DNA from: Escherichia phage vB_EcoM_G4507
Sequence record: NC_054919.1
Reading direction: 5' to 3' (one strand)
DNA: 64,000 nucleotides
In this document: positions 1-64,000 of the stretch, piece by piece
Layout: each line of letters starts with the position of its first letter
Numbering within the stretch: the first letter of the stretch is position 1
The notes under the pieces: model-generated
What the model saw: only the letters and a program-made list of their open reading frames with translations
Databases searched by the model: none
Told to the model about the DNA's origin: nothing
Program-made: the position numbers and the translations under genes

Positions 1-400
1 TCACATATTGCCACTGAGTACGAGGAATAAGAGCAAAAGCATCCATCTCTGGAATCATAACGCCATCTTTATTTTCAAAATAAGACTCGCAATGGCAATT
101 TCTGAACATCTCATGCTCTACTGGAATCGTATAATAAAATAACTGTAAGTCTTTATTACTAGAATATTTAAATACACCTAGGTCTTCTAGAAGGTCTGGA
201 TTATAATTGCTAAAACCGGTCTCTTCTAAGCATTCTCTTTTTGCAGCTTCCAGTGCATTCAAATCAGAACTTTCTACACGGCCCTTTGGAATATCCCAAC
301 GATGTGCCATCATTCCAGGCTTACGAGAACCAGTAACCCGACCCATAAATAAATCTTTATCTTCTGTCATAAAGATAATACCAGCTGATAGTGTTTTCAT
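1..400 (-). CDS. nudE: Nudix hydrolase (NudE-like), partial; C-terminus runs off the window start
   Basis: Minus-strand ATG at 398-400, frame open to the window edge (133 codons); translation MKTLSAGIIFMTEDKD...AAKRECLEETGF carries a Nudix-box-like REx2EExGU motif. Absent from the ORF track because there is no in-window stop. Confidence 0.7.
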   Translation of the reverse strand, partial: MKTLSAGIIFMTEDKDLFMGRVTGSRKPGMMAHRWDIPKGRVESSDLNALEAAKRECLEETGFSNYNPDLLEDLGVFKYSSNKDLQLFYYTIPVEHEMFRNCHCESYFENKDGVMIPEMDAFALIPRTQWQYV

Positions 401-885
401 TTTAATTTCCTGCATTCAGTGATAAAGTTATTTAAATTTTGAGTATATTTCTTTTCATCAAAAATCTTTTGTTGTCTGCGTAAACGCCATGGCATTTCAA
501 TGAACACGCACCACATTCCTGATAATATTGCTGCTGTCAAAATATTAACAAGCATAATTAAAAGAATCCAATCTCCTGTTCTGCCTATTGGACTTTCACC
601 AAAGAAGCAAAATACAAATGATGTCACAGGAAAACTAATGATATACCACAGAATCATAATCTTATTTGTAAACCAATCAGCGTTCGTTAGCTTAGCGCGA
701 CCATTATGAATACACACGAATTTATCATCTGTTATAATAGATGGCTTAGCTGCTTGATATCCCATTCTAAACTCCCTAATCAACAAATTTTTCATATCTT
801 CGGAACAACCATTCCAGTCAACTCTATTAACTGAAATGCCATCATCCCCATCATCTAAATCATACCAGCGAGTTTTTAAAATCAT
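397..885 (-). CDS. small hydrophobic protein, unknown function (e-region accessory ORF)
   Basis: Track ORF 162 aa; ATG at 883-885 with AGGA RBS; start overlaps the stop of the upstream ORF (ATGA); hydrophobic stretches suggest a membrane protein. Confidence 0.55.
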   Translation of the reverse strand: MILKTRWYDLDDGDDGISVNRVDWNGCSEDMKNLLIREFRMGYQAAKPSIITDDKFVCIHNGRAKLTNADWFTNKIMILWYIISFPVTSFVFCFFGESPIGRTGDWILLIMLVNILTAAILSGMWCVFIEMPWRLRRQQKIFDEKKYTQNLNNFITECRKLK

Positions 886-1244
886 TTAATTTTCCTGCAA
901 TCACTCACAAACTCTTCCATTGATTCTTTTTCAATATAAGACATGTAGTTGTTATATTCCTTTAATTGTATTTTGTAATCCTTTTTTCTTTGCCAATTTA
1001 TTTTAAAATTATCATAATGAAAATATAACATGGTACCAAAGAATGAAAATAATGAAATAATTTTAGTATAGTGAAGTTCACTCCAAACTTCTATTATATT
1101 TACTGTGCCGTCAATGTTTAAAATAATACAGTCAATTAACAATCCAAAAAGACTACCCGCAAGAGCTGCAGCCAACGCCACAGCAAAAATTAAAAATGAC
1201 TCAGGAAGAGAATATTTGACTTTATTTAGTTTTGGCTTTTGCAT
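882..1244 (-). CDS. small hydrophobic protein, unknown function (e-region accessory ORF)
   Basis: Track ORF 120 aa; ATG start; long hydrophobic segment (FLIFAVALAAALAGSLFGLLI); overlaps neighbouring ORFs at both ends. Confidence 0.55.
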   Translation of the reverse strand: MQKPKLNKVKYSLPESFLIFAVALAAALAGSLFGLLIDCIILNIDGTVNIIEVWSELHYTKIISLFSFFGTMLYFHYDNFKINWQRKKDYKIQLKEYNNYMSYIEKESMEEFVSDCRKIK

Positions 1245-1618
1245 CGTGATTCCTTAACAAATTTCATAATTTCATCAAATTCATGTGCAGCAAGTTTAAG
1301 CTGATGTTCCTTTTTAATCTTTTTACACTGGGCTTTCCAATCACGTACACGTTTACGATAGTGTCTTCCTTGATACCAGTATCCCACCCAATTTACAGGT
1401 ACTAATAAAAATGGAACTATCATTGGAAGAATTAGTGTTGACGCAAATATTACATTAGATTCAATATCAGTCATAACATCTATAACTATTCCAACCCCCA
1501 GTAGAATTACAAATGATACAGCTATTACAGGACCTATTAATACATCAGTAGAAATTAGCTGGCGCTTTAATTCATACTTCAACGGTTTACTTGGAAGATA
1601 CATTGATGGCTTTGACAT
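1226..1618 (-). CDS. small hydrophobic protein, unknown function (e-region accessory ORF)
   Basis: Track ORF 130 aa; ATG at 1616-1618; predicted transmembrane stretches; overlaps upstream ORF by 32 nt. Confidence 0.55.
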   Translation of the reverse strand: MSKPSMYLPSKPLKYELKRQLISTDVLIGPVIAVSFVILLGVGIVIDVMTDIESNVIFASTLILPMIVPFLLVPVNWVGYWYQGRHYRKRVRDWKAQCKKIKKEHQLKLAAHEFDEIMKFVKESRCKSQN

Positions 1619-2195
1619 ATTCTCTACATTCCTTCACAAATTTTTCTAATAATAAATCGCTTTCAAAATTGGGATTTTCCACGAATTTATCAAAAAGATC
1701 ATCAACAATAGTTAAGATATTCTTTTTACTAAGAATACGCTTATTTTCATGCTTCGTTTCAGAATCAACTATAAGAGTAAAGAAATATTTCTTGCCCTGA
1801 AATTTTACAGTAGTATCAATATAGAATAAATTTGACTTTTGTAAATTACGTTTAAACCATGCATCACTTAAACTATAAACGCCAAGATAATCATAATCGT
1901 CGTTTAAATAACAGACCGTCCATTCAGGAGAAACAAAATCAGTAAATTCAACGTCAAAATCGCATGTTAATGAATGAATTGATTCAATACTGTTAATAAG
2001 TATTCCAGGACGTATTAAAGACTTTTTACCTCTAGAAAATCTTCCAGAAAGATTTTCATCAGTTTCATATGAAGAACCCCAATAATAATTACGTCCTTCT
2101 GCCATACGTTTAAGAGCATTTAATAATTGGTCTGGAACATCAACTCGTCTTTGGAACTCTTCAAACATTGAATTGAAATCACTTTGCATTTTCAT
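1587..2195 (-). CDS. hypothetical protein (e-region accessory ORF)
   Basis: Track ORF 202 aa; ATG at 2193-2195; same strand and tight packing with flanking ORFs. Confidence 0.55.
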   Translation of the reverse strand: MKMQSDFNSMFEEFQRRVDVPDQLLNALKRMAEGRNYYWGSSYETDENLSGRFSRGKKSLIRPGILINSIESIHSLTCDFDVEFTDFVSPEWTVCYLNDDYDYLGVYSLSDAWFKRNLQKSNLFYIDTTVKFQGKKYFFTLIVDSETKHENKRILSKKNILTIVDDLFDKFVENPNFESDLLLEKFVKECREYVKAINVSSK

Positions 2196-2236
2196 TCCTA
2201 CTTACTCCAAGTAATAGGGGCCGAAGCCCCTTATCA

Positions 2237-2830
2237 TTATTTCAGAGAATTAATGTATTCCTGAACATCGGCAGAGGTAGTTTCAACCCCAGAAATATTG
2301 CCATTAAAGGTTTCAACTCGGGCAAGAGTATCTTCAATATCAACCTTAGTCAGTGCTGCAATTTCAACTACATCATCAGCAGTACTAATTCCAAGTGCAT
2401 TCGCAGCACGAGTTTCACGGATATATTCCAATTTAACTGCAAGTTCTTGACGAGCATCATCTAACTCAACTACTTTCTTGGCGATTTCAATTCGCATTTC
2501 AGCATAACCATCAGCTTTAGTAGTCAACTGCTCAGCTGTTCGACGATATAGTAAACCGAGTTTAGCATGCATTGTTACATCTTGACCTTCAGAAAGGAGC
2601 TTGCGAATTTCGCGCTCTTTTGATTCGGCCTGCTTATTCTTTTCGACAATAAGTTCACGAATACGCTTTTCTTCGTTAATAGATTTAATGGAAGCAGTTT
2701 TTAGGTCTTTAATCTTATCAAGTAGTTTTGCTGCTGCAGCAGTATACTGTTCTTCAACAGATAGATTTTTAGCCATAGCAGAACCAAGTTTAGTGCGAAT
2801 AAACTCAACAATTTTCTTCAGTGTGTTCAT
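2237..2830 (-). CDS. coiled-coil protein, unknown function (e-region accessory ORF)
   Basis: Track ORF 197 aa; ATG at 2828-2830 preceded by AAGGAA RBS; K/E/R/L-rich sequence; early promoter immediately upstream. Confidence 0.6.
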
Positions 2831-2871
2831 AGTATTTCCTTAGGTTGATTAAAATTAAAATCCACAGAAAA

Positions 2872-2900
2872 ATTATATCATGCTATTTAAGAGATGTAAA
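2872..2900 (-). promoter_or_regulatory. sigma70-type early promoter upstream of ORF 2237..2830
   Basis: Minus strand TTTACA (plus 2895-2900) - 17 nt - TATAAT (plus 2872-2877); lies in the 3' end of the upstream ORF. Confidence 0.55.
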
Positions 2901-3391
2901 CTATTTTTAATTTTACAAATTCGTTCAGCTTCTTCAACAGCGGCAGTGATAATGCTTTTAGCTATAGGAGTACTAATACTAGTAGCTTTTACACTTAACA
3001 CGATTTCTTTATCTTTACCAGGCCAACCCCACGATTTTTCACCATGAGTGCCTTTAATTACAGCAGACACCTCAAGTGAGCATCCATTATCACATGTTTT
3101 TACATTAACAACCCAAGTGTCACTTTTCTCAACCGGTTTATCCCAGTAAATATTAAGAATACGTGGGACATCAAATTTAGCAGGGCAAATCTTAACAGTA
3201 AGACCTTCGCTTTCTAGCCAATTAATAAGAGGGCGTTCATACATGCGGCGATGTGGGCTTTGAACTCGACAAGCTTTGTACCCATTGCTTGCGGCTTCAC
3301 TAAGCTCTTCTAATACCTGCTTTTGCATTATTGATAAGATACCATCAAAAGATTTTTCGGAAGTTTCATTCAGTTCGGTATAAAGAGACAT
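2873..3391 (-). CDS. hypothetical protein (e-region accessory ORF)
   Basis: Track ORF 2873..3406 begins at a TTG; first ATG (MSLYTELNE) at 3389-3391 with GAGGA RBS 8 nt upstream; early promoter upstream. Confidence 0.55.
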   Translation of the reverse strand: MSLYTELNETSEKSFDGILSIMQKQVLEELSEAASNGYKACRVQSPHRRMYERPLINWLESEGLTVKICPAKFDVPRILNIYWDKPVEKSDTWVVNVKTCDNGCSLEVSAVIKGTHGEKSWGWPGKDKEIVLSVKATSISTPIAKSIITAAVEEAERICKIKNSLHLLNSMI

Positions 3392-3409
3392 AACAGTTTT
3401 CCTCAAATT

Positions 3410-3446
3410 ATAGGCTCATAATATCTCAATCATGAGCCTATGTAAA
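3410..3446 (-). promoter_or_regulatory. early promoter with flanking 10-bp inverted repeat, upstream of ORF 2873..3391
   Basis: Minus strand GTTTACA (3441-3446) - 17 nt - TATTAT (3418-3423); inverted repeat ATAGGCTCAT / ATGAGCCTAT at 3410-3419 and 3432-3441. Confidence 0.6.
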
Positions 3447-3447
3447 C

Positions 3448-3711
3448 TTATTTCATATTATTGAAATATTCTTCTGCAATTTCGTCGTTATCATGATAAA
3501 CTTTAGAAGACAGTTTAACATAACCTTCAGCAGTGAACATGTTAATCACAACCTTTACAGTATACCACTGACCATCTTCATTACCCATTACTGCGTAAGT
3601 TTCAAACATCGGATGATCAGGACCGATAACTTTAATATCATTCACTGTACGACCAAAATCTTCTGAAACACATTTCATAAAGAAGTTGAACAGTTCGCCG
3701 TAATTATCCAT
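3448..3711 (-). CDS. hypothetical protein (e-region accessory ORF)
   Basis: Track ORF 3448..3723 begins at TTG; first ATG (MDNYGELF) at 3709-3711 with GGAG RBS; early promoter upstream. Confidence 0.5.
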   Translation of the reverse strand: MDNYGELFNFFMKCVSEDFGRTVNDIKVIGPDHPMFETYAVMGNEDGQWYTVKVVINMFTAEGYVKLSSKVYHDNDEIAEEYFNNMK

Positions 3712-3754
3712 TTCATTCTCCAAGTTGTTTTCTGTATCAGTAGTTGATAGTTGT

Positions 3755-3783
3755 ATAGTACCATAGAAGAACAGGGATGTAAA
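3755..3783 (-). promoter_or_regulatory. early promoter upstream of ORF 3448..3711
   Basis: Minus strand TTTACA (3778-3783) - 17 nt - TACTAT (3755-3760), A/T-rich upstream region. Confidence 0.6.
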
Positions 3784-3912
3784 CAGTTTTGTGAAAAATT
3801 TTTTAAAAAGTTTTGGGGAATTCTAGGGCAAGGAGGGGAAATTAAAGGATAGGATAATATATTATAAAGGGTAGAAACTAAATGATGCCTAGAGAGGCCT
3901 GGAAAGGCCTAG

Positions 3913-3945
3913 ATACCAAAAAGCCCCAACCTTTTGGTCGGGACT
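3913..3945 (-). terminator. intrinsic terminator after the internal protein gene
   Basis: Minus strand CCCGACC-AAAA-GGTTGGG hairpin followed by GCTTTTTGG. Confidence 0.6.
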
Positions 3946-3952
3946 AAGAATG

Positions 3953-4426
3953 TTATTTGATTTGTTTAGCAGACCAAATGCGGTCTTTAATAATTTTTTG
4001 GATGTCTTCAACATACTCGAGAGAATGAGCATGTGGGTTATCTTTAAAGCTATGAGCACGAGCTAGCTTTTGGCCTTCAGTTTTGATTACTAAAAGCTCT
4101 TTAAGGATAGCTTCATATTTGGAGATAATTCCTTTAACGATATTTTTTTCTTGTGCGACTTTAGGATCTGCTTTAGGAGCAGGTTTACCCGAAGCCTTTG
4201 CAAAAGCAGCGCCAGTAGCAACTAAACTTTTCCAGGCCATACTAACTGCATTTCCCGTAAATCCTTCCGCTTTCATGTCGCGTGCGAACTGGAATCGTGA
4301 TTCATCAGAAGCATCTTTGTAAGAATATTTACCCGCTGCAATGGCTGCTTTTGCGACAGCTTGAATTTCGGTGCTAGATGCTTCATTTAACACCGCTTCA
4401 TTTAAAAATTGAGTATATGATTTCAT
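3953..4426 (-). CDS. internal head protein (IPII/IPIII family) with N-terminal capsid-targeting sequence
   Basis: Read from internal ATG 4424-4426 (AGGA RBS) of track ORF 3953..4648; N-terminus MKSYTQFLNEA resembles the T4 internal-protein targeting sequence MKTYQEF..E-A with LxE motifs; the longer track ORF would run through a hairpin and tRNA-like RNA. Confidence 0.65.
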   Translation of the reverse strand: MKSYTQFLNEAVLNEASSTEIQAVAKAAIAAGKYSYKDASDESRFQFARDMKAEGFTGNAVSMAWKSLVATGAAFAKASGKPAPKADPKVAQEKNIVKGIISKYEAILKELLVIKTEGQKLARAHSFKDNPHAHSLEYVEDIQKIIKDRIWSAKQIK

Positions 4427-4464
4427 CTTATTTCCTGTTTTAATTTGTAGATTTAATATACTAA

Positions 4465-4472
4465 TATTTATA
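4465..4472 (-). promoter_or_regulatory. T4-type late promoter (TATAAATA) upstream of the internal protein gene
   Basis: Minus-strand TATAAATA ~40 nt upstream of ATG 4426. Confidence 0.5.
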
Positions 4473-4502
4473 CCAAAAAGCCCCAACCTTTCAGTCGGGG
4501 CT
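4473..4502 (-). terminator. intrinsic terminator at the 3' end of the structured RNA region
   Basis: Minus strand CCCCGAC-TGAAAG-GTTGGGG hairpin followed by CTTTTTGG; near-duplicate of the 3913-3945 element. Confidence 0.55.
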
Positions 4503-4808
4503 AAGCCTTGCGGCAACCTTGTCGGGGTTCCACCTGCTAAGGCAAGTGTTTGTACGAAACGCCGGGATTCGAACCCGGTTATTAAGTAGTTGACGCTACT
4601 CAATATTTTAAAAGGCCATATCTCGACCATATCCGAACGTTCCGTCAAAAACGCTACTCGGTTTACGGCAAAGATATTTCCTCGAATCGATAATTCGGTG
4701 CGCCGTTTCTGCTGTGATAGTAAAGAGCCAGAACACAGTAAAACTGTGGGAGGAAACTATACTCCAGGGAACATCAGTCCGACGACTTACCGGTAGCGAC
4801 CCGGTTTC
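4503..4808 (-). ncRNA. candidate structured small stable RNA(s) with a tRNA-like T-arm, between ORF 4809..5159 and the internal protein gene
   Basis: No convincing ORF; minus strand carries GGTTCGAATCC T-loop (plus 4561-4579) flanked by a possible acceptor pairing CGGAACG/CGTTTCG but no canonical D/anticodon arms, several short hairpins, and ends at a hairpin plus U-tract (4473-4502). Placement next to the tRNA array recalls the small stable RNAs of T4 (recollection only). Confidence 0.35.
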
Positions 4809-5159
4809 TTAGTATTCTTTTAAAGCATCAACCTGTTCACGACGTTTACGCCATAAATCAATTACTTCATACGCAGATTCAGCATTTCGAATTGGACGGC
4901 ATTTATATAAAGACTTGTGATTTTGATATTGTGTAGATAACGGAATTTTATCTAAAAGGTCTTTACGTTCAAAATATTCGTAACCATCTAAACCAAATGA
5001 ACGATTTTTGAGAAATTGCCAATGACCAAATTCGTTTTCGACATAAACATAATCTGCATGCTGATAAAGCAAATTAATTACACGTTCAGAAATAACAGTA
5101 TCATTATGATTAAAATAGAATGTTAAATCATGAACTACTAAATAAACATTACCTTTCAT
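4809..5159 (-). CDS. hypothetical protein, 116 aa, immediately downstream of tRNA-Arg
   Basis: Track ORF; ATG at 5157-5159 with GAGGA RBS at 5164-5168, 18 nt after the tRNA-Arg 3' end; no recognisable motifs. Confidence 0.5.
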   Translation of the reverse strand: MKGNVYLVVHDLTFYFNHNDTVISERVINLLYQHADYVYVENEFGHWQFLKNRSFGLDGYEYFERKDLLDKIPLSTQYQNHKSLYKCRPIRNAESAYEVIDLWRKRREQVDALKEY

Positions 5160-5177
5160 ATTTTCCTCACTTATAAT

Positions 5178-5253
5178 TGGTCGAGGCAGTAGGGATCGAA
5201 CCTACGACCCAGGACTTAGAAGGTCCTTGCTCTTCCTTCTGAGCTATGCCCCG
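5178..5253 (-). tRNA. tRNA-Arg (anticodon TCT)
   Basis: Hand-folded cloverleaf on minus strand: acceptor CGGGGCA/TGCCTCG, anticodon stem AGGAC/GTCCT, loop CTTCTAA, T-loop GGTTCGATCC, encoded CCA. Confidence 0.8.
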
Positions 5254-5257
5254 TAAT

Positions 5258-5333
5258 TGGGGTGACCGATGGGAGTCGAACCCATGACTACGAGAATCAC
5301 AATCTCGAGTTCTACCAACTGAACTACGGCCAC
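5258..5333 (-). tRNA. tRNA-His (anticodon GTG)
   Basis: Minus strand 76 nt: acceptor GTGGCCG/CGGTCAC, D-stem GTTC/GAAC, anticodon stem CGAGA/TCTCG, loop TTGTGAT, T-arm ATGGG-TTCGACT-CCCAT, encoded CCA. Confidence 0.8.
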
Positions 5334-5447
5334 ATTAATACCTACTCCAACAATCATGATGTCTTCACACGAAATTAAGAGAAGAGTGATCAGTTCAACC
5401 CCTATAATCGCGTCAAGTAGATATTAATGTGACAGTTGTCACAAATT

Positions 5448-5522
5448 TGGCGGACGTGATAGGATTCGAACCTATAACCAATCGCTTAACAGGCGATCGC
5501 TCTGCCATTGAGCTACACATCC
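5448..5522 (-). tRNA. tRNA-Asn (anticodon GTT)
   Basis: Minus strand 75 nt: acceptor GGATGTG/CACGTCC, anticodon stem ATCGC/GCGAT, loop CTGTTAA, T-loop GGTTCGAATCC, encoded CCA. Confidence 0.8.
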
Positions 5523-5526
5523 AAAT

Positions 5527-5613
5527 TGGTGGGGAGTGATGGAGTCGAACCACCCGAGTCGCAATGACAATGAATTTACAGTCCACATCGCTACCTCTAC
5601 GGGATAACTCCCC
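5527..5613 (-). tRNA. type II tRNA with long variable arm, probably tRNA-Tyr (anticodon GTA)
   Basis: Minus strand 87 nt: acceptor GGGGAGT/ACTCCCC, anticodon loop CTGTAAA on a stem with two G-U pairs, variable-arm hairpin GTC-ATTGC-GAC, T-arm GGTGG-TTCGACT-CCATC, encoded CCA; D-arm fold is non-canonical, so isotype is tentative. Confidence 0.55.
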
Positions 5614-5619
5614 TTAATT

Positions 5620-5694
5620 TGGTGGCCCTGGGTGGAATTGAACCACCATCTGGCGATTATGAGTCGCTTGCTTGAACCTTCCAGCTACAGGGCC
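5620..5694 (-). tRNA. tRNA with anticodon CAT (elongator Met, or Ile if C34 is lysidine-modified)
   Basis: Minus strand 75 nt: acceptor GGCCCTG/CAGGGCC, anticodon loop CTCATAA, T-arm GGTGG-TTCAATT-CCACC, encoded CCA. Confidence 0.7.
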
Positions 5695-5695
5695 T

Positions 5696-5771
5696 TGGTG
5701 CTGATTGACGGAATCGAACCGCCGACCTTCTCATTACAAGTGAGTTGCTCTACCTACTGAGCTAAATCAGC
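5696..5771 (-). tRNA. tRNA-Thr (anticodon TGT)
   Basis: Minus strand 76 nt: acceptor GCTGATT/AATCAGC, D-stem GCTC/GAGC, anticodon loop CTTGTAA, T-loop GGTTCGATTCC, encoded CCA. Confidence 0.8.
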
Positions 5772-5776
5772 AAAAC

Positions 5777-5866
5777 TGGCGGAGGCGATAGGATTTGAAC
5801 CTATGAGTCGCCGGAGCGACTGCCGGTTTTCAAGACCGGTGCATTAAACCACTCTGCCACGCCTCC
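5777..5866 (-). tRNA. tRNA-Ser (anticodon TGA), type II
   Basis: Minus strand 90 nt: acceptor GGAGGCG/CGCCTCC, anticodon stem CCGGT/ACCGG, loop CTTGAAA, long variable arm, T-loop GGTTCAAATCC, encoded CCA. Confidence 0.8.
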
Positions 5867-5868
5867 AG

Positions 5869-5942
5869 TCTCCATACAAGGATTTGAACCTTGGACCTCC
5901 TGATCCCAAATCAGGCGCTCTACCAAACTGAGCTACACGGAG
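5869..5942 (-). tRNA. tRNA-Pro (anticodon TGG), CCA not encoded
   Basis: Minus strand 74 nt: acceptor CTCCGTG/TATGGAG (two G-U), anticodon stem CCTGA/TCAGG, loop TTTGGGA, T-loop GGTTCAAATCC; 3' end followed by CTGG, not CCA. Confidence 0.75.
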
Positions 5943-5952
5943 TAAATTAAAT

Positions 5953-6026
<74 letters not shown>

Positions 6027-6031
6027 AAATT

Positions 6032-6118
6032 TGGTGCGAGAAGTGAGACTCGAACCCACAAGGAAATAATTCCGCAGCATTTTAAGTGCTGTGCCTTTAC
6101 CAATTTGACCATTCTCGC
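6032..6118 (-). tRNA. tRNA-Leu (anticodon TAA), type II
   Basis: Minus strand 87 nt: acceptor GCGAGAA/TTCTCGC, anticodon stem CAGCA/TGCTG, loop CTTAAAA, long variable arm, T-arm GTGGG-TTCGAGT-CTCAC, encoded CCA. Confidence 0.8.
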
Positions 6119-6119
6119 G

Positions 6120-6192
6120 CTGGGAATAAAGGACTCGAACCTTTGCATCCTGGAATCAAAATCCAGTGCCTTACCAACTTGGCTAATTCCCA
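6120..6192 (-). tRNA. tRNA-Gln (anticodon TTG), CCA not encoded
   Basis: Minus strand 73 nt: acceptor TGGGAAT/ATTCCCA, anticodon stem CTGGA/TCCAG, loop TTTTGAT, T-arm AAAGG-TTCGAGT-CCTTT; only 1 nt separates it from tRNA-Leu. Confidence 0.75.
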
Positions 6193-6289
6193 ATTATTAA
6201 CAAAGGCTCTTTAGCAAGAACCCTTGATGATAGAGGGTATTAATCAGTGCGGTATGAGTTAATAATAACAAATAATTCTTAAAGCATAT

Positions 6290-6577
6290 TTACCATTTAT
6301 GATAATACATATTTACGATGCATTCAAGGCCCAAAGGATTCCTGAAAATATCATATTCAAGAGGACCTTTTTCTGTTTCAATAAAGAAATCAAAATTTAC
6401 TGTATTAAATTTACGGTCTTCCTTCACTAATTTAACTTGGGAAGATGAACGGTCAACATAAACCTTTTCAACTTCAAAACACGTTAAAACGCCATAATCA
6501 TCAATCAAGGCTTTAGCCGCGTCTTGATCATATTTATATCCATTTTCAATGGACGATACTTTTGCATAAAGAATCAT
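6290..6577 (-). CDS. hypothetical protein (accessory ORF between tRNA array and ipI)
   Basis: Track ORF 6290..6583 begins at GTG; first ATG (MILYAKVSS) at 6575-6577 with GGAG RBS; directly follows stop of upstream ORF (TGA-TA-ATG). Confidence 0.45.
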   Translation of the reverse strand: MILYAKVSSIENGYKYDQDAAKALIDDYGVLTCFEVEKVYVDRSSSQVKLVKEDRKFNTVNFDFFIETEKGPLEYDIFRNPLGLECIVNMYYHKW

Positions 6578-6579
6578 TA

Positions 6580-6960
6580 TCACACTCCGTAGTCTATCTT
6601 GACCAATCTACCTTTGTAGTAGCCAAAGTTCTTTGGAAAGGCATCATACTCAAAGAAATCACGGTCAAGCGTTCTGCATTCATCACCATCAACATCATTA
6701 TAGAGCTTTTGCAAATCAGATTTAAAAAGCTCCTTATCCTCAACTGGCTCTGCTTTGTGCATCACAACCATGAGACCAAATCTGTTTGAGTATGCTATTG
6801 GGCATAGGTATTTGTTATCATACCCCTTCCACTGACCTTCTGTAAGATTGCTGAGCATACCCTGCACGAAGTGTTTCCATGTCTTGGGGATAGGGAACTT
6901 AATAGCATACTTATGTGTTAGTAGTACCCATCTGGTTCCACCCGATTTAATTAATTTCAT
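6580..6960 (-). CDS. hypothetical protein (accessory ORF)
   Basis: Track ORF 126 aa; ATG at 6958-6960; no motif recognised. Confidence 0.5.
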   Translation of the reverse strand: MKLIKSGGTRWVLLTHKYAIKFPIPKTWKHFVQGMLSNLTEGQWKGYDNKYLCPIAYSNRFGLMVVMHKAEPVEDKELFKSDLQKLYNDVDGDECRTLDRDFFEYDAFPKNFGYYKGRLVKIDYGV

Positions 6961-6984
6961 AGTCTCAGCTACCTCAATATTAAT

Positions 6985-7032
6985 TTAAGCAATATCATTC
7001 CTGTAAGGTAGTACTTTAGCATAAAGAATCAT
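6985..7032 (-). pseudogene. 15-codon remnant ORF duplicating the 5' end of the 6290..6577 gene
   Basis: Minus strand ATGATTCTTTATGCTAAAGTA.. (MILYAKVLPYRNDIA*) begins 2 nt after the stop of ORF 7035..7445; first 7 codons and the TGA-NN-ATG junction match the start of ORF 6290..6577. Confidence 0.5.
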
Positions 7033-7034
7033 TG

Positions 7035-7445
7035 TCAGCCTCTATCAACGATAGCATGAGTATGGGCATTTACGATTTGCCACCAGTCGAAACGATTGAA
7101 ACCATAATCTGGTTTATTTTCATTTTCTTTAATGATATCACGCAGCTTATCTTCTGTTTCAGCATACGCAATTAAATCATCATATCCACCACAAGGGTAA
7201 TAATTATCACCTGCGAATAAAAGAAAATTTACCTTAGATGGATTTACATAATAATGGTCTTTAGGATATTTAGTTCCTCTCCAATCAGTTACTTCAACAT
7301 AACGGTAAGAAAATCCATTTTTACTTTCAATCCAACTCCACGCTTCAAAAGGAGTATTAAAAACTTTATCAGGTATTAAATTACCTTCAAAATGAGAAGG
7401 ATTTGCATAATCCCCAGCATAAACATAATATTCGTTAATACTCAT
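7035..7445 (-). CDS. hypothetical protein (accessory ORF)
   Basis: Track ORF 136 aa; ATG at 7443-7445 immediately after stop of upstream ORF, AAGGTGA RBS. Confidence 0.5.
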   Translation of the reverse strand: MSINEYYVYAGDYANPSHFEGNLIPDKVFNTPFEAWSWIESKNGFSYRYVEVTDWRGTKYPKDHYYVNPSKVNFLLFAGDNYYPCGGYDDLIAYAETEDKLRDIIKENENKPDYGFNRFDWWQIVNAHTHAIVDRG

Positions 7446-7631
7446 TTATTCACCTTTAGAAATTTTATCCATAACGATAGCAATTAAACCAATTAAAAAT
7501 GCTACTACAAGTGAAAACGCATTTTCTGCTGTAGTTAATAATCCGCATATAAATCCAACAAACATTGAAAAACTAAAAGCAGAAGCAGAAATTGCAATAG
7601 CAACATTTCGAATTAATTCACAGCGTTTCAT
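7446..7631 (-). CDS. small hydrophobic protein (accessory ORF)
   Basis: Track ORF 61 aa; ATG at 7629-7631 with GAGGAG RBS; mostly hydrophobic; own early promoter upstream. Confidence 0.5.
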   Translation of the reverse strand: MKRCELIRNVAIAISASAFSFSMFVGFICGLLTTAENAFSLVVAFLIGLIAIVMDKISKGE

Positions 7632-7651
7632 TTTATTCTCCTCAGTAGTTG

Positions 7652-7688
7652 ATAGGGTAATAGTATCACAACTAAAACCCTATGTAAA
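7652..7688 (-). promoter_or_regulatory. early promoter with flanking inverted repeat, upstream of ORF 7446..7631
   Basis: Minus strand CACAAAGTTGTTTACA (-35 at 7683-7688) - 17 nt - TACTAT (7660-7665); inverted repeat ATAGGGT/ACCCTAT at 7677-7683 and 7652-7658. Confidence 0.6.
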
Positions 7689-7707
7689 CAACTTTGTGAA
7701 AAATTTA

Positions 7708-7992
7708 TTACAAAAGATTTTTAGCAATAATTTTAAGCTGAGCTACTGAAATATGCTTGGCTTTAAACAAAGCAGTTTCTTCAGCAGGGGAGATAATGAT
7801 TGTAGCACCATCTTTCTTAGCGGACCATCCATCACCCAGGTAAACAGTACCTTTAACTTCTTCGCCATCAACCAGGCTAATCATCGGTTTACCTTCACGT
7901 CCTTTGTTTGCTTTAATAACTTCAGAAGTAAGGGTCGCTTCAGTCAAAGTAGAAGCGTTAGTGGTTGAAGTGAATTCTTGATAAGTTTTCAT
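7708..7992 (-). CDS. ipI: internal head protein I (packaged anti-restriction protein family)
   Basis: Track ORF 94 aa; N-terminus MKTYQEFTSTT.. matches the internal-protein capsid-targeting sequence; size matches the ~95-aa T4 IPI precursor; own early promoter upstream. Confidence 0.75.
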   Translation of the reverse strand: MKTYQEFTSTTNASTLTEATLTSEVIKANKGREGKPMISLVDGEEVKGTVYLGDGWSAKKDGATIIISPAEETALFKAKHISVAQLKIIAKNLL

Positions 7993-8013
7993 TTTATTTT
8001 CCTAATTAATTTT

Positions 8014-8051
8014 GATGAGGTAATAGTATCACTACCTCATCAGCATGTAAA
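8014..8051 (-). promoter_or_regulatory. early promoter with flanking 9-bp inverted repeat, upstream of ipI
   Basis: Minus strand CACAAAGTTGTTTACA (-35 at 8046-8051) - 17 nt - TACTAT (8023-8028); inverted repeat GATGAGGTA/TACCTCATC at 8033-8041 and 8014-8022. Confidence 0.6.
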
Positions 8052-8064
8052 CAACTTTGTGAAA

Positions 8065-8761
<697 letters not shown>

Positions 8762-8762
<1 letters not shown>

Positions 8763-9487
8763 TATAGTACCTTTAGTGTATTTTTAATTTTAGAAAAAAG
8801 TTCTTCAAGAGAACCATCGTTTGTAATTACTAAATCGCCATCACGAATTGGCAATCCAGCTTCTGTAATATGTGTATCATTGGATTTTTGACCAGGACGA
8901 ACTACATGAATTACTGTAGCACCCATCGCCCTAGCCGCATCCATTTCATGATCTTGACGGGTATCAGGAACGATATAATAATCATAACCTGAGTTAAATT
9001 TATCAAGATAATCTAAAGCAAATAATTTTACCCAGTACATGCGGTCGAAGTTATTAACAATCAAATCCGTACCTAGGGCTTGCATCAGACGACGGACTGA
9101 CCATTGATCTTCAATATTATTTATAACGTCAATAATCTTGTTAAATGCTACGGAATTAACTAATTCTTGTCCTTCGTCATCAAAAACAAACACACCCTTA
9201 ATTGGGCTTTTACCATTAAGATAGCAAAATGCTTGTTCCATAATCGTGATTACTTCTAATTTAGTCAGATTTAAATTAGTCTCACGATCATAGTCAATTC
9301 CTTCAAACTCTTTACGAGTTAAGCAAGGATAGCCAGTGTTTGCTGCAAATACTCCCCATGCATAAGCCAATGCATCCTTAATAGGACCAGCAAGTTGGTA
9401 TTTAACTGCAGAATAATTGCTCATGATAAAATCAGCAGTAGTATCTTTTCCACTACGCTTTACACCGCTTAAAAAGATTAGTTTCAT
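8762..9487 (-). CDS. 1: deoxynucleoside monophosphate kinase (gene 1)
   Basis: Start set at internal ATG 9485-9487 (GAGGAG RBS) of track ORF; MKLIFLSGVKRSGKDT P-loop; 241 aa as T4 gp1. Confidence 0.85.
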
Positions 9488-9536
9488 GTGTTTCTCCTCA
9501 AATTTAATTAAGATTATAACACACAAAACTGAAGCA

Positions 9537-10067
9537 TTAAACTTCTGCTATAATTTTTCCATCTTTTTCTACTTGAAAATAGGTGTAAGGAATCGTTGCA
9601 GTACATACTAAAGCCGGGTCTGAATCTTCCGTATAGCTAAATTCTACTTCAGATAGGTCAGAAACCCAAGGCTTATAAAAATTTATTGACATCACGATTT
9701 CAGTTTTGCTATTATCTAAGATGTAAAGCGTAATGTACTCAGGACCTGTTTTTTGGGCAGTATTTTCACCTGTAAGATAGTTGCTAGTTCCTAGCATCCA
9801 TTCATACATTCCTATCCATGACTTAAGTTCTTCATCAACTATAAATCTCACAATGAGTGGATCATACTCAAATGTAACACCTGGACGTTGTGCTCGGCCC
9901 AGTCCAAACGGCCCAGTCACGGTATCAGTAACAGGTATTCTAATTCCTGGAATAGGAACTGACTGAGCATTTAAAGTAAAAGCAGATGTAGTATTACTAT
10001 GTGGTATTGATACTACAAAGTTAGTTGTATTTGCTTGGTTAAAAATTTGTTGCAGAGCTTGCGACAT
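9537..10067 (-). CDS. 3: tail tube terminator / sheath stabiliser gp3
   Basis: Start set at ATG 10065-10067 (GAGGA RBS); MSQALQQIFNQ.. and 176 aa as T4 gp3. Confidence 0.8.
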   Translation of the reverse strand: MSQALQQIFNQANTTNFVVSIPHSNTTSAFTLNAQSVPIPGIRIPVTDTVTGPFGLGRAQRPGVTFEYDPLIVRFIVDEELKSWIGMYEWMLGTSNYLTGENTAQKTGPEYITLYILDNSKTEIVMSINFYKPWVSDLSEVEFSYTEDSDPALVCTATIPYTYFQVEKDGKIIAEV

Positions 10068-10173
10068 ATATTCCTCATAATGCTTTATAACTGTTAGTGG
10101 TATAATGGGTCTAAGTCCCTTCCATTCAATTCCATTTAGAACAAACAACAGAAAAGAATGGAAGATAATAGAA

Positions 10174-10998
10174 TTAGATATTTGACCAGACTTTGTTTGC
10201 AGAGAAACGTTTTCCTTTTGAAACGAACTGCTGAAGTGGCATCAACACAACGTTCGCCCAGTCTTTCGGGGCGATTTCAACAAGGCTACCCATAATATTA
10301 CCGGGTATATATGCCTTAATCATTTGGTCTGCACCCCTAAATCCTTTCACTTGACTCCAATCAATTTTTAATTTCGTTTTATTAGTAATAGTAGGTGTAT
10401 TTGAATATTGCTTTAAAAGCTCTTCTAGAAATTGCTGACGAGCTTTAGGTGGAATATAGTGCAAGTTTAATCCGTACATTAAATTGTGCTTACCTAAACC
10501 AAGGTAAATTATCAAAGGAAATTTATCCCAGTAAGGAAGAGTTTCCTTGTGTTTAGCATCATAAGCAAAAGCATATATTCGTCCCGGCTGCGGGCGAACA
10601 ACTTTATGTCCTTTTACTTGCTTAATAGTTTCAGCAAACCATTTTCTGGTTTTATTATTAATTGCTGCGCCTTCATTACGAATTTTATCACGCAATGTTT
10701 GTCTGAATGAATTTATCATAAGCAGTTGTCTTTCTTGCTTATTGAGCTTATTCATTGGTTTTGATTCAAGCTTTTGAATCTTTTCAGCTGTTTTAATTCC
10801 TGAAGCATATTTTGACATTGCTGAAGTAAACGTGGAGTATTTGATTCCTCTTTCTTCAGCAAATTGTTTTCCTGTCATTCCTTTTGCTTTGGCCTTTTTA
10901 TATTCAAGACCTATTTGAATCCATTTCTTTTCGTTTAATGATTGCTTAACCTTTGGAACTTGGGGAGTGCTTTCATTAATTATTTGAAAAATAGCCAT
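10174..10998 (-). CDS. 2: DNA end protector protein gp2
   Basis: Track ORF 274 aa, same length and position as T4 gp2; start overlaps gp4 stop. Confidence 0.8.
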
Positions 10999-11450
10999 TA
11001 TGCCCCCTTAAAGCCAAGAGCTCGTAATCCATCTTCTGTTAGAATTCTAAATTTTATTCCACGCTTTTCAGCTAAAGATTGCGCTGCTTTCCATTTGTCA
11101 GTGTTCACAGACCAGGTATAAATTTCATTCATAAATCTTTTCTTCGCTGCGGTTGTTAGATGTGCTGGTTTAACTGGTGGTTGTGTTTCTTTTTTAGGTT
11201 TTATTTCAATAAAAAATTCTTGTCCAGAAGAATCTTTCATCCAAATATCCATGAAGTATCTACGTTTTTTCCCTTCTGCATTACAAAAATAAGGAATTAC
11301 TGCTGTTTCACTACCCCATGCAATAATTTCTGGATTTTTATCTAACCATTCAAAAAAGAATTTTTCCCAATTTGATCTATACGTAATTTTTTTAGGGTCA
11401 CCTCTATATTTTGATATATTTTTAGGAACCCATTTTCCAGAATATGCCAT
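10998..11450 (-). CDS. 4: head completion protein gp4
   Basis: Track ORF 150 aa, length and position as T4 gp4; late promoter TATAAATA upstream. Confidence 0.8.
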
Positions 11451-11461
11451 TGGATTCTCCT

Positions 11462-11469
11462 TATAAATA
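11462..11469 (+). promoter_or_regulatory. late promoter TATAAATA upstream of gene 53
   Basis: Exact TATAAATA 29 nt upstream of ATG 11498. Confidence 0.6.
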
Positions 11470-11476
11470 GATAATA

Positions 11477-11484
11477 TATTTATA
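11477..11484 (-). promoter_or_regulatory. late promoter TATAAATA upstream of gene 4 (divergent from the gene 53 promoter)
   Basis: Minus-strand TATAAATA ~27 nt upstream of gene 4 start 11450. Confidence 0.55.
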
Positions 11485-11497
11485 AACAGGAGGGCCC

Positions 11498-12088
11498 ATG
11501 CTCTTTACATTTTTTGATCCGATTGAATATGCGGCCAAAACGGTGAATAAAAACGCGCCGACTATTCCTATGACAGATATTTTTAGAAACTATAAAGACT
11601 ATTTTAAACGCGCTCTTGCGGGATACCGCTTACGTACTTATTATATTAAAGGTTCACCACGCCCGGAAGAATTAGCAAATACTATATATGGAAATCCACA
11701 GTTGTATTGGGTTTTATTGATGTGTAATGATAATTATGACCCGTATTATGGATGGATTACTTCGCAAGAAGCTGCTTATCAGGCATCTATACAAAAATAC
11801 AAAAACGTAGGTGGAGACCAAATAGTATATCATGTAAATGAGAACGGTGAAAAATTTTATAATTTAGTATCATACGATGATAATCCATATGTTTGGTATG
11901 ACAAAGGTGATAAAGCTAGAAAATATCCTCAATATGAAGGAGCACTTGCTGCTGTTAATACGTATGAAGCTGCTGTTCTTGAAAATGAAAAACTTCGTCA
12001 AATAAAAATAATAGCAAAATCAGACATCAATTCATTTATGAACGACCTTATACGTATAATGGAGAAATCTTATGGAAATGATAAGTAA
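11498..12088 (+). CDS. 53: baseplate wedge protein gp53
   Basis: Track ORF 196 aa as T4 gp53; late promoter TATAAATA at 11462-11469. Confidence 0.85.
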   Translation: MLFTFFDPIEYAAKTVNKNAPTIPMTDIFRNYKDYFKRALAGYRLRTYYIKGSPRPEELANTIYGNPQLYWVLLMCNDNYDPYYGWITSQEAAYQASIQKYKNVGGDQIVYHVNENGEKFYNLVSYDDNPYVWYDKGDKARKYPQYEGALAAVNTYEAAVLENEKLRQIKIIAKSDINSFMNDLIRIMEKSYGNDK

Positions 12089-13976
12089 TAACCTTAATTG
12101 GTTTGTTGGTGTTGTTGAAGATAGAATGGACCCATTAAAATTAGGTCGTGTTCGTGTTCGTGTGGTTGGTCTGCATCCACCACAAAGAGCACAAGGTGAT
12201 GTAATGGGTATTCCAACTGAAAAATTACCATGGATGTCAGTTATTCAACCTATAACTTCTGCAGCAATGTCTGGAATTGGAGGTTCCGTTACTGGACCGG
12301 TAGAAGGAACTAGAGTTTATGGTCATTTTTTGGACAAATGGAAAACTAACGGAATTGTTCTTGGCACGTATGGTGGAATAGTTCGCGAAAAACCGAATAG
12401 ACTTGAAGGATTTTCTGACCCGACTGGGCAATATCCTAGACGTTTAGGAAATGATACTAACGTACTAAACCAAGGCGGAGAAGTAGGATATGATTCGTCT
12501 TCTAACATTATCCAAGATAGTAACTTAGACACCGCAATAAATCCCGATGATAGACCACTATCAGAGATTCCAACTGATGATAATCCAAATATGTCAATGG
12601 CTGAAATGCTTCGCCGTGATGAAGGATTAAGACTAAATTTTTTTTTTTTTTTTTTTTTTAAGAGACAGAGATGGTTTTTTTTTTTTTTTTTTTCAAGCAG
12701 AAGACGGCATACGAGATCAGCCTCGGTCTCGTGGGCTCGGAGATGTGTATAAGAGACAGATCCAAATATGTCAATGGCTGAAATGCTTCGCCGTGATGAA
12801 GGATTAAGACTAAAAGTTTATTGGGATACAGAAGGATATCCGACAATTGGTATTGGTCATCTTATCATGAAGCAGCCAGTTCGTGATATGACCCAAATTA
12901 ATAAAGTTTTATCAAAACAAGTTGGTCGTGAAATTACCGGAAATCCAGGTTCTATTACAATGGAAGAAGCGGTAACTTTATTTGAACGCGATTTGGCTGA
13001 TATGCAACGTGACATTAAATCACATTCTAAAGTAGGACCAGTCTGGCAAGCTGTCAACCGTTCTCGTCAAATGGCATTAGAAAATATGGCATTTCAGATG
13101 GGTGTTGGCGGTGTAGCTAAATTTAACACAATGTTAACTGCTATGTTAGCAGGAGATTGGGAAAAAGCATATAAAGCCGGTCGTGATTCATTGTGGTATC
13201 AACAAACAAAAGGCCGTGCATCCCGTGTTACCATGATTATTCTTACGGGGAATTTGGAATCATATGGTGTTGAAGTGAAAACTCCAGCTAGGTCTTTGTC
13301 GGCAATGGCTGCTACTGTGGCGAAGTCTTCTGATCCAGCTGACCCTCCTATTCCAAATGACTCAAGAATTTTATTCAAAGAACCAGTTTCTTCATATAAA
13401 GGCGAATATCCTTATGTGCATACAATGGAAACTGAAAGTGGACATATTCAGGAATTTGATGATACCCCTGGGCAAGAACGATATAGATTAGTTCATCCAA
13501 CTGGAACTTATGAAGAAGTATCACCGTCAGGGAGAAGAACAAGAAAAACAGTTGATAATTTATATGATATAACCAACGCTGATGGTAATTTTTTGGTAGC
13601 CGGTGATAAAAAGACTAACGTCGGTGGTTCAGAAATTTATTATAACATGGATAATCGTCTTCACCAAATAGATGGAAGCAATACAATATTTGTACGTGGC
13701 GATGAAACTAAGACGGTTGAAGGTAATGGAACTATCCTAGTTAAAGGTAATGTTACTATTGTAGTTGAAGGTAATGCTGACATTACAGTTAAAGGAGATG
13801 CTACTACTTTAGTTGAAGGAAATCAGACTAATACAGTAAATGGAAATCTTTCTTGGAAAGTTGCTGGGACAGTTGATTGGGACGTTGGTGGTGATTGGAC
13901 AGAAAAAATGGCATCTATGAGTTCTATTTCATCTGGTCAATACACAATTGATGGATCGAGGATTGACATTGGCTAA
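12072..13976 (+). CDS. 5: baseplate hub / tail lysozyme gp5, reading frame interrupted by a 177-bp artifact insert at 12638-12814
   Basis: Track ORFs 12072..12752 and 12768..13976 are in the same frame; N part MEMISNNLNWF.. and C part with lysozyme motif YWDTEGYPTIGIGHL and beta-helix VEGN repeats; removing 12638..12814 gives a continuous 575-codon ORF, the length of T4 gp5. Confidence 0.85.
12583..12637 (+). repeat. 55-bp direct repeat, copy 1 (left flank of adapter insert)
   Basis: Identical to 12760-12814 (ATCCAAATATGTCAATGGCTGAAATGCTTCGCCGTGATGAAGGATTAAGACTAAA). Confidence 0.95.
12638..12759 (+). other. synthetic sequencing-adapter sequence (Illumina P7 + 8-nt index + Nextera/Tn5 mosaic-end read-2 adapter) flanked by poly-T runs, embedded in gene 5
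   Basis: 12694-12717 CAAGCAGAAGACGGCATACGAGAT (P7), 12718-12725 CAGCCTCG (index position), 12726-12759 GTCTCGTGGGCTCGGAGATGTGTATAAGAGACAG (Nextera adapter with 19-bp Tn5 mosaic end); 12638-12659 and 12675-12693 are T22 and T19; a partial mosaic end AAGAGACAG sits at 12660-12668. Confidence 0.95.
12760..12814 (+). repeat. 55-bp direct repeat, copy 2 (right flank of adapter insert)
   Basis: Identical to 12583-12637; after this copy the gene 5 frame resumes (..RLKVYWDTEGYP). Confidence 0.95.
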
Positions 13977-14010
13977 TATACTTCCAATGAGCGCTGATTT
14001 AGGAGAATCC

Positions 14011-14505
14011 ATGGAAGGTTCTTCTATCGACGTCACCTTTACCGCTCAATTAGAAACAGGTGAAACGTTAGTATCTATAAATATAACTAGTTACGAAGAA
14101 ACTCCTGGGGTTTTAGTAGAAGAAAATCGCTTATATGGAACATATGAATCTGTGTTTGGATTTGGAAATGACGCGTTGAAATATCGTTTAGGTGATGAAT
14201 TTAAAACTGTTGCTTCATGGGAAGAACTTCCTACTGATTCTGATACTCAGTTGTATTTGTGGAAAGCTCCTCAAAATCTCCAGAAGACATTCACTTACGA
14301 AGTAACATTAATATATGACTACCAAGAACAAAGTGAATCTGGAGGTTCTGGCAGTAATTCTAGGTCATCTTCTGATACTACTGAACCAACAGATCCTCCT
14401 GCTCCAGTAAGAAAAACTCTCGTTAAAAATTATACTAAAACTATAGTTGGAAATTGGAGTCGTTGGGCTAATAAATTAAGAAGCTATGTGTATGAGAGGT
14501 CATAG
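14011..14505 (+). CDS. hypothetical protein (gene 5.1 position)
   Basis: Track ORF 13948..14505; start placed at ATG 14011 preceded by AGGAG RBS (14001-14005); alternative ATGs at 13951 and 13987 overlap the gene 5 end. Confidence 0.55.
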
Positions 14506-14799
14506 ATGTCAGGATTAAGTTATGATAAATGTGTTACTGCTGGTCATGAAGCATGGCCTCCAACAGTTGTGAATGCTACACAAAGTAAAGTATTCACTGG
14601 AGGAATTGCTGTTCTCGTAGCAGGTGATCCAATTACAGAACATACAGAAATTAAAAAGCCATATGAAACACATGGCGGAGTGACACAACCTAGAACTTCT
14701 AAGGTATATGTCACAGGAAAGAAAGCTGTTCAAATGGCTGATCCAATATCATGCGGTGATACTGTGGCTCAGGCATCATCTAAAGTATTCATTAAATAG
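14506..14799 (+). CDS. 5.4: PAAR-repeat tail spike tip protein gp5.4
   Basis: Track ORF 97 aa; size and position as T4 gp5.4; Gly/Val-rich PAAR-like sequence. Confidence 0.8.
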
Positions 14800-14807
14800 G
14801 ATTTAAA

Positions 14808-16790
14808 ATGGCAAATACCCCTGTAAATTATCAATTAACAAGAACAGCAAATGCTATTCCCGAGATATTCGTCGGGGGTACGTTTGCTGAAATAAAACAA
14901 AACCTCATTGAATGGCTTAATGGCCAAAATGAATTTTTGGATTATGATTTTGAAGGCTCAAGATTAAACGTTCTGTGCGACCTTTTAGCTTATAATACAT
15001 TGTACATTCAGCAGTTTGGTAATGCTGCTGTGTATGAAAGCTTTATGCGTACTGCTAACTTACGAAGTTCAGTTGTTCAGGCTGCACAAGATAATGGATA
15101 TTTACCTACTTCAAAATCCGCTGCACAGACCGAAATTATGTTAACATGCACCGACGCATTGAATAGGAATTACATTACTATTCCTCGCGGAACTCGCTTT
15201 TTAGCATATGCAAAAGATACTTCTGTTAATCCATATAACTTCGTTTCTACCGAAGACGTTATTGCTATTCGTGATAAAAATAACCAATATTTTCCACGAT
15301 TAAAATTAGCCCAGGGACGTATAGTAAGAACTGAAATCATTTATGATAAATTAACACCTATTATCATTTATGACAAAAACATAGATAGAAACCAAGTTAA
15401 ACTATACGTTGATGGAGCAGAATGGATTAACTGGACAAGAAAGTCAATGGTTCATGCTGGTTCTACATCAACAATTTACTACATGCGTGAAACTATTGAT
15501 GGAAACACTGAATTCTATTTTGGCGAAGGTGAAATTTCTGTTAATGCGGCAGAAGGAGCTCTAACTGCTAACTATATTGGAGGTCTTAAACCTACCCAGA
15601 ACTCTACTATTGTTATTGAGTACATCAGTACTAACGGTGCAGATGCGAATGGTGCAGTCGGATTTTCATACGCAGATACATTAACAAATATAACTGTCAT
15701 CAATATTAACGAAAATCCAAATGATGACCCAGATTTTGTTGGGGCAGATGGCGGTGGCGATCCAGAAGATATTGAGCGTATTCGCGAATTGGGTACTATT
15801 AAACGCGAAACCCAGCAACGCTGCGTAACTGCGACCGACTATGATACATTCGTTTCAGAGAGATTTGGTTCTATTATTCAAGCTGTGCAGACTTTCACTG
15901 ATTCTACTAAACCTGGGTATGCATTTATTGCTGCTAAACCTAAATCAGGACTATATTTAACTACTGTGCAACGTGAAGATATTAAAAATTATCTCAAAGA
16001 CTATAATTTAGCGCCTATTACACCGTCAATTATTTCTCCTAATTATCTTTTTATTAAGACTAATTTAAAAGTCACATATGCTTTAAATAAACTACAAGAA
16101 TCCGAACAGTGGCTTGAAGGTCAAATAATTGATAAAATTGATCGCTATTATACCGAAGATGTAGAAATTTTTAACTCATCTTTTGCCAAGTCTAAGATGT
16201 TAACTTACGTAGATGATGCAGATCATTCTATCATTGGTTCATCAGCGACTATTCAAATTGTTCGTGAAGTACAAAACTTCTATAAAACGCCTGAAGCAGG
16301 TATTAAATACAATAATCAAATAAAAGATCGTTCTATGGAATCTAATACGTTTTCATTTAATTCTGGACGAAAGGTTGTAAATCCTGATACTGGTTTAGAA
16401 GAAGATGTATTATATGACGTTCGTATAGTATCAACAGACCGAGATTCTAAAGGAATTGGTAAAGTTATTATTGGTCCATTTGTTTCTGGCGATGTTACAG
16501 AAAATGAAAACATTCAGCCGTATACGGGCAACGATTTTAACAAATTAGCAAATTCTGATGGACGCGACAAATACTATGTTATCGGTGAAATAAATTATCC
16601 AGCTGACATGATTTATTGGAATATCGCTAAAATTAATTTAACATCTGAAAAATTTGAAGTTCAGACTATTGAATTATATTCTGACCCAACTGATGATGTT
16701 ATCTTTACTCGCGATGGTTCACTGATTGTATTTGAAAATGACTTACGTCCACAATACTTAACTATCGATTTGGAGCCTATATCACAATGA
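14808..16790 (+). CDS. 6: baseplate wedge protein gp6
   Basis: Track ORF 660 aa, length and order as T4 gp6. Confidence 0.9.
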   Translation: MANTPVNYQLTRTANAIPEIFVGGTFAEIKQNLIEWLNGQNEFLDYDFEGSRLNVLCDLLAYNTLYIQQFGNAAVYESFMRTANLRSSVVQAAQDNGYLPTSKSAAQTEIMLTCTDALNRNYITIPRGTRFLAYAKDTSVNPYNFVSTEDVIAIRDKNNQYFPRLKLAQGRIVRTEIIYDKLTPIIIYDKNIDRNQVKLYVDGAEWINWTRKSMVHAGSTSTIYYMRETIDGNTEFYFGEGEISVNAAEGALTANYIGGLKPTQNSTIVIEYISTNGADANGAVGFSYADTLTNITVININENPNDDPDFVGADGGGDPEDIERIRELGTIKRETQQRCVTATDYDTFVSERFGSIIQAVQTFTDSTKPGYAFIAAKPKSGLYLTTVQREDIKNYLKDYNLAPITPSIISPNYLFIKTNLKVTYALNKLQESEQWLEGQIIDKIDRYYTEDVEIFNSSFAKSKMLTYVDDADHSIIGSSATIQIVREVQNFYKTPEAGIKYNNQIKDRSMESNTFSFNSGRKVVNPDTGLEEDVLYDVRIVSTDRDSKGIGKVIIGPFVSGDVTENENIQPYTGNDFNKLANSDGRDKYYVIGEINYPADMIYWNIAKINLTSEKFEVQTIELYSDPTDDVIFTRDGSLIVFENDLRPQYLTIDLEPISQ

Positions 16791-19700
16791 CAGTAAAAGC
16801 ACCTTCAGTCACTAGTCTCAGAATTTCCAAGTTATCCGCTAATCAGGTGCAAGTACGCTGGGATGACGTTGGTGCTAATTTCTACTACTTTGTAGAAATC
16901 GCTGAGACAAAATCAAACTCGGGAGAAAATCTCCCGAGTAATCAATATCGTTGGATTAATTTAGGATATACAGCAAATAATAGTTTCTTTTTTGATGATG
17001 CTGATCCACTGACATCATATGTTATTAGAGTAGCTACAGCTGCGCAAGATTTTGAGCAGTCTGATTGGATTTATACCGAAGAGTTTGAAACTTTTGCTAC
17101 AAATGCTTATACATTTCAAAACATGATTGAAATGCAATTAGCCAATAAATTCATTCAGGAAAAATTTACTCTTAATAATTCTGATTATGTTAATTTCAAT
17201 AATGACACAATAATGGCTGCGTTGATGAATGAATCATTTCAGTTCAGCCCATCGTATGCTGATGTCTCATCAATCAGTAATTTTATTATTGGTGAAAACG
17301 AGTATCATGAAATACAAGGTTCTATTCAGCAAGTATGTAAGGATATTAACCGAGTTTATTTGATGGAATCAGAAGGGATTCTATATCTTTTTGAGCGTTA
17401 TCAACCTGTAGTTAAAGTATCCAATGATAAAGGACAAACCTGGAAAGCTGTAAAGCTCTTCAATGACCGTGTAGGATATCCTTTATCTAAGACTGTATAT
17501 TACCAATCTGCAAACACAACATACGTTCTAGGATACGATAAGATTTTCTATGGCCGTAAATCGACTGACGTTAGATGGTCAGCAGATGATGTCAGATTCA
17601 GTTCACAGGATATAACATTTGCTAAATTAGGAGACCAACTTCATTTAGGATTCGATGTTGAAATCTTCGCTACTTATGCGACTTTACCAGCGAATGTATA
17701 CCGTATAGCTGAAGCCATTACTTGTACGGATGATTATATCTATGTTGTTGCCAGAGATAAAGTTAGATATATAAAAACGAGTAATGCACCTATAGATTCT
17801 GACCCGTTATCACCAACATACTCGGAAAGACTTTTTGAACCTGATACAATGACTATAACTGGAAATCCTAAAGCTGTATGCTATAAAATGGATTCTATTG
17901 GTGATAAAGTTTTTGCTCTTATTATTGGTGAAGTTGAAACATTAAATGCCAATCCGAGAACTTCAAAAATAATTGATTCCGCTGATAAAGGAATATATGT
18001 TTTGAATCAAGACACGAAAACATGGAAAAGAGTTTTCGGTAATACCGAAGAAGAAAGAAGACGTATTCAACCTGGATACGCAAACATGTCAACTGATGGT
18101 AAATTAGTTTCTCTGTCTTCGAGTAATTTTAAATTTTTAAGTGATAACGTTGTTAATGACCCTGAAACTGCTGCAAAATACCAGTTAATCGGTGCTGTCA
18201 AATATGAATTTCCTCGCGAATGGTTAGCTGATAAACATTATCATATGATGGCGTTTATAGCGGATGAAAAATCTGATTGGGAGACTTTTACTCCTCAACC
18301 GATGAAATACTACGCAGAACCGTTCTTTAATTGGTCTAAAAAATCTAACACTCGTTGTTGGATAAACAACTCTGATAAAGCTGTTGTAGTTTATGCAGAT
18401 TTGAAATACACCAAAGTTATTGAAAATATTCCAGAAACGTCACCAGATAGATTAGTGCATGAATACTGGGATGATGGCGATTGCACTATAGTAATGCCAA
18501 ATGTTAAATTCACTGGATTTAAAAAATACGCATCAGGAATGCTTTTTTATAAATCTTCTGGTGAAATAATTTCTTATTATGATTTTAACTATCGTGTGAG
18601 AGATACAGTAGAAATTATTTGGAAGCCGACTGAAGTATTTTTAAAAGCATTTTTACAAAACCAAGAGCGTGAAACTCCTTGGTCACCAGAAGAAGAACGT
18701 GGATTAGCTGACCCTGATTTAAGACCATTAATTGGCACAATGATGCCTGATTCTTATTTGTTACAAGATTCTAATTTTGAGGCATTTTGCGAAGCATATA
18801 TTCAGTATCTTTCTGATGGATATGGAACTCAGTATAACAATTTACGAAATTTAATTCGTAACCAATATCCACGAGAAGAGCATGCGTGGGAATATTTATG
18901 GTCAGAAATATATAAAAGAAACATTTATTTAAATGCTGACAAACGCGATGCTGTTGCAAGATTTTTTGAATCACGTAGCTATGATTTTTATTCTACTAAA
19001 GGAATTGAAGCATCATATAAATTTCTTTTTAAAGTTCTTTATAATGAAGAAGTTGAAATTGAAATTGAATCGGGAGCAGGTACTGAATATGATGTAATCA
19101 TTCAATCTGATTCTCTTACAGAAGATTTAGTAGGACAAACTATCTATACTGCAACTGGAAGATGTAATGTTACTTATATAGAAAGAAGTTATTCTAATGG
19201 TAAATTGCAATGGACTGTGACTATACATAATCTTTTGGGGCGGTTAATAGCAGGACAAGAAGTTAAAGCAGAAAGACTTCCGGGCTTTGAAGGTGAAATT
19301 ATTCGTGGGGTTAAAGGAAAAGATTTGCTTCAAAATAATATAGACTATATTAATAGAAGTAGATCATATTATGTAATGAAAATTAAATCCAATTTACCTT
19401 CTTCCCGCTGGAAATCTGACGTTATTCGTTTTGTTCACCCAGTAGGATTTGGATTTATAGCAATCACGCTTTTAACTATGTTTATTAATGTCGGTTTAAC
19501 TCTTAAACACACAGAGACAATAATTAATAAATATAAAAACTATAAATGGGATTCTGGATTGCCTACTGAATATGCTGATAGAGTAGCTAAATTGACTCCA
19601 ACTGGTGAAATTGAGCATGATTCGGTAACAGGCGAAGCAATTTATGAGCCTGGCCCAATGGCTGGTGTAGAATATCCTCTTCCTGATGACTATAATGCTG

Positions 19701-19885
19701 AAAATAACAATTCAATATTTCAAGGTCAATTGCCGTCTGAACGACGTAAATTAATGAGTCCTTTATTTGATGCATCTGGAACAACATTTGCGCAATTTAG
19801 AGATTTAGTTAATAAACGTCTAAAAGATAATATAGGAAATCCAAGAGACCCTGAAAATCCAACACAGGTTAAAATAGATGAATGA
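16787..19885 (+). CDS. 7: baseplate wedge protein gp7
   Basis: Track ORF 1032 aa, length and order as T4 gp7. Confidence 0.9.
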   Translation: MTVKAPSVTSLRISKLSANQVQVRWDDVGANFYYFVEIAETKSNSGENLPSNQYRWINLGYTANNSFFFDDADPLTSYVIRVATAAQDFEQSDWIYTEEFETFATNAYTFQNMIEMQLANKFIQEKFTLNNSDYVNFNNDTIMAALMNESFQFSPSYADVSSISNFIIGENEYHEIQGSIQQVCKDINRVYLMESEGILYLFERYQPVVKVSNDKGQTWKAVKLFNDRVGYPLSKTVYYQSANTTYVLGYDKIFYGRKSTDVRWSADDVRFSSQDITFAKLGDQLHLGFDVEIFATYATLPANVYRIAEAITCTDDYIYVVARDKVRYIKTSNAPIDSDPLSPTYSERLFEPDTMTITGNPKAVCYKMDSIGDKVFALIIGEVETLNANPRTSKIIDSADKGIYVLNQDTKTWKRVFGNTEEERRRIQPGYANMSTDGKLVSLSSSNFKFLSDNVVNDPETAAKYQLIGAVKYEFPREWLADKHYHMMAFIADEKSDWETFTPQPMKYYAEPFFNWSKKSNTRCWINNSDKAVVVYADLKYTKVIENIPETSPDRLVHEYWDDGDCTIVMPNVKFTGFKKYASGMLFYKSSGEIISYYDFNYRVRDTVEIIWKPTEVFLKAFLQNQERETPWSPEEERGLADPDLRPLIGTMMPDSYLLQDSNFEAFCEAYIQYLSDGYGTQYNNLRNLIRNQYPREEHAWEYLWSEIYKRNIYLNADKRDAVARFFESRSYDFYSTKGIEASYKFLFKVLYNEEVEIEIESGAGTEYDVIIQSDSLTEDLVGQTIYTATGRCNVTYIERSYSNGKLQWTVTIHNLLGRLIAGQEVKAERLPGFEGEIIRGVKGKDLLQNNIDYINRSRSYYVMKIKSNLPSSRWKSDVIRFVHPVGFGFIAITLLTMFINVGLTLKHTETIINKYKNYKWDSGLPTEYADRVAKLTPTGEIEHDSVTGEAIYEPGPMAGVEYPLPDDYNAENNNSIFQGQLPSERRKLMSPLFDASGTTFAQFRDLVNKRLKDNIGNPRDPENPTQVKIDE

Positions 19886-20882
19886 TTCAAGTGTTATCTA
19901 TCGTGCGATAGTTACTTCAAAATTTAGAACAGAAAAAATGTTGAATTTTTATAATTCAATTGGAAGTGGTCCGGATAAAAACACTATCTTTATCACATTT
20001 GGAAGATCAGAACCGTGGTCATCAAATGAAAATGAGGTGGGCTTTGCCCCACCTTATCCTACCGATTCTGTATTAGGTGTAACTGACATGTGGACTCATA
20101 TGATGGGAACAGTAAAAGTTCTTCCATCAATGCTTGATGCAGTTATTCCTCGTCGAGATTGGGGAGATACTAGATATCCGGATCCATACACATTTAGAAT
20201 TAACGATATTGTAGTGTGTAACTCAGCTCCTTACAACGCTACTGAATCAGGCGCGGGATGGTTAGTGTATCGCTGTTTAGATGTTCCTGATACTGGAATG
20301 TGCTCAATAGCATCTTTAACTAATAAGGATGAATGCCTTAAGTTAGGTGGAAAATGGACTCCTTCTGCTAGGTCAATGACTCCTCCTGAAGGTCGAGGAG
20401 ATGCTGAAGGAACAATTGAACCTGGGGATGGATATGTTTGGGAATATTTATTTGAGATTCCGCCTGATGTATCTATAAATAGATGTACGAATGAATACAT
20501 CGTGGTTCCTTGGCCTGAGGAATTAAAAGAAGACCCGACTAGATGGGGGTATGAAGATAATCTCACTTGGCAACAAGATGATTTTGGATTAATTTACCGT
20601 GTTAAGGCAAATACTATCCGTTTTAAAGCATATTTAGATTCAGTTTATTTTCCTGAAGCTGCATTGCCGGGAAATAAAGGATTTAGACAAATATCAATAA
20701 TTACGAATCCTCTTGAAGCTAAAGCTCATCCAAATGACCCAAATGTTAAAGCTGAAAAGGATTATTATGATCCGGAAGATTTAATGAGGCATTCGGGCGA
20801 AATGATTTATATGGAAAATAGGCCACCTATTATTATGGCAATGGATCAGACAGAAGAAATCAATATTCTGTTTACATTTTAA
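19878..20882 (+). CDS. 8: baseplate wedge protein gp8
   Basis: Track ORF 334 aa as T4 gp8; followed by a terminator hairpin. Confidence 0.9.
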   Translation: MNDSSVIYRAIVTSKFRTEKMLNFYNSIGSGPDKNTIFITFGRSEPWSSNENEVGFAPPYPTDSVLGVTDMWTHMMGTVKVLPSMLDAVIPRRDWGDTRYPDPYTFRINDIVVCNSAPYNATESGAGWLVYRCLDVPDTGMCSIASLTNKDECLKLGGKWTPSARSMTPPEGRGDAEGTIEPGDGYVWEYLFEIPPDVSINRCTNEYIVVPWPEELKEDPTRWGYEDNLTWQQDDFGLIYRVKANTIRFKAYLDSVYFPEAALPGNKGFRQISIITNPLEAKAHPNDPNVKAEKDYYDPEDLMRHSGEMIYMENRPPIIMAMDQTEEINILFTF

Positions 20883-20887
20883 ATTAA

Positions 20888-20913
20888 GGGAGCCCATGGG
20901 CTCCCTTTTTCTT
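20888..20913 (+). terminator. intrinsic terminator after gene 8
   Basis: GGGAGCCCATGGGCTCCC hairpin followed by TTTTTCTTT. Confidence 0.7.
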
Positions 20914-20921
20914 TATAAATA
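20914..20921 (+). promoter_or_regulatory. late promoter TATAAATA upstream of gene 9
   Basis: Exact TATAAATA 25 nt upstream of ATG 20946, just after the gene 8 terminator hairpin. Confidence 0.6.
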
Positions 20922-20945
20922 CTATAAACTCATAAGGAAACCGCT

Positions 20946-21812
20946 ATGTTCATTCAAGAACCAAAGAAATTGATTGATACCGGCGAAATTGGTAACGCTT
21001 CTACTGGTGATATCTTATTCGACGGTGGTAATAAAATTAATAGTGATTTTAACGCAATTTATAACGCGTTTGGCGATCAACGTAAAATGGCAGTAGCAAA
21101 TGGCACTGGAGCAGATGGTCAAATTATCCATGCTACTGGATATTATCAAAAACACTCTATTGCAGAGTATGCAACTCCAGTAAAAGTTGGCACTAGGCAT
21201 GATATTGATACCTCTACTGTAGGTGTTAAAGTTATCATTGAAAGAGGCGAACTTGGCGACTGCGTTGAATTTATTAACTCAAATGGATCAATATCAGTTA
21301 CTAATCCTTTAACGATTCAAGCTATTGATTCAATTAAAGGCGTTTCAGGTAATTTAGTAGTAACTAGTCCATATAGTAAAGTTACCTTACGTTGTATTTC
21401 ATCTGATAATTCTACGTCGGTTTGGAATTATTCTATTGAAAGTATGTTTGGTCAAAAGGAATCACCTGCTGAAGGTACATGGAATATTTCTACATCTGGA
21501 TCAGTTGACATTCCACTATTTCATCGCACTGAATACAATATGGCTAAATTGCTAGTTACGTGCCAATCAGTAGATGGAAGAAAAATTAAAACAGCAGAAA
21601 TAAATATTCTTGTGGATACTGTTAATTCAGAAGTTATTTCTTCTGAGTATGCTGTCATGCGAGTTGGAAATGAAACAGAAGAAGACGAAATCGCTAATAT
21701 TGCATTTAGTATTAAAGAAAATTACGTAACGGCGACTATAAGTTCTTCAACTGTCGGTATGAGAGCAGCAGTTAAAGTTATCGCTACGCAGAAAATCGGG
21801 GTGGCTCAATAA
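20946..21812 (+). CDS. 9: baseplate wedge protein gp9 (long tail fiber socket)
   Basis: Track ORF 288 aa as T4 gp9; late promoter TATAAATA at 20914-20921. Confidence 0.9.
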   Translation: MFIQEPKKLIDTGEIGNASTGDILFDGGNKINSDFNAIYNAFGDQRKMAVANGTGADGQIIHATGYYQKHSIAEYATPVKVGTRHDIDTSTVGVKVIIERGELGDCVEFINSNGSISVTNPLTIQAIDSIKGVSGNLVVTSPYSKVTLRCISSDNSTSVWNYSIESMFGQKESPAEGTWNISTSGSVDIPLFHRTEYNMAKLLVTCQSVDGRKIKTAEINILVDTVNSEVISSEYAVMRVGNETEEDEIANIAFSIKENYVTATISSSTVGMRAAVKVIATQKIGVAQ

Positions 21813-23617
21813 TGAAACAAAATATTAATATCGGTAATGTTGTAGATGATGGTACCGGTGACTACCTGCGTAAAGGTGGTATAAAAATAAATGAAAACTT
21901 TGATGAGCTTTATTATGAACTCGGTGATGGTAATGTTCCATATTCAGCCGGTGCCTGGAAAACTTATAATGCTTCATCTGGGCAAACATTAAAAGCTGAA
22001 TGGGGAAAATCATACGCTATTAATACTTCGTCTGGAAGAGTAACACTGCAACTTCCTAAAGGAACTGTTAATGATTATAATAAAGTAATTAGAGCTAGGG
22101 ATGTATTTGCAACATGGAATGTTAATCCAGTTACTTTAGTAGCCGCTTCTGGTGATACTATCAAAGGATCATCGTCATCGGTTGAAATTAACGTTCAATT
22201 TAGTGATTTAGAGCTAGTTTATTGCGCTCCGGGTCGTTGGGAATATGTCAAAAATAAACAAATTGACAAAATTATTAGTTCAGACATTAGCAATGTAGCT
22301 CGTAAAGAATTTTTAGTCGAAGTTCAAGGACAAACAGACTTTTTAGATATTTTCCATGGAACTAGTTATAATGTTAATAACATCAGAGTAAAACACCGCG
22401 GTAATGAATTGTATTACGGCGATGTTTTTAGCGAAAACAGTGACTTTGGCTCTCCAGGGGAAAATGAAGGAGAATTGGTTCCTCTTGATGGATTTAATAT
22501 TAGATTAAGACAGCCTTGTAATATTGGTGACACTGTTCAAATTGAAACATTTATGGACGGTGTATCGCAGTGGAGAAGTTCATACACAAGACGTCAAATA
22601 AAAGTATTAGATTCAAAATTAACATCAAAAACTTCTTTGGAAGGAAGTATTTACGTTACTGATTTATCGACAATGAAATCAATTCCATTCTCCGCATTTG
22701 GATTAATTCCAGGAGAACCTATTAATCCTAATTCTCTTGAAGTTCGTTTTAATGGAATTTTACAACAACAAGCTGGAACAGCAGGATATCCTCTGTTTTT
22801 ATGTGAAGGCGCTAATTCAGATACACAAGAAGGATGTATATCTCTTGGTGGTGAATGGAAAGAATCAAACACAGATTATTCTATAGAATATGAAGATGGA
22901 AAACCGATCAGTCTTTTATTTGATAGAAAATTTGAATCAGGTGATATAATCGTTATAACATGGTTCAATAATGATTTAGGAACTCTTTTGGAAAAAGATG
23001 ACATTATTGAATTAACTGATGAACGCTATGTTAGCAAAGGATCATCTACTGAAGTTACTGGTGATGTAGCCTTAACTGATTTTGATAAAATCGGTTGGCC
23101 AAATGTTGAAAAAGTTGATTCTTATACTAGAACATATAATTCAATATCATCTATTTTCGATAGCATTTATCCCATTGGTTCAATTTATGAAAATGCTATA
23201 AACCCAAATAATCCGGTGACTTATATGGGATTTGGTTCATGGAAATTATTTGGTAAAGGACAAGTTTTAGTAGGATGGAATGATGATGTTACGGATCCAA
23301 ACTTTGCATTAAATAACAATGATTTAGATTCTAGCGGAAATCCTTCGCATACTGCCGGTGGAACAGTTGGAACAACATCAGTGACACTTGAGAACGCAAA
23401 TCTTCCTGCAACTAAAACTGATGAAAAAGTTTTAATTGAAGATGAAAACGGATCAGTTATTATTGGAGGTTGCCAATATGACCCAGATGAAACTGGTCCT
23501 ATATATACAAAATATCGTGAAGACTACGCAACAACAAACTCTTCACATACTCCTCCTGCTAATATTAGTAATATTCAACCGTCTATTACTGTATACCGTT
23601 GGATAAGGATTGCATAA
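21812..23617 (+). CDS. 10: baseplate wedge protein gp10
   Basis: Track ORF 601 aa, length and order as T4 gp10. Confidence 0.9.
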
Positions 23618-24276
23618 TGAGTTTACTTAATAATAAAGCGGGAGTTATTTCCCGCTTAGCAGATTTTCTTGGTTTTAGAACTAAGAAAAATGATATTTCG
23701 GTTATGAATAATCAGCCAGTAGGTGCTGTAACAATTTCACAAATAGCAAAAGGTTTTTATGACCCAAATGTAGAATCTGCTATCAATGATGTTAGAAATA
23801 TGGCAGAGCAACAGGTTGGAGCTGTATTAGTTAATATAAGTGGCGTATCTCCTACTGGCGTGCAGCAAACAGACTATTGGTCATTTGAAGGAACTGTTAC
23901 TGATACTTCAGCCAAACCAGGTGACCCAGTTATTGTTAATATGTTTGGCATTCCTGTTAAAGCTACTAATGGAATGACTTCAATCGAATTTACCAGTGCC
24001 GTTAGAACAGCTCTACAGGAAATGGTTGCAAAATTTATTGCAATTGATTCATTTGAAGACCATCCTACCATAGGAAATAAAATACAAGTTAAGTATTTAG
24101 ATAACCAAGAACATATCTTAGAACAATACTCTGATAAAGGAATTACTTTCAAACAGGAAATAATTTCTCCTTCTAAACCTGGGTATGGAACTTGGCAATT
24201 ATTAGGTGCGCAAACTGTTACGCTAGATAGTCACACCCAACCTACAGTATTTTATTATTTTGAGAGAATAGCATGA
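23617..24276 (+). CDS. 11: baseplate wedge / short tail fiber attachment protein gp11
   Basis: ATG at 23617 overlapping the gp10 stop (TAATG); [20 protein letters not shown]..; 219 aa as T4 gp11. Confidence 0.85.
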
Positions 24277-25823
24277 GTAACAATACATATCAGCACGTAT
24301 CAAATGAATCAAAATACGTTAAATTCGATCCTGTAGGATCGAATTTTCCTGACACTGTCACGACAGTGCAGTCAGCATTATCAAAAATAAGTAATATCGG
24401 CGTAAATGGTATTCCTGATGCAACTATGGAAGTTAAAGGAATAGCAATGATTGCATCGGAGCAAGAGGTTTTAGATGGAACTAATAATTCTAAAATCGTT
24501 ACACCAGCTACATTAGCAACAAGATTATTGTATCCAAATGCTACTGAAACTAAATATGGATTAACACGCTATTCAACAAATGAAGAAACTTTAGAAGGCT
24601 CAGATAATAATTCATCAATAACGCCACAAAAACTGAAATACCATACTGACGATGTATTCCAAAATAGGTATTCATCTGAATCATCAAATGGAGTTATTAA
24701 AATATCATCTACTCCTGCGGCTTTGGCTGGAGTTGATGATACTACGGCGATGACTCCGTTGAAAACCCAAAAACTCGCAATAAAATTAATTTCGCAAATA
24801 GCTCCTTCAGAAGACACAGCATCAGAATCTGTTAGAGGTGTAGTTCAGTTATCAACTGTCGCTCAAACTCGTCAAGGAACTCTCCGCGAAGGATATGCAA
24901 TTTCTCCGTATACCTTTATGAATTCTGTTGCAACACAAGAATATAAGGGTGTTATACGTTTAGGAACACAATCAGAAATTAACAGTAATTTGGGAGATGT
25001 TGCAGTAACAGGTGAAACATTAAATGGTCGAGGAGCTACCGGTTCTATGCGTGGGGTAGTAAAATTAACGACGCAAGCCGGTATTGCCCCTGAAGGTGAT
25101 AGCTCTGGAGCATTAGCATGGAACGCAGATGTAATTAATACTCGCGGTGGACAAACTATTAATGGTTCTTTAAATTTAGATCATTTAACAGCAAATGGAA
25201 TTTGGTCGCGCGGCGGAATGTGGAAAAATGGCGATCAACCTGTTGCCACTGAAAGATATGCGTCCGAAAGGGTTCCAGTTGGAACTATTATGATGTTTGC
25301 TGGAGATTCAGCTCCTCCTGGTTGGATTATGTGCCACGGCGGAACCGTGTCAGGAGATCAATATCCTGATTATAGAAACACAGTTGGAACGAGATTTGGT
25401 GGCGATTGGAATAATCCTGGCATTCCTGATATGCGAGGTCTTTTCGTCAGAGGAGCTGGTACTGGTGGTCATATTTTAAATCAACGAGGGCAAGATGGTT
25501 ACGGGAAGGATAGACTTGGTGTAGGATGTGACGGAATGCATGTTGGCGGTGTTCAAGCACAACAGATGTCATACCATAAACATGCTGGTGGTTGGGGAGA
25601 ATACCAAAGACATGAAGCTCCATTTGGCGCGTCCGTTTATCAAGGATATCTTGGAACTAGAAAATATGCCGACTGGGATAATGCTTCATACTTCACTAAT
25701 GATGGATTTGAATTAGGTGGACCGAGAGATGCCCTTGGTACACTTAATCGTGAAGGATTAATTGGTTATGAAACTAGACCATGGAATATATCATTAAACT
25801 ATATTATTAAAATTCATTACTAA
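24273..25823 (+). CDS. 12: short tail fiber protein gp12
   Basis: Track ORF 516 aa; [20 protein letters not shown].. as T4 gp12. Confidence 0.9.
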
Positions 25824-25832
25824 GGATTACAA

Positions 25833-27290
25833 ATGATTGAATTAAAAGATTTACCTTTTGTTGATAGCGTTCCTGACGAAGGTCAGGAGCGTATTTCATG
25901 GATTAAAAATGGTGAAGAAATACTAGGAGCTAGTACTAAGTATGGAAACGATGGATCAATGAATAGACCAACTGTGTCCGTATTTAAAAATGTTGAGGTT
26001 CTTGATGAAAATATAGGAATTCTTAAAACTGCCGTTGAAACATCACAGGAAGATATTAAAACAATTCAAGGCATTTTGGATGTATCTGGAGATATCGAAG
26101 CACTATCACAGATTAGCGTTAATAAAAATGACATATCAAATTTAAAGACGCTTACGAATGAACACACTGATATATTAAATGGTACAAATGCCACTGTTGA
26201 CCGCATTCTTTCTGATATAGGTCCATTTAATGAACATGCAAATTCAGTTTATAGAACAGTTCGAAATGATTTGTTATGGATTAAAAGAGAATTAGGGCAA
26301 TATGCTGGACAAGATATTAATGGTCTTCCTGTTGTAGGAAATAGCAGCACGGGTATGAAGCACCGTATCATTAATAATACAGATGCTATAACTTCCCAAG
26401 GAATACGTCTAAGTGATTTGGAAGAAAAATTTATTGAATCTGATGTAGGTTCACTGACAATTGAAGTTGGAAATCTTAGACAAGAACTTGGACAAAGACC
26501 ATCTTCATTTAGTGAAAGCATATATTCACGTATGCATAATTTAGATCAATCGCAGATTAATCTTAGTTCCGAAATTAAATCTATCAAAACTTCTATTGGA
26601 TATCCAGGAAATACTTCAATAATCACAGATGTCAATGTCAATAGTCAAGAAATTTCAGCTTTAAATGATGAACTAAATAAAAGTGGCGGCGTTAAACAGC
26701 GATTAACTGTTATTGAAACATCGATTGGTTCAGATGATATTCCTTCTAGTATTAAAGGTCAAATTAAAGATAATACCACTTCTATTGAATCTTTAAATGG
26801 AATTGTAGGTGAAAACACCTCGTCCGGTTTAAGAGCTAACGTTTCATGGCTAAATCAGATAGTTGGAACTGATTCTAGCGGAGGTCAACCTTCTCCTCCG
26901 GGGTCTCTTTTAAATAGAGTTTCAACAGTTGAAACCTCTGTTAATAGACTTAACAATGATGTTCAAAACTTACAGGTTGAAATTGGTAATAACAATTCCG
27001 GAATTAAAGGGCAAGTTGTAACATTAAATAAATTAGTAAATGGAACAAATCCGAATGGTTCAACTGTCGAAGAACGCGGATTGACTAATTCAATAAAAGC
27101 TAATGAGACTAACATTTCTTCAATTAATCAAGAGATTCGTAGTATTAAAGGTAATGTGTCCTCATTACAGAGGGATGTCCAGACTTTACAAGAAGCTGGT
27201 TATATTCCTGAAGCTCCAAAAGATGGTCAAGCTTACGTTCGTAAAGACGGCGAATGGGTATTGCTTTCTACCTTTTTATCACCAGCATAA
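25833..27290 (+). CDS. wac: fibritin (whisker antigen control)
   Basis: Track ORF 485 aa; coiled-coil repeats; C-terminal foldon [27 protein letters not shown]. Confidence 0.9.
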
Positions 27291-27321
27291 CATGGGGCCG
27301 CAAGGCCCTAAAGGATTTTAA

Positions 27322-29023
<1,702 letters not shown>

Positions 29024-29064
29024 TAAATATTATAAACTAATTAAAGCCCAGATTAGGAGAAATC

Positions 29065-32202
<3,138 letters not shown>

Positions 32203-32233
32203 ATATATTAAAGCATATTAAAGAGGATTAAAA

Positions 32234-34213
32234 ATGACTTTATTATCTCCGGGCATTGAGCTCAAAGAAACTACGGTTCAAAGCACCGTGGTTAATAACT
32301 CTACTGGTACAGCAGCTTTGGCCGGTAAATTCCAGTGGGGTCCTGCTTTTCAGATTAAACAGGTTACAAATGAAGTAGATTTAGTTAATACTTTTGGTCA
32401 ACCAACCGCTGAAACAGCTGACTACTTTATGTCTGCGATGAATTTCTTGCAGTACGGAAATGACTTACGAGTAGTTCGTGCTGTTGATAGAGATACCGCT
32501 AAAAACTCATCGCCAATTGCTGGTAATATTGAATACACAATTTCTACCCCAGGTAGTAACTATGCAGTTGGAGATAAAATCACGGTCAAATATGTTTCAG
32601 ATGATATTGAAACTGAAGGTAAAATTACTGAAGTAGACGCAGATGGAAAAATTAAGAAAATTAATATTCCTACTGCAAAAATTATTGCTAAAGCTAAAGA
32701 AGTTGGCGAATACCCAGCATTAGGTTCTAACTGGACTGCAGAAATTTCTTCATCTTCTTCCGGTTTAGCTGCAGTAATAACTCTTGGAAAAATTATTACT
32801 GATTCCGGTATTTTATTAGCTGAAATCGAGAGCGCTGAAACTGCTATGACAGCAGTTGATTTTCAGGCAAATCTTGAAAAATATGGAATTCCAGGAGTAG
32901 TAGCTCTCTATCCAGGCGAATTAGGCGATAAAATTGAAATTGAAATCGTATCTAAAGCTGACTATGCGAAAGGCGCTTCTGCATTACTCCCAATTTATCC
33001 AGGTGGTGGTACTCGCGCATCTACTGCCAAAGCAGTGTTTGGATATGGACCACAAACTGATTCACAGTACGCCATTATAGTTCGTCGTAATGATGCTATT
33101 GTTCAAAGCGTTGTTCTTTCAACTAAGCGTGGTGAAAAAGATATTTACGATAGTAACATCTATATTGATGACTTTTTCGCAAAAGGTGGTTCAGAATATA
33201 TTTTCGCAACTGCGCAAAACTGGCCAGAAGGCTTCTCTGGAATTTTAACTCTGTCTGGTGGATTATCATCAAATGCTGAAGTAACAGCAGGAGATTTGAT
33301 GGAAGCTTGGGACTTCTTTGCTGACCGCGAATCTGTTGACGTTCAGTTGTTTATTGCGGGTTCTTGTGCCGGTGAATCTTTAGAAACAGCATCTACTGTC
33401 CAAAAACATGTTGTTTCAATTGGTGATGCTCGTCAAGATTGCTTAGTATTGTGCTCACCTCCGCGTGAAACTGTAGTTGGAATTCCTGTAACTCGTGCAG
33501 TAGATAATTTAGTTAACTGGAGAACTGCAGCAGGTTCATACACTGATAATAACTTTAATATCAGTTCAACCTATGCAGCAATTGATGGTAACTATAAGTA
33601 TCAGTATGACAAATATAATGATGTGAATCGTTGGGTTCCATTAGCAGCTGATATTGCTGGTTTATGCGCAAGAACTGATAACGTATCTCAGACTTGGATG
33701 TCTCCAGCTGGTTATAATCGTGGCCAAATTTTGAACGTTATTAAACTGGCTATTGAAACTCGCCAGGCTCAGCGCGACCGTTTATACCAAGAAGCTATCA
33801 ACCCGGTAACCGGTACAGGTGGTGATGGTTACGTATTGTATGGTGATAAAACAGCTACTTCTGTTCCTTCTCCATTTGATCGTATTAACGTTCGTCGTCT
33901 GTTTAATATGTTGAAAACGAATATCGGACGTAGTTCAAAATATCGTTTGTTCGAATTAAACAACGCGTTTACTCGTTCATCATTCCGCACAGAAACTGCC
34001 CAGTACTTGCAGGGAATTAAAGCTCTCGGTGGAATTTATGAATATCGTGTAGTTTGCGATACAACAAATAATACTCCGTCAGTAATTGATAGAAATGAGT
34101 TTGTTGCAACATTCTACATCCAACCGGCTCGTAGTATAAATTATATCCAACTTAATTTCGTCGCAACTGCTACTGGTGCAGATTTTGATGAGTTAACTGG
34201 TCTTGCAGGTTAA
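32234..34213 (+). CDS. 18: tail sheath protein gp18
   Basis: Track ORF 659 aa as T4 gp18. Confidence 0.9.
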   Translation: MTLLSPGIELKETTVQSTVVNNSTGTAALAGKFQWGPAFQIKQVTNEVDLVNTFGQPTAETADYFMSAMNFLQYGNDLRVVRAVDRDTAKNSSPIAGNIEYTISTPGSNYAVGDKITVKYVSDDIETEGKITEVDADGKIKKINIPTAKIIAKAKEVGEYPALGSNWTAEISSSSSGLAAVITLGKIITDSGILLAEIESAETAMTAVDFQANLEKYGIPGVVALYPGELGDKIEIEIVSKADYAKGASALLPIYPGGGTRASTAKAVFGYGPQTDSQYAIIVRRNDAIVQSVVLSTKRGEKDIYDSNIYIDDFFAKGGSEYIFATAQNWPEGFSGILTLSGGLSSNAEVTAGDLMEAWDFFADRESVDVQLFIAGSCAGESLETASTVQKHVVSIGDARQDCLVLCSPPRETVVGIPVTRAVDNLVNWRTAAGSYTDNNFNISSTYAAIDGNYKYQYDKYNDVNRWVPLAADIAGLCARTDNVSQTWMSPAGYNRGQILNVIKLAIETRQAQRDRLYQEAINPVTGTGGDGYVLYGDKTATSVPSPFDRINVRRLFNMLKTNIGRSSKYRLFELNNAFTRSSFRTETAQYLQGIKALGGIYEYRVVCDTTNNTPSVIDRNEFVATFYIQPARSINYIQLNFVATATGADFDELTGLAG

Positions 34214-34221
34214 TTGATTAT

Positions 34222-34235
34222 GGGGCTTCGGCCCC
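34222..34235 (+). terminator. GC hairpin immediately after gene 18 (terminator or RNA-stability hairpin)
   Basis: GGGGCTTCGGCCCC, perfect 5-bp GC stem with TTCG loop; no strong U-tract. Confidence 0.45.
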
Positions 34236-34252
34236 TATTCTCGAGGAAACAA

Positions 34253-34858
34253 GTGATTATTTCTAAGTTTGTTACAATAAAACCAAGAAATCATTCAAAA
34301 ATGTGGTCGACAATTCTGGGATATAAAGTATCATATCATGATACAGTATCTGTTCCAATAGAATTAATGCCAAAGAATAGTAATAAAATAGTTGACGCTA
34401 AATGTGATTTGTGTGGTACTAAATTTAGTAGAAGCATTCAACTTTTAAATAGAACACCCACACATGCATGTAGAAAATGTAGCATTAAACAAGTTGCTAT
34501 TAAAAATTCGGAAGTTCAATCTGGAATAAGCAGACCATGGCAAAGAGGCGATAAACATCCTCGATGGACTGGTAAAAGAAAAGAGTTTGCATTATATGCT
34601 AGTAGAGTTCATTCTATAACTAAGTCAGCTAAAATAAGAAAAATTTGGTCAAAATGGCCGAATGCTGATAAAATAGGAGTGTGTGGAGTAGAAGGTGCTT
34701 ACCAACTCGATCATAAAGTATCTATCAAATATGGATTTGATAATTTAATTCCGCCGGAAATTATAGCAAGCGTAAAAAATTTAGAAATAATCACTTGGGA
34801 ATCTAACCGAGAAAAGTCAAAAAGAAATAGCGTAGATCTTTGGGATTTACTAGAATGA
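34253..34858 (+). CDS. HNH-family endonuclease (free-standing homing-endonuclease-like gene) between genes 18 and 19
   Basis: Track ORF 34214..34858; C-terminal D-H...N...N motif (QLDHKVSIKYGFDN..NLEIITWESNREKSKRN) and CxxC...CxxC zinc-ribbon (CDLCGTK..HACRKC); start uncertain: GTG 34253 with GAGGAAA RBS, or ATG 34301; terminator-like hairpin at 34222-34235 lies within the longest ORF version. Confidence 0.6.
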   Translation: MIISKFVTIKPRNHSKMWSTILGYKVSYHDTVSVPIELMPKNSNKIVDAKCDLCGTKFSRSIQLLNRTPTHACRKCSIKQVAIKNSEVQSGISRPWQRGDKHPRWTGKRKEFALYASRVHSITKSAKIRKIWSKWPNADKIGVCGVEGAYQLDHKVSIKYGFDNLIPPEIIASVKNLEIITWESNREKSKRNSVDLWDLLE

Positions 34859-34865
34859 TTCTAAA

Positions 34866-34883
34866 GGCCTGTTTCGACAGGCC
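34866..34883 (+). terminator. hairpin after the HNH gene
   Basis: GGCCTGT-TTCG-ACAGGCC 7-bp stem with TTCG loop. Confidence 0.45.
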
Positions 34884-34884
34884 A

Positions 34885-34892
34885 TATAAATA
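34885..34892 (+). promoter_or_regulatory. late promoter TATAAATA (first of two) upstream of gene 19
   Basis: Exact TATAAATA immediately after the hairpin that follows the HNH gene. Confidence 0.45.
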
Positions 34893-34943
34893 CACTATAT
34901 CCTTAATTCTTTAATTCTATATGCCCTAGGTTAAACATAGGGA

Positions 34944-34951
34944 TATAAATA
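34944..34951 (+). promoter_or_regulatory. late promoter TATAAATA upstream of gene 19
   Basis: Exact TATAAATA 15 nt upstream of ATG 34966. Confidence 0.55.
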
Positions 34952-34965
34952 CTACAGAGGCTAAT

Positions 34966-35457
34966 ATGTTTGTAGATGATGTAACACGAGCGTTTGAATC
35001 TGGTGATTTTGCTCGACCTAACTTATTCCAAGTAGAAATTTCTTATCTTGGACAAAATTTTACATTCCAATGTAAAGCCACTGCTTTACCAGCTGGTATT
35101 GTAGAAAAAATTCCAGTCGGATTTATGAACCGTAAAATTAACGTAGCAGGCGATCGTACATTCGATGACTGGACTGTTACAGTAATGAACGATGAAGCTC
35201 ATGATGCTCGCCAGAAGTTTGTTGATTGGCAAAGCATTGCTGCTGGTCAAGGAAACGAAATTACTGGTGGAAAACCTGCAGAGTATAAAAAGAGCGCTAT
35301 TGTTCGTCAATATGCTCGTGATGCTAAAACAGTAACAAAAGAAATTGAAATTAAAGGTCTGTGGCCTACTAACGTGGGTGAACTTCAATTAGATTGGGAT
35401 TCAAACAATGAAATCCAAACCTTTGAAGTAACTCTTGCTCTCGATTATTGGGAATAA
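34966..35457 (+). CDS. 19: tail tube protein gp19
   Basis: Track ORF 163 aa as T4 gp19; TATAAATA late promoters upstream. Confidence 0.9.
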   Translation: MFVDDVTRAFESGDFARPNLFQVEISYLGQNFTFQCKATALPAGIVEKIPVGFMNRKINVAGDRTFDDWTVTVMNDEAHDARQKFVDWQSIAAGQGNEITGGKPAEYKKSAIVRQYARDAKTVTKEIEIKGLWPTNVGELQLDWDSNNEIQTFEVTLALDYWE

Positions 35458-35489
35458 AATGAATGGGGAGAAATCCCCATCCTGCTTAA

Positions 35490-37114
<1,625 letters not shown>

Positions 37115-37115
<1 letters not shown>

Positions 37116-37354
37116 TGGAAGGTTTAATTGAAGCTATTAAATCAAACGACCTCGTAGCCGCTCGTAAATTATTTGCTGAAGCCATGGCTGCAAGAACGAC
37201 TGATTTAATTAAAGAAGAAAAAATCGCTATCGCTCGTAATTTCTTAATCGAAGGTGAAGAACCTGATGACGAGGATGATGACGAAGACGAAGATAGTGAT
37301 GATAAAGACGACAAAAAAGACAAAGACTCTGACGAAGACGAGGATGATGAATAA
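37115..37354 (+). CDS. 67: prohead core protein gp67
   Basis: Track ORF 79 aa with poly-acidic C-terminal tail ([15 protein letters not shown]), as T4 gp67. Confidence 0.8.
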
Positions 37355-37779
37355 TGCTTCTGATCCCTGAAACTCATGAATTAGTTCTCGAGAATGTCGA
37401 AGCACTTATTCCTGAAGCACAGGGTCGCTTTGACGAATTGTCTTCTGCTTTAAATAAAGACGATATAAATACAATTGTCGAGAATATGCTTGATGATGAA
37501 ACTGATTTAGCGGTTGCATTAGCTTCTATTAATGAAAATATGCCGTTAAATGAATTTATCGTTAAACATGTTTCTGCCCGTGGTGAAATTACTCGCACTA
37601 AAGATCGCAAAACCCGCGAACGTAATGCATTTCAAACTACCGGGTTGTCTAAAGCAAAACGTAGACAAATTGCTCGTAAAGCTACCAAAACGAAGATTGC
37701 CAATCCAGCAGGTCAATCTCGTGCTCAGCGTAAGCGTAAAAAAGCTCTTAAACGCCGTAAAGCATTAGGATTAAGCTAA
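37354..37779 (+). CDS. 68: prohead core protein gp68
   Basis: Track ORF 141 aa with basic C-terminus, as T4 gp68. Confidence 0.8.
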
Positions 37780-38417
37780 TGAATGAACCCCAATTACTAA
37801 TTGAAACTTGGGGTCAACCTGGCGAAATTATTGATGGCGTACCAATGCTTGAATCTCATGATGGAAAAGACTTAGGTTTAAAACCGGGTTTATACATCGA
37901 AGGAATATTCATGCAAGCGGAAGTCGTCAATAGAAATAAACGTCTTTATCCAAAACGTATATTAGAAAAAGCGGTAAAAGACTATATTAATGAGCAAGTT
38001 TTAACTAAACAAGCTCTCGGAGAATTAAATCATCCTCCACGCGCTAATGTTGACCCGATGCAAGCCGCTATCATTATAGAAGATATGTGGTGGAAAGGAA
38101 ATGACGTATACGGACGAGCTCGTGTTATTGAAGGTGACCACGGTCCTGGAGATAAATTAGCAGCTAATATTCGTGCCGGATGGATTCCAGGAGTTTCTTC
38201 TCGTGGATTAGGTTCATTGACTGACACAAATAAAGGTTATCGTATCGTAAACGAAGGATTCAAATTAACTGTAGGTGTTGATGCAGTATGGGGTCCAAGT
38301 GCTCCAGATGCATGGGTAACTCCTAAGGAAATTACCGAATCACAGACGGCGGAAGCCGATACAAGTGCCGATGACGCCTATATGGCTCTCGCAGAGGCCA
38401 TGAAAAAAGCGTTATAA
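37779..38417 (+). CDS. 21: prohead core protein and protease gp21
   Basis: Track ORF 212 aa as T4 gp21. Confidence 0.9.
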   Translation: MNEPQLLIETWGQPGEIIDGVPMLESHDGKDLGLKPGLYIEGIFMQAEVVNRNKRLYPKRILEKAVKDYINEQVLTKQALGELNHPPRANVDPMQAAIIIEDMWWKGNDVYGRARVIEGDHGPGDKLAANIRAGWIPGVSSRGLGSLTDTNKGYRIVNEGFKLTVGVDAVWGPSAPDAWVTPKEITESQTAEADTSADDAYMALAEAMKKAL

Positions 38418-38447
38418 ATATTATTATCTAAACAACAGGACTACAAA

Positions 38448-39257
38448 ATGCTTAAAGAACAACTGATTGCCGAAGCGCAGAAAATTGATGCTTCCGTTGC
38501 TCTTGATAGTATTTTCGAATCAGTTAATATTTCTCCGGAAGCAAAAGAAACTTTCGGCACTGTATTCGAAGCTACCGTCAAGCAGCACGCCGTTAAATTA
38601 GCTGAATCTCATATCGCTAAAATTGCTGAAAAAGCAGAAGAAGAAGTAGAAAAAAATAAAGAAGAAGCAGAAGAAAAAGCTGAGAAGAAAATCGCTGAGC
38701 AAGCTTCTAAATTCCTTGACCATCTTGCAAAAGAATGGCTCACTGAAAATAAATTAGCAGTAGATAAAGGTATCAAAGCCGAACTGTTTGAATCCATGCT
38801 TGGTGGATTGAAAGAGCTCTTCGTTGAACACAACGTTGTTGTTCCAGAAGAATCAGTTGATGTTGTAGCTGAAATGGAAGAAGAACTGCAAGAACATAAA
38901 GAAGAATCAGCTCGTCTGTTCGAAGAACTCAATAAGCGTGACGCATATATCAATTATGTGCAGCGTGAAGTGGCATTGAGCGAAAGTACTAAAGATCTGA
39001 CTGAGTCTCAAAAAGAAAAAGTCTCTGCTCTGGTCGAAGGTATGGATTATTCAGATGCATTCTCAAGTAAATTGAGTGCAATCGTAGAAATGGTGAAGAA
39101 ATCTAATAAAGATGAAAGCACTATTACTGAGAGTATAAATACTCCTGATACTGAAGCAGCCGGACTGAATTTCGTCACTGAAGCTGTAGAAGATAAATCT
39201 GCACAAGGTGCAGAAGATATTGTAAGTGTATATGCGAAAGTCGCATCTCGTTTCTAA
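38448..39257 (+). CDS. 22: prohead core scaffold protein gp22
   Basis: Track ORF 269 aa, E/K-rich coiled coil, as T4 gp22. Confidence 0.85.
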   Translation: MLKEQLIAEAQKIDASVALDSIFESVNISPEAKETFGTVFEATVKQHAVKLAESHIAKIAEKAEEEVEKNKEEAEEKAEKKIAEQASKFLDHLAKEWLTENKLAVDKGIKAELFESMLGGLKELFVEHNVVVPEESVDVVAEMEEELQEHKEESARLFEELNKRDAYINYVQREVALSESTKDLTESQKEKVSALVEGMDYSDAFSSKLSAIVEMVKKSNKDESTITESINTPDTEAAGLNFVTEAVEDKSAQGAEDIVSVYAKVASRF

Positions 39258-39275
39258 TTTTAAAGGTTAACACAA

Positions 39276-40841
39276 ATGACTATCAAAACTAAAGCTGAAC
39301 TTTTGAACAAATGGAAGCCATTACTGGAAGGTGAAGGTTTACCGGAAATTGCTAATAGCAAACAAGCGATTATCGCTAAAATCTTTGAAAACCAGGAAAA
39401 AGATTTCCAGACAGCTCCGGAATATAAAGACGAAAAAATTGCTCAGGCATTCGGTTCTTTCTTAACAGAAGCTGAAATCGGTGGTGACCACGGTTACAAT
39501 GCTACCAACATCGCCGCAGGTCAGACTTCTGGCGCAGTAACTCAGATTGGCCCAGCTGTTATGGGTATGGTACGTCGTGCTATTCCTAACCTGATTGCTT
39601 TCGATATTTGTGGTGTTCAGCCAATGAACAGCCCGACTGGCCAGGTATTCGCGCTGCGCGCAGTATATGGTAAAGATCCAATCGCTTCCGGCGCTAAAGA
39701 AGCATTCCACCCAATGTATGGTCCAGATGCAATGTTCTCTGGTCAGGGTGCTGCTAAGAAATTCGCTGCTTTGAAAGCAAGTGATACTCTTGAAGTCGGA
39801 ACTATTTACACTCACTTCTTCCAGGAAACTGGTACAGTATATCTGCAAGCTACAGCAGCTAAACAAATTGATTCAGGCGCATCTGACGCAGACAAATTAG
39901 ATGCTGAAATTAAGAAACAAATGGAAGCTGGTGTACTGGTAGAAATCGCTGAAGGTATGGCTACTTCTATCGCTGAACTTCAGGAAGGTTTCAACGGTTC
40001 TACCGATAACCCATGGAATGAAATGGGCTTCCGTATCGATAAACAAGTTATCGAAGCTAAATCTCGTCAGCTGAAAGCTGCTTACTCTATTGAATTAGCA
40101 CAAGACCTTCGCGCTGTTCACGGTATGGATGCTGATGCTGAACTGTCTGGTATTCTGGCTACCGAAATTATGCTGGAAATCAACCGCGAAGTTGTTGATT
40201 GGATTAACTACTCCGCTCAGGTTGGTAAATCTGGTATGACCCTGACTCCGGGTTCTAAAGCTGGTGTATTTGACTTCCAGGACCCAATCGATATTCGTGG
40301 TGCTCGCTGGGCAGGTGAATCCTTTAAAGCTCTGTTGTTCCAGATTGACAAAGAAGCAGTTGAAATTGCTCGTCAGACTGGTCGCGGCGAAGGTAACTTC
40401 ATTATCGCTTCCCGTAACGTAGTTAACGTTCTGGCTTCAGTTGATACCGGCATTTCTTATGCTGCACAAGGTCTGGCTACTGGCTTTAACACTGATACTA
40501 CCAAGTCAGTATTTGCTGGTGTTCTGGGTGGTAAATACCGTGTATATATCGACCAGTATGCTAAACAGGATTATTTCACCGTAGGTTATAAAGGTCCGAA
40601 CGAAATGGATGCTGGTATTTACTATGCTCCATATGTAGCTCTGACTCCGCTGCGTGGTTCTGATCCGAAGAACTTCCAACCGGTAATGGGATTCAAAACT
40701 CGTTACGGTATCGGTATCAACCCATTTGCAGAATCCGCTGCTCAGGCTCCGGCTTCTCGCATCCAGAGCGGTATGCCTTCTATTCTGAATAGCCTTGGTA
40801 AAAACGCTTACTTCCGCCGTGTATATGTTAAAGGTATCTAA
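39276..40841 (+). CDS. 23: major capsid protein gp23
   Basis: Track ORF 521 aa as T4 gp23; E. coli-like codon usage; strong terminator hairpin downstream. Confidence 0.95.
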   Translation: MTIKTKAELLNKWKPLLEGEGLPEIANSKQAIIAKIFENQEKDFQTAPEYKDEKIAQAFGSFLTEAEIGGDHGYNATNIAAGQTSGAVTQIGPAVMGMVRRAIPNLIAFDICGVQPMNSPTGQVFALRAVYGKDPIASGAKEAFHPMYGPDAMFSGQGAAKKFAALKASDTLEVGTIYTHFFQETGTVYLQATAAKQIDSGASDADKLDAEIKKQMEAGVLVEIAEGMATSIAELQEGFNGSTDNPWNEMGFRIDKQVIEAKSRQLKAAYSIELAQDLRAVHGMDADAELSGILATEIMLEINREVVDWINYSAQVGKSGMTLTPGSKAGVFDFQDPIDIRGARWAGESFKALLFQIDKEAVEIARQTGRGEGNFIIASRNVVNVLASVDTGISYAAQGLATGFNTDTTKSVFAGVLGGKYRVYIDQYAKQDYFTVGYKGPNEMDAGIYYAPYVALTPLRGSDPKNFQPVMGFKTRYGIGINPFAESAAQAPASRIQSGMPSILNSLGKNAYFRRVYVKGI

Positions 40842-40856
40842 TCTTTGACGATTTAA

Positions 40857-40883
40857 GGGACCTTCGGGTCCCTTTAGTTGTTT
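40857..40883 (+). terminator. intrinsic terminator after major capsid gene 23
   Basis: GGGACC-TTCG-GGTCCC hairpin followed by TTTAGTTGTTTTT. Confidence 0.7.
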
Positions 40884-40889
40884 TTATGG

Positions 40890-40897
40890 TATAAATA
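40890..40897 (+). promoter_or_regulatory. late promoter TATAAATA upstream of gene 24
   Basis: Exact TATAAATA 28 nt upstream of ATG 40925, downstream of the gene 23 terminator. Confidence 0.6.
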
Positions 40898-40924
40898 AAT
40901 CATATAAACTGAAAGGAAAGCGCA

Positions 40925-42208
40925 ATGGCTAAAATCAACGAACTTCTGCGCGAATCAACCACAACGAATAGCAACTCAATCGGTCGCCCAAATCTCGTTG
41001 CTTTGACTCGCGCTACCACTAAATTAATATATTCTGACATTGTAGCAACGCAAAGAACTAATCAACCTGTTGCTGCTTTTTATGGTATCAAATACCTTAA
41101 CCCGGATAACGAATTTACATTTAAAACTGGTGCTACTTACGCCGGCGAAGCTGGATATGTAGACCGAGAACAAATCACAGAATTAACAGAAGAGTCTAAA
41201 TTAACTCTCAATAAGGGCGATTTATTCAAATATAATAATATCGTTTATAAAGTATTAGAAGATACACCATTTGCTGATATTGAAGAAAGCGATTTAGAAT
41301 TAGCTCTTCAGATTGCAATTGTTCTTTTAAAGGTTCGTCTATTTTCTGACGCAGCGTCAACAAGCAAATTTGAAAGCTCTGATAGTGAAATTGCGGATGC
41401 TAGATTCCAGATTAATAAATGGCAAACCGCAGTTAAATCTCGTAAACTTAAAACTGGTATCACAGTTGAATTAGCACAAGATTTAGAAGCAAATGGATTC
41501 GATGCTCCTAATTTCTTGGAAGATTTGCTTGCAACCGAAATGGCAGATGAAATCAATAAAGATATTCTGCAGTCTTTGATTACAGTGTCAAAACGCTATA
41601 AAGTTACAGGAATTACTGATACTGGATTCATCGATTTGAGTTATGCATCTGCACCTGAAGCTGGTCGTTCATTATACCGAATGGTATGTGAAATGGTTTC
41701 ACATATCCAGAAAGAATCAACTTATACAGCAACGTTCTGTGTTGCTTCAGCTCGTGCCGCTGCGATTCTTGCTGCATCAGGTTGGTTAAAACATAAACCA
41801 GAAGATGACAAATATCTTTCACAAAATGCCTACGGGTTCTTAGCTAATGGTTTACCGCTTTATTGCGATACCAACAGCCCATTAGATTATGTAATCGTTG
41901 GCGTAGTAGAAAATATCGGTGAAAAAGAAATTGTTGGATCAATTTTCTATGCTCCGTATACAGAAGGTCTTGACTTAGATGACCCTGAACATGTAGGTGC
42001 ATTTAAAGTTGTAGTTGATCCAGAAAGTTTGCAGCCATCTATCGGTTTATTAGTTAGATATGCTTTATCTGCAAATCCTTACACTGTAGCAAAAGATGAA
42101 AAAGAAGCAAGAGTAATTGATGGTGGAGACATGGATAAAATGGCGGGTCGTTCAGATTTGTCTGTTTTATTAGGTGTTAAGCTACCAAAAATTATCATTG
42201 ATGAATAA
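40925..42208 (+). CDS. 24: capsid vertex protein gp24
   Basis: Track ORF 427 aa as T4 gp24; late promoter TATAAATA at 40890-40897. Confidence 0.9.
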   Translation: MAKINELLRESTTTNSNSIGRPNLVALTRATTKLIYSDIVATQRTNQPVAAFYGIKYLNPDNEFTFKTGATYAGEAGYVDREQITELTEESKLTLNKGDLFKYNNIVYKVLEDTPFADIEESDLELALQIAIVLLKVRLFSDAASTSKFESSDSEIADARFQINKWQTAVKSRKLKTGITVELAQDLEANGFDAPNFLEDLLATEMADEINKDILQSLITVSKRYKVTGITDTGFIDLSYASAPEAGRSLYRMVCEMVSHIQKESTYTATFCVASARAAAILAASGWLKHKPEDDKYLSQNAYGFLANGLPLYCDTNSPLDYVIVGVVENIGEKEIVGSIFYAPYTEGLDLDDPEHVGAFKVVVDPESLQPSIGLLVRYALSANPYTVAKDEKEARVIDGGDMDKMAGRSDLSVLLGVKLPKIIIDE

Positions 42209-42214
42209 AACAAA

Positions 42215-42235
42215 GGGACCTTTCGGTCCCTTTTT
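42215..42235. terminator. bidirectional terminator between gene 24 (+) and rnlB (-)
   Basis: GGGACC-TTTC-GGTCCC hairpin flanked by A-tract on one side and TTTTTATTT on the other. Confidence 0.7.
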
Positions 42236-42237
42236 AT

Positions 42238-43242
42238 TTAACTTACCAATTCAATCCAAGCCGGACGAAGTACATCTTGTACCATTTTAACTAATTCCTT
42301 CTTAATCAAAGAAGGATTATCCGCTTGAGTTAGAGTAATACCTTCACGAGAAGTTTCTTCCAAAATATCTTGAACCGTTAGTCCCATCACCTTTCCAAAA
42401 TCTTTTGGACCAATTTCACCAATTTTAGAAATAACGTTATTTACTCGGTTCAGTGTAACATAACAAGCTAAAATTCCCAGCAATTTATTATCAGCTTCTG
42501 ACAACTCAACTTTAGCTTTAATAGGCTTATCAGACTTTTTCTTTTCACTAAATTTAGAGTTCTTGCATTTGATGGCTACACGATTGCGATTAGGCAGCCA
42601 AGAAGGATAACAAGGTTTCAATACATATCCTTCAGCGGTAAATACTTCGCCTTTTGCTTCAGCATTCCAAACGCATTTATTTGCATCAACTAATCCAGCA
42701 TGGTCTACCGTAAAATTATAATCCTGTACGACAGAATCTAAATCATTTGGCAATTTAATAAGTTCTTCAAATTTACCACGACCTAAAAGTGGAGCCATTT
42801 TAAATTTAAATGTATTACAGAATGATTCCATCATATAATCATCGACATAAATTACATCACCACTTTCTGTAGTAACAATAATGTCAAATACATAAAAATC
42901 TTTATCACCATAATCGACATTCTTCTGAATGCCAGGTCCGGCGAATTCACCAAAGACTTGATAAGATACAACCGCTGAAGTTTCCATAATATCTTGTACT
43001 GCTTTAATGGAATCAGCGTAATTCTTCAAAATAATTTCATACCCAAAGAAATCTTCAGCAGGAAGAATAGGACCAGTTCGTTTAGCACAAGTTACTTTAT
43101 CACGCTCAATAATCAATGAGAAATTTGTGCCGTGAATCTTTTCACGAGCTACCCATTCGCCGCCAGTCAATCCTAAACTGTAAAGTTTTTCAATAAATTT
43201 AGAGTTGTAATGATTTTCAAGACTGCTATACTTTTTAAACAT
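42238..43242 (-). CDS. rnlB: RNA ligase 2
   Basis: Track ORF 334 aa; [12 protein letters not shown].. with nucleotidyltransferase KxHGxN motif (KIHGTN); length as T4 Rnl2. Confidence 0.85.
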
Positions 43243-43251
43243 AATTAATCC

Positions 43252-43530
43252 TCAAAATGTAATTTCTAACCAATCACCATCACGCTGATCACTATTGACT
43301 TTAAAGCTAAATCCTTCTTTTCTCAGCCAATCACCAATTTCTTCAGTAATCAATTTATCGCGAGCAGTACAATAATAACTAAAATATGTTTTACCTTGTT
43401 CAGCTGCTTTATTAGCAAGTTCCGAAAAATCTTTAATAAAACACTCTAGCTTAAACTGTTTACTTTTAAGTGCTTTTTCACGTAATTGATTAGCAAAAGA
43501 TTCATTTTCATAAAGATCATACTGTTCCAT
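43252..43530 (-). CDS. hypothetical protein (T4 24.2 position)
   Basis: Track ORF 92 aa; overlaps the upstream ORF by 14 nt. Confidence 0.5.
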   Translation of the reverse strand: MEQYDLYENESFANQLREKALKSKQFKLECFIKDFSELANKAAEQGKTYFSYYCTARDKLITEEIGDWLRKEGFSFKVNSDQRDGDWLEITF

Positions 43531-43732
43531 TTTTCACCTTTTTATTAATATGCCTTTTTCTATAGACAACTTTTTCTCGAGTTTCAAATTTATTCTTAGC
43601 AGTCATAGCTCGAGCCCATAATACAGCCACTTCTTTCGCCTGTAAGTTTAATTCACGAGCAATTTCAATGAATGACTTTCCAGACTCATGAAGAGTAAAC
43701 ACCACAACCTCAGTTCTCATAATCAATCTCAT
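43517..43732 (-). CDS. small protein with helix-turn-helix-like segment (T4 24.3 position)
   Basis: Track ORF 71 aa; segment SGKSFIEIARELNLQAKEVAVLWARA resembles an HTH DNA-binding motif. Confidence 0.45.
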   Translation of the reverse strand: MRLIMRTEVVVFTLHESGKSFIEIARELNLQAKEVAVLWARAMTAKNKFETREKVVYRKRHINKKVKNGTV

Positions 43733-43800
43733 GTTATCGAGTTGATGCCATTATATACATCATTTTCTGAGTATGTTTTGTGTGCTTTCAAAATGAAGAA

Positions 43801-43816
43801 AGGGGCCGAAGCCCCT
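43801..43816 (-). terminator. terminator hairpin after hoc
   Basis: Minus strand GGGGC-TTCG-GCCCC followed by TTTCTTCATTTT. Confidence 0.6.
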
Positions 43817-43821
43817 TATGA

Positions 43822-45240
43822 TTATGGATAGGTATAGATGATACCAGTTTCTAAAGCAGTTTTATGAATGATGTATCCATTGCGTGATTCTTGAACATCA
43901 ACTTCTGGATAGTCTTTCATCATCTTCTGAAGAGTGTAACGATGCAGGTAGTATTTACTATCTGGATCTTCAGTTTTCCAATCTTTACCTTCTTCGGTCA
44001 TTTTTTGGATTTCATCCATAACCCACCAACCGCACCAGATATAAGCTGAAGTGCGATGTGGAAGAGGATGAACATAAGGCAATTCACCTTCTGGTTCCGG
44101 AGCAACTTTATCAGTTACCTGAACTTGGCCTGTTGCTTTAACTGTTTTACTATCATAGTCGGTTGCTGTAACGGTTGCAGTAACTTCAATAGTTTGACTT
44201 CCAATAGATGATGTATCAACCGTGTATACATTAGTTGATTCTTCTACAGGAGAAGAATCTTTCTTCCATGAATATTCGATTTGTGCTTCTTCTGGAGCAT
44301 CCGTAACATTAGCAGTAAATGTAGCCGAAGCATCTTGCTGAACGTTAATAGAAGGAGGAGTCAATGTAACCTGTGGATTCATTGTCTTCTTATTAACTGT
44401 TAATGATACTTCATTAGAAGTAACTTCCTTTTCATTGTAATTTTCAGCCGTTACTTGGGCTACGCATTTAATTCTTTTTACTCCACTTGTAGTTGGAGTA
44501 TAGTTAAATGTAGAGTTAGTTTCTCCACCAATTTGAGAATCATCTACATACCATTTATATGTAGCAGACGCTCCATCAGGTTGAGAAACCAAGGCAGCAG
44601 TAAATTGAACTGGGGTTCCAATTACTCCAGCTGGAGGACTATCAGGAGTTACTGCCAAGGTAGTTGTCTGCGTCTTTTTATTAACAGTCAGTGACACTTC
44701 ATTGGAAGTAACTTCCTTTGTATCATAATCTGTCGCGGTTACTTGAGCTACGCACTTAATTGTTTTAACTCCGCTTGCGTCAGGAGTGTAATTGAATGTA
44801 GTGCTAGTTGCTTCGCCCACAGGAGAACCGTCAACGTACCATTGATACGTAGCGTTTGCACCTGATGGCTGTGAAGCTAAGGCAGCGGTAAATTCAATTG
44901 GAGTTCCAATCACTCCAGCATCAGGGCTACCAGGAGTTACTGCCAAAGTAGTTGTTTGTGTCTTATTTTGAACTGTGATAGTTGTACTAATTTCAGCTGT
45001 TTCAGGTTCAGATTCTGCAACTTGATTGGTTGCAACTACTTTAATAGTCTTTTGACCGGCAGGTCCTTTTAGTACATAACTAAAAGTTGCTGACGTTTCT
45101 TCCTGTGGAGCGTCGTCTACAGTCCAAGCATATGTAATAGGTCCATCTCCAGTTTGACCACTGGGTGTAGCAGTAAACTGCTGAGTCTGATCTATAACTC
45201 CAGTAGGTGTTTTAGGAGTTATATCAACTGTAAAAGCCAT
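43822..45240 (-). CDS. hoc: highly immunogenic outer capsid protein Hoc with four Ig-like domains (one duplicated)
   Basis: Track ORF 472 aa; N-terminus MAFTVDITPKTPTGVIDQ and C-terminal capsid-binding region (ELPYVHPLPHR..IYTYP) as T4 Hoc; two tandem ~96-aa Ig-like repeats (~77% identical). Confidence 0.85.
   Translation of the reverse strand: MAFTVDITPKTPTGVIDQTQQFTATPSGQTGDGPITYAWTVDDAPQEETSATFSYVLKGPAGQKTIKVVATNQVAESEPETAEISTTITVQNKTQTTTLAVTPGSPDAGVIGTPIEFTAALASQPSGANATYQWYVDGSPVGEATSTTFNYTPDASGVKTIKCVAQVTATDYDTKEVTSNEVSLTVNKKTQTTTLAVTPDSPPAGVIGTPVQFTAALVSQPDGASATYKWYVDDSQIGGETNSTFNYTPTTSGVKRIKCVAQVTAENYNEKEVTSNEVSLTVNKKTMNPQVTLTPPSINVQQDASATFTANVTDAPEEAQIEYSWKKDSSPVEESTNVYTVDTSSIGSQTIEVTATVTATDYDSKTVKATGQVQVTDKVAPEPEGELPYVHPLPHRTSAYIWCGWWVMDEIQKMTEEGKDWKTEDPDSKYYLHRYTLQKMMKDYPEVDVQESRNGYIIHKTALETGIIYTYP
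44386..44673 (-). repeat. hoc internal tandem repeat unit (Ig-like domain, downstream copy)
   Basis: Encodes Hoc residues ~190-285 (TQTTTLAVTPDSPPAGVIGTPVQF...SLTVNKK); ~80% DNA identity to the adjacent unit. Confidence 0.8.
44674..44961 (-). repeat. hoc internal tandem repeat unit (Ig-like domain, upstream copy)
   Basis: Encodes Hoc residues ~94-189 (TQTTTLAVTPGSPDAGVIGTPIEF...SLTVNKK). Confidence 0.8.
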
Positions 45241-45249
45241 AAGTTATCC

Positions 45250-45930
45250 TTATTTTAATGTTACGAAAGAAGAATTACGTGTTTCACGAATTAGAACTGA
45301 TCCGTCACGATTAATGTAGTAAATTAAGCTAAATAAAGTTTGGTGTGCCGACGCATGTTCAAAACTAGTTGGGTGAGATTTCCAATCTGGGGTTTCAGCA
45401 ATCCATTGATAAATCCACCAAGGAACAGTGCAGAATCCTGGATTTTTTCCAATCAGCTGAAGATTCGGACTAAAGTTTTCCGGAAGAGTAAATACAGACG
45501 GCTTTTCAGATTCAATAATCTCAGCTACAGCCTGTTCGAATTTTTCTTCAACAAAAGGAGTATCTTCAATTAAAACAGTGGTATTTTCAGGAATTTTATC
45601 CGTTTCTACTACTTCAATTTTAATGTCAGATTTAACCGGAGAATCAATCAGAAGTGCTGCCTCTGGATTGACTTCTTCATCGTCATATTTTAATCCGTCT
45701 GCGGCATCAGCAGCATCAATTAAGTCTTTAATAGATAACCCATCAGTCTCTGGCATAGGTTCACTAGCGAGCTTCTGGAGAGCTTCTTCAATATCATTAA
45801 CGATATTATCAAAAGATTTATTCTTTTTGACCTTTATACCAAACTGTTCAGCATATTCAGCTAATTTAGCTTTAGCTTCTTTATTATCATCAAGAGCCTT
45901 CAGCTCTGCAATATAATCTTTATCTATCAT
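45250..45930 (-). CDS. inh: inhibitor of prohead protease Inh
   Basis: Track ORF 226 aa, length and position as T4 Inh. Confidence 0.75.
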   Translation of the reverse strand: MIDKDYIAELKALDDNKEAKAKLAEYAEQFGIKVKKNKSFDNIVNDIEEALQKLASEPMPETDGLSIKDLIDAADAADGLKYDDEEVNPEAALLIDSPVKSDIKIEVVETDKIPENTTVLIEDTPFVEEKFEQAVAEIIESEKPSVFTLPENFSPNLQLIGKNPGFCTVPWWIYQWIAETPDWKSHPTSFEHASAHQTLFSLIYYINRDGSVLIRETRNSSFVTLK

Positions 45931-45979
45931 AATATTTCCTCAGTATAAATATAGATATATTTATTACTCGGAAAATAGT

Positions 45980-46597
45980 ATGTACCACTTTGTATATGAA
46001 ACAACAAATCTAATAAATGGTAAAAAGTATATAGGAAAACACTCTACTGATGACTTGAATGATGGTTACCTTGGTTCCGGTAAGGCAATTCAGCAGGCTA
46101 TAAAGAAATATGGTGAAAACAATTTCTCTAGAACAATACTAAAAGAGTTTAAAACTTCCGAAGAAGCGTACATGTATGAAGAAGAAATTATAACTCCTGA
46201 AATAATAAAAAGCAAAAATTATTATAATATGAAACCTGGTGGAATTGGTGGAATTGTTATGACTACAGAGGTTATAGCAAAGATGAAAGAATCTTCCGCT
46301 AAGAGATTTGAAAACTCACCGGGCACGGTATTAGGTACAACTTGTTACACTAATGGAACTAAAAATATTTTTATTAAACCTGGAGAACTTGTTCCAGAAG
46401 GATTTGTAAAAGGAATGGTTCATCCTAATAGAAAGTCCAGAAAAGGATGTAAAGTCAAACCGACTACCACAGGAACTTTTTGGGTCAATAACGGTGCAAT
46501 AAATAAATTAATACAACCAGACGGTATTATTCCCGACGGATTTATTAAAGGTCGTCTCATGAAAAGAGATTCTAAAGGCAAATTTAGTAAGGCATAA
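45980..46597 (+). CDS. segE: GIY-YIG homing endonuclease
   Basis: Track ORF 205 aa; GIY-YIG module (HFVYETTNLINGKKYIGKH ... YYNMKPGG); position between inh and uvsW as T4 segE. Confidence 0.75.
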   Translation: MYHFVYETTNLINGKKYIGKHSTDDLNDGYLGSGKAIQQAIKKYGENNFSRTILKEFKTSEEAYMYEEEIITPEIIKSKNYYNMKPGGIGGIVMTTEVIAKMKESSAKRFENSPGTVLGTTCYTNGTKNIFIKPGELVPEGFVKGMVHPNRKSRKGCKVKPTTTGTFWVNNGAINKLIQPDGIIPDGFIKGRLMKRDSKGKFSKA

Positions 46598-46599
46598 TT

Positions 46600-48108
46600 A
46601 TGGATATTAAAGTACATTTTCACGACTTCAGCCATGTACGCATCGATTGTGAAGAGAGCACGTTCCACGAATTAAGAGATTTCTTTTCGTTTGAGGCCGA
46701 TGGATATAGATTTAATCCTCGCTTCAGATATGGCAACTGGGATGGACGAATCCGTCTTTTAGATTATAATCGTCTTCTTCCATTTGGCTTAGTCGGGCAA
46801 ATTAAAAAGTTCTGTGATAACTTTGGCTATAAAGCCTGGATTGACCCACAAATTAACGAAAAAGAAGAATTATCAAGAAAAGATTTTGATGAATGGCTTT
46901 CTAAATTAGAAATCTATTCAGGAAATAAAAGAATTGAACCGCATTGGTATCAAAAAGATGCAGTGTTCGAAGGATTAGTTAATCGTCGTAGAATTCTTAA
47001 TCTTCCAACATCCGCTGGTAAATCTTTAATTCAAGCTTTGCTTGCGCGATATTATTTGGAAAATTATGAAGGCAAAATTCTTATCATTGTTCCAACAACT
47101 GCTCTGACAACTCAGATGGCTGATGACTTTGTTGACTATCGTTTATTCAGTCATGCAATGATAAAGAAAATCGGCGGTGGAGCATCAAAAGATGATAAAT
47201 ATAAAAATGATGCACCGGTCGTTGTTGGTACATGGCAAACTGTAGTTAAACAACCAAAAGAATGGTTCTCACAGTTTGGAATGATGATGAATGATGAATG
47301 CCATCTTGCTACAGGAAAAAGTATTTCATCTATCATATCAGGTTTAAATAACTGTATGTTCAAATTTGGTCTATCTGGTTCATTACGTGATGGCAAAGCC
47401 AATATCATGCAGTATGTTGGAATGTTTGGTGAAATATTTAAGCCAGTAACGACTTCTAAGTTAATGGAAGATGGACAAGTAACTGAGCTAAAAATTAATA
47501 GTATTTTTCTTCGCTATCCCGATGAGTTCACTACTAAATTAAAGGGAAAAACTTATCAAGAAGAAATAAAAATTATTACGGGGCTTAGTAAAAGAAATAA
47601 ATGGATCGCTAAATTGGCTATTAAGCTTGCACAAAAAGATGAAAACGCTTTTGTCATGTTTAAACATGTATCACATGGTAAAGCTATTTTCGATTTAATT
47701 AAAAATGAATACGATAAAGTTTATTACGTATCAGGGGAAGTTGATACCGAAACCCGCAATATAATGAAAACCTTAGCTGAAAATGGTAAAGGAATAATTA
47801 TAGTAGCTAGTTATGGTGTATTTTCTACTGGTATTTCAGTTAAAAATCTGCATCACGTTGTTTTAGCGCACGGTGTTAAATCAAAAATCATTGTATTACA
47901 AACAATCGGTCGTGTATTACGTAAGCATGGTTCTAAAACAATCGCAACAGTCTGGGACCTCATAGATGACTGTGGTGTCAAGCCAAAATCTGCTAATACT
48001 AAAAAGAAATATGTTCACTTGAACTATCTTTTAAAACACGGCATTGATCGTATTCAGCGCTACGCAGATGAAAAATTTAATTACGTAATGAAAACAGTTA
48101 ATTTATAA
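46600..48108 (+). CDS. uvsW: DNA/RNA helicase UvsW
   Basis: Track ORF 502 aa; SF2 helicase motifs (PTSAGKS Walker A, DECH box). Confidence 0.9.
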   Translation: MDIKVHFHDFSHVRIDCEESTFHELRDFFSFEADGYRFNPRFRYGNWDGRIRLLDYNRLLPFGLVGQIKKFCDNFGYKAWIDPQINEKEELSRKDFDEWLSKLEIYSGNKRIEPHWYQKDAVFEGLVNRRRILNLPTSAGKSLIQALLARYYLENYEGKILIIVPTTALTTQMADDFVDYRLFSHAMIKKIGGGASKDDKYKNDAPVVVGTWQTVVKQPKEWFSQFGMMMNDECHLATGKSISSIISGLNNCMFKFGLSGSLRDGKANIMQYVGMFGEIFKPVTTSKLMEDGQVTELKINSIFLRYPDEFTTKLKGKTYQEEIKIITGLSKRNKWIAKLAIKLAQKDENAFVMFKHVSHGKAIFDLIKNEYDKVYYVSGEVDTETRNIMKTLAENGKGIIIVASYGVFSTGISVKNLHHVVLAHGVKSKIIVLQTIGRVLRKHGSKTIATVWDLIDDCGVKPKSANTKKKYVHLNYLLKHGIDRIQRYADEKFNYVMKTVNL

Positions 48109-48124
48109 GGGCTTCGGCCCTTTG
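48109..48124 (+). terminator. GC hairpin between uvsW and uvsW.1
   Basis: GGGC-TTCG-GCCC followed by TTTGG; weak U-tract, may be a stability or attenuation hairpin. Confidence 0.4.
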
Positions 48125-48133
48125 GAGAAAAAG

Positions 48134-48364
48134 ATGTTACTAGAATTTAAACAATTTCTTTATGAAGCTTCTATTGATGAATTTATGGGTAAAATTGCCT
48201 CTTGTCAAACATTAGAAGGTTTAGAAGAACTTGAAGCTTATTATAAGAAAAGAGTTAAAGAAACTGAATTAAAAGATACTGATGACATCTCAGTCAGAGA
48301 TGCTTTGGCAGGAAAAAGAGCTGAATTAGAAGATTCAGACGATGAAGTAGAAGAAAGCTTTTAA
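48134..48364 (+). CDS. uvsW.1: UvsW.1 small acidic protein
   Basis: ATG 48134 with GGAG RBS (track ORF begins at upstream TTG 48122); 76 aa; separated from uvsW by a stop and a GC hairpin. Confidence 0.7.
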   Translation: MLLEFKQFLYEASIDEFMGKIASCQTLEGLEELEAYYKKRVKETELKDTDDISVRDALAGKRAELEDSDDEVEESF

Positions 48365-48419
48365 ATTAAAAAAGGCCCAACCAAAAAGGAAGGGCCAAAA
48401 CTATAGACTAAAGGTCACA

Positions 48420-48587
48420 CTATAGCAAAAGTTGCGTTTCATTTAATTGTTCTTCCGAACTTTCTGAAACTGGTAGTTCTTTAATGTAATTATAGCAAGG
48501 CCCAGGATGTACAGGACCTTTGTCTGTTTCAACAACCAATGCAGAATCGATTGGAGTTTTACAGACAACACAAATCTTATCTGACAT
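48420..48587 (-). CDS. small Cys-containing protein, 55 aa (below ORF-track length cutoff)
   Basis: Hand-translated: ATG 48585-48587 with AGAGGAGA RBS, MSDKICVVCKTPIDSALVVETDKGPVHPGPCYNYIKELPVSESSEEQLNETQLLL, stop at 48420-48422; CxxC...C pattern suggests a zinc-ribbon-like fold. Confidence 0.45.
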   Translation of the reverse strand: MSDKICVVCKTPIDSALVVETDKGPVHPGPCYNYIKELPVSESSEEQLNETQLLL

Positions 48588-48615
48588 GATTGTCTCCTCT
48601 GAATTATATATCTAT

Positions 48616-48840
48616 TTATACAACTCTCATATGCATATCAATGCCCATATCTTTAGAATAAAAATATTCATCAAGATATCCGGCAAATTTTCCTTTAATA
48701 TAAAGAACATCTTCACCGCACGGGTGGTCGGCCAGGATACGAATATCCTGACGCTTAAGATTATGCTTTTTCATTAAGAATTGAATTTCCGTTTCAAATT
48801 CTTCTTCATAATTAAAAGCATCATCAATGTTATATCTCAT
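48616..48840 (-). CDS. hypothetical protein (T4 uvsY.-1 position)
   Basis: Track ORF 74 aa; start overlaps uvsY stop. Confidence 0.55.
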   Translation of the reverse strand: MRYNIDDAFNYEEEFETEIQFLMKKHNLKRQDIRILADHPCGEDVLYIKGKFAGYLDEYFYSKDMGIDMHMRVV

Positions 48841-49253
48841 TATTTTCCAGCCTCAAATGCTCGCATGTCTTGAATATGCTTAATAGCAAATCCACGTGAT
48901 TTAATAGCATCAAGAGCTCCGCTACAGAAATCTAATAAAATCCCCCAATACTGTAACGAGGTATCAACCTTTAAAACATCCTTATCAGCTGATAGAACTG
49001 TCTTCATTTCTGATTTCTCGTAACGATCCATACTAAATTCATCACCATCTCCTCGTCCCGAGTAGTAGTCTAATTTAGCTTTAAGAGCAACTTTTTTCTG
49101 TGCTTCAATTCTAAGCATTTCCTTTTTAATACTTGAATGCTTATTAAGCCATTTACTATATAACATCACATTATTAGCTGCTTCATACTGTAATTTAGTC
49201 GAATCTATAAACACATCTTTCTTCAATTCTTCTTGAAGATCTTCTAATCTCAT
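48840..49253 (-). CDS. uvsY: recombination mediator protein UvsY
   Basis: Track ORF 137 aa as T4 UvsY. Confidence 0.85.
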   Translation of the reverse strand: MRLEDLQEELKKDVFIDSTKLQYEAANNVMLYSKWLNKHSSIKKEMLRIEAQKKVALKAKLDYYSGRGDGDEFSMDRYEKSEMKTVLSADKDVLKVDTSLQYWGILLDFCSGALDAIKSRGFAIKHIQDMRAFEAGK

Positions 49254-49319
49254 ATTGTTCTCTATTCAATTGTTATTGGATGGACTTAGATTCATTATAC
49301 CACGTTTATACGTGAAGCA

Positions 49320-49718
49320 TTATACTCTATTACTGGAAGCCAGTTGTAGTTTTATCTGCTCAATATCATCAGGGTTATCGATGACTGAAAAGCGTATTTC
49401 TACTATCAAAGTATAATCATCATAAACCGGTATTACATTAACTGCTAATTTATCAATACGTGGCTCATAGTTTCTTACTGCGCTTTCGATATTACGCTCA
49501 ACCGTGTCAGCAGTAAGAGGAGTCATATTCTCAAAAAGTTGGTCAGATAAATCGCATCCAAATTCAGGGTCAAACGGTCTTGAACCTTTTCTTGTTGTAA
49601 TAATTCCTAAAAGACTATTTTTAATTGACCTTAATCCAAGTGATCTTGAAACGTCTTTGTTCCAATCCATTTTCATCTCTGGGTCAATATCAGAATAAAG
49701 CTTATTAATATTTGCCAT
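49320..49718 (-). CDS. 25: baseplate wedge / sheath initiator gp25
   Basis: Track ORF 132 aa as T4 gp25. Confidence 0.85.
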   Translation of the reverse strand: MANINKLYSDIDPEMKMDWNKDVSRSLGLRSIKNSLLGIITTRKGSRPFDPEFGCDLSDQLFENMTPLTADTVERNIESAVRNYEPRIDKLAVNVIPVYDDYTLIVEIRFSVIDNPDDIEQIKLQLASSNRV

Positions 49719-50344
49719 TACAATAGCTCAAAGAATTCTTTGAGTCCTCTTATTACATGAGCGTGAGTTTTTCCACACTCTGGACATTTAATTGGAACAG
49801 CCAAATAAACAGTAGGCTTTAAAAGCATATCTTTTATAGCTACAATATCTGACTCTGTGATGATAGAATATAAATCTTCTAGTTCCTTTTCATTTAAGTC
49901 TTCAACTGGAATGCTTTCCCCGTTAGCATGAATCGTTTCTATACATGATACTATCATGTGGGCTATATTTTTATCATCAAAAATTTTAGGGTATCGGAAT
50001 TTAATTTTAATGTCACCCAGTGTATACCAAAGGTCTTCTGGTGCATCTATTTGTGTATGTAATAGATTTATATGGGTTGGTATTTCAGTTCCGCAGGTGC
50101 ACTTCCAGGAGTTTTCGTGATTAACTTCTCCAAGAGAATGCGCCCATAAATGAATCAACAATAGTTCTGATTCTTGGCGATTTAAATCTTTTGCATTTGT
50201 GCAGTCTTTGATTAGCTTTTTAACAATTACTTCTACAGAACCATTATTTTTGGCAGTAATAAGTTCTAGATATTCTTTAAGAGTAAATGCGCGACAGTTG
50301 ATTATTTTAGAACCAACTCTCACATCAAATTTGTATTCATACAT
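49718..50344 (-). CDS. 26: baseplate hub protein gp26
   Basis: Track ORF 208 aa as T4 gp26; divergent late promoter with gene 51. Confidence 0.85.
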
Positions 50345-50365
50345 ATTTAGCTCCTTTATTTATCA

Positions 50366-50377
50366 TATTTATAAATA
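50366..50377. promoter_or_regulatory. divergent overlapping late promoters (TATAAATA on both strands) between genes 26 and 51
   Basis: Plus TATAAATA at 50370-50377 (gene 51) and minus TATAAATA at 50366-50373 (gene 26). Confidence 0.55.
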
Positions 50378-50394
50378 GAATAAAAGGAGCATCT

Positions 50395-51144
50395 ATGGCA
50401 AACATTATTCGTTGTAAATTACCAGATGGTGTTCATCGTTTTAAACCATTTACGGTAGAAGATTATCGAGATTTTTTGTTAGTTCGAAACGATATAGAGC
50501 ATCGGTCACCACAAGAACAAAAAGAAATAATTACTGATTTAATTGATGATTATTTTGGAGACTATCCGAAGACTTGGCAACCATTTATATTTTTGCAGGT
50601 ATTTGTAGGTTCAATAGGTAAAACTAAAGTACCAGTCACATTTGTATGTCCAAAATGTAAAAAAGAAAAGACAGTTCCATTTGAAATATATCAAAAAGAA
50701 TTAAAGGAACCTATTTTTGATGTAGCTAATGTTAAAATTAAATTAAATTTTCCTTCTGAGTTTTATGAAAATAAAGCAAAGATGATTACTGAAAATATTC
50801 ATTCTGTTCAAGTAGATGAAATGTGGTATGATTGGAAGGAAATTAGTGAATCGAGTCAAATAGAACTTGTTGACGCCATCGAGATAGAAACATTAGAAAA
50901 AATTCTCGATGCAATGAATCCTATTAATTTAACATTGCACATGTCGTGTTGTGATAAGTACATTAAAAAATACACTGATATAGTAGATGTGTTTAAGCTA
51001 TTAGTTAATCCAGATGAGATATTTACTTTTTATCAAATTAATCACACGCTTGTAAAAAGTAATTATAGCTTAAATTCAATAATGAAAATGATTCCTGCCG
51101 AGCGCGGATTCGTATTAAAACTGATTGAGAAGGATAAACAATAA
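50395..51144 (+). CDS. 51: baseplate hub assembly catalyst gp51
   Basis: Track ORF 249 aa as T4 gp51; TATAAATA at 50370-50377. Confidence 0.85.
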
Positions 51145-52316
51145 TGAGTATGTTGCAACGCCCCGGATATCCAAATCTCAGCGTTAAATTATTTGAGAGT
51201 TATGACGCTTGGAGTAATAATAGATTTGTTGAATTAGCTGCTACTATTACCACATTAACTATGCGGGATTCTCTTTATGGTCGAAATGAAGGAATGCTAC
51301 AATTTTATGATTCTAAAAATATCCATACAAAAATGGATGGAAATGAAATAATTCAGATTTCTGTAGCTAATGCAAACGATATTAATAATGTTAAAACAAG
51401 AATTTATGGATGTAAGCATTTTTCTGTATCTGTAGATTCAAAAGGTGATAACATCATTGCTATTGAATTGGGAACTATTCATTCTATAGAAAATCTTAAA
51501 TTTGGTAGACCATTTTTCCCTGATGCAGGTGAATCTATAAAAGAAATGCTTGGTGTCATTTATCAAGACCGCACATTATTAACTCCAGCAATAAATGCTA
51601 TAAATGCTTATGTTCCTGATATTCCATGGACTAGCACATTTGAAAACTATTTGTCATATGTAAGAGAAGTTGCTCTAGCGGTAGGAAGCGATAAGTTCGT
51701 ATTTGTATGGCAAGACATCATGGGAGTTAACATGATGGACTATGATATGATGATAAATCAAGAACCATATCCAATGATTGTAGGTGAGCCAACTTTAATA
51801 GGTCAATTCGTCCAAGAATTGAAATATCCATTAGCATATGATTTTGTTTGGTTGACTAAATCAAACCCGCATAAACGTGATCCAATGAAAAATGCTACTA
51901 TCTATGCTCATTCATTTTTAGATTCTTCATTACCAATGATTACTACAGGAAAGGGTGAAAACTCTATTGTAGTGTCAAGGTCAGGTGCTTATTCTGAAAT
52001 GACTTATAGAAATGGATATGAAGAAGCTATTCGTCTTCAGACTATGGCGCAATATGACGGCTATGCTAAATGTTCTACTGTCGGTAATTTTAACTTGACT
52101 CCTGGCGTTAAAATTATTTTTAATGATAGTAAAAACCAATTTAAAACAGAATTTTACGTTGATGAAGTTATTCACGAATTATCAAATAATAATTCCGTAA
52201 CTCATCTATATATGTTCACTAATGCAACGAAACTGGAAACAATCGACCCAGTTAAGGTTAAAAATGAATTTAAAACTGATACTACCACTGAAGAAAGTAG
52301 TTCTTCCGATAAGTAA
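51144..52316 (+). CDS. 27: baseplate hub protein gp27
   Basis: Track ORF 390 aa as T4 gp27. Confidence 0.9.
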
Positions 52317-52797
52317 TAAAGAAGTTTCTATTCCTAAGATGGGTCTTAAACATTATAACATTTTAAAAGATGTTAAAGGTCCTGATGAAAATTTAAAGCT
52401 TCTTATTGATTCTATTTGTCCAAATTTATCACCGGCAGAAGTTGATTTCGTTTCTATTCATTTATTGGAATTTAATGGAAAGATTAAATCTCGTAAAGAA
52501 ATAGATGGCTATACTTATGACATTAATGATGTTTATGTATGCCAAAGATTAGAATTTCAATACCAAGGAAATACATTTTATTTTAGACCTCCTGGAAAAT
52601 TTGAACAATTTTTAACGGTGAGCGATATGTTATCTAAATGCTTGCTTAAGGTCAACGATGAAGTTAAAGAAATTAATTTTCTTGAGATGCCAGCATTCGT
52701 TTTAAAATGGGCAAATGATATTTTTACAACTTTAGCAATTCCTGGCCCTAATGGTCCAATAACTGGAATTGGCAATATTATTGGATTATTTGAATGA
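52264..52797 (+). CDS. 28: baseplate distal hub protein gp28
   Basis: Start set at ATG 52264 (177 aa, AAGG upstream) within track ORF 52222..52797; overlaps the gene 27 end by 53 nt. Confidence 0.7.
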
Positions 52798-54566
52798 AAA
52801 AGCCACAAGAAATGCAAACGATGCGTAGAAAAGTTATTTCAGATAATAAACCAACACAGGAAGCGGCTAAATCCGCTTCCAATACTTTATCTGGACTTAA
52901 TGACATTTCTACAAAATTGGATGATGCTCAAGCTGCTTCTGAATTAATAGCTCAAACCGTTGAAGAAAAATCGAATGAAATAATTGGAGCAATTGACAAT
53001 GTAGAAAGCGCAGTGAGTGATACTACTGCTGGTTCTGAGTTAATTGCTGAAACTGTCGAAATTGGCAATAATATTAATAAAGAAATCGGTGAATCGCTCG
53101 GAAGTAAATTAGATAAATTAACGAGTTTACTCGAGCAAAAAATCCAGACAGCCGGAATTCAACAAACAGGAACTAGTTTAGCTACGGTTGAAAGCGCTAT
53201 TCCTGTTAAAGTTGTTGAGGACGATACAGCTGAATCCGTGGGTCCTTTATTACCAGCTCCTGAAGCAGTTAATAATGATCCTGACGCTGATTTTTTCCCT
53301 GCCCCTCAACCAGTTGAACCTAAGCGAGAGTCACCGGAAGAAAAACAGAAAAAAGAAGCATTTAATTTAAAATTATCTCAAGCTTTAGATAAATTAACAA
53401 AGACTGTTGATTTTGGATTTAAAAAATCCATTTCAATTACTGATAAAATATCAAGCATGCTATTTAAGTATACTGTCAGTGCTGCTATTGAAGCTGCTAA
53501 AATGGTTGCATTAATAATGGCTGTTGTTATTGGAATAGACCTACTGATGGTTCATTTTAAATATTGGTCAGATAAATTTTCAAAAGCCTGGGATTTGTTT
53601 AGCACTGATTTTAAAACTTTTTCAAGCGAAACCGGAACTTGGGGTCCTTTATTACAGAGCATCTTTGAATCTATTGATGAAATTAAAAAGTTCTGGGAAG
53701 CGGGAGATTGGGGCGGTTTGACGGTAGCTATTGTAGAAGGGCTTGGAAAGGTTCTTTATAATTTAGGAGAACTTATTCAGCTTGGAATGGCTAAATTATC
53801 AGCAGCAATTCTTCGAGTTATTCCTGGTATGAAAGATACTGCTGACGAAGTAGAAGGAAGAGCACTGGAAAATTTCCAAAATTCTACTGGAGCATCTCTC
53901 AATAAAGAAGACCAGGAAAAAGTTGCGAATTATCAAGATAAACGAATGAATGGAGACCTTGGTCCGATAGCAGAAGGACTAGACAAAATTGCGAACTGGA
54001 AAACTCGTGCATCTAACTGGATTCGTGGTGTTGATAATAAAGAAGCATTGACAACTGATGAAGAACGCGCAGCAGAAGAAGAAAAATTAAAGCAGCTTTC
54101 ACCAGAAGAAAGAAAAAATGCTTTAATGAAGGCTAATGAAGCCCGTGCCGCGATGATTCGTTTTGAAAAATATGCTGATTCAGCTGATATGAGTAAAGAC
54201 TCAACGGTTAAATCAGTTGAAGCTGCCTATGAAGACCTTAAAAAACGAATGGATGACCCGGATTTAAATAATTCACCGGCAGTTAAAAAAGAACTTGCTG
54301 CTAGATTTTCTAAAATTGATGCTACTTATCAAGAGCTCAAGAAAAATCAGCCTAATGCCAAACCTCAAACTTCTGCTAAATCGCCAGAAGCAAAACAAGT
54401 CCAGGTAATAGAAAAGAACAAAGCACAGCAAGCTCCTATTCAACAAGCATCTCCTTCAATCAATAATACTAATAATGTTATTAAGAAAAATACTGTCGTT
54501 CATAATATGACACCCGTAACGAGCACGACTGCTCCTGGTGTATTTGATGCGACTGGAGTTAATTAA
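52794..54566 (+). CDS. 29: baseplate hub / tail length determinator gp29
   Basis: Track ORF 590 aa as T4 gp29. Confidence 0.9.
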   Translation: MKKPQEMQTMRRKVISDNKPTQEAAKSASNTLSGLNDISTKLDDAQAASELIAQTVEEKSNEIIGAIDNVESAVSDTTAGSELIAETVEIGNNINKEIGESLGSKLDKLTSLLEQKIQTAGIQQTGTSLATVESAIPVKVVEDDTAESVGPLLPAPEAVNNDPDADFFPAPQPVEPKRESPEEKQKKEAFNLKLSQALDKLTKTVDFGFKKSISITDKISSMLFKYTVSAAIEAAKMVALIMAVVIGIDLLMVHFKYWSDKFSKAWDLFSTDFKTFSSETGTWGPLLQSIFESIDEIKKFWEAGDWGGLTVAIVEGLGKVLYNLGELIQLGMAKLSAAILRVIPGMKDTADEVEGRALENFQNSTGASLNKEDQEKVANYQDKRMNGDLGPIAEGLDKIANWKTRASNWIRGVDNKEALTTDEERAAEEEKLKQLSPEERKNALMKANEARAAMIRFEKYADSADMSKDSTVKSVEAAYEDLKKRMDDPDLNNSPAVKKELAARFSKIDATYQELKKNQPNAKPQTSAKSPEAKQVQVIEKNKAQQAPIQQASPSINNTNNVIKKNTVVHNMTPVTSTTAPGVFDATGVN

Positions 54567-54574
54567 GGAATAAT

Positions 54575-55669
54575 ATGGCAATTGTTAAAGAAATAACTGC
54601 TGATTTAATTAAAAAGTCCGGTGAGAAAATTTCAGCCGGACAGAGTACTAAATCAGAAGTAGCAACTAAAACATACACTGCCCAGTTTCCAACTGGGCGT
54701 GCTAGTGGTAATGACACTACAGGGGACTTCCAGGTAACAGATCTATATAAGAATGGATTATTATTTACTGCATACAATATGTCATCTAGGGATTCTGGAA
54801 GTCTTAGAACGATGAGATCTAACTACTCTTCTTCATCTTCGAGTATTTTACGTACAGCCAGAAACACTATCAGTAATACAGTATCAAAACTATCAAATGG
54901 ACTAATATCAGATAATAATTCAGGAACAATAAGTAAAGTTCCTGTTGCAAATATTCTTTTACCTAGATCTAAATCTGACGTCGATACGTCATCACATAGA
55001 TTTAATGATGTTCAAGATAGTCTTATTACAAAAGGTGGAGGTACTGCTACTGGTGTGCTAAGCAATATGGCTTCAACCGCAGTATTTGGAGCGCTGGAAA
55101 GTATAACACAAGGTATAATGGCTGATAATAATGAACAGATTTATACGACAGCCAGAAGCATGTACGGCGGTGCTGAAAATAGAACTAAAGTGTTCACTTG
55201 GGATTTGACTCCGCGCTCAACAGAAGATTTAATGGCTATTATTAATATCTATCAGTATTTTAACTATTTTTCTTACGGTGAAACTGGTAAATCTCAATAT
55301 GCTGCTGAAATAAAAGGATATCTAGATGAGTGGTACCGTTCTACTTTTATTGAGCCGTTAACTCCAGAAGATGCAGTTAAAAATAAGACGTTATTTGAGA
55401 AAATGACATCGAGTTTAACTAACGTTCTTGTAGTTTCAAACCCGACAATTTGGATGGTGAAAAACTTTGGTGCAACATCTAAGTTTGATGGAAAAACGGA
55501 AATATTCGGTCCATGTCAAATCCAGAGTATCAGATTTGATAAAACACCTAATGGTAACTTTAACGGATTAGCTATTGCTCCAAATCTCCCTAGTACATTT
55601 ACTCTCGAGATTACTATGAGAGAAATTATCACGTTAAACCGTGCTTCTTTATATGCGGGGACTTTTTAA
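54575..55669 (+). CDS. 48: baseplate tail tube cap gp48
   Basis: Track ORF 364 aa as T4 gp48. Confidence 0.9.
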   Translation: MAIVKEITADLIKKSGEKISAGQSTKSEVATKTYTAQFPTGRASGNDTTGDFQVTDLYKNGLLFTAYNMSSRDSGSLRTMRSNYSSSSSSILRTARNTISNTVSKLSNGLISDNNSGTISKVPVANILLPRSKSDVDTSSHRFNDVQDSLITKGGGTATGVLSNMASTAVFGALESITQGIMADNNEQIYTTARSMYGGAENRTKVFTWDLTPRSTEDLMAIINIYQYFNYFSYGETGKSQYAAEIKGYLDEWYRSTFIEPLTPEDAVKNKTLFEKMTSSLTNVLVVSNPTIWMVKNFGATSKFDGKTEIFGPCQIQSIRFDKTPNGNFNGLAIAPNLPSTFTLEITMREIITLNRASLYAGTF

Positions 55670-56634
55670 TGTATTCTTTAGAGGAATTTAATAATCAAGC
55701 AATAAACGCAGATTTCCAACGTAATAATATGTTCAGCTGTGTTTTTGCTACAACTCCATCAACTAAAAGCTCTTCGTTGATAAGTTCAATTAGCAACTTT
55801 TCTTATAATAACTTGGGCCTAAATTCAGATTGGTTAGGATTAACTCAAGGCGATATTAATCAGGGAATTACTACGCTAATTACAGCTGGCACACAAAAAC
55901 TGATAAGAAAATCAGGGGTTAGTAAATATCTTATTGGTGCCATGAGTCAACGTACAGTTCAAAGTTTATTAGGCTCATTTACAGTTGGTACATATTTAAT
56001 TGACTTCTTTAACATGGCATATAACTCATCTGGATTGATGATATACTCTGTAAAAATGCCAGAGAATAGATTATCCTATGAAACTGACTGGAACTATAAT
56101 TCTCCTAATATTCGTATAACTGGGAGAGAATTAGACCCTTTGGTTATTTCATTCAGAATGGATTCAGAAGCTTGTAACTATCGTGCAATGCAAGACTGGG
56201 TTAACGCTGTTCAAGACCCAGTAACTGGATTGCGTGCTTTGCCGCAAGATGTCGAGGCTGATATTCAGGTTAATCTTCATTCTCGCAATGGATTACCACA
56301 TACTGCGGTGATGTTCACTGGATGCATTCCAGTGTCCGTAAGCGCTCCTGAGTTATCATATGATGGAGATAACCAAATAACTACATTTGATGTTACTTTT
56401 GCGTATAGAGTCATGCAGGCTGGAGCAGTTGATAGACAAGCTGCGCTTGAATGGCTTGAATCTGCTGCTATAAATGGTATTCAAAGCGTTCTCGGAAATA
56501 GTGGAGGTGTCACTGGACTATCTAATTCGCTTTCACGACTTAGTAGATTAGGGGGAACTGCAGGAAGCATTTCAAATATTAACACTATGACAGGAATTGT
56601 CAATTCGCAAAGTAAAATATTAGGAGCAATATAA
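55669..56634 (+). CDS. 54: baseplate tail tube initiator gp54
   Basis: Track ORF 321 aa as T4 gp54; bidirectional terminator hairpin downstream. Confidence 0.9.
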   Translation: MYSLEEFNNQAINADFQRNNMFSCVFATTPSTKSSSLISSISNFSYNNLGLNSDWLGLTQGDINQGITTLITAGTQKLIRKSGVSKYLIGAMSQRTVQSLLGSFTVGTYLIDFFNMAYNSSGLMIYSVKMPENRLSYETDWNYNSPNIRITGRELDPLVISFRMDSEACNYRAMQDWVNAVQDPVTGLRALPQDVEADIQVNLHSRNGLPHTAVMFTGCIPVSVSAPELSYDGDNQITTFDVTFAYRVMQAGAVDRQAALEWLESAAINGIQSVLGNSGGVTGLSNSLSRLSRLGGTAGSISNINTMTGIVNSQSKILGAI

Positions 56635-56638
56635 CAAT

Positions 56639-56656
56639 GGGGACCTTTCGGTCCCC
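56639..56656. terminator. bidirectional terminator between gene 54 (+) and ORF 56663..56953 (-)
   Basis: GGGGACC-TTTC-GGTCCCC hairpin flanked by ATATTTTTATTT. Confidence 0.7.
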
Positions 56657-56662
56657 ATATTT

Positions 56663-56953
56663 TTATTTACGGAATGAAATGAAAGCAGCAACTGAAGCAA
56701 CTAAACTGTCTTCAATATAAACTTCAATTTTTACCGGAGCTTCTGACTCAAATTTACCTGTTACTACACCCTGAAAAATACTTTCAGTCTGTTCTGGCTT
56801 TGAAAAATTTTCAGAAGGAAAAATTCCGAACTTTTTATCTGTTCCAAAAATTTTGATAAATTCATCGTAAACTGCTTCATTAAAAGCATTATCAGCAGGA
56901 ATAACGCCTTCAACTACAAGTTCTTGACCTAAAAAGCGCAAAGAAGATTTCAT
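56663..56953 (-). CDS. hypothetical protein, 96 aa, downstream of alt genes
   Basis: Track ORF; ATG 56951-56953 with GAGGA RBS; own early-type promoter at 56985-57013. Confidence 0.5.
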   Translation of the reverse strand: MKSSLRFLGQELVVEGVIPADNAFNEAVYDEFIKIFGTDKKFGIFPSENFSKPEQTESIFQGVVTGKFESEAPVKIEVYIEDSLVASVAAFISFRK

Positions 56954-56984
56954 TTTGTGTTCCTCATGTTATGTCAGTAAGACT

Positions 56985-57013
56985 ACTATAACACAACACG
57001 AGGGACTTGTAAA
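56985..57013 (-). promoter_or_regulatory. early-type promoter upstream of ORF 56663..56953
   Basis: Minus strand TTTACA (57008-57013) - 17 nt - TATAGT (56985-56990); -35 overlaps the stop of the alt-family gene. Confidence 0.5.
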
Positions 57014-59071
57014 CTACATCTTGAACTTTTTAGACATTCCGTTGATGTTAACCAAAGAAGCTAAGATTTGAGAAACTTCGTTTTCCTCTTCTTTTGATTC
57101 TTCTACAAGGAATTGATTAAATCCAGCCATTGGACGAACTTCACCAGTTTCCATTAGATGGTCGCCATCATATACTGATTCTTCTAATTGTTCAGAAGGA
57201 GGAACGATTGTACCTTCGATTAGATACTTGTTATAAGCAGTTTCTTTCATAAAGTAAGTACTTACTTTATTAATCTTCAGTAAAATTCCACGTGGTAGAA
57301 TAACTTCAGCTTCTGACGGAAATCCTGATAAATGACCCGGAACGATAACTTTGATTCGCTCAGCTCCTTTAATTACCATACCCACGCTAGTTTCAGCATC
57401 TTCATTAGCATATGTAGAATGACTACCCATATGCATCAAATCTTCTGCATCAACGGAACCTTCTCCTTCACCAGAAAATACTGCGCCGGAATCATCTAGA
57501 GCCATATAGTTTTTACCATGCTCACCGAAGATATTTGGTTTAAGCGATGTGGATACGAAGTTCTTGAAATAGAACATTTTATTTTCAATGTTATGACGCA
57601 AAGTTTTAAAGGTAACTTCTTGTCCACGGTAAAGTGTAGTTCCTGGAGGAAGAACTGAACCTTTAGCGAATGCAGAATCAAGCGTCTCAATATGTTTAAT
57701 AGCTCGTTCCATATATTCTTCACGGGTAGAATCTGGTTTACCCAAAAGGAACGAGTTCATTTCAACATATGAATCTGCACAATAATCTTCAATTACATCA
57801 GATTCAGCTTGAGTTAATCCTTTTGGAGTTACTTCAGTGCTTGCGTATTCATATGCCTGAGCAGCAGATTCATTAATCAATTTATAAATGCCATTCATGA
57901 CAAATTGAATAATAGCTGTCTTTTCATCTGGCGTAGCTTTAGAACCTTTAACCAAATCATTGATAATTTTCTTAATAACATCAAAGCTATTAGAAATATT
58001 AATATCAGCAAGATCGCTTAAAATTTTATCAGTCTTATAATCAAAGAATTCTTTATTCTTTAAATATTCTTGAGAACCTTGATATGTTATATCGCTCTGT
58101 AACTTGATAGATGGATCACGTAAACGTGCATGGGCTAATGCAATATGATTTCGGAAGCTTTCGAGTTCATAATCACTAGATTTAAAACGAGAAGCGCTTC
58201 TCATACCGCCTATAGCTCCTTTGCTGAAGTTTGAACCAATTTGAATAACGCCAGAGTTCATTGGTCCTTCTGCTTTATACACCGGAACTTTAGATTCAAA
58301 CTCTTGATATTTCTTAGCAGCGAAGCTATCACCCTGAAGTGAAGCATCAACAGTAGAATATTGAGCTTGTGCTGCTAATCGACGACTAATTTTAGTTTTC
58401 TGAATAACAGCTTGGTCCGTGCGCTTATCATTTTCTAAAGCAATAGAAGCAGCAACAGCAACAGCTTTAGGAACAGCATTACCTGTTTTAACATCTACAT
58501 AAACATCACCAACCTTTGATTCAACTTTTGTGAATAACTCAGTTGAAATAGGAGGTACACCTGGAATGTCTTCTAAATTGGCATTTTTACGATAAACCAT
58601 AATATATGCGTACTTTTTATCATAATCCCAGATTTCCTTTAAAAGAACATATCGACCTGCTCCTTTAGTACGTACTAAACGGTCAGCAATAACTTGCATT
58701 TGACGAGCAGCGCCATTTGTTTTACTCTTTAGTACGCGGAATAAGCATGCATCAATTTTATACTGTTTCATTGTTTGAAGAGCAGTATCAAAAACAGCGT
58801 TAATGACGCCAATTGGATTTCCACCCAAGTTTCTAAGTTTAACCAGTGATAATTTCTCGTTGACACCTATCATTACGATATGCATCATTTTATCGCCCGG
58901 CTTAACGTTTTTATTTGTATCACCTCCAGAGGTGTATGTACAAAATCTAAATCCAGGAAGCACGCTTTCTTCGCCGGCTTGAATAGCAAAAATTTGAGGT
59001 ATTTTATGCTTAGGATTTAAGTTAACAACCGGCGCCGAAGCGCCGTCAAATAATTCTGTAATAAGTTCCAT
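57014..59071 (-). CDS. Alt-family ADP-ribosyltransferase paralog (downstream copy)
   Basis: Track ORF 685 aa; N-terminus MELITELFD.. and first ~250 aa similar to the upstream copy; C-terminal ART-like R / STS / ExE motifs (LYRGQ, FVSTSL, EAEVILPRG); AAGGA RBS. Confidence 0.8.
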   Translation of the reverse strand: MELITELFDGASAPVVNLNPKHKIPQIFAIQAGEESVLPGFRFCTYTSGGDTNKNVKPGDKMMHIVMIGVNEKLSLVKLRNLGGNPIGVINAVFDTALQTMKQYKIDACLFRVLKSKTNGAARQMQVIADRLVRTKGAGRYVLLKEIWDYDKKYAYIMVYRKNANLEDIPGVPPISTELFTKVESKVGDVYVDVKTGNAVPKAVAVAASIALENDKRTDQAVIQKTKISRRLAAQAQYSTVDASLQGDSFAAKKYQEFESKVPVYKAEGPMNSGVIQIGSNFSKGAIGGMRSASRFKSSDYELESFRNHIALAHARLRDPSIKLQSDITYQGSQEYLKNKEFFDYKTDKILSDLADINISNSFDVIKKIINDLVKGSKATPDEKTAIIQFVMNGIYKLINESAAQAYEYASTEVTPKGLTQAESDVIEDYCADSYVEMNSFLLGKPDSTREEYMERAIKHIETLDSAFAKGSVLPPGTTLYRGQEVTFKTLRHNIENKMFYFKNFVSTSLKPNIFGEHGKNYMALDDSGAVFSGEGEGSVDAEDLMHMGSHSTYANEDAETSVGMVIKGAERIKVIVPGHLSGFPSEAEVILPRGILLKINKVSTYFMKETAYNKYLIEGTIVPPSEQLEESVYDGDHLMETGEVRPMAGFNQFLVEESKEEENEVSQILASLVNINGMSKKFKM

Positions 59072-59074
59072 GAT

Positions 59075-61126
59075 TTATCCTTGAACGAACTTGTAAGGCA
59101 TGTTTGTAATATCTATGCAAGACGCAATAATTCCAAGAGATGATTCTACTTTCTGTTTAACATTTGATGAAACAAATGATGCAAAGTCAACTCTATCTTC
59201 TATATCACCTGTCATTGTAACTACTTCGCCGGTTTCCATTAAACGGTCACCGTCATAAATTACTGATTCGGTGAGTTCTTCGGTGGTCATAACTTCAGCT
59301 TGAATAAGCTTGTTGTTAGTTTTGACTGTTCCATCATTGTAAGATGCATCAGTTATTTTATTAACTTTGACCATTAATCCACGTGGCAAAATGACTTCCA
59401 TTTCATTTGAAGGCGCTAAACTTCCACCGGGTAAAACAACATTGACTTTATCAGCCCCAGTAATAACCCATCCAATTCCGACTAAATTATCGCTAGAATT
59501 AACAAGCCCTTCATCATTTTTATCGATAGAAATGTTTAGACGCTTTTCATCTGGTAAAACACCAACAGCTGAATCAGTCATCCAAGTACCAAAAATGTTT
59601 GGATATAATGATGTTGATACAAAATTTCTAAAATAAAAAACTCGATTTTTTACCATTGCTTCGTATATTGAAGGTAACATTCGTTGTGAACGATACAAAG
59701 TAATACCTTTTGGTAATCGTTCACCATTTTTAAAGGCTGAATCTAAATTATCAATAGCTTTTTCTATGTCAGATGCTGTCAAAATACTTGTACGCTCATC
59801 TGGATTATATAATCCCAAAAGAGCATTATTTATGTCTACATATCCTGAACCTACGTATTCACGAATTCCGCGTTTTTGTGCTGGTGTGTATTTAGATGAA
59901 TCTTTATTTTCGACTATAGGATGTAATGACCATCCAGCTGTAAGAGCATATCCACGTAATTCTCTTCGAATAATCTTTGTTTTTATTGCATTCCAAGAAT
60001 TTTGTACTAACTCATTTGCAGCATCTTGGTTTAAATGCGAATGTTTGTTAATATTTCTTTCAAACCAAGCACCTTTATATTTTTCTAAAGTATTATCGAC
60101 GATAGAAGCAATAGTTTCTAAAGTTTTTATTGAAGTAATAGATTCTTTTCGTAATTTTTCTAAAGCTTTATTTTTTATTTCTGCATTAATAATGGATTCT
60201 TTATCTTCAGGAATTATAGAAGCTTCTCTGAATGCCATCCCAGCTGTAACACTGCTAAGAGCATTCTCTAGTGCAAATCCTGAAGTAGAAATTACCGTTA
60301 ATTCATTAGAATCAGAAATTAAAGGCGCATCAGCGGGTTTATTTAATTCTGCTGCTGAAGCCTCAAATTTTTGAAACATCGGTGTTTCAAATCTAGAAGA
60401 TTCCAATGACTGACTTTGTGCAATTGCTCTACGGGAAATTTTAACTTTAACGATTACAGCTTGGTCAGAACGTTTATCATTTTCTTGTGCAATAGATGCT
60501 GCAATTGCCTCATTTTTGGTTACTTGAGCTCCGGTATCTTTATTGATATAAACATCACCGACCTTCGATTCAACTTTAGTAAAGAGCTCGGTACTAATTT
60601 CCGGAACTCCTGGAATGTCTTCTAGTGATACATTTTTGCGATGTATAAGAATATATGCATACTTTTTATCATAATCCCAGAGTTCCTTAAGAAGGACGTA
60701 TCTGCCACCTGAACGACTACGGATAAGTCTATCAGCAATAACTTGAATTTGTCGAGCTTGACCAGCGGTTTTAGACTTAAGAATACGAAGCATACAGGCA
60801 TCAATTTTATACTGACGCATTGTTTGCATCGCAACAGTAAAAACTGAATTGATATAATTAATTGGGCTTGGACCAAGACCTTTTAATTTAGCAATTGAAC
60901 CTTTAGCAGTTAATGTAAAAGGAACAATATGCATCATTTTATCGCCCATCTTTAAATCGCGATTAGTATCACCTCCAGATGTATAGGTACATAAACGAAA
61001 GCCTGGTTGTTCAATTGCATCATCAACATGAACTGAAAAAATTTGCGGTATTTTCTTCTTTGGATTTAAGTTTGTAATCGGAAGAGTAGTATCTTCGTCA
61101 AATAATTCTGTAATAAGTTCCATCAT
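59075..61126 (-). CDS. alt: ADP-ribosyltransferase Alt (packaged, RNA polymerase-modifying) - upstream copy
   Basis: Track ORF 683 aa; MMELITELFDEDTTLPITN.. as remembered for T4 Alt; C-terminal R / STS / ExE motifs (LYRSQ, FVSTSL, EMEVILPRG); late promoter TATAAATA at 61147-61154. Confidence 0.8.
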   Translation of the reverse strand: MMELITELFDEDTTLPITNLNPKKKIPQIFSVHVDDAIEQPGFRLCTYTSGGDTNRDLKMGDKMMHIVPFTLTAKGSIAKLKGLGPSPINYINSVFTVAMQTMRQYKIDACMLRILKSKTAGQARQIQVIADRLIRSRSGGRYVLLKELWDYDKKYAYILIHRKNVSLEDIPGVPEISTELFTKVESKVGDVYINKDTGAQVTKNEAIAASIAQENDKRSDQAVIVKVKISRRAIAQSQSLESSRFETPMFQKFEASAAELNKPADAPLISDSNELTVISTSGFALENALSSVTAGMAFREASIIPEDKESIINAEIKNKALEKLRKESITSIKTLETIASIVDNTLEKYKGAWFERNINKHSHLNQDAANELVQNSWNAIKTKIIRRELRGYALTAGWSLHPIVENKDSSKYTPAQKRGIREYVGSGYVDINNALLGLYNPDERTSILTASDIEKAIDNLDSAFKNGERLPKGITLYRSQRMLPSIYEAMVKNRVFYFRNFVSTSLYPNIFGTWMTDSAVGVLPDEKRLNISIDKNDEGLVNSSDNLVGIGWVITGADKVNVVLPGGSLAPSNEMEVILPRGLMVKVNKITDASYNDGTVKTNNKLIQAEVMTTEELTESVIYDGDRLMETGEVVTMTGDIEDRVDFASFVSSNVKQKVESSLGIIASCIDITNMPYKFVQG

Positions 61127-61146
61127 AGCCTCTCTAGTGTTTATTC

Positions 61147-61154
61147 TATTTATA
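61147..61154 (-). promoter_or_regulatory. late promoter TATAAATA upstream of alt
   Basis: Minus-strand TATAAATA ~20 nt upstream of ATG 61126. Confidence 0.55.
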
Positions 61155-61159
61155 AAATT

Positions 61160-61177
61160 AAAGGCCCGAAGGCCTTT
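61160..61177 (-). terminator. hairpin between ORF 61176..61364 and the alt late promoter
   Basis: AAAGGCC-TTCG-GGCCTTT palindrome overlapping the stop codon of the 62-aa ORF. Confidence 0.45.
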
Positions 61178-61364
61178 AATAATCTAGTGGTAAGAGAGTA
61201 CGGTATATTTCAAACTTTGGACCTTTTTCATAGGCATCAAATGTTTCTGTGAATTTATTATAAGCATATGCATCTACAAATTCGAGAATGACTTGTGATA
61301 CAGAAGTAGAAACATCTCCACCTTCTTTTTGAGCAATGACAATTGTTTCTAAGTAAGCTTTCAT
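61176..61364 (-). CDS. hypothetical protein, 62 aa
   Basis: Track ORF between gene 30 and alt; start overlaps gene 30 stop. Confidence 0.45.
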   Translation of the reverse strand: MKAYLETIVIAQKEGGDVSTSVSQVILEFVDAYAYNKFTETFDAYEKGPKFEIYRTLLPLDY

Positions 61365-62824
61365 AAACCAGTTACCTCATGAAAATCACCAAATACATCC
61401 TCGAATGTATTAGCTTTAGTTTTATCTTCACGCAAACGAATCGCAATCGGAAGAAATAATTTAACGTAATCAGTGCGGCCATCAGATTTTAACCAACCGT
61501 TGCATTCGCACTCTAGAATTTTTCCAATATAATAATTTTGGTTTTCCATAATGCGAGTACGGTCAAGTTCATGCGATTTTACACCGGCTTTATCTTTTAA
61601 GCCTGAACCAGCATTTACTTTAATTTTTCCACACTCTGACTCAAGAATAAATCCACCTGCTTTAGTAGGGTCTTTACGGTGAGGATAAATTCCTACAATT
61701 TTTAAATCAACATCAATTACTTCTTTAAATTTATAGAGATTTTTTGAACGAGCATTTTCCCATAATCCATCGATATTTTTGAGAATAATACCTTCAAGAC
61801 CTTGGTCAATATACTTTTTATAAATTATCTTGGCTTCGTCTAGGTTATTTACTACCTGGTTTTCAATTAAAATTACTTTATCATAGCCTGATGTCATTTG
61901 TTCTAGTTTAGAAAAACGTACATCATATTTCAAACGAAATGCAGGAAGACCGTATATTTCTACCAACGGTACATAATCCCAGACCTGAAACTTCATGCAT
62001 TGTGCTTCTTTTTCAGAAATGGTTCCCTTTAAAGATTTATTGGCGATGCCATTAGATGCAGTACGTGATTCAGCTACTTCGGCGAATTCTTTAGCTTTAC
62101 TGTTTTCAGGATAAGCATCAAAAAGAAAATCTAGGCCTTCTGGCTCCTTTTTAACTTGCTCATGATATACCAATTCGCCATCAATTAACACGCCTTCTGG
62201 ATGAATCTGGCGGGCTTCAGCGGTCATTTTGATTAATTCTTCCTTAAGAAGATCTAATCCTAGATATTCATTACCAGCTCGTGATAAAAGACGAACGTCA
62301 TCTAATTCATCACCTCTGACTTCGGCAAAGCACCGAGCTCCATCAGCTTTTAACTGGGCAAAGGCTGGAAATTTGATATTCTTATTAATGCCTTTTTCAT
62401 CATAAGAACTTGCAAGCATTTGAGGTTGTTCAGGAATTAAACCTGGCCAAACTTTGTTCGCAATAGATACTGAAGCGCCACATTCAAGGTCTCGCATCAT
62501 CACTCGACGCAAAACTTCAACATCATCTTTTTTACCGTCAGTAATATAACCTACTAATTCCTCAATTGCCGCATTTCCGGTCAATTTTCGAGTAGCTAAT
62601 GTAAATTCAATGAAGTCAAGCATATCAGTAATAGTCAGCATTCCAAAACTCTGGGTAGCAATACCAGGTTTAGGCCATTTCTTGATATAATACTGTAACC
62701 CACGAGAATAAGTCAGACGATATACTCGTTTAAGCAATTCATTATCTTTATTCTTTTCAAGAATTGCTTGCTTCTGCTTAGTTGAACCAATAGATGCTAT
62801 TTCGTTCAGAATTTTAAGAATCAT
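61361..62824 (-). CDS. 30: ATP-dependent DNA ligase gp30
   Basis: Track ORF 487 aa; MILKILNEIASIGSTKQKQAIL.. and active-site KADG (AQLKADGAR) as T4 DNA ligase. Confidence 0.9.
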   Translation of the reverse strand: MILKILNEIASIGSTKQKQAILEKNKDNELLKRVYRLTYSRGLQYYIKKWPKPGIATQSFGMLTITDMLDFIEFTLATRKLTGNAAIEELVGYITDGKKDDVEVLRRVMMRDLECGASVSIANKVWPGLIPEQPQMLASSYDEKGINKNIKFPAFAQLKADGARCFAEVRGDELDDVRLLSRAGNEYLGLDLLKEELIKMTAEARQIHPEGVLIDGELVYHEQVKKEPEGLDFLFDAYPENSKAKEFAEVAESRTASNGIANKSLKGTISEKEAQCMKFQVWDYVPLVEIYGLPAFRLKYDVRFSKLEQMTSGYDKVILIENQVVNNLDEAKIIYKKYIDQGLEGIILKNIDGLWENARSKNLYKFKEVIDVDLKIVGIYPHRKDPTKAGGFILESECGKIKVNAGSGLKDKAGVKSHELDRTRIMENQNYYIGKILECECNGWLKSDGRTDYVKLFLPIAIRLREDKTKANTFEDVFGDFHEVTGL

Positions 62825-63090
62825 TGTTCATCCTTTAGAGTTTGGTTTACAGCTCTATTATAAATCAATTCATCATTAAGCTCAGTCAAAGACCTGTGGT
62901 ACGTTGTTCTAACTTTATTTCCTTGCATCCAGTGCTTGACGTAAATGAAACCTTGCTCTACACATTTTTTAAAAATTCGTTCGTCTTTTTGAGCTCGGAA
63001 TTCTGGATTGCATCTAAAAAATTGATTTACGTGACCGTAATCACGTGTAGTATTACCTTCATTTTCATAAATAGTGTGAACAACAAACAT
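62821..63090 (-). CDS. hypothetical protein (T4 30.1 position)
   Basis: Track ORF 89 aa; start overlaps stop of upstream ORF. Confidence 0.5.
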   Translation of the reverse strand: MFVVHTIYENEGNTTRDYGHVNQFFRCNPEFRAQKDERIFKKCVEQGFIYVKHWMQGNKVRTTYHRSLTELNDELIYNRAVNQTLKDEQ

Positions 63091-63929
63091 TAGAATGCTC
63101 CTTGGAAAATATTATTAGCACCAGTAGGTCTATTATACAAATACTCTATGCCACCGGGTTTAATATAGTTCCATGTCTGAAACGGATGCGTCTGATATGG
63201 ATGATATAGATGATTATAAGGATTAAATCCAGGAGTTCTCCAGGTAGTGTTCCAAGGAAAAGAATCGTTTTTAATCATCTTTTCAATTACATCTTTTATA
63301 GCTTTTTCACTATCAAAACTTTCTTTATTTTCCTTCGGTGAAAAAAGCTTATTTTCTACATCATTCCATGTATAAACTCGCTGAGCAGTTTTTGGAATAT
63401 TGTCACGCTCTCCTCGAGCCATCCAATAAACAGGAACATTTAATATTTCACTCGCATGATCGCAATGGTGAGCGAGATCGTCAATATAACAAATCACGTT
63501 ATATTTCTCTTTTGCCTTTTTAAACAACTCTTCTTTTGAAGAATCATGACCACACATCAGTACTTCTGAGAAGGCACCAGGAAAAAGAGCGTTCAAATTA
63601 AATTGACGATTCAGCAGAGCGTCAATAGAATCACCCAATGCTGTAACAGCTACAAAATTATAATCTTCTTTTAATTTGTTAATTACACACAGAGCATCTT
63701 TATATGGAGACAAGTAACGAATAAAATCTGAACGATTGTATTTTTCAATTAGCTTGACGCCAAGTTCTTCATCACAATTAAAAAGTTTACCTGGAGAAAT
63801 AAATTTCTCATCTTGGATCATTTTTAAAATATGTTCTAATGGAAGATTATATTTCTGAGCAAAATAAGGAAGACCTGATTGCCAGCTTAAACATACTCCA
63901 TCAATATCAGTTAAAATAGTAGGCTTCAT
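63090..63929 (-). CDS. HAD-superfamily hydrolase-like protein (T4 30.2 position)
   Basis: Track ORF 279 aa; N-terminal motif ILTDIDGV matches HAD motif I (DxDx[TV]). Confidence 0.55.
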   Translation of the reverse strand: MKPTILTDIDGVCLSWQSGLPYFAQKYNLPLEHILKMIQDEKFISPGKLFNCDEELGVKLIEKYNRSDFIRYLSPYKDALCVINKLKEDYNFVAVTALGDSIDALLNRQFNLNALFPGAFSEVLMCGHDSSKEELFKKAKEKYNVICYIDDLAHHCDHASEILNVPVYWMARGERDNIPKTAQRVYTWNDVENKLFSPKENKESFDSEKAIKDVIEKMIKNDSFPWNTTWRTPGFNPYNHLYHPYQTHPFQTWNYIKPGGIEYLYNRPTGANNIFQGAF

Positions 63930-64000
63930 AGAGAGTCTCTTAATAGGTTTAACACATCAATAAATTCAGCTTCGGTTAGTATTGTATCATCTTTTGTTAG

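Follow-up and report, generated by a model that had tools for sequence, protein, structure and literature searches.

The window analysed here is a stretch of 64,000 nucleotides from Escherichia phage vB_EcoM_G4507 (NC_054919.1). One open reading frame of 1419 bp on its minus strand, at 43822-45240 in the list of reading frames, encodes a protein of 472 amino acids. This protein matches PHROG 1149 ('Hoc-like head decoration') with an E-value of 4e-139, and phmmer aligns its residues 189-472 with residues 93-376 of the T4 Hoc chain 5vf3_Z (E 5e-221), T4 Hoc being 376 residues long. The prohead-protease inhibitor gene inh lies upstream (45250-45930) and a gene matching Pfam DUF2774 lies downstream (43517-43732). 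The order inh-hoc-DUF2774-Y10B-rnlB, in which DUF2774, Y10B and rnlB (RNA ligase 2) follow hoc, is common to the annotated loci of T4, Escherichia phage vB_EcoM_G4500 (hereafter G4500) and phage 107. A terminator-like hairpin (43800-43817, minus strand) stands directly 3′ of the hoc stop codon, and a putative terminator is annotated in both G4500 and vB_EcoM_G29 (hereafter G29). Based on the PHROG match, the match to the T4 Hoc chain and the synteny, the gene is hoc, coding for the highly immunogenic outer capsid (head decoration) protein of a Tequatrovirus, a T4-like coliphage.

Beyond inh, at 45980-46597 on the plus strand, the window has a 205-aa GIY-YIG reading frame (Pfam SegE_GIY-YIG, E 3e-09) between inh and the helicase gene. 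It is placed like segD in T4 and is absent from G4500, G29 and phage 107, in which uvsW begins at that position although their hoc is identical or almost identical to that of the window. The homing-endonuclease gene adjoining hoc-inh is thus a presence/absence polymorphism. An antisense reading frame inside the repeat described below (44455-44694, plus strand, 79 aa) was rejected as a by-product of the coding strand.

Within hoc, a repeat search found two 288-nt copies, at 44384-44671 and 44672-44959, which are 76% identical and spaced 288 nt apart, and Tandem Repeats Finder reported a period of 288 at 44384-44964 (2.0 copies, 77% matches, score 694). In terms of the protein, and reading along the minus strand, the gene divides into an N-terminal Ig-like domain D1 (44962-45240, residues 1-93), repeat unit A (44674-44961, residues 94-189), repeat unit B (44386-44673, residues 190-285), a further Ig-like domain D3 (44098-44385, residues 286-381) and a C-terminal capsid-binding domain with the stop codon (43822-44097, residues 382-472). 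Units A and B are identical at 74 of 96 residues (77%) and at 219 of 288 nucleotides (76%), leaving 69 sites that differ, and this similarity is far above chance. The longest tract of identity between them is 16 nt, spanning nucleotides 16-31 of unit A (44931-44946, minus strand) and 44643-44658 in unit B. The initial annotation had placed hoc at these coordinates, with 472 aa against 376 aa in T4 and with tandem 96-aa units encoded by adjacent 288-bp stretches of the minus strand at about 77% protein identity; the list of reading frames and both repeat finders agree with it on all of these points.

The Ig-like character of the units is supported at the level of both profile and predicted fold. 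Pfam matches above the cut-off (given in brackets) comprise PKD at 42.6 bits (23.5), Ig_2 at 30 (27) and BiPBP_C at 35.3 (26.8). PKD and Ig_2 each match more than one stretch, with the best PKD stretch in unit B and the best Ig_2 stretch in unit A, so the two units share one fold and are not unrelated. Ig_3 and I-set match D3 at residues 289-374. AlphaFold modelling from 32 homologues (mean pLDDT 82, pTM 0.51) yields four beta-sandwich domains, in D1 (4-91), unit A (98-187), unit B (194-283) and D3 (290-376), each with a pLDDT of about 90. The inter-domain geometry of the model is unreliable and its C-terminal domain has a pLDDT below 50, so that homology to T4 Hoc was used for that domain instead. 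Foldseek searches against the PDB gave as top matches the four-Ig fragments Sidekick Ig1-4, Dscam Ig1-4 and ICAM-5 D1-D4 (E about 1e-13), which we use for fold class only, the TM-scores being low (0.16-0.32) as the inter-domain angles differ. The borders 93/94, 189/190 and 285/286 all fall within linkers predicted by the AlphaFold model, hence one unit corresponds to one Ig-like domain plus linker. The two units are adjacent, head to tail, in frame and of equal length with one structural domain each, and Pfam, AlphaFold and Foldseek together uphold the proposal of four Ig-like domains, as against three in T4, with the middle domain copied in tandem and in frame to give the extra one.

The other domains are related to the repeat to varying degrees. 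Of 87 residues aligned between D1 and unit A, 37 are identical, and unit A has 32 of 66 residues in common with D3. All four Ig-like domains are, judging from these identities, paralogous, with D1 an older paralogue of A given the residues that they share. The C-terminal domain is homologous to residues of about 281-376 of T4 Hoc, which places the protein in the Hoc family, and matches the Hoc-like PHROG 21694 at residues 408-472 (E 1e-41). It is almost invariant across homologues and differs from T4 by only two non-synonymous changes (dN 0.009). In D3 there is also a 12-nt mini tandem repeat (44160-44184, minus strand), which Tandem Repeats Finder gives 2.1 copies and which encodes VTATVTAT. 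A 468-aa relative, P0009, is 99% identical elsewhere and lacks exactly one 12-nt copy (four residues), and this repeat is a second, small copy-number polymorphism within hoc.

Comparison with T4 identifies which of the two units is additional. The T4 middle domain has a dS of 0.27 to unit B and of 0.89 to unit A, and since it is near B and distant from A, the extra domain relative to T4 is unit A. T4 Hoc (PDB 5vf3 and 8t1x) resembles the window gene in its locus, between inh and the DUF2774 gene; its domains 1-3 are orthologous to D1, unit B and D3 and its capsid anchor is almost identical. It differs in having no unit A, which in the window sits between D1 and the T4-type domain 2.

The same rates bear on the age of the repeat. 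By the method of Nei and Gojobori, units A and B differ by a dS of about 1.0, which is saturated, with a dN of 0.15 and an omega of 0.15, whereas the dS between the window and T4 over orthologous parts (D1, D3 and the C-terminal domain) is only 0.27-0.45. Each unit has counterparts of 95-100% identity in other genomes as against 77% to each other, and A-like units come first and B-like units second in nearly all two- and three-unit relatives. In 30 Tequatrovirus-type two-unit proteins that were sampled, the units within one protein are 74-85% identical and none are near-identical. These data indicate that the split between A and B is older than the divergence of the sampled Tequatrovirus lineages, and that both copies are under purifying selection. 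The duplication had been described as recent. The tandem Ig copy and the four domains stand, but the word 'recent' does not, as the A/B dS exceeds that between the window and T4 and the array is widespread.

We then considered how widely the array occurs. There are 677 matching phage records, and in 60 rows evenly spaced down their ranking a two-unit hoc is found in about 18 (about 30%) and a 1131-bp hoc of T4 length in 35; these figures are estimates from a sample and not a full count. A gene was scored as two-unit by a span of 1419-1425 bp or by one aligned piece covering both units. Of the best 120 protein clusters, 78 have a length of 376 aa, 29 of 472 aa and 9 of 567-570 aa, and one cluster each has 372, 375, 377 and 468 aa. 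The domain borders in this length series lie at residues 93, 189, 285 and 381, and the 568-aa forms have a distinct type, C, as their third unit. Comparing hoc length across relatives hence yields a series of 376, 472 and 568 aa, which corresponds to Hoc proteins with one, two or three copies of the 96-aa unit.

The window gene itself is not unique. Its hoc is 100% identical to that of G4500, and a metagenome contig in IMG/VR encodes a 100% identical Hoc protein (tblastn). The hoc of G29 is the same as that of the window except for a 55-bp internal duplication. This duplication is perfect and in tandem (MK327940.1; L001:1855-1964), repeats hoc nucleotides 355-409 in unit A (44832-44886 in the window) and shifts the frame, so that hoc is broken up and annotated as two CDSs, each a 'PKD domain protein'; the duplication could be either a real knock-out of a dispensable hoc or an assembly error. 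Separately, the annotation divides a two-unit hoc into a pair of CDSs ('Hoc part 1 / part 2') in several isolates, namely FriedrichMiescher, vB_EcoM-101117BS1, vb_GEC_SH_GT and vB_EcoM-UFV11, which suggests that frameshifts in the non-essential hoc are common in laboratory stocks or assemblies. In the 32-kb record MG010123.1, which bears the name 'Staphylococcus phage SAJK-IND', there is a hoc region of T4 type with 94-97% identity to the window; the record is probably mislabelled or contaminated.

In order to follow the relationship between two-unit and single-unit genes, we turned to the 376-aa Hocs, among which near-identical versions of A and of B each occur as the only middle domain. Six single-unit genes were scored at the 69 nucleotide sites distinguishing A from B, with the window as reference, and at all 69 sites they are either all A or show a single switch from A to B (one with a few exceptions). 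The gene on the ENA human-gut contig L023 is all A, with its junction after unit nucleotide 285. The remaining five read A and then B, switching within unit nucleotides 16-31 in the Logan contig L025, 52-59 in the Logan contig L031, 76-83 in the isolate phage 107 (OQ599309), about 184-188 in the Logan contig L032 (the gene with a few exceptions) and 217-224 in L029 and L030, which are two assemblies. The L025 crossover, between unit nucleotides 15 and 32, coincides with the 16-nt tract that is the longest identity between A and B.

The flanks of these genes closely follow the window. D1 has 0-1 mismatches to the window in all six. Across D1, D3 and the C-terminal domain, L025, L031 and phage 107 match the window throughout, and L023 has three mismatches. 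L029/L030 and L032 agree fully with the window in D1 and the A part and then have 9 and 20 differences in D3, respectively. Over about 3.6 kb, a precise 288-bp gap and no more than four substitutions are all that separates phage 107 from the window (the DNA alignment rows read were those of G29, G4500, phage 107, teqhad and T4, and the end of one more, unlabelled locus). No B-to-A hybrid was found among the single-unit genes with window-matching flanks. An attempt to sort the full set of 78 single-unit proteins into A, B and hybrid types by the diagnostic sites of the window worked for window-near alleles only. More distant alleles, including that of T4, are patchy mosaics that are not readable as single crossovers, and for this reason the directional argument is confined to genes with matching flanks.

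Deletion within an A-B array would leave 5′-A/B-3′ hybrids only, whereas equal exchange between A and B alleles would give hybrids of both orientations. The occurrence of five to seven junction classes, all of them in the A-to-B direction, favours repeated and independent contraction of a window-type array by unequal recombination. Equal recombination between A-only and B-only alleles could also produce A/B hybrids, and the one argument against it is that no B-to-A hybrid occurs in the junction classes, which number five to seven. Metagenome or Logan short-read assemblies are the source of four of the six single-unit derivatives, but the hybrids are unlikely to be assembly chimeras because the tracts common to A and B at the junctions, at 8-16 nt, are too short for de Bruijn mis-joins and because phage 107 is an isolate genome. 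The recent events that can be seen would then be losses of a unit, the opposite of gain.

Collectively, whole-unit differences in length and six junction classes (five A-to-B and one all-A) characterise hoc as a copy-number-variable cassette array. The explanation in which we have considerable confidence is that the array is a polymorphism of one, two or three units segregating across Tequatrovirus and contracting by unequal recombination between A and B. In such a model, recombination at short identical patches of 8-16 nt would remove one unit and leave a T4-length gene whose middle domain is a 5′-A/B-3′ chimera; the window array would be one state among the three, with both copies held under purifying selection. 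A lineage-specific, recent in-frame duplication of domain 2 in the window phage could account for the adjacency, common frame and equal length of the units, and for the single unit in the reference phage T4. Yet the synonymous divergence of A from B is greater than that of the window from T4 over orthologous parts, the A-then-B layout recurs in dozens of protein clusters and in about 30% of sampled records, and nowhere in the sampled arrays do the units depart from 74-85% identity towards near-identity, all of which makes a recent duplication highly improbable. Still harder to credit is a mis-assembly that expanded a single-unit gene. Tandem repeats are well known for causing assembly errors, and the G29 record has its suspicious perfect 55-bp duplication in unit A, but A and B differ at 69 of 288 nucleotides and are not copies that could be collapsed or expanded. 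Furthermore, the identical gene is present in independently deposited isolate genomes and the identical protein in the IMG/VR contig, the two-unit architecture is found in many isolates from different laboratories, and the reading frame is intact with both units under purifying selection; the feature is thus neither limited to a single assembly nor composed of near-identical copies.

Two other possibilities concern how the array arose and what it may do. The array might have been put together by unequal recombination between divergent A-type and B-type single middle-domain alleles of co-infecting phages. Recombination is frequent in T4-type phages, the single-unit Hocs in circulation include ones whose middle domain is A-like, B-like, C-like or mosaic, and the units contain patchy mosaics typical of exchange, of which the T4 pattern is an example. 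Against this, the single-unit genes nearest to the window are A-to-B hybrids and best read as deletion products of an array, and the order of A first and B second in nearly all arrays implies one or a few founding events at most. We regard this origin as unlikely, and it would alter only the origin story and not the nature of the feature. Somewhat less doubtful, although still tentative, is the idea that the middle-domain array acts as a recombination-driven generator of diversity, producing fibre-length variants and new chimeric Ig domains, with alleles of one, two and three units kept segregating by mucosal or immune selection. Loss would be frequent, and gain presumably so, at many junctions on the most exposed and most immunogenic protein of the capsid. 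Four of the single-unit genes have only 0-3 further substitutions relative to the window in the remaining ~840 nt, and this together with the six junction classes implies that deletion is fast compared with point substitution, in which case selection would be needed for the two-unit state to persist.

The copy-number polymorphism contracting by A/B recombination can be set beside what is known of Hoc elsewhere. Fokine and colleagues describe Hoc homologues as strings of Ig-like domains ranging from one (Enterobacter phage PG7) to ten (Serratia phage Muldoon) (PMC10385173), and a two-Ig Hoc variant has been published for PNJ-9 (PMC11853027). Muldoon (ten Ig), PNJ-9 (two) and Klebsiella phage Marfa (four) all combine a conserved capsid anchor with a variable Ig string, as does the window, but differ from it in which domains are lost or multiplied. 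In the 471-aa Hoc of Marfa (MN044033.1, L008:1501-2916), two 94-aa units stand in tandem, 80% identical in protein and 76% in DNA; hoc in its relatives among Klebsiella and Enterobacter phages runs to about 375 or 280 codons, with three or two Ig-like domains. Since the duplicated domain in Marfa is of the D3 type, its duplication is an independent event in another genus.

Closer to the window, the Hoc of G4500 (QBO65873.1, annotated 'PKD domain protein') is the same 472-aa protein from an identical gene, in a genome where uvsW lies directly by inh in place of the segD-like GIY-YIG gene. G9062, PYps14T and BASEL phages have 472-aa Hocs of the same two-unit architecture from genes that are 90-96% identical. 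The 568-aa Hocs of Escherichia phages UGKSEcP1 and UGKSEcP2 carry A and B in the window order and belong to the same cassette family, but differ by an added third 96-aa unit of the C type, which brings them to five Ig-like domains. Both the family to which the window Hoc belongs and the way in which it varies are therefore known, and the exact sequence of this Hoc is already in GenBank. We found no description of the Tequatrovirus A/B/C cassette series or of the deletion hybrids in the literature searched, the coverage of which was incomplete, and they may have been published. The series and its hybrids are a modest addition and not a new kind of system, and as a discovery the finding is minor, the gene having been deposited and variable Ig number in Hoc having been published.

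For T4, each major-capsid-protein hexamer carries a single Hoc monomer at its centre, and the monomer extends as a fibre of about 180 Å (PMC10385173). The capsid-binding domain of the window Hoc is near-identical to that of T4, hence we infer that it would likewise be placed singly at the hexamer centre on the mature head. By analogy, a fibre with the extra domain would be longer by roughly the length of one Ig domain, about 40-45 Å. The motif S-L-T occurs in unit A (S183-L184-T185) and again in unit B (S279-L280-T281), and S183-L184-T185 of domain 2 in the two-Ig Hoc of PNJ-9 is required for binding to fucosylated MUC2 (PMC11853027). The extra domain would, on this comparison, add a second copy of the motif needed in the PNJ-9 protein. 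Greater reach, avidity or altered adhesion or antigenicity as a result of the extra domain is plausible.

Hoc is implicated in mucus adherence and in antibody recognition, and T4 nanoparticle engineering relies on it as the chief display platform. Where the 376 aa of T4 are taken as the norm for this protein, it should be borne in mind that about 30% of sampled relatives have four Ig-like domains and that five-Ig forms exist. The extra domain can apparently be lost precisely, leaving a chimeric domain behind, and the number of units matters when adhesion or immunogenicity is compared between therapeutic T4-like phages.

Follow-up and report, generated by a model that had tools for sequence, protein, structure and literature searches.

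The window, a 64,000-nt stretch of the Escherichia phage vB_EcoM_G4507 record (NC_054919.1), belongs to Tequatrovirus and is 99.8% identical to vB_EcoM_G4498. It carries two Alt-family genes between gene 54/alt.-3 and alt.1/gene 30 (DNA ligase), on the other strand from the baseplate genes. The gene order (29, 48 and 54 on the plus strand, then alt.-3, copy B, copy A, alt.1 and 30 on the minus strand) is identical in T4 and G4498. Copy A (59075..61123, minus strand) is alt, a T4-type allele of 682 aa, as identified by its identity to T4 Alt, PF03496, PHROG 802 and motif positions. Copy B (57014..59071, minus strand) is alt2, 685 aa, annotated alt.-2 in RB32 and "Alt2" in the BASEL phages. An earlier, sequence-only reading had called these genes tandem paralogs 3 nt apart. 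The ORF list and the coding strand, on which the two minus-strand genes run head-to-tail across a TAA-ATC-ATG junction, bear this out, as does a full-length BLASTP alignment (42% identity, E = 2e-157). The 683 aa given in that reading for copy A hold from the first ATG (ORF 59075..61126, which opens ATGATG and reads MMELITELFD) and not from the annotated start: the start annotated in T4 and RefSeq is the second ATG (61123), giving 682 aa and MELITELFD, and a Shine-Dalgarno GAGAGG lies 5 nt from this ATG. The first nine residues, MELITELFD, are then identical in both copies. Pairwise alignment also recovered the proposed shared N-terminus and divergent middle, with 68% identity over residues 1-235, ~19% over 236-420, 35% in the ADP-ribosyltransferase (ART) domain and 46% in the C-terminal tail.

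Expression signals frame the pair. Pattern search found a T4-type late promoter, TATAAATA, at 61147..61154 (minus strand), 23 nt upstream of the annotated alt start, and this is the sole late-promoter motif within the alt/alt2 region. A GC-rich hairpin, AAAGGCCTTCGGGCCTTT, followed by a T-run (61160..61177, minus strand) lies between alt.1 and alt; it is terminator-like in sequence, and a terminator is annotated at the same position in G4498. The Shine-Dalgarno AAGGA of copy B (59078..59082, minus strand) sits inside the last codons of A (CAAGGATAAATCATG), where a ribosome-binding site is annotated in phage Ge15. With 3 nt between the stop codon of A and the start codon of B, translational coupling from alt to alt2 is suggested. 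The last gene of the cluster, alt.-3 (56663..56953, minus strand; 96 aa, DUF5498), is 100% identical to T4 Alt.-3 (for background on the T4 gene, see PMC11618068). Beyond it, between alt.-3 and gene 54, a bidirectional intrinsic-terminator hairpin (56637..56658, also annotated in G4498) probably ends an alt-alt2-alt.-3 transcription unit, from which the three genes would be co-transcribed.

Both copies proved to be Alt-family ADP-ribosyltransferases, as had been proposed. PF03496 (ADPrib_exo_Tox) matched A with 125 bits (3.1e-36) and B with 71.9 bits, both above the Pfam gathering cut-off of 23.4 bits and far beyond chance. PHROG 802, "Alt-like RNA polymerase ADP-ribosyltransferase", matched both end to end (A, residues 1-682, E = 2.6e-262; B, 1-685, E = 2e-256). 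A further family, PF26846 (Tevenvirinae_ADPRT), is precomputed for P0001, a protein 99% identical to B, and for other relatives; it was not reported for A or B in the same Pfam scan that gave PF03496. All the R / S-T-S / E-x-E motifs quoted in the sequence-only reading were located, and neither copy lacks the catalytic glutamates: copy A has LYR476-478 (R478), STS503-505 (S503/S505) and E574-M-E576, and copy B has LYR480-482 (R482), STS507-509 (S507/S509) and E587-A-E589. In a family alignment of 20 sequences, the catalytic Arg, Ser-x-Ser and Glu-x-Glu do not vary, and CDTa, iota toxin and BECa have their catalytic Arg and ExE at the aligned positions. Full-length copy B found no match among PDB sequences at E <= 0.01; the isolated ART domains gave weak, correctly aligned matches, and the ART fold of the R-S-E class was recognised. 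In this class, E-x-E indicates protein arginine as the residue modified. We read A and B as paralogous, functional genes for mono-ADP-ribosyltransferases of the Alt type that are specific for arginine (R-S-ExE class), with the activity of Alt2 predicted from its residues.

Where do the two proteins differ? AlphaFold predicts for B an Alt-like architecture, with an alpha/beta domain at the N-terminus, then a helical middle and an ART domain; the two models have moderate confidence (pLDDT 71-73), with low confidence in the substrate loops. The parts that diverge most between A and B are the all-helical middle domain (19% identity) and the loops between STS and ExE, and different substrates are therefore expected for the two enzymes. 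That they have different targets, as the sequence-only reading suggested, is plausible. Searches with the middle domain of B (aa 236-420) returned a single 112-aa fragment among homologous proteins and no match in an exhaustive search of representatives. These results reflect search failures rather than uniqueness, because P0011 and P0012, JS10-type Alt proteins with 46-48% identity to B within the middle domain, were also missed.

In T4, the ortholog of copy A is Alt (gpAlt, NP_049811; 98.4% aa identity). At the genomic position of copy B, T4 carries alt.-1 and alt.-2 (NP_049810, NP_049809), which are 95-96% identical in amino acids to B residues 1-56 and 62-116, and which the T4 RefSeq note describes as an old duplication of the start of alt. 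Comparison of T4 with the window by blastn and junction alignment showed that laboratory T4 has lost a ~1.69 kb segment of B (57034..58723, minus strand), the end-points of the deletion being marked by 9-bp direct repeats, CTAAAGAGT and CTAAAAAGT. In the T4 remnant, residues ~117-679 are missing and a 1-nt deletion in an A-run splits the gene by frameshift, whereas the window copy is intact. Copy B is the intact ancestral partner, of which alt.-1 and alt.-2 are all that T4 keeps.

Of the 408 phage records that matched, 400 have the segment that T4 lacks; T2, RB32 and RB68 are among them. With B-specific DNA in some 400 of the roughly 530 records of related phages, the tandem pair is the Tequatrovirus norm. 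By tblastn, B is at no less than 80% identity in 401 records, and the gene occurs at 95-100% amino acid identity in about 400 records. The novelty that the sequence-only reading implied for the arrangement does not survive: the alt/alt2 pair is already known, annotated and remarked on in print, and T4 itself holds a deleted remnant of the second copy. The gene identification in that reading stands, but the result comes near to the reading's own ground for refutation, a standard arrangement described before. Within the genus, the body of alt comes in two strongly divergent allelic forms; alt2 is almost invariant (98-100% aa identity among the phages compared).

Copy B is under strong purifying selection, with a dN/dS of 0.02-0.05 in all four regions (dS up to 0.28), and its 685-codon ORF was intact in all eight genomes sampled. 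On dN/dS and ORF integrity we rejected the possibility that copy B is a pseudogene. Losses do occur: only the last 38 codons of Alt2 remain in phage sutha, and loss or truncation was independent in T4, sutha and possibly sb1. On laboratory hosts, phages can do without Alt2. One metagenomic contig carries a single A/B hybrid gene. Chimeric assembly is possible for metagenomic assemblies; it is an unlikely origin for the hybrids P0005 and P0006, because their crossover points are clean and distinct and because exact matches between A and B are short (28 nt at the very start, at most 22 nt elsewhere).

Transposon data from Bas37, in the part of the dataset considered here, show insertions to be under-represented in Alt2 compared with Alt (bioRxiv 10.1101/2025.11.20.689424): TA saturation was 0.71 ("Intermediate") for Alt2 and 0.92 ("Non-essential") for Alt, and mean insertion counts were 44.5 and 203.6, respectively. 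In two conditional-fitness sheets of the same dataset, the effect of Alt2 was not significant (log2FC 0.11 and 0.19, q = 1). If Alt2 depends on the alt promoter, polar insertions in alt should have the same effect as losing Alt2; in these Bas37 data, however, alt insertions are neutral. Three explanations offer themselves: read-out from the transposon, a further promoter for Alt2, or harm done by truncated Alt2.

Both copies carry candidate sites for the prohead protease gp21 at either end: ITE 4-6 and LTE 617-619 in copy A, ITE 4-6 and LEE 629-631 in copy B, the latter aligned to Alt LTE-619. Published mapping of gp21 cleavage in T4 Alt places the cuts at ITE-6 and LTE-619, with a mature size of 68.2 kDa (PMC5694885), so that the N-terminal LxE of the sequence-only reading is, as I-T-E, a mapped site. 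Cut at these two positions, copy A has a computed mass of 68.2 kDa, matching published mature T4 Alt. In copy B, both LxE glutamates, E6 and E631, are invariant across 20 relatives. From these features we infer packaging and gp21 processing of Alt2. In a paper on injected anti-restriction proteins, Alt goes unmentioned (PMC12373910).

How would the two enzymes act during infection? We consider it likely that Alt and Alt2 are both late, packaged, processed and injected proteins that modify different host proteins, each step for Alt2 being predicted. The single TATAAATA promoter before alt would drive late transcription of both genes, and Alt2 would be translated from its own Shine-Dalgarno, 3 nt past the alt stop. 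Both proteins may enter the prohead core through the common N-terminal signal and the alpha/beta domain, which is 68% identical. Each would be trimmed by gp21 twice, behind ITE-6 and at the conserved LxE near the C-terminus, which is LTE-619 in Alt and LEE-631 in Alt2. Once injected into the next host along with the DNA, both would use NAD+ to ADP-ribosylate arginines of host proteins, the divergent helical middle and STS-ExE loops allowing Alt and Alt2 to recognise different substrates.

Alt2 could alternatively be active and not delivered by the virion, acting late in the producing cell, or with only a minor fraction packaged. T4 already has unpackaged ADP-ribosyltransferases, ModA and ModB (PMC5512222), and in the searchable literature we found no virion proteomics (and so no proteomic evidence of Alt2 in heads), activity assay or target list for Alt2. 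We nevertheless regard this as improbable: Alt2 retains MELITELFD with its ITE-6, an N-terminal domain 68% identical to that of Alt, the LxE aligned near its C-terminus and the tail motifs YDGDxLMETGE / ...KF, and pattern search gave it no promoter other than the late one before alt. The losses and truncations in T4, sutha and possibly sb1, together with the good growth of T4 without Alt2, could also suggest that Alt2 is a redundant copy decaying into a pseudogene, as in T4. This idea is already largely refuted, and we give it hardly any weight, against a dN/dS of 0.02-0.05, eight of eight intact ORFs, invariant catalytic residues, conservation in about 400 records and the under-represented Alt2 insertions in the Bas37 data considered.

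A third possibility concerns the target rather than the delivery. Alt2 may serve mainly in counter-defence, or may modify something other than a host protein (nucleic acid, or by RNAylation), rather than tuning host transcription like Alt. ModB performs protein RNAylation, and two very different alt alleles within one genus form a typical arms-race pattern. Unlike alt, however, alt2 is almost invariant, which is not an arms-race signature; the two Bas37 conditional-fitness sheets show no significant effect of Alt2, and its E-x-E motif points to protein arginine. We judge such a role slightly less probable still than activity outside the virion. Late expression, packaging and injection of both enzymes against different host proteins remains our preferred reading.

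If so, the conserved N- and C-terminal modules around a divergent helical-plus-ART cassette would form a general delivery chassis for injected effectors. Taken to its full extent, with Alt2 as a second capsid-delivered ADP-ribosyltransferase that has its own host targets, is perhaps weightier than Alt and rides on this general chassis, the proposal is one we hold tentatively, at a little under even chances. Alt2 may outweigh Alt in natural T-even phages, because it is nearly invariant, whereas the enzymatic body of Alt is swapped between two alleles, and because insertions in it, unlike those in Alt, are under-represented in the Bas37 data considered. Classical T4 biology has been blind to Alt2 because laboratory T4 has only a broken stub; the reference phage is a deletion variant here, and knowledge of "the" injected ADP-ribosyltransferase comes from a phage without the second one. 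Genome annotation is little affected, since the pair is standard for Tequatrovirus and publicly labelled Alt and Alt2/alt.-2. Alt2 is conserved, selected and probably injected, and learning what it modifies would add modestly, though genuinely, to our understanding of T-even host takeover.

Among known systems, T4 Alt equals copy A in length, neighbours, late promoter and ITE-6 / LTE-619 sites. Within the Alt family, NAD+-dependent arginine ADP-ribosylation has been shown for T4 Alt only, its substrates being one RNA polymerase alpha subunit and other host proteins (PMC5512222, PMC9026906). Copy B has the whole architecture of T4 Alt and all its catalytic residues, but only 41-42% identity to it (~19% in the helical middle, 35% in the ART domain). 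Its counterparts, alt.-2 of RB32, RB68 and ime09, Alt2 of Bas35, Bas36 and Bas37, and the T2 gene, are 98-100% identical to B in amino acids and lie in the same tandem arrangement. In most of this group, Alt2 is paired with the T2-type alt allele (697 aa), whereas in the window it is paired with the T4-type; Bas35 and Bas36 have an alt of T4-type length, as in the window. ModA and ModB of T4 belong to the R-S-E class of ADP-ribosyltransferases and come from the same phage group (PMC5512222). By their descriptions, they are set apart from Alt and Alt2 as small, early-expressed, unpackaged proteins encoded elsewhere in the genome, lacking the N-terminal packaging domain and the helical middle domain. 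The T4 internal proteins IPI-IPIII share with the Alt type a short N-terminal propeptide ending in (L/I)xE and removed by gp21 (PMC5694885, PMC9026906). The Alt-type proteins, unlike IPI-IPIII, are enzymes, also shed a C-terminal propeptide of roughly 55-65 residues, and number ~40 copies per head against ~360. Finally, the bacterial C3-like and binary-toxin ARTs (Vis, C3bot, VIP2, CDTa, iota Ia and Certhrax) have the catalytic fold and the R / STS / ExE triad in common with both copies, but at 14-25% identity, and they are secreted toxins with different delivery domains and eukaryotic targets.

As the sequence-only reading had proposed, two ORFs lie in tandem on the minus strand. The ORF listing places copy A (alt, the ortholog of T4 Alt) at 59075..61126 from its first ATG (683 aa) and copy B (alt2) at 57014..59071 (685 aa). 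A gap of 3 nt (TAA-ATC-ATG) separates the copy A stop from the copy B start, and BLASTP aligned the two products over their full length (42% identity, E = 2e-157). Genes 29, 48 and 54 (baseplate/tail-tube, plus strand) flank the pair on one side and gene 30 (DNA ligase, minus strand) on the other. The copy A ORF opens with ATGATG, and its second ATG (61123) is the one used in T4 and RefSeq, giving 682 aa; the MELITELFD start claimed for both proteins therefore holds as annotated, whereas the 683-aa ORF has one extra ATG ahead of it. Similar N-termini and divergent middles were also recovered, with 68% identity over residues 1-235, ~19% over 236-420, 35% in the ADP-ribosyltransferase (ART) domain and 46% in the C-terminal tail, and the R, S-T-S and E-x-E motifs, once mapped, were all present in both proteins. 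Both cleared the gathering score of Pfam family PF03496 (ADP-ribosyltransferase exoenzyme) and were covered end to end by PHROG 802 ('Alt-like RNA polymerase ADP-ribosyltransferase'). Thus, with their identity to T4 Alt (98.4% for the copy A protein but 41% for copy B), assigning both genes to the Alt family was correct.

What became of copy B in T4? The window belongs to Tequatrovirus, since the 4.8-kb region shares 99.8% identity with Escherichia phage vB_EcoM_G4498 and relatives. T4 DNA is collinear with it save for 57034-58723, absent from T4, and the small T4 ORFs alt.-1 and alt.-2 are 95-96% identical to copy B residues 1-56 and 62-116. Two lesions mark this remnant: (i) in the nucleotide comparison, a 1-nt deletion in an A-run splits alt.-1 from alt.-2; and (ii) a ~1.69-kb deletion has CTAAAGAGT and CTAAAAAGT, two direct repeats, at its end-points. 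The T4 RefSeq record traces alt.-1/alt.-2 back to an old duplication of the beginning of alt. Thus, on these comparisons, copy B is the intact gene and T4 the derived, damaged state.

The copy B ORF was whole, at exactly 685 codons, in 8/8 genomes compared, with pairwise dN/dS of 0.02-0.05 (dS up to 0.28), as low in the middle and the ART domain as in the N- and C-terminal regions. Across 20 aligned sequences from diverse relatives, residues R482, S507, S509, E587 and E589 were invariant. When each ART domain was aligned with HMMER, the Arg coincided with its catalytic counterpart in CDTa and BECa, and the E-x-E with the catalytic E-x-E of CDTa, iota toxin and BECa; hence neither copy has lost the catalytic glutamates. 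The predicted structure of copy A (pLDDT 71) matches the layout of copy B: an alpha/beta domain (aa ~15-195), linker helices (203-238), an all-helical middle (~250-410), followed by the ART domain and, last, a disordered tail. The two middles are hardly alignable in sequence, yet their models share a similar succession of helices, and they look like one domain in two diverged forms, not like unrelated insertions.

Canonical alt is itself dimorphic within Tequatrovirus, with a T4-type (682 aa; body in 173 records) and a T2-type (697 aa; 321 records). The two alleles part over window 59330-60390 (copy A, aa ~245-600; L003:1491-2556 in T2): identity is 34% for the helical middle and 65% for the ART domain, against 100% over aa 1-235 and 99% in the C-terminal tail; the alt body looks like a cassette swapped between conserved end modules. 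The same phages keep Alt2 at 98-100% conservation. Separately, the copy A gene of vB_EcoM_G4500 (MK327945.1; L015:468-2693) carries a 59-codon insertion, made up of repeated YKGAWFERNINKHSHLNQ and then FFFFFFFFFLLCGFLFFFFKQKTAYEMAVGLVGSEMCIRDR. We take its poly-F ... GSEMCIRDR string to resemble a translated sequencing-adapter or poly-T artefact, so the insertion is probably an assembly error, not biology.

Are both enzymes delivered? The prohead protease gp21 cuts T4 Alt at ITE-6 and LTE-619, leaving a mature protein of 68.2 kDa at ~40 copies per head (Ali et al. 2017, PMC5694885). Both motifs recur in copy A (ITE at 4-6, LTE at 617-619), and the fragment they enclose has a computed mass of 68.2 kDa. 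Copy B has the same first nine residues, including ITE at 4-6, and has LEE at 629-631 aligned with the copy A LTE (predicted mature mass 69.1 kDa). Both E6 and E631 were invariant across the family (20-sequence alignment), as were YDGD, E641, G643-E644 and the terminal K-F of the acidic C-terminal propeptide. A pattern search of the region gave a single late-promoter motif of the T4 type, TATAAATA (61147-61154), which lies immediately ahead of copy A and is preceded by a terminator-like hairpin after alt.1; the copy B Shine-Dalgarno AAGGA sits within the end of copy A, and a bidirectional terminator (56637-56658) follows alt.-3. From these signals and the conserved gp21 sites, we infer that alt, alt2 and alt.-3 would form one late transcription unit and that both enzymes would be packaged and processed. 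Upstream, alt.1 (61176-61364, minus strand, 62 aa; PF24647 'Phage blade protein', E = 1.9e-29) has a stop codon that overlaps the hairpin. Downstream, alt.-3 (56663-56953, minus strand, 96 aa, DUF5498) has the same protein sequence as T4 Alt.-3 (100% identity); between it and alt2 lies a sigma-70-like promoter whose -10 is extended (TTTACA-17-TATAGT, 57013..56985). T4 mutants with a C-terminally extended Alt.-3 escape the CmdTAC defence by blocking CmdA degradation (PMC11618068).

The locus also varies outside T4. In phage 'sutha', copy B is cut down to its final 38 codons. Phage sb1 has copy B in two pieces, and gene 48 is broken in its record as well, so that sequencing error is likely. Two proteins from metagenomes, P0005 and P0006 (L011:5001-7055 and L012:5001-7061; Logan assemblies SRR24155011 and SRR19633722), are clean hybrids of a copy A N-terminus and a copy B body, with crossovers at about nt 541-570 and 650-665. 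Assembly chimerism retains some likelihood as their source; on the P0005 contig, the hybrid is the sole alt gene, between alt.1 and alt.-3, as would be expected had the conserved N-terminal segments recombined unequally. The hybrids thus probably stem from an exchange of this kind between the tandem paralogs. P0003 resembles a short conversion tract. Given the T4 and 'sutha' remnants and the single-hybrid contig, copy B is dispensable under some conditions, yet strongly conserved where present.

T4 Alt is reported to aid evasion of a Mokosh type I defence, in which the Bas37 Alt allele cannot substitute for it (HIDEN-SEQ preprint, bioRxiv 10.1101/2025.11.20.689424). In its supplement, which tabulates Bas37 Alt2 (bas37_0032, 2058 nt) and Alt (bas37_0033) apart, transposon insertions were under-represented in Alt2 (116/164 TA sites hit, saturation 0.71, mean count 44.5, 'Intermediate') and not in the upstream Alt (164/179, 0.92, 203.6, 'Non-essential'). 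The lower saturation and mean count in these entries suggest that Alt2 adds to fitness on E. coli K-12. However, the neutral alt insertions in the same entries are unexpected if alt2 relies on the promoter ahead of alt, as they should then be polar on alt2. The searchable literature, including virion mass spectrometry, yielded no report on Alt2 activity, targets or virion presence.

How common is the arrangement? The T4-missing segment was present at >=80% coverage in 400/408 matching phage records, including T2, RB32, RB68, ime09 and PP01, and tblastn found copy B at >=80% identity in 401 records. Alt relatives occupied 1782 separate places in 1220 records, so multiple copies are frequent; Dhakavirus QL01 has three. 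The gene already bears names: the RB32 record calls it alt.-2 ('apparent insertion in alt.-2; similar to alt'), RB68 notes alt.-2, and the BASEL phages Bas35, Bas36 and Bas37 carry 'ADP-ribosyltransferase Alt2'. In print, Nolan et al. 2006 (PMC1524935) listed alt paralogs for T4, RB49 and 44RR, and a 2026 paper (PMC13600099) described two Alt paralogs with 43% identity in a Tequatrovirus, with the same speculation as the sequence-only reading, that the two could target different host proteins. The arrangement is therefore not new but a standard one, annotated, named and mentioned before; with ~400 records, existing gene names and published mentions, the tandem alt/alt2 pair is, judged by the deposited genomes, the norm in Tequatrovirus and ordinary for T-even phages.
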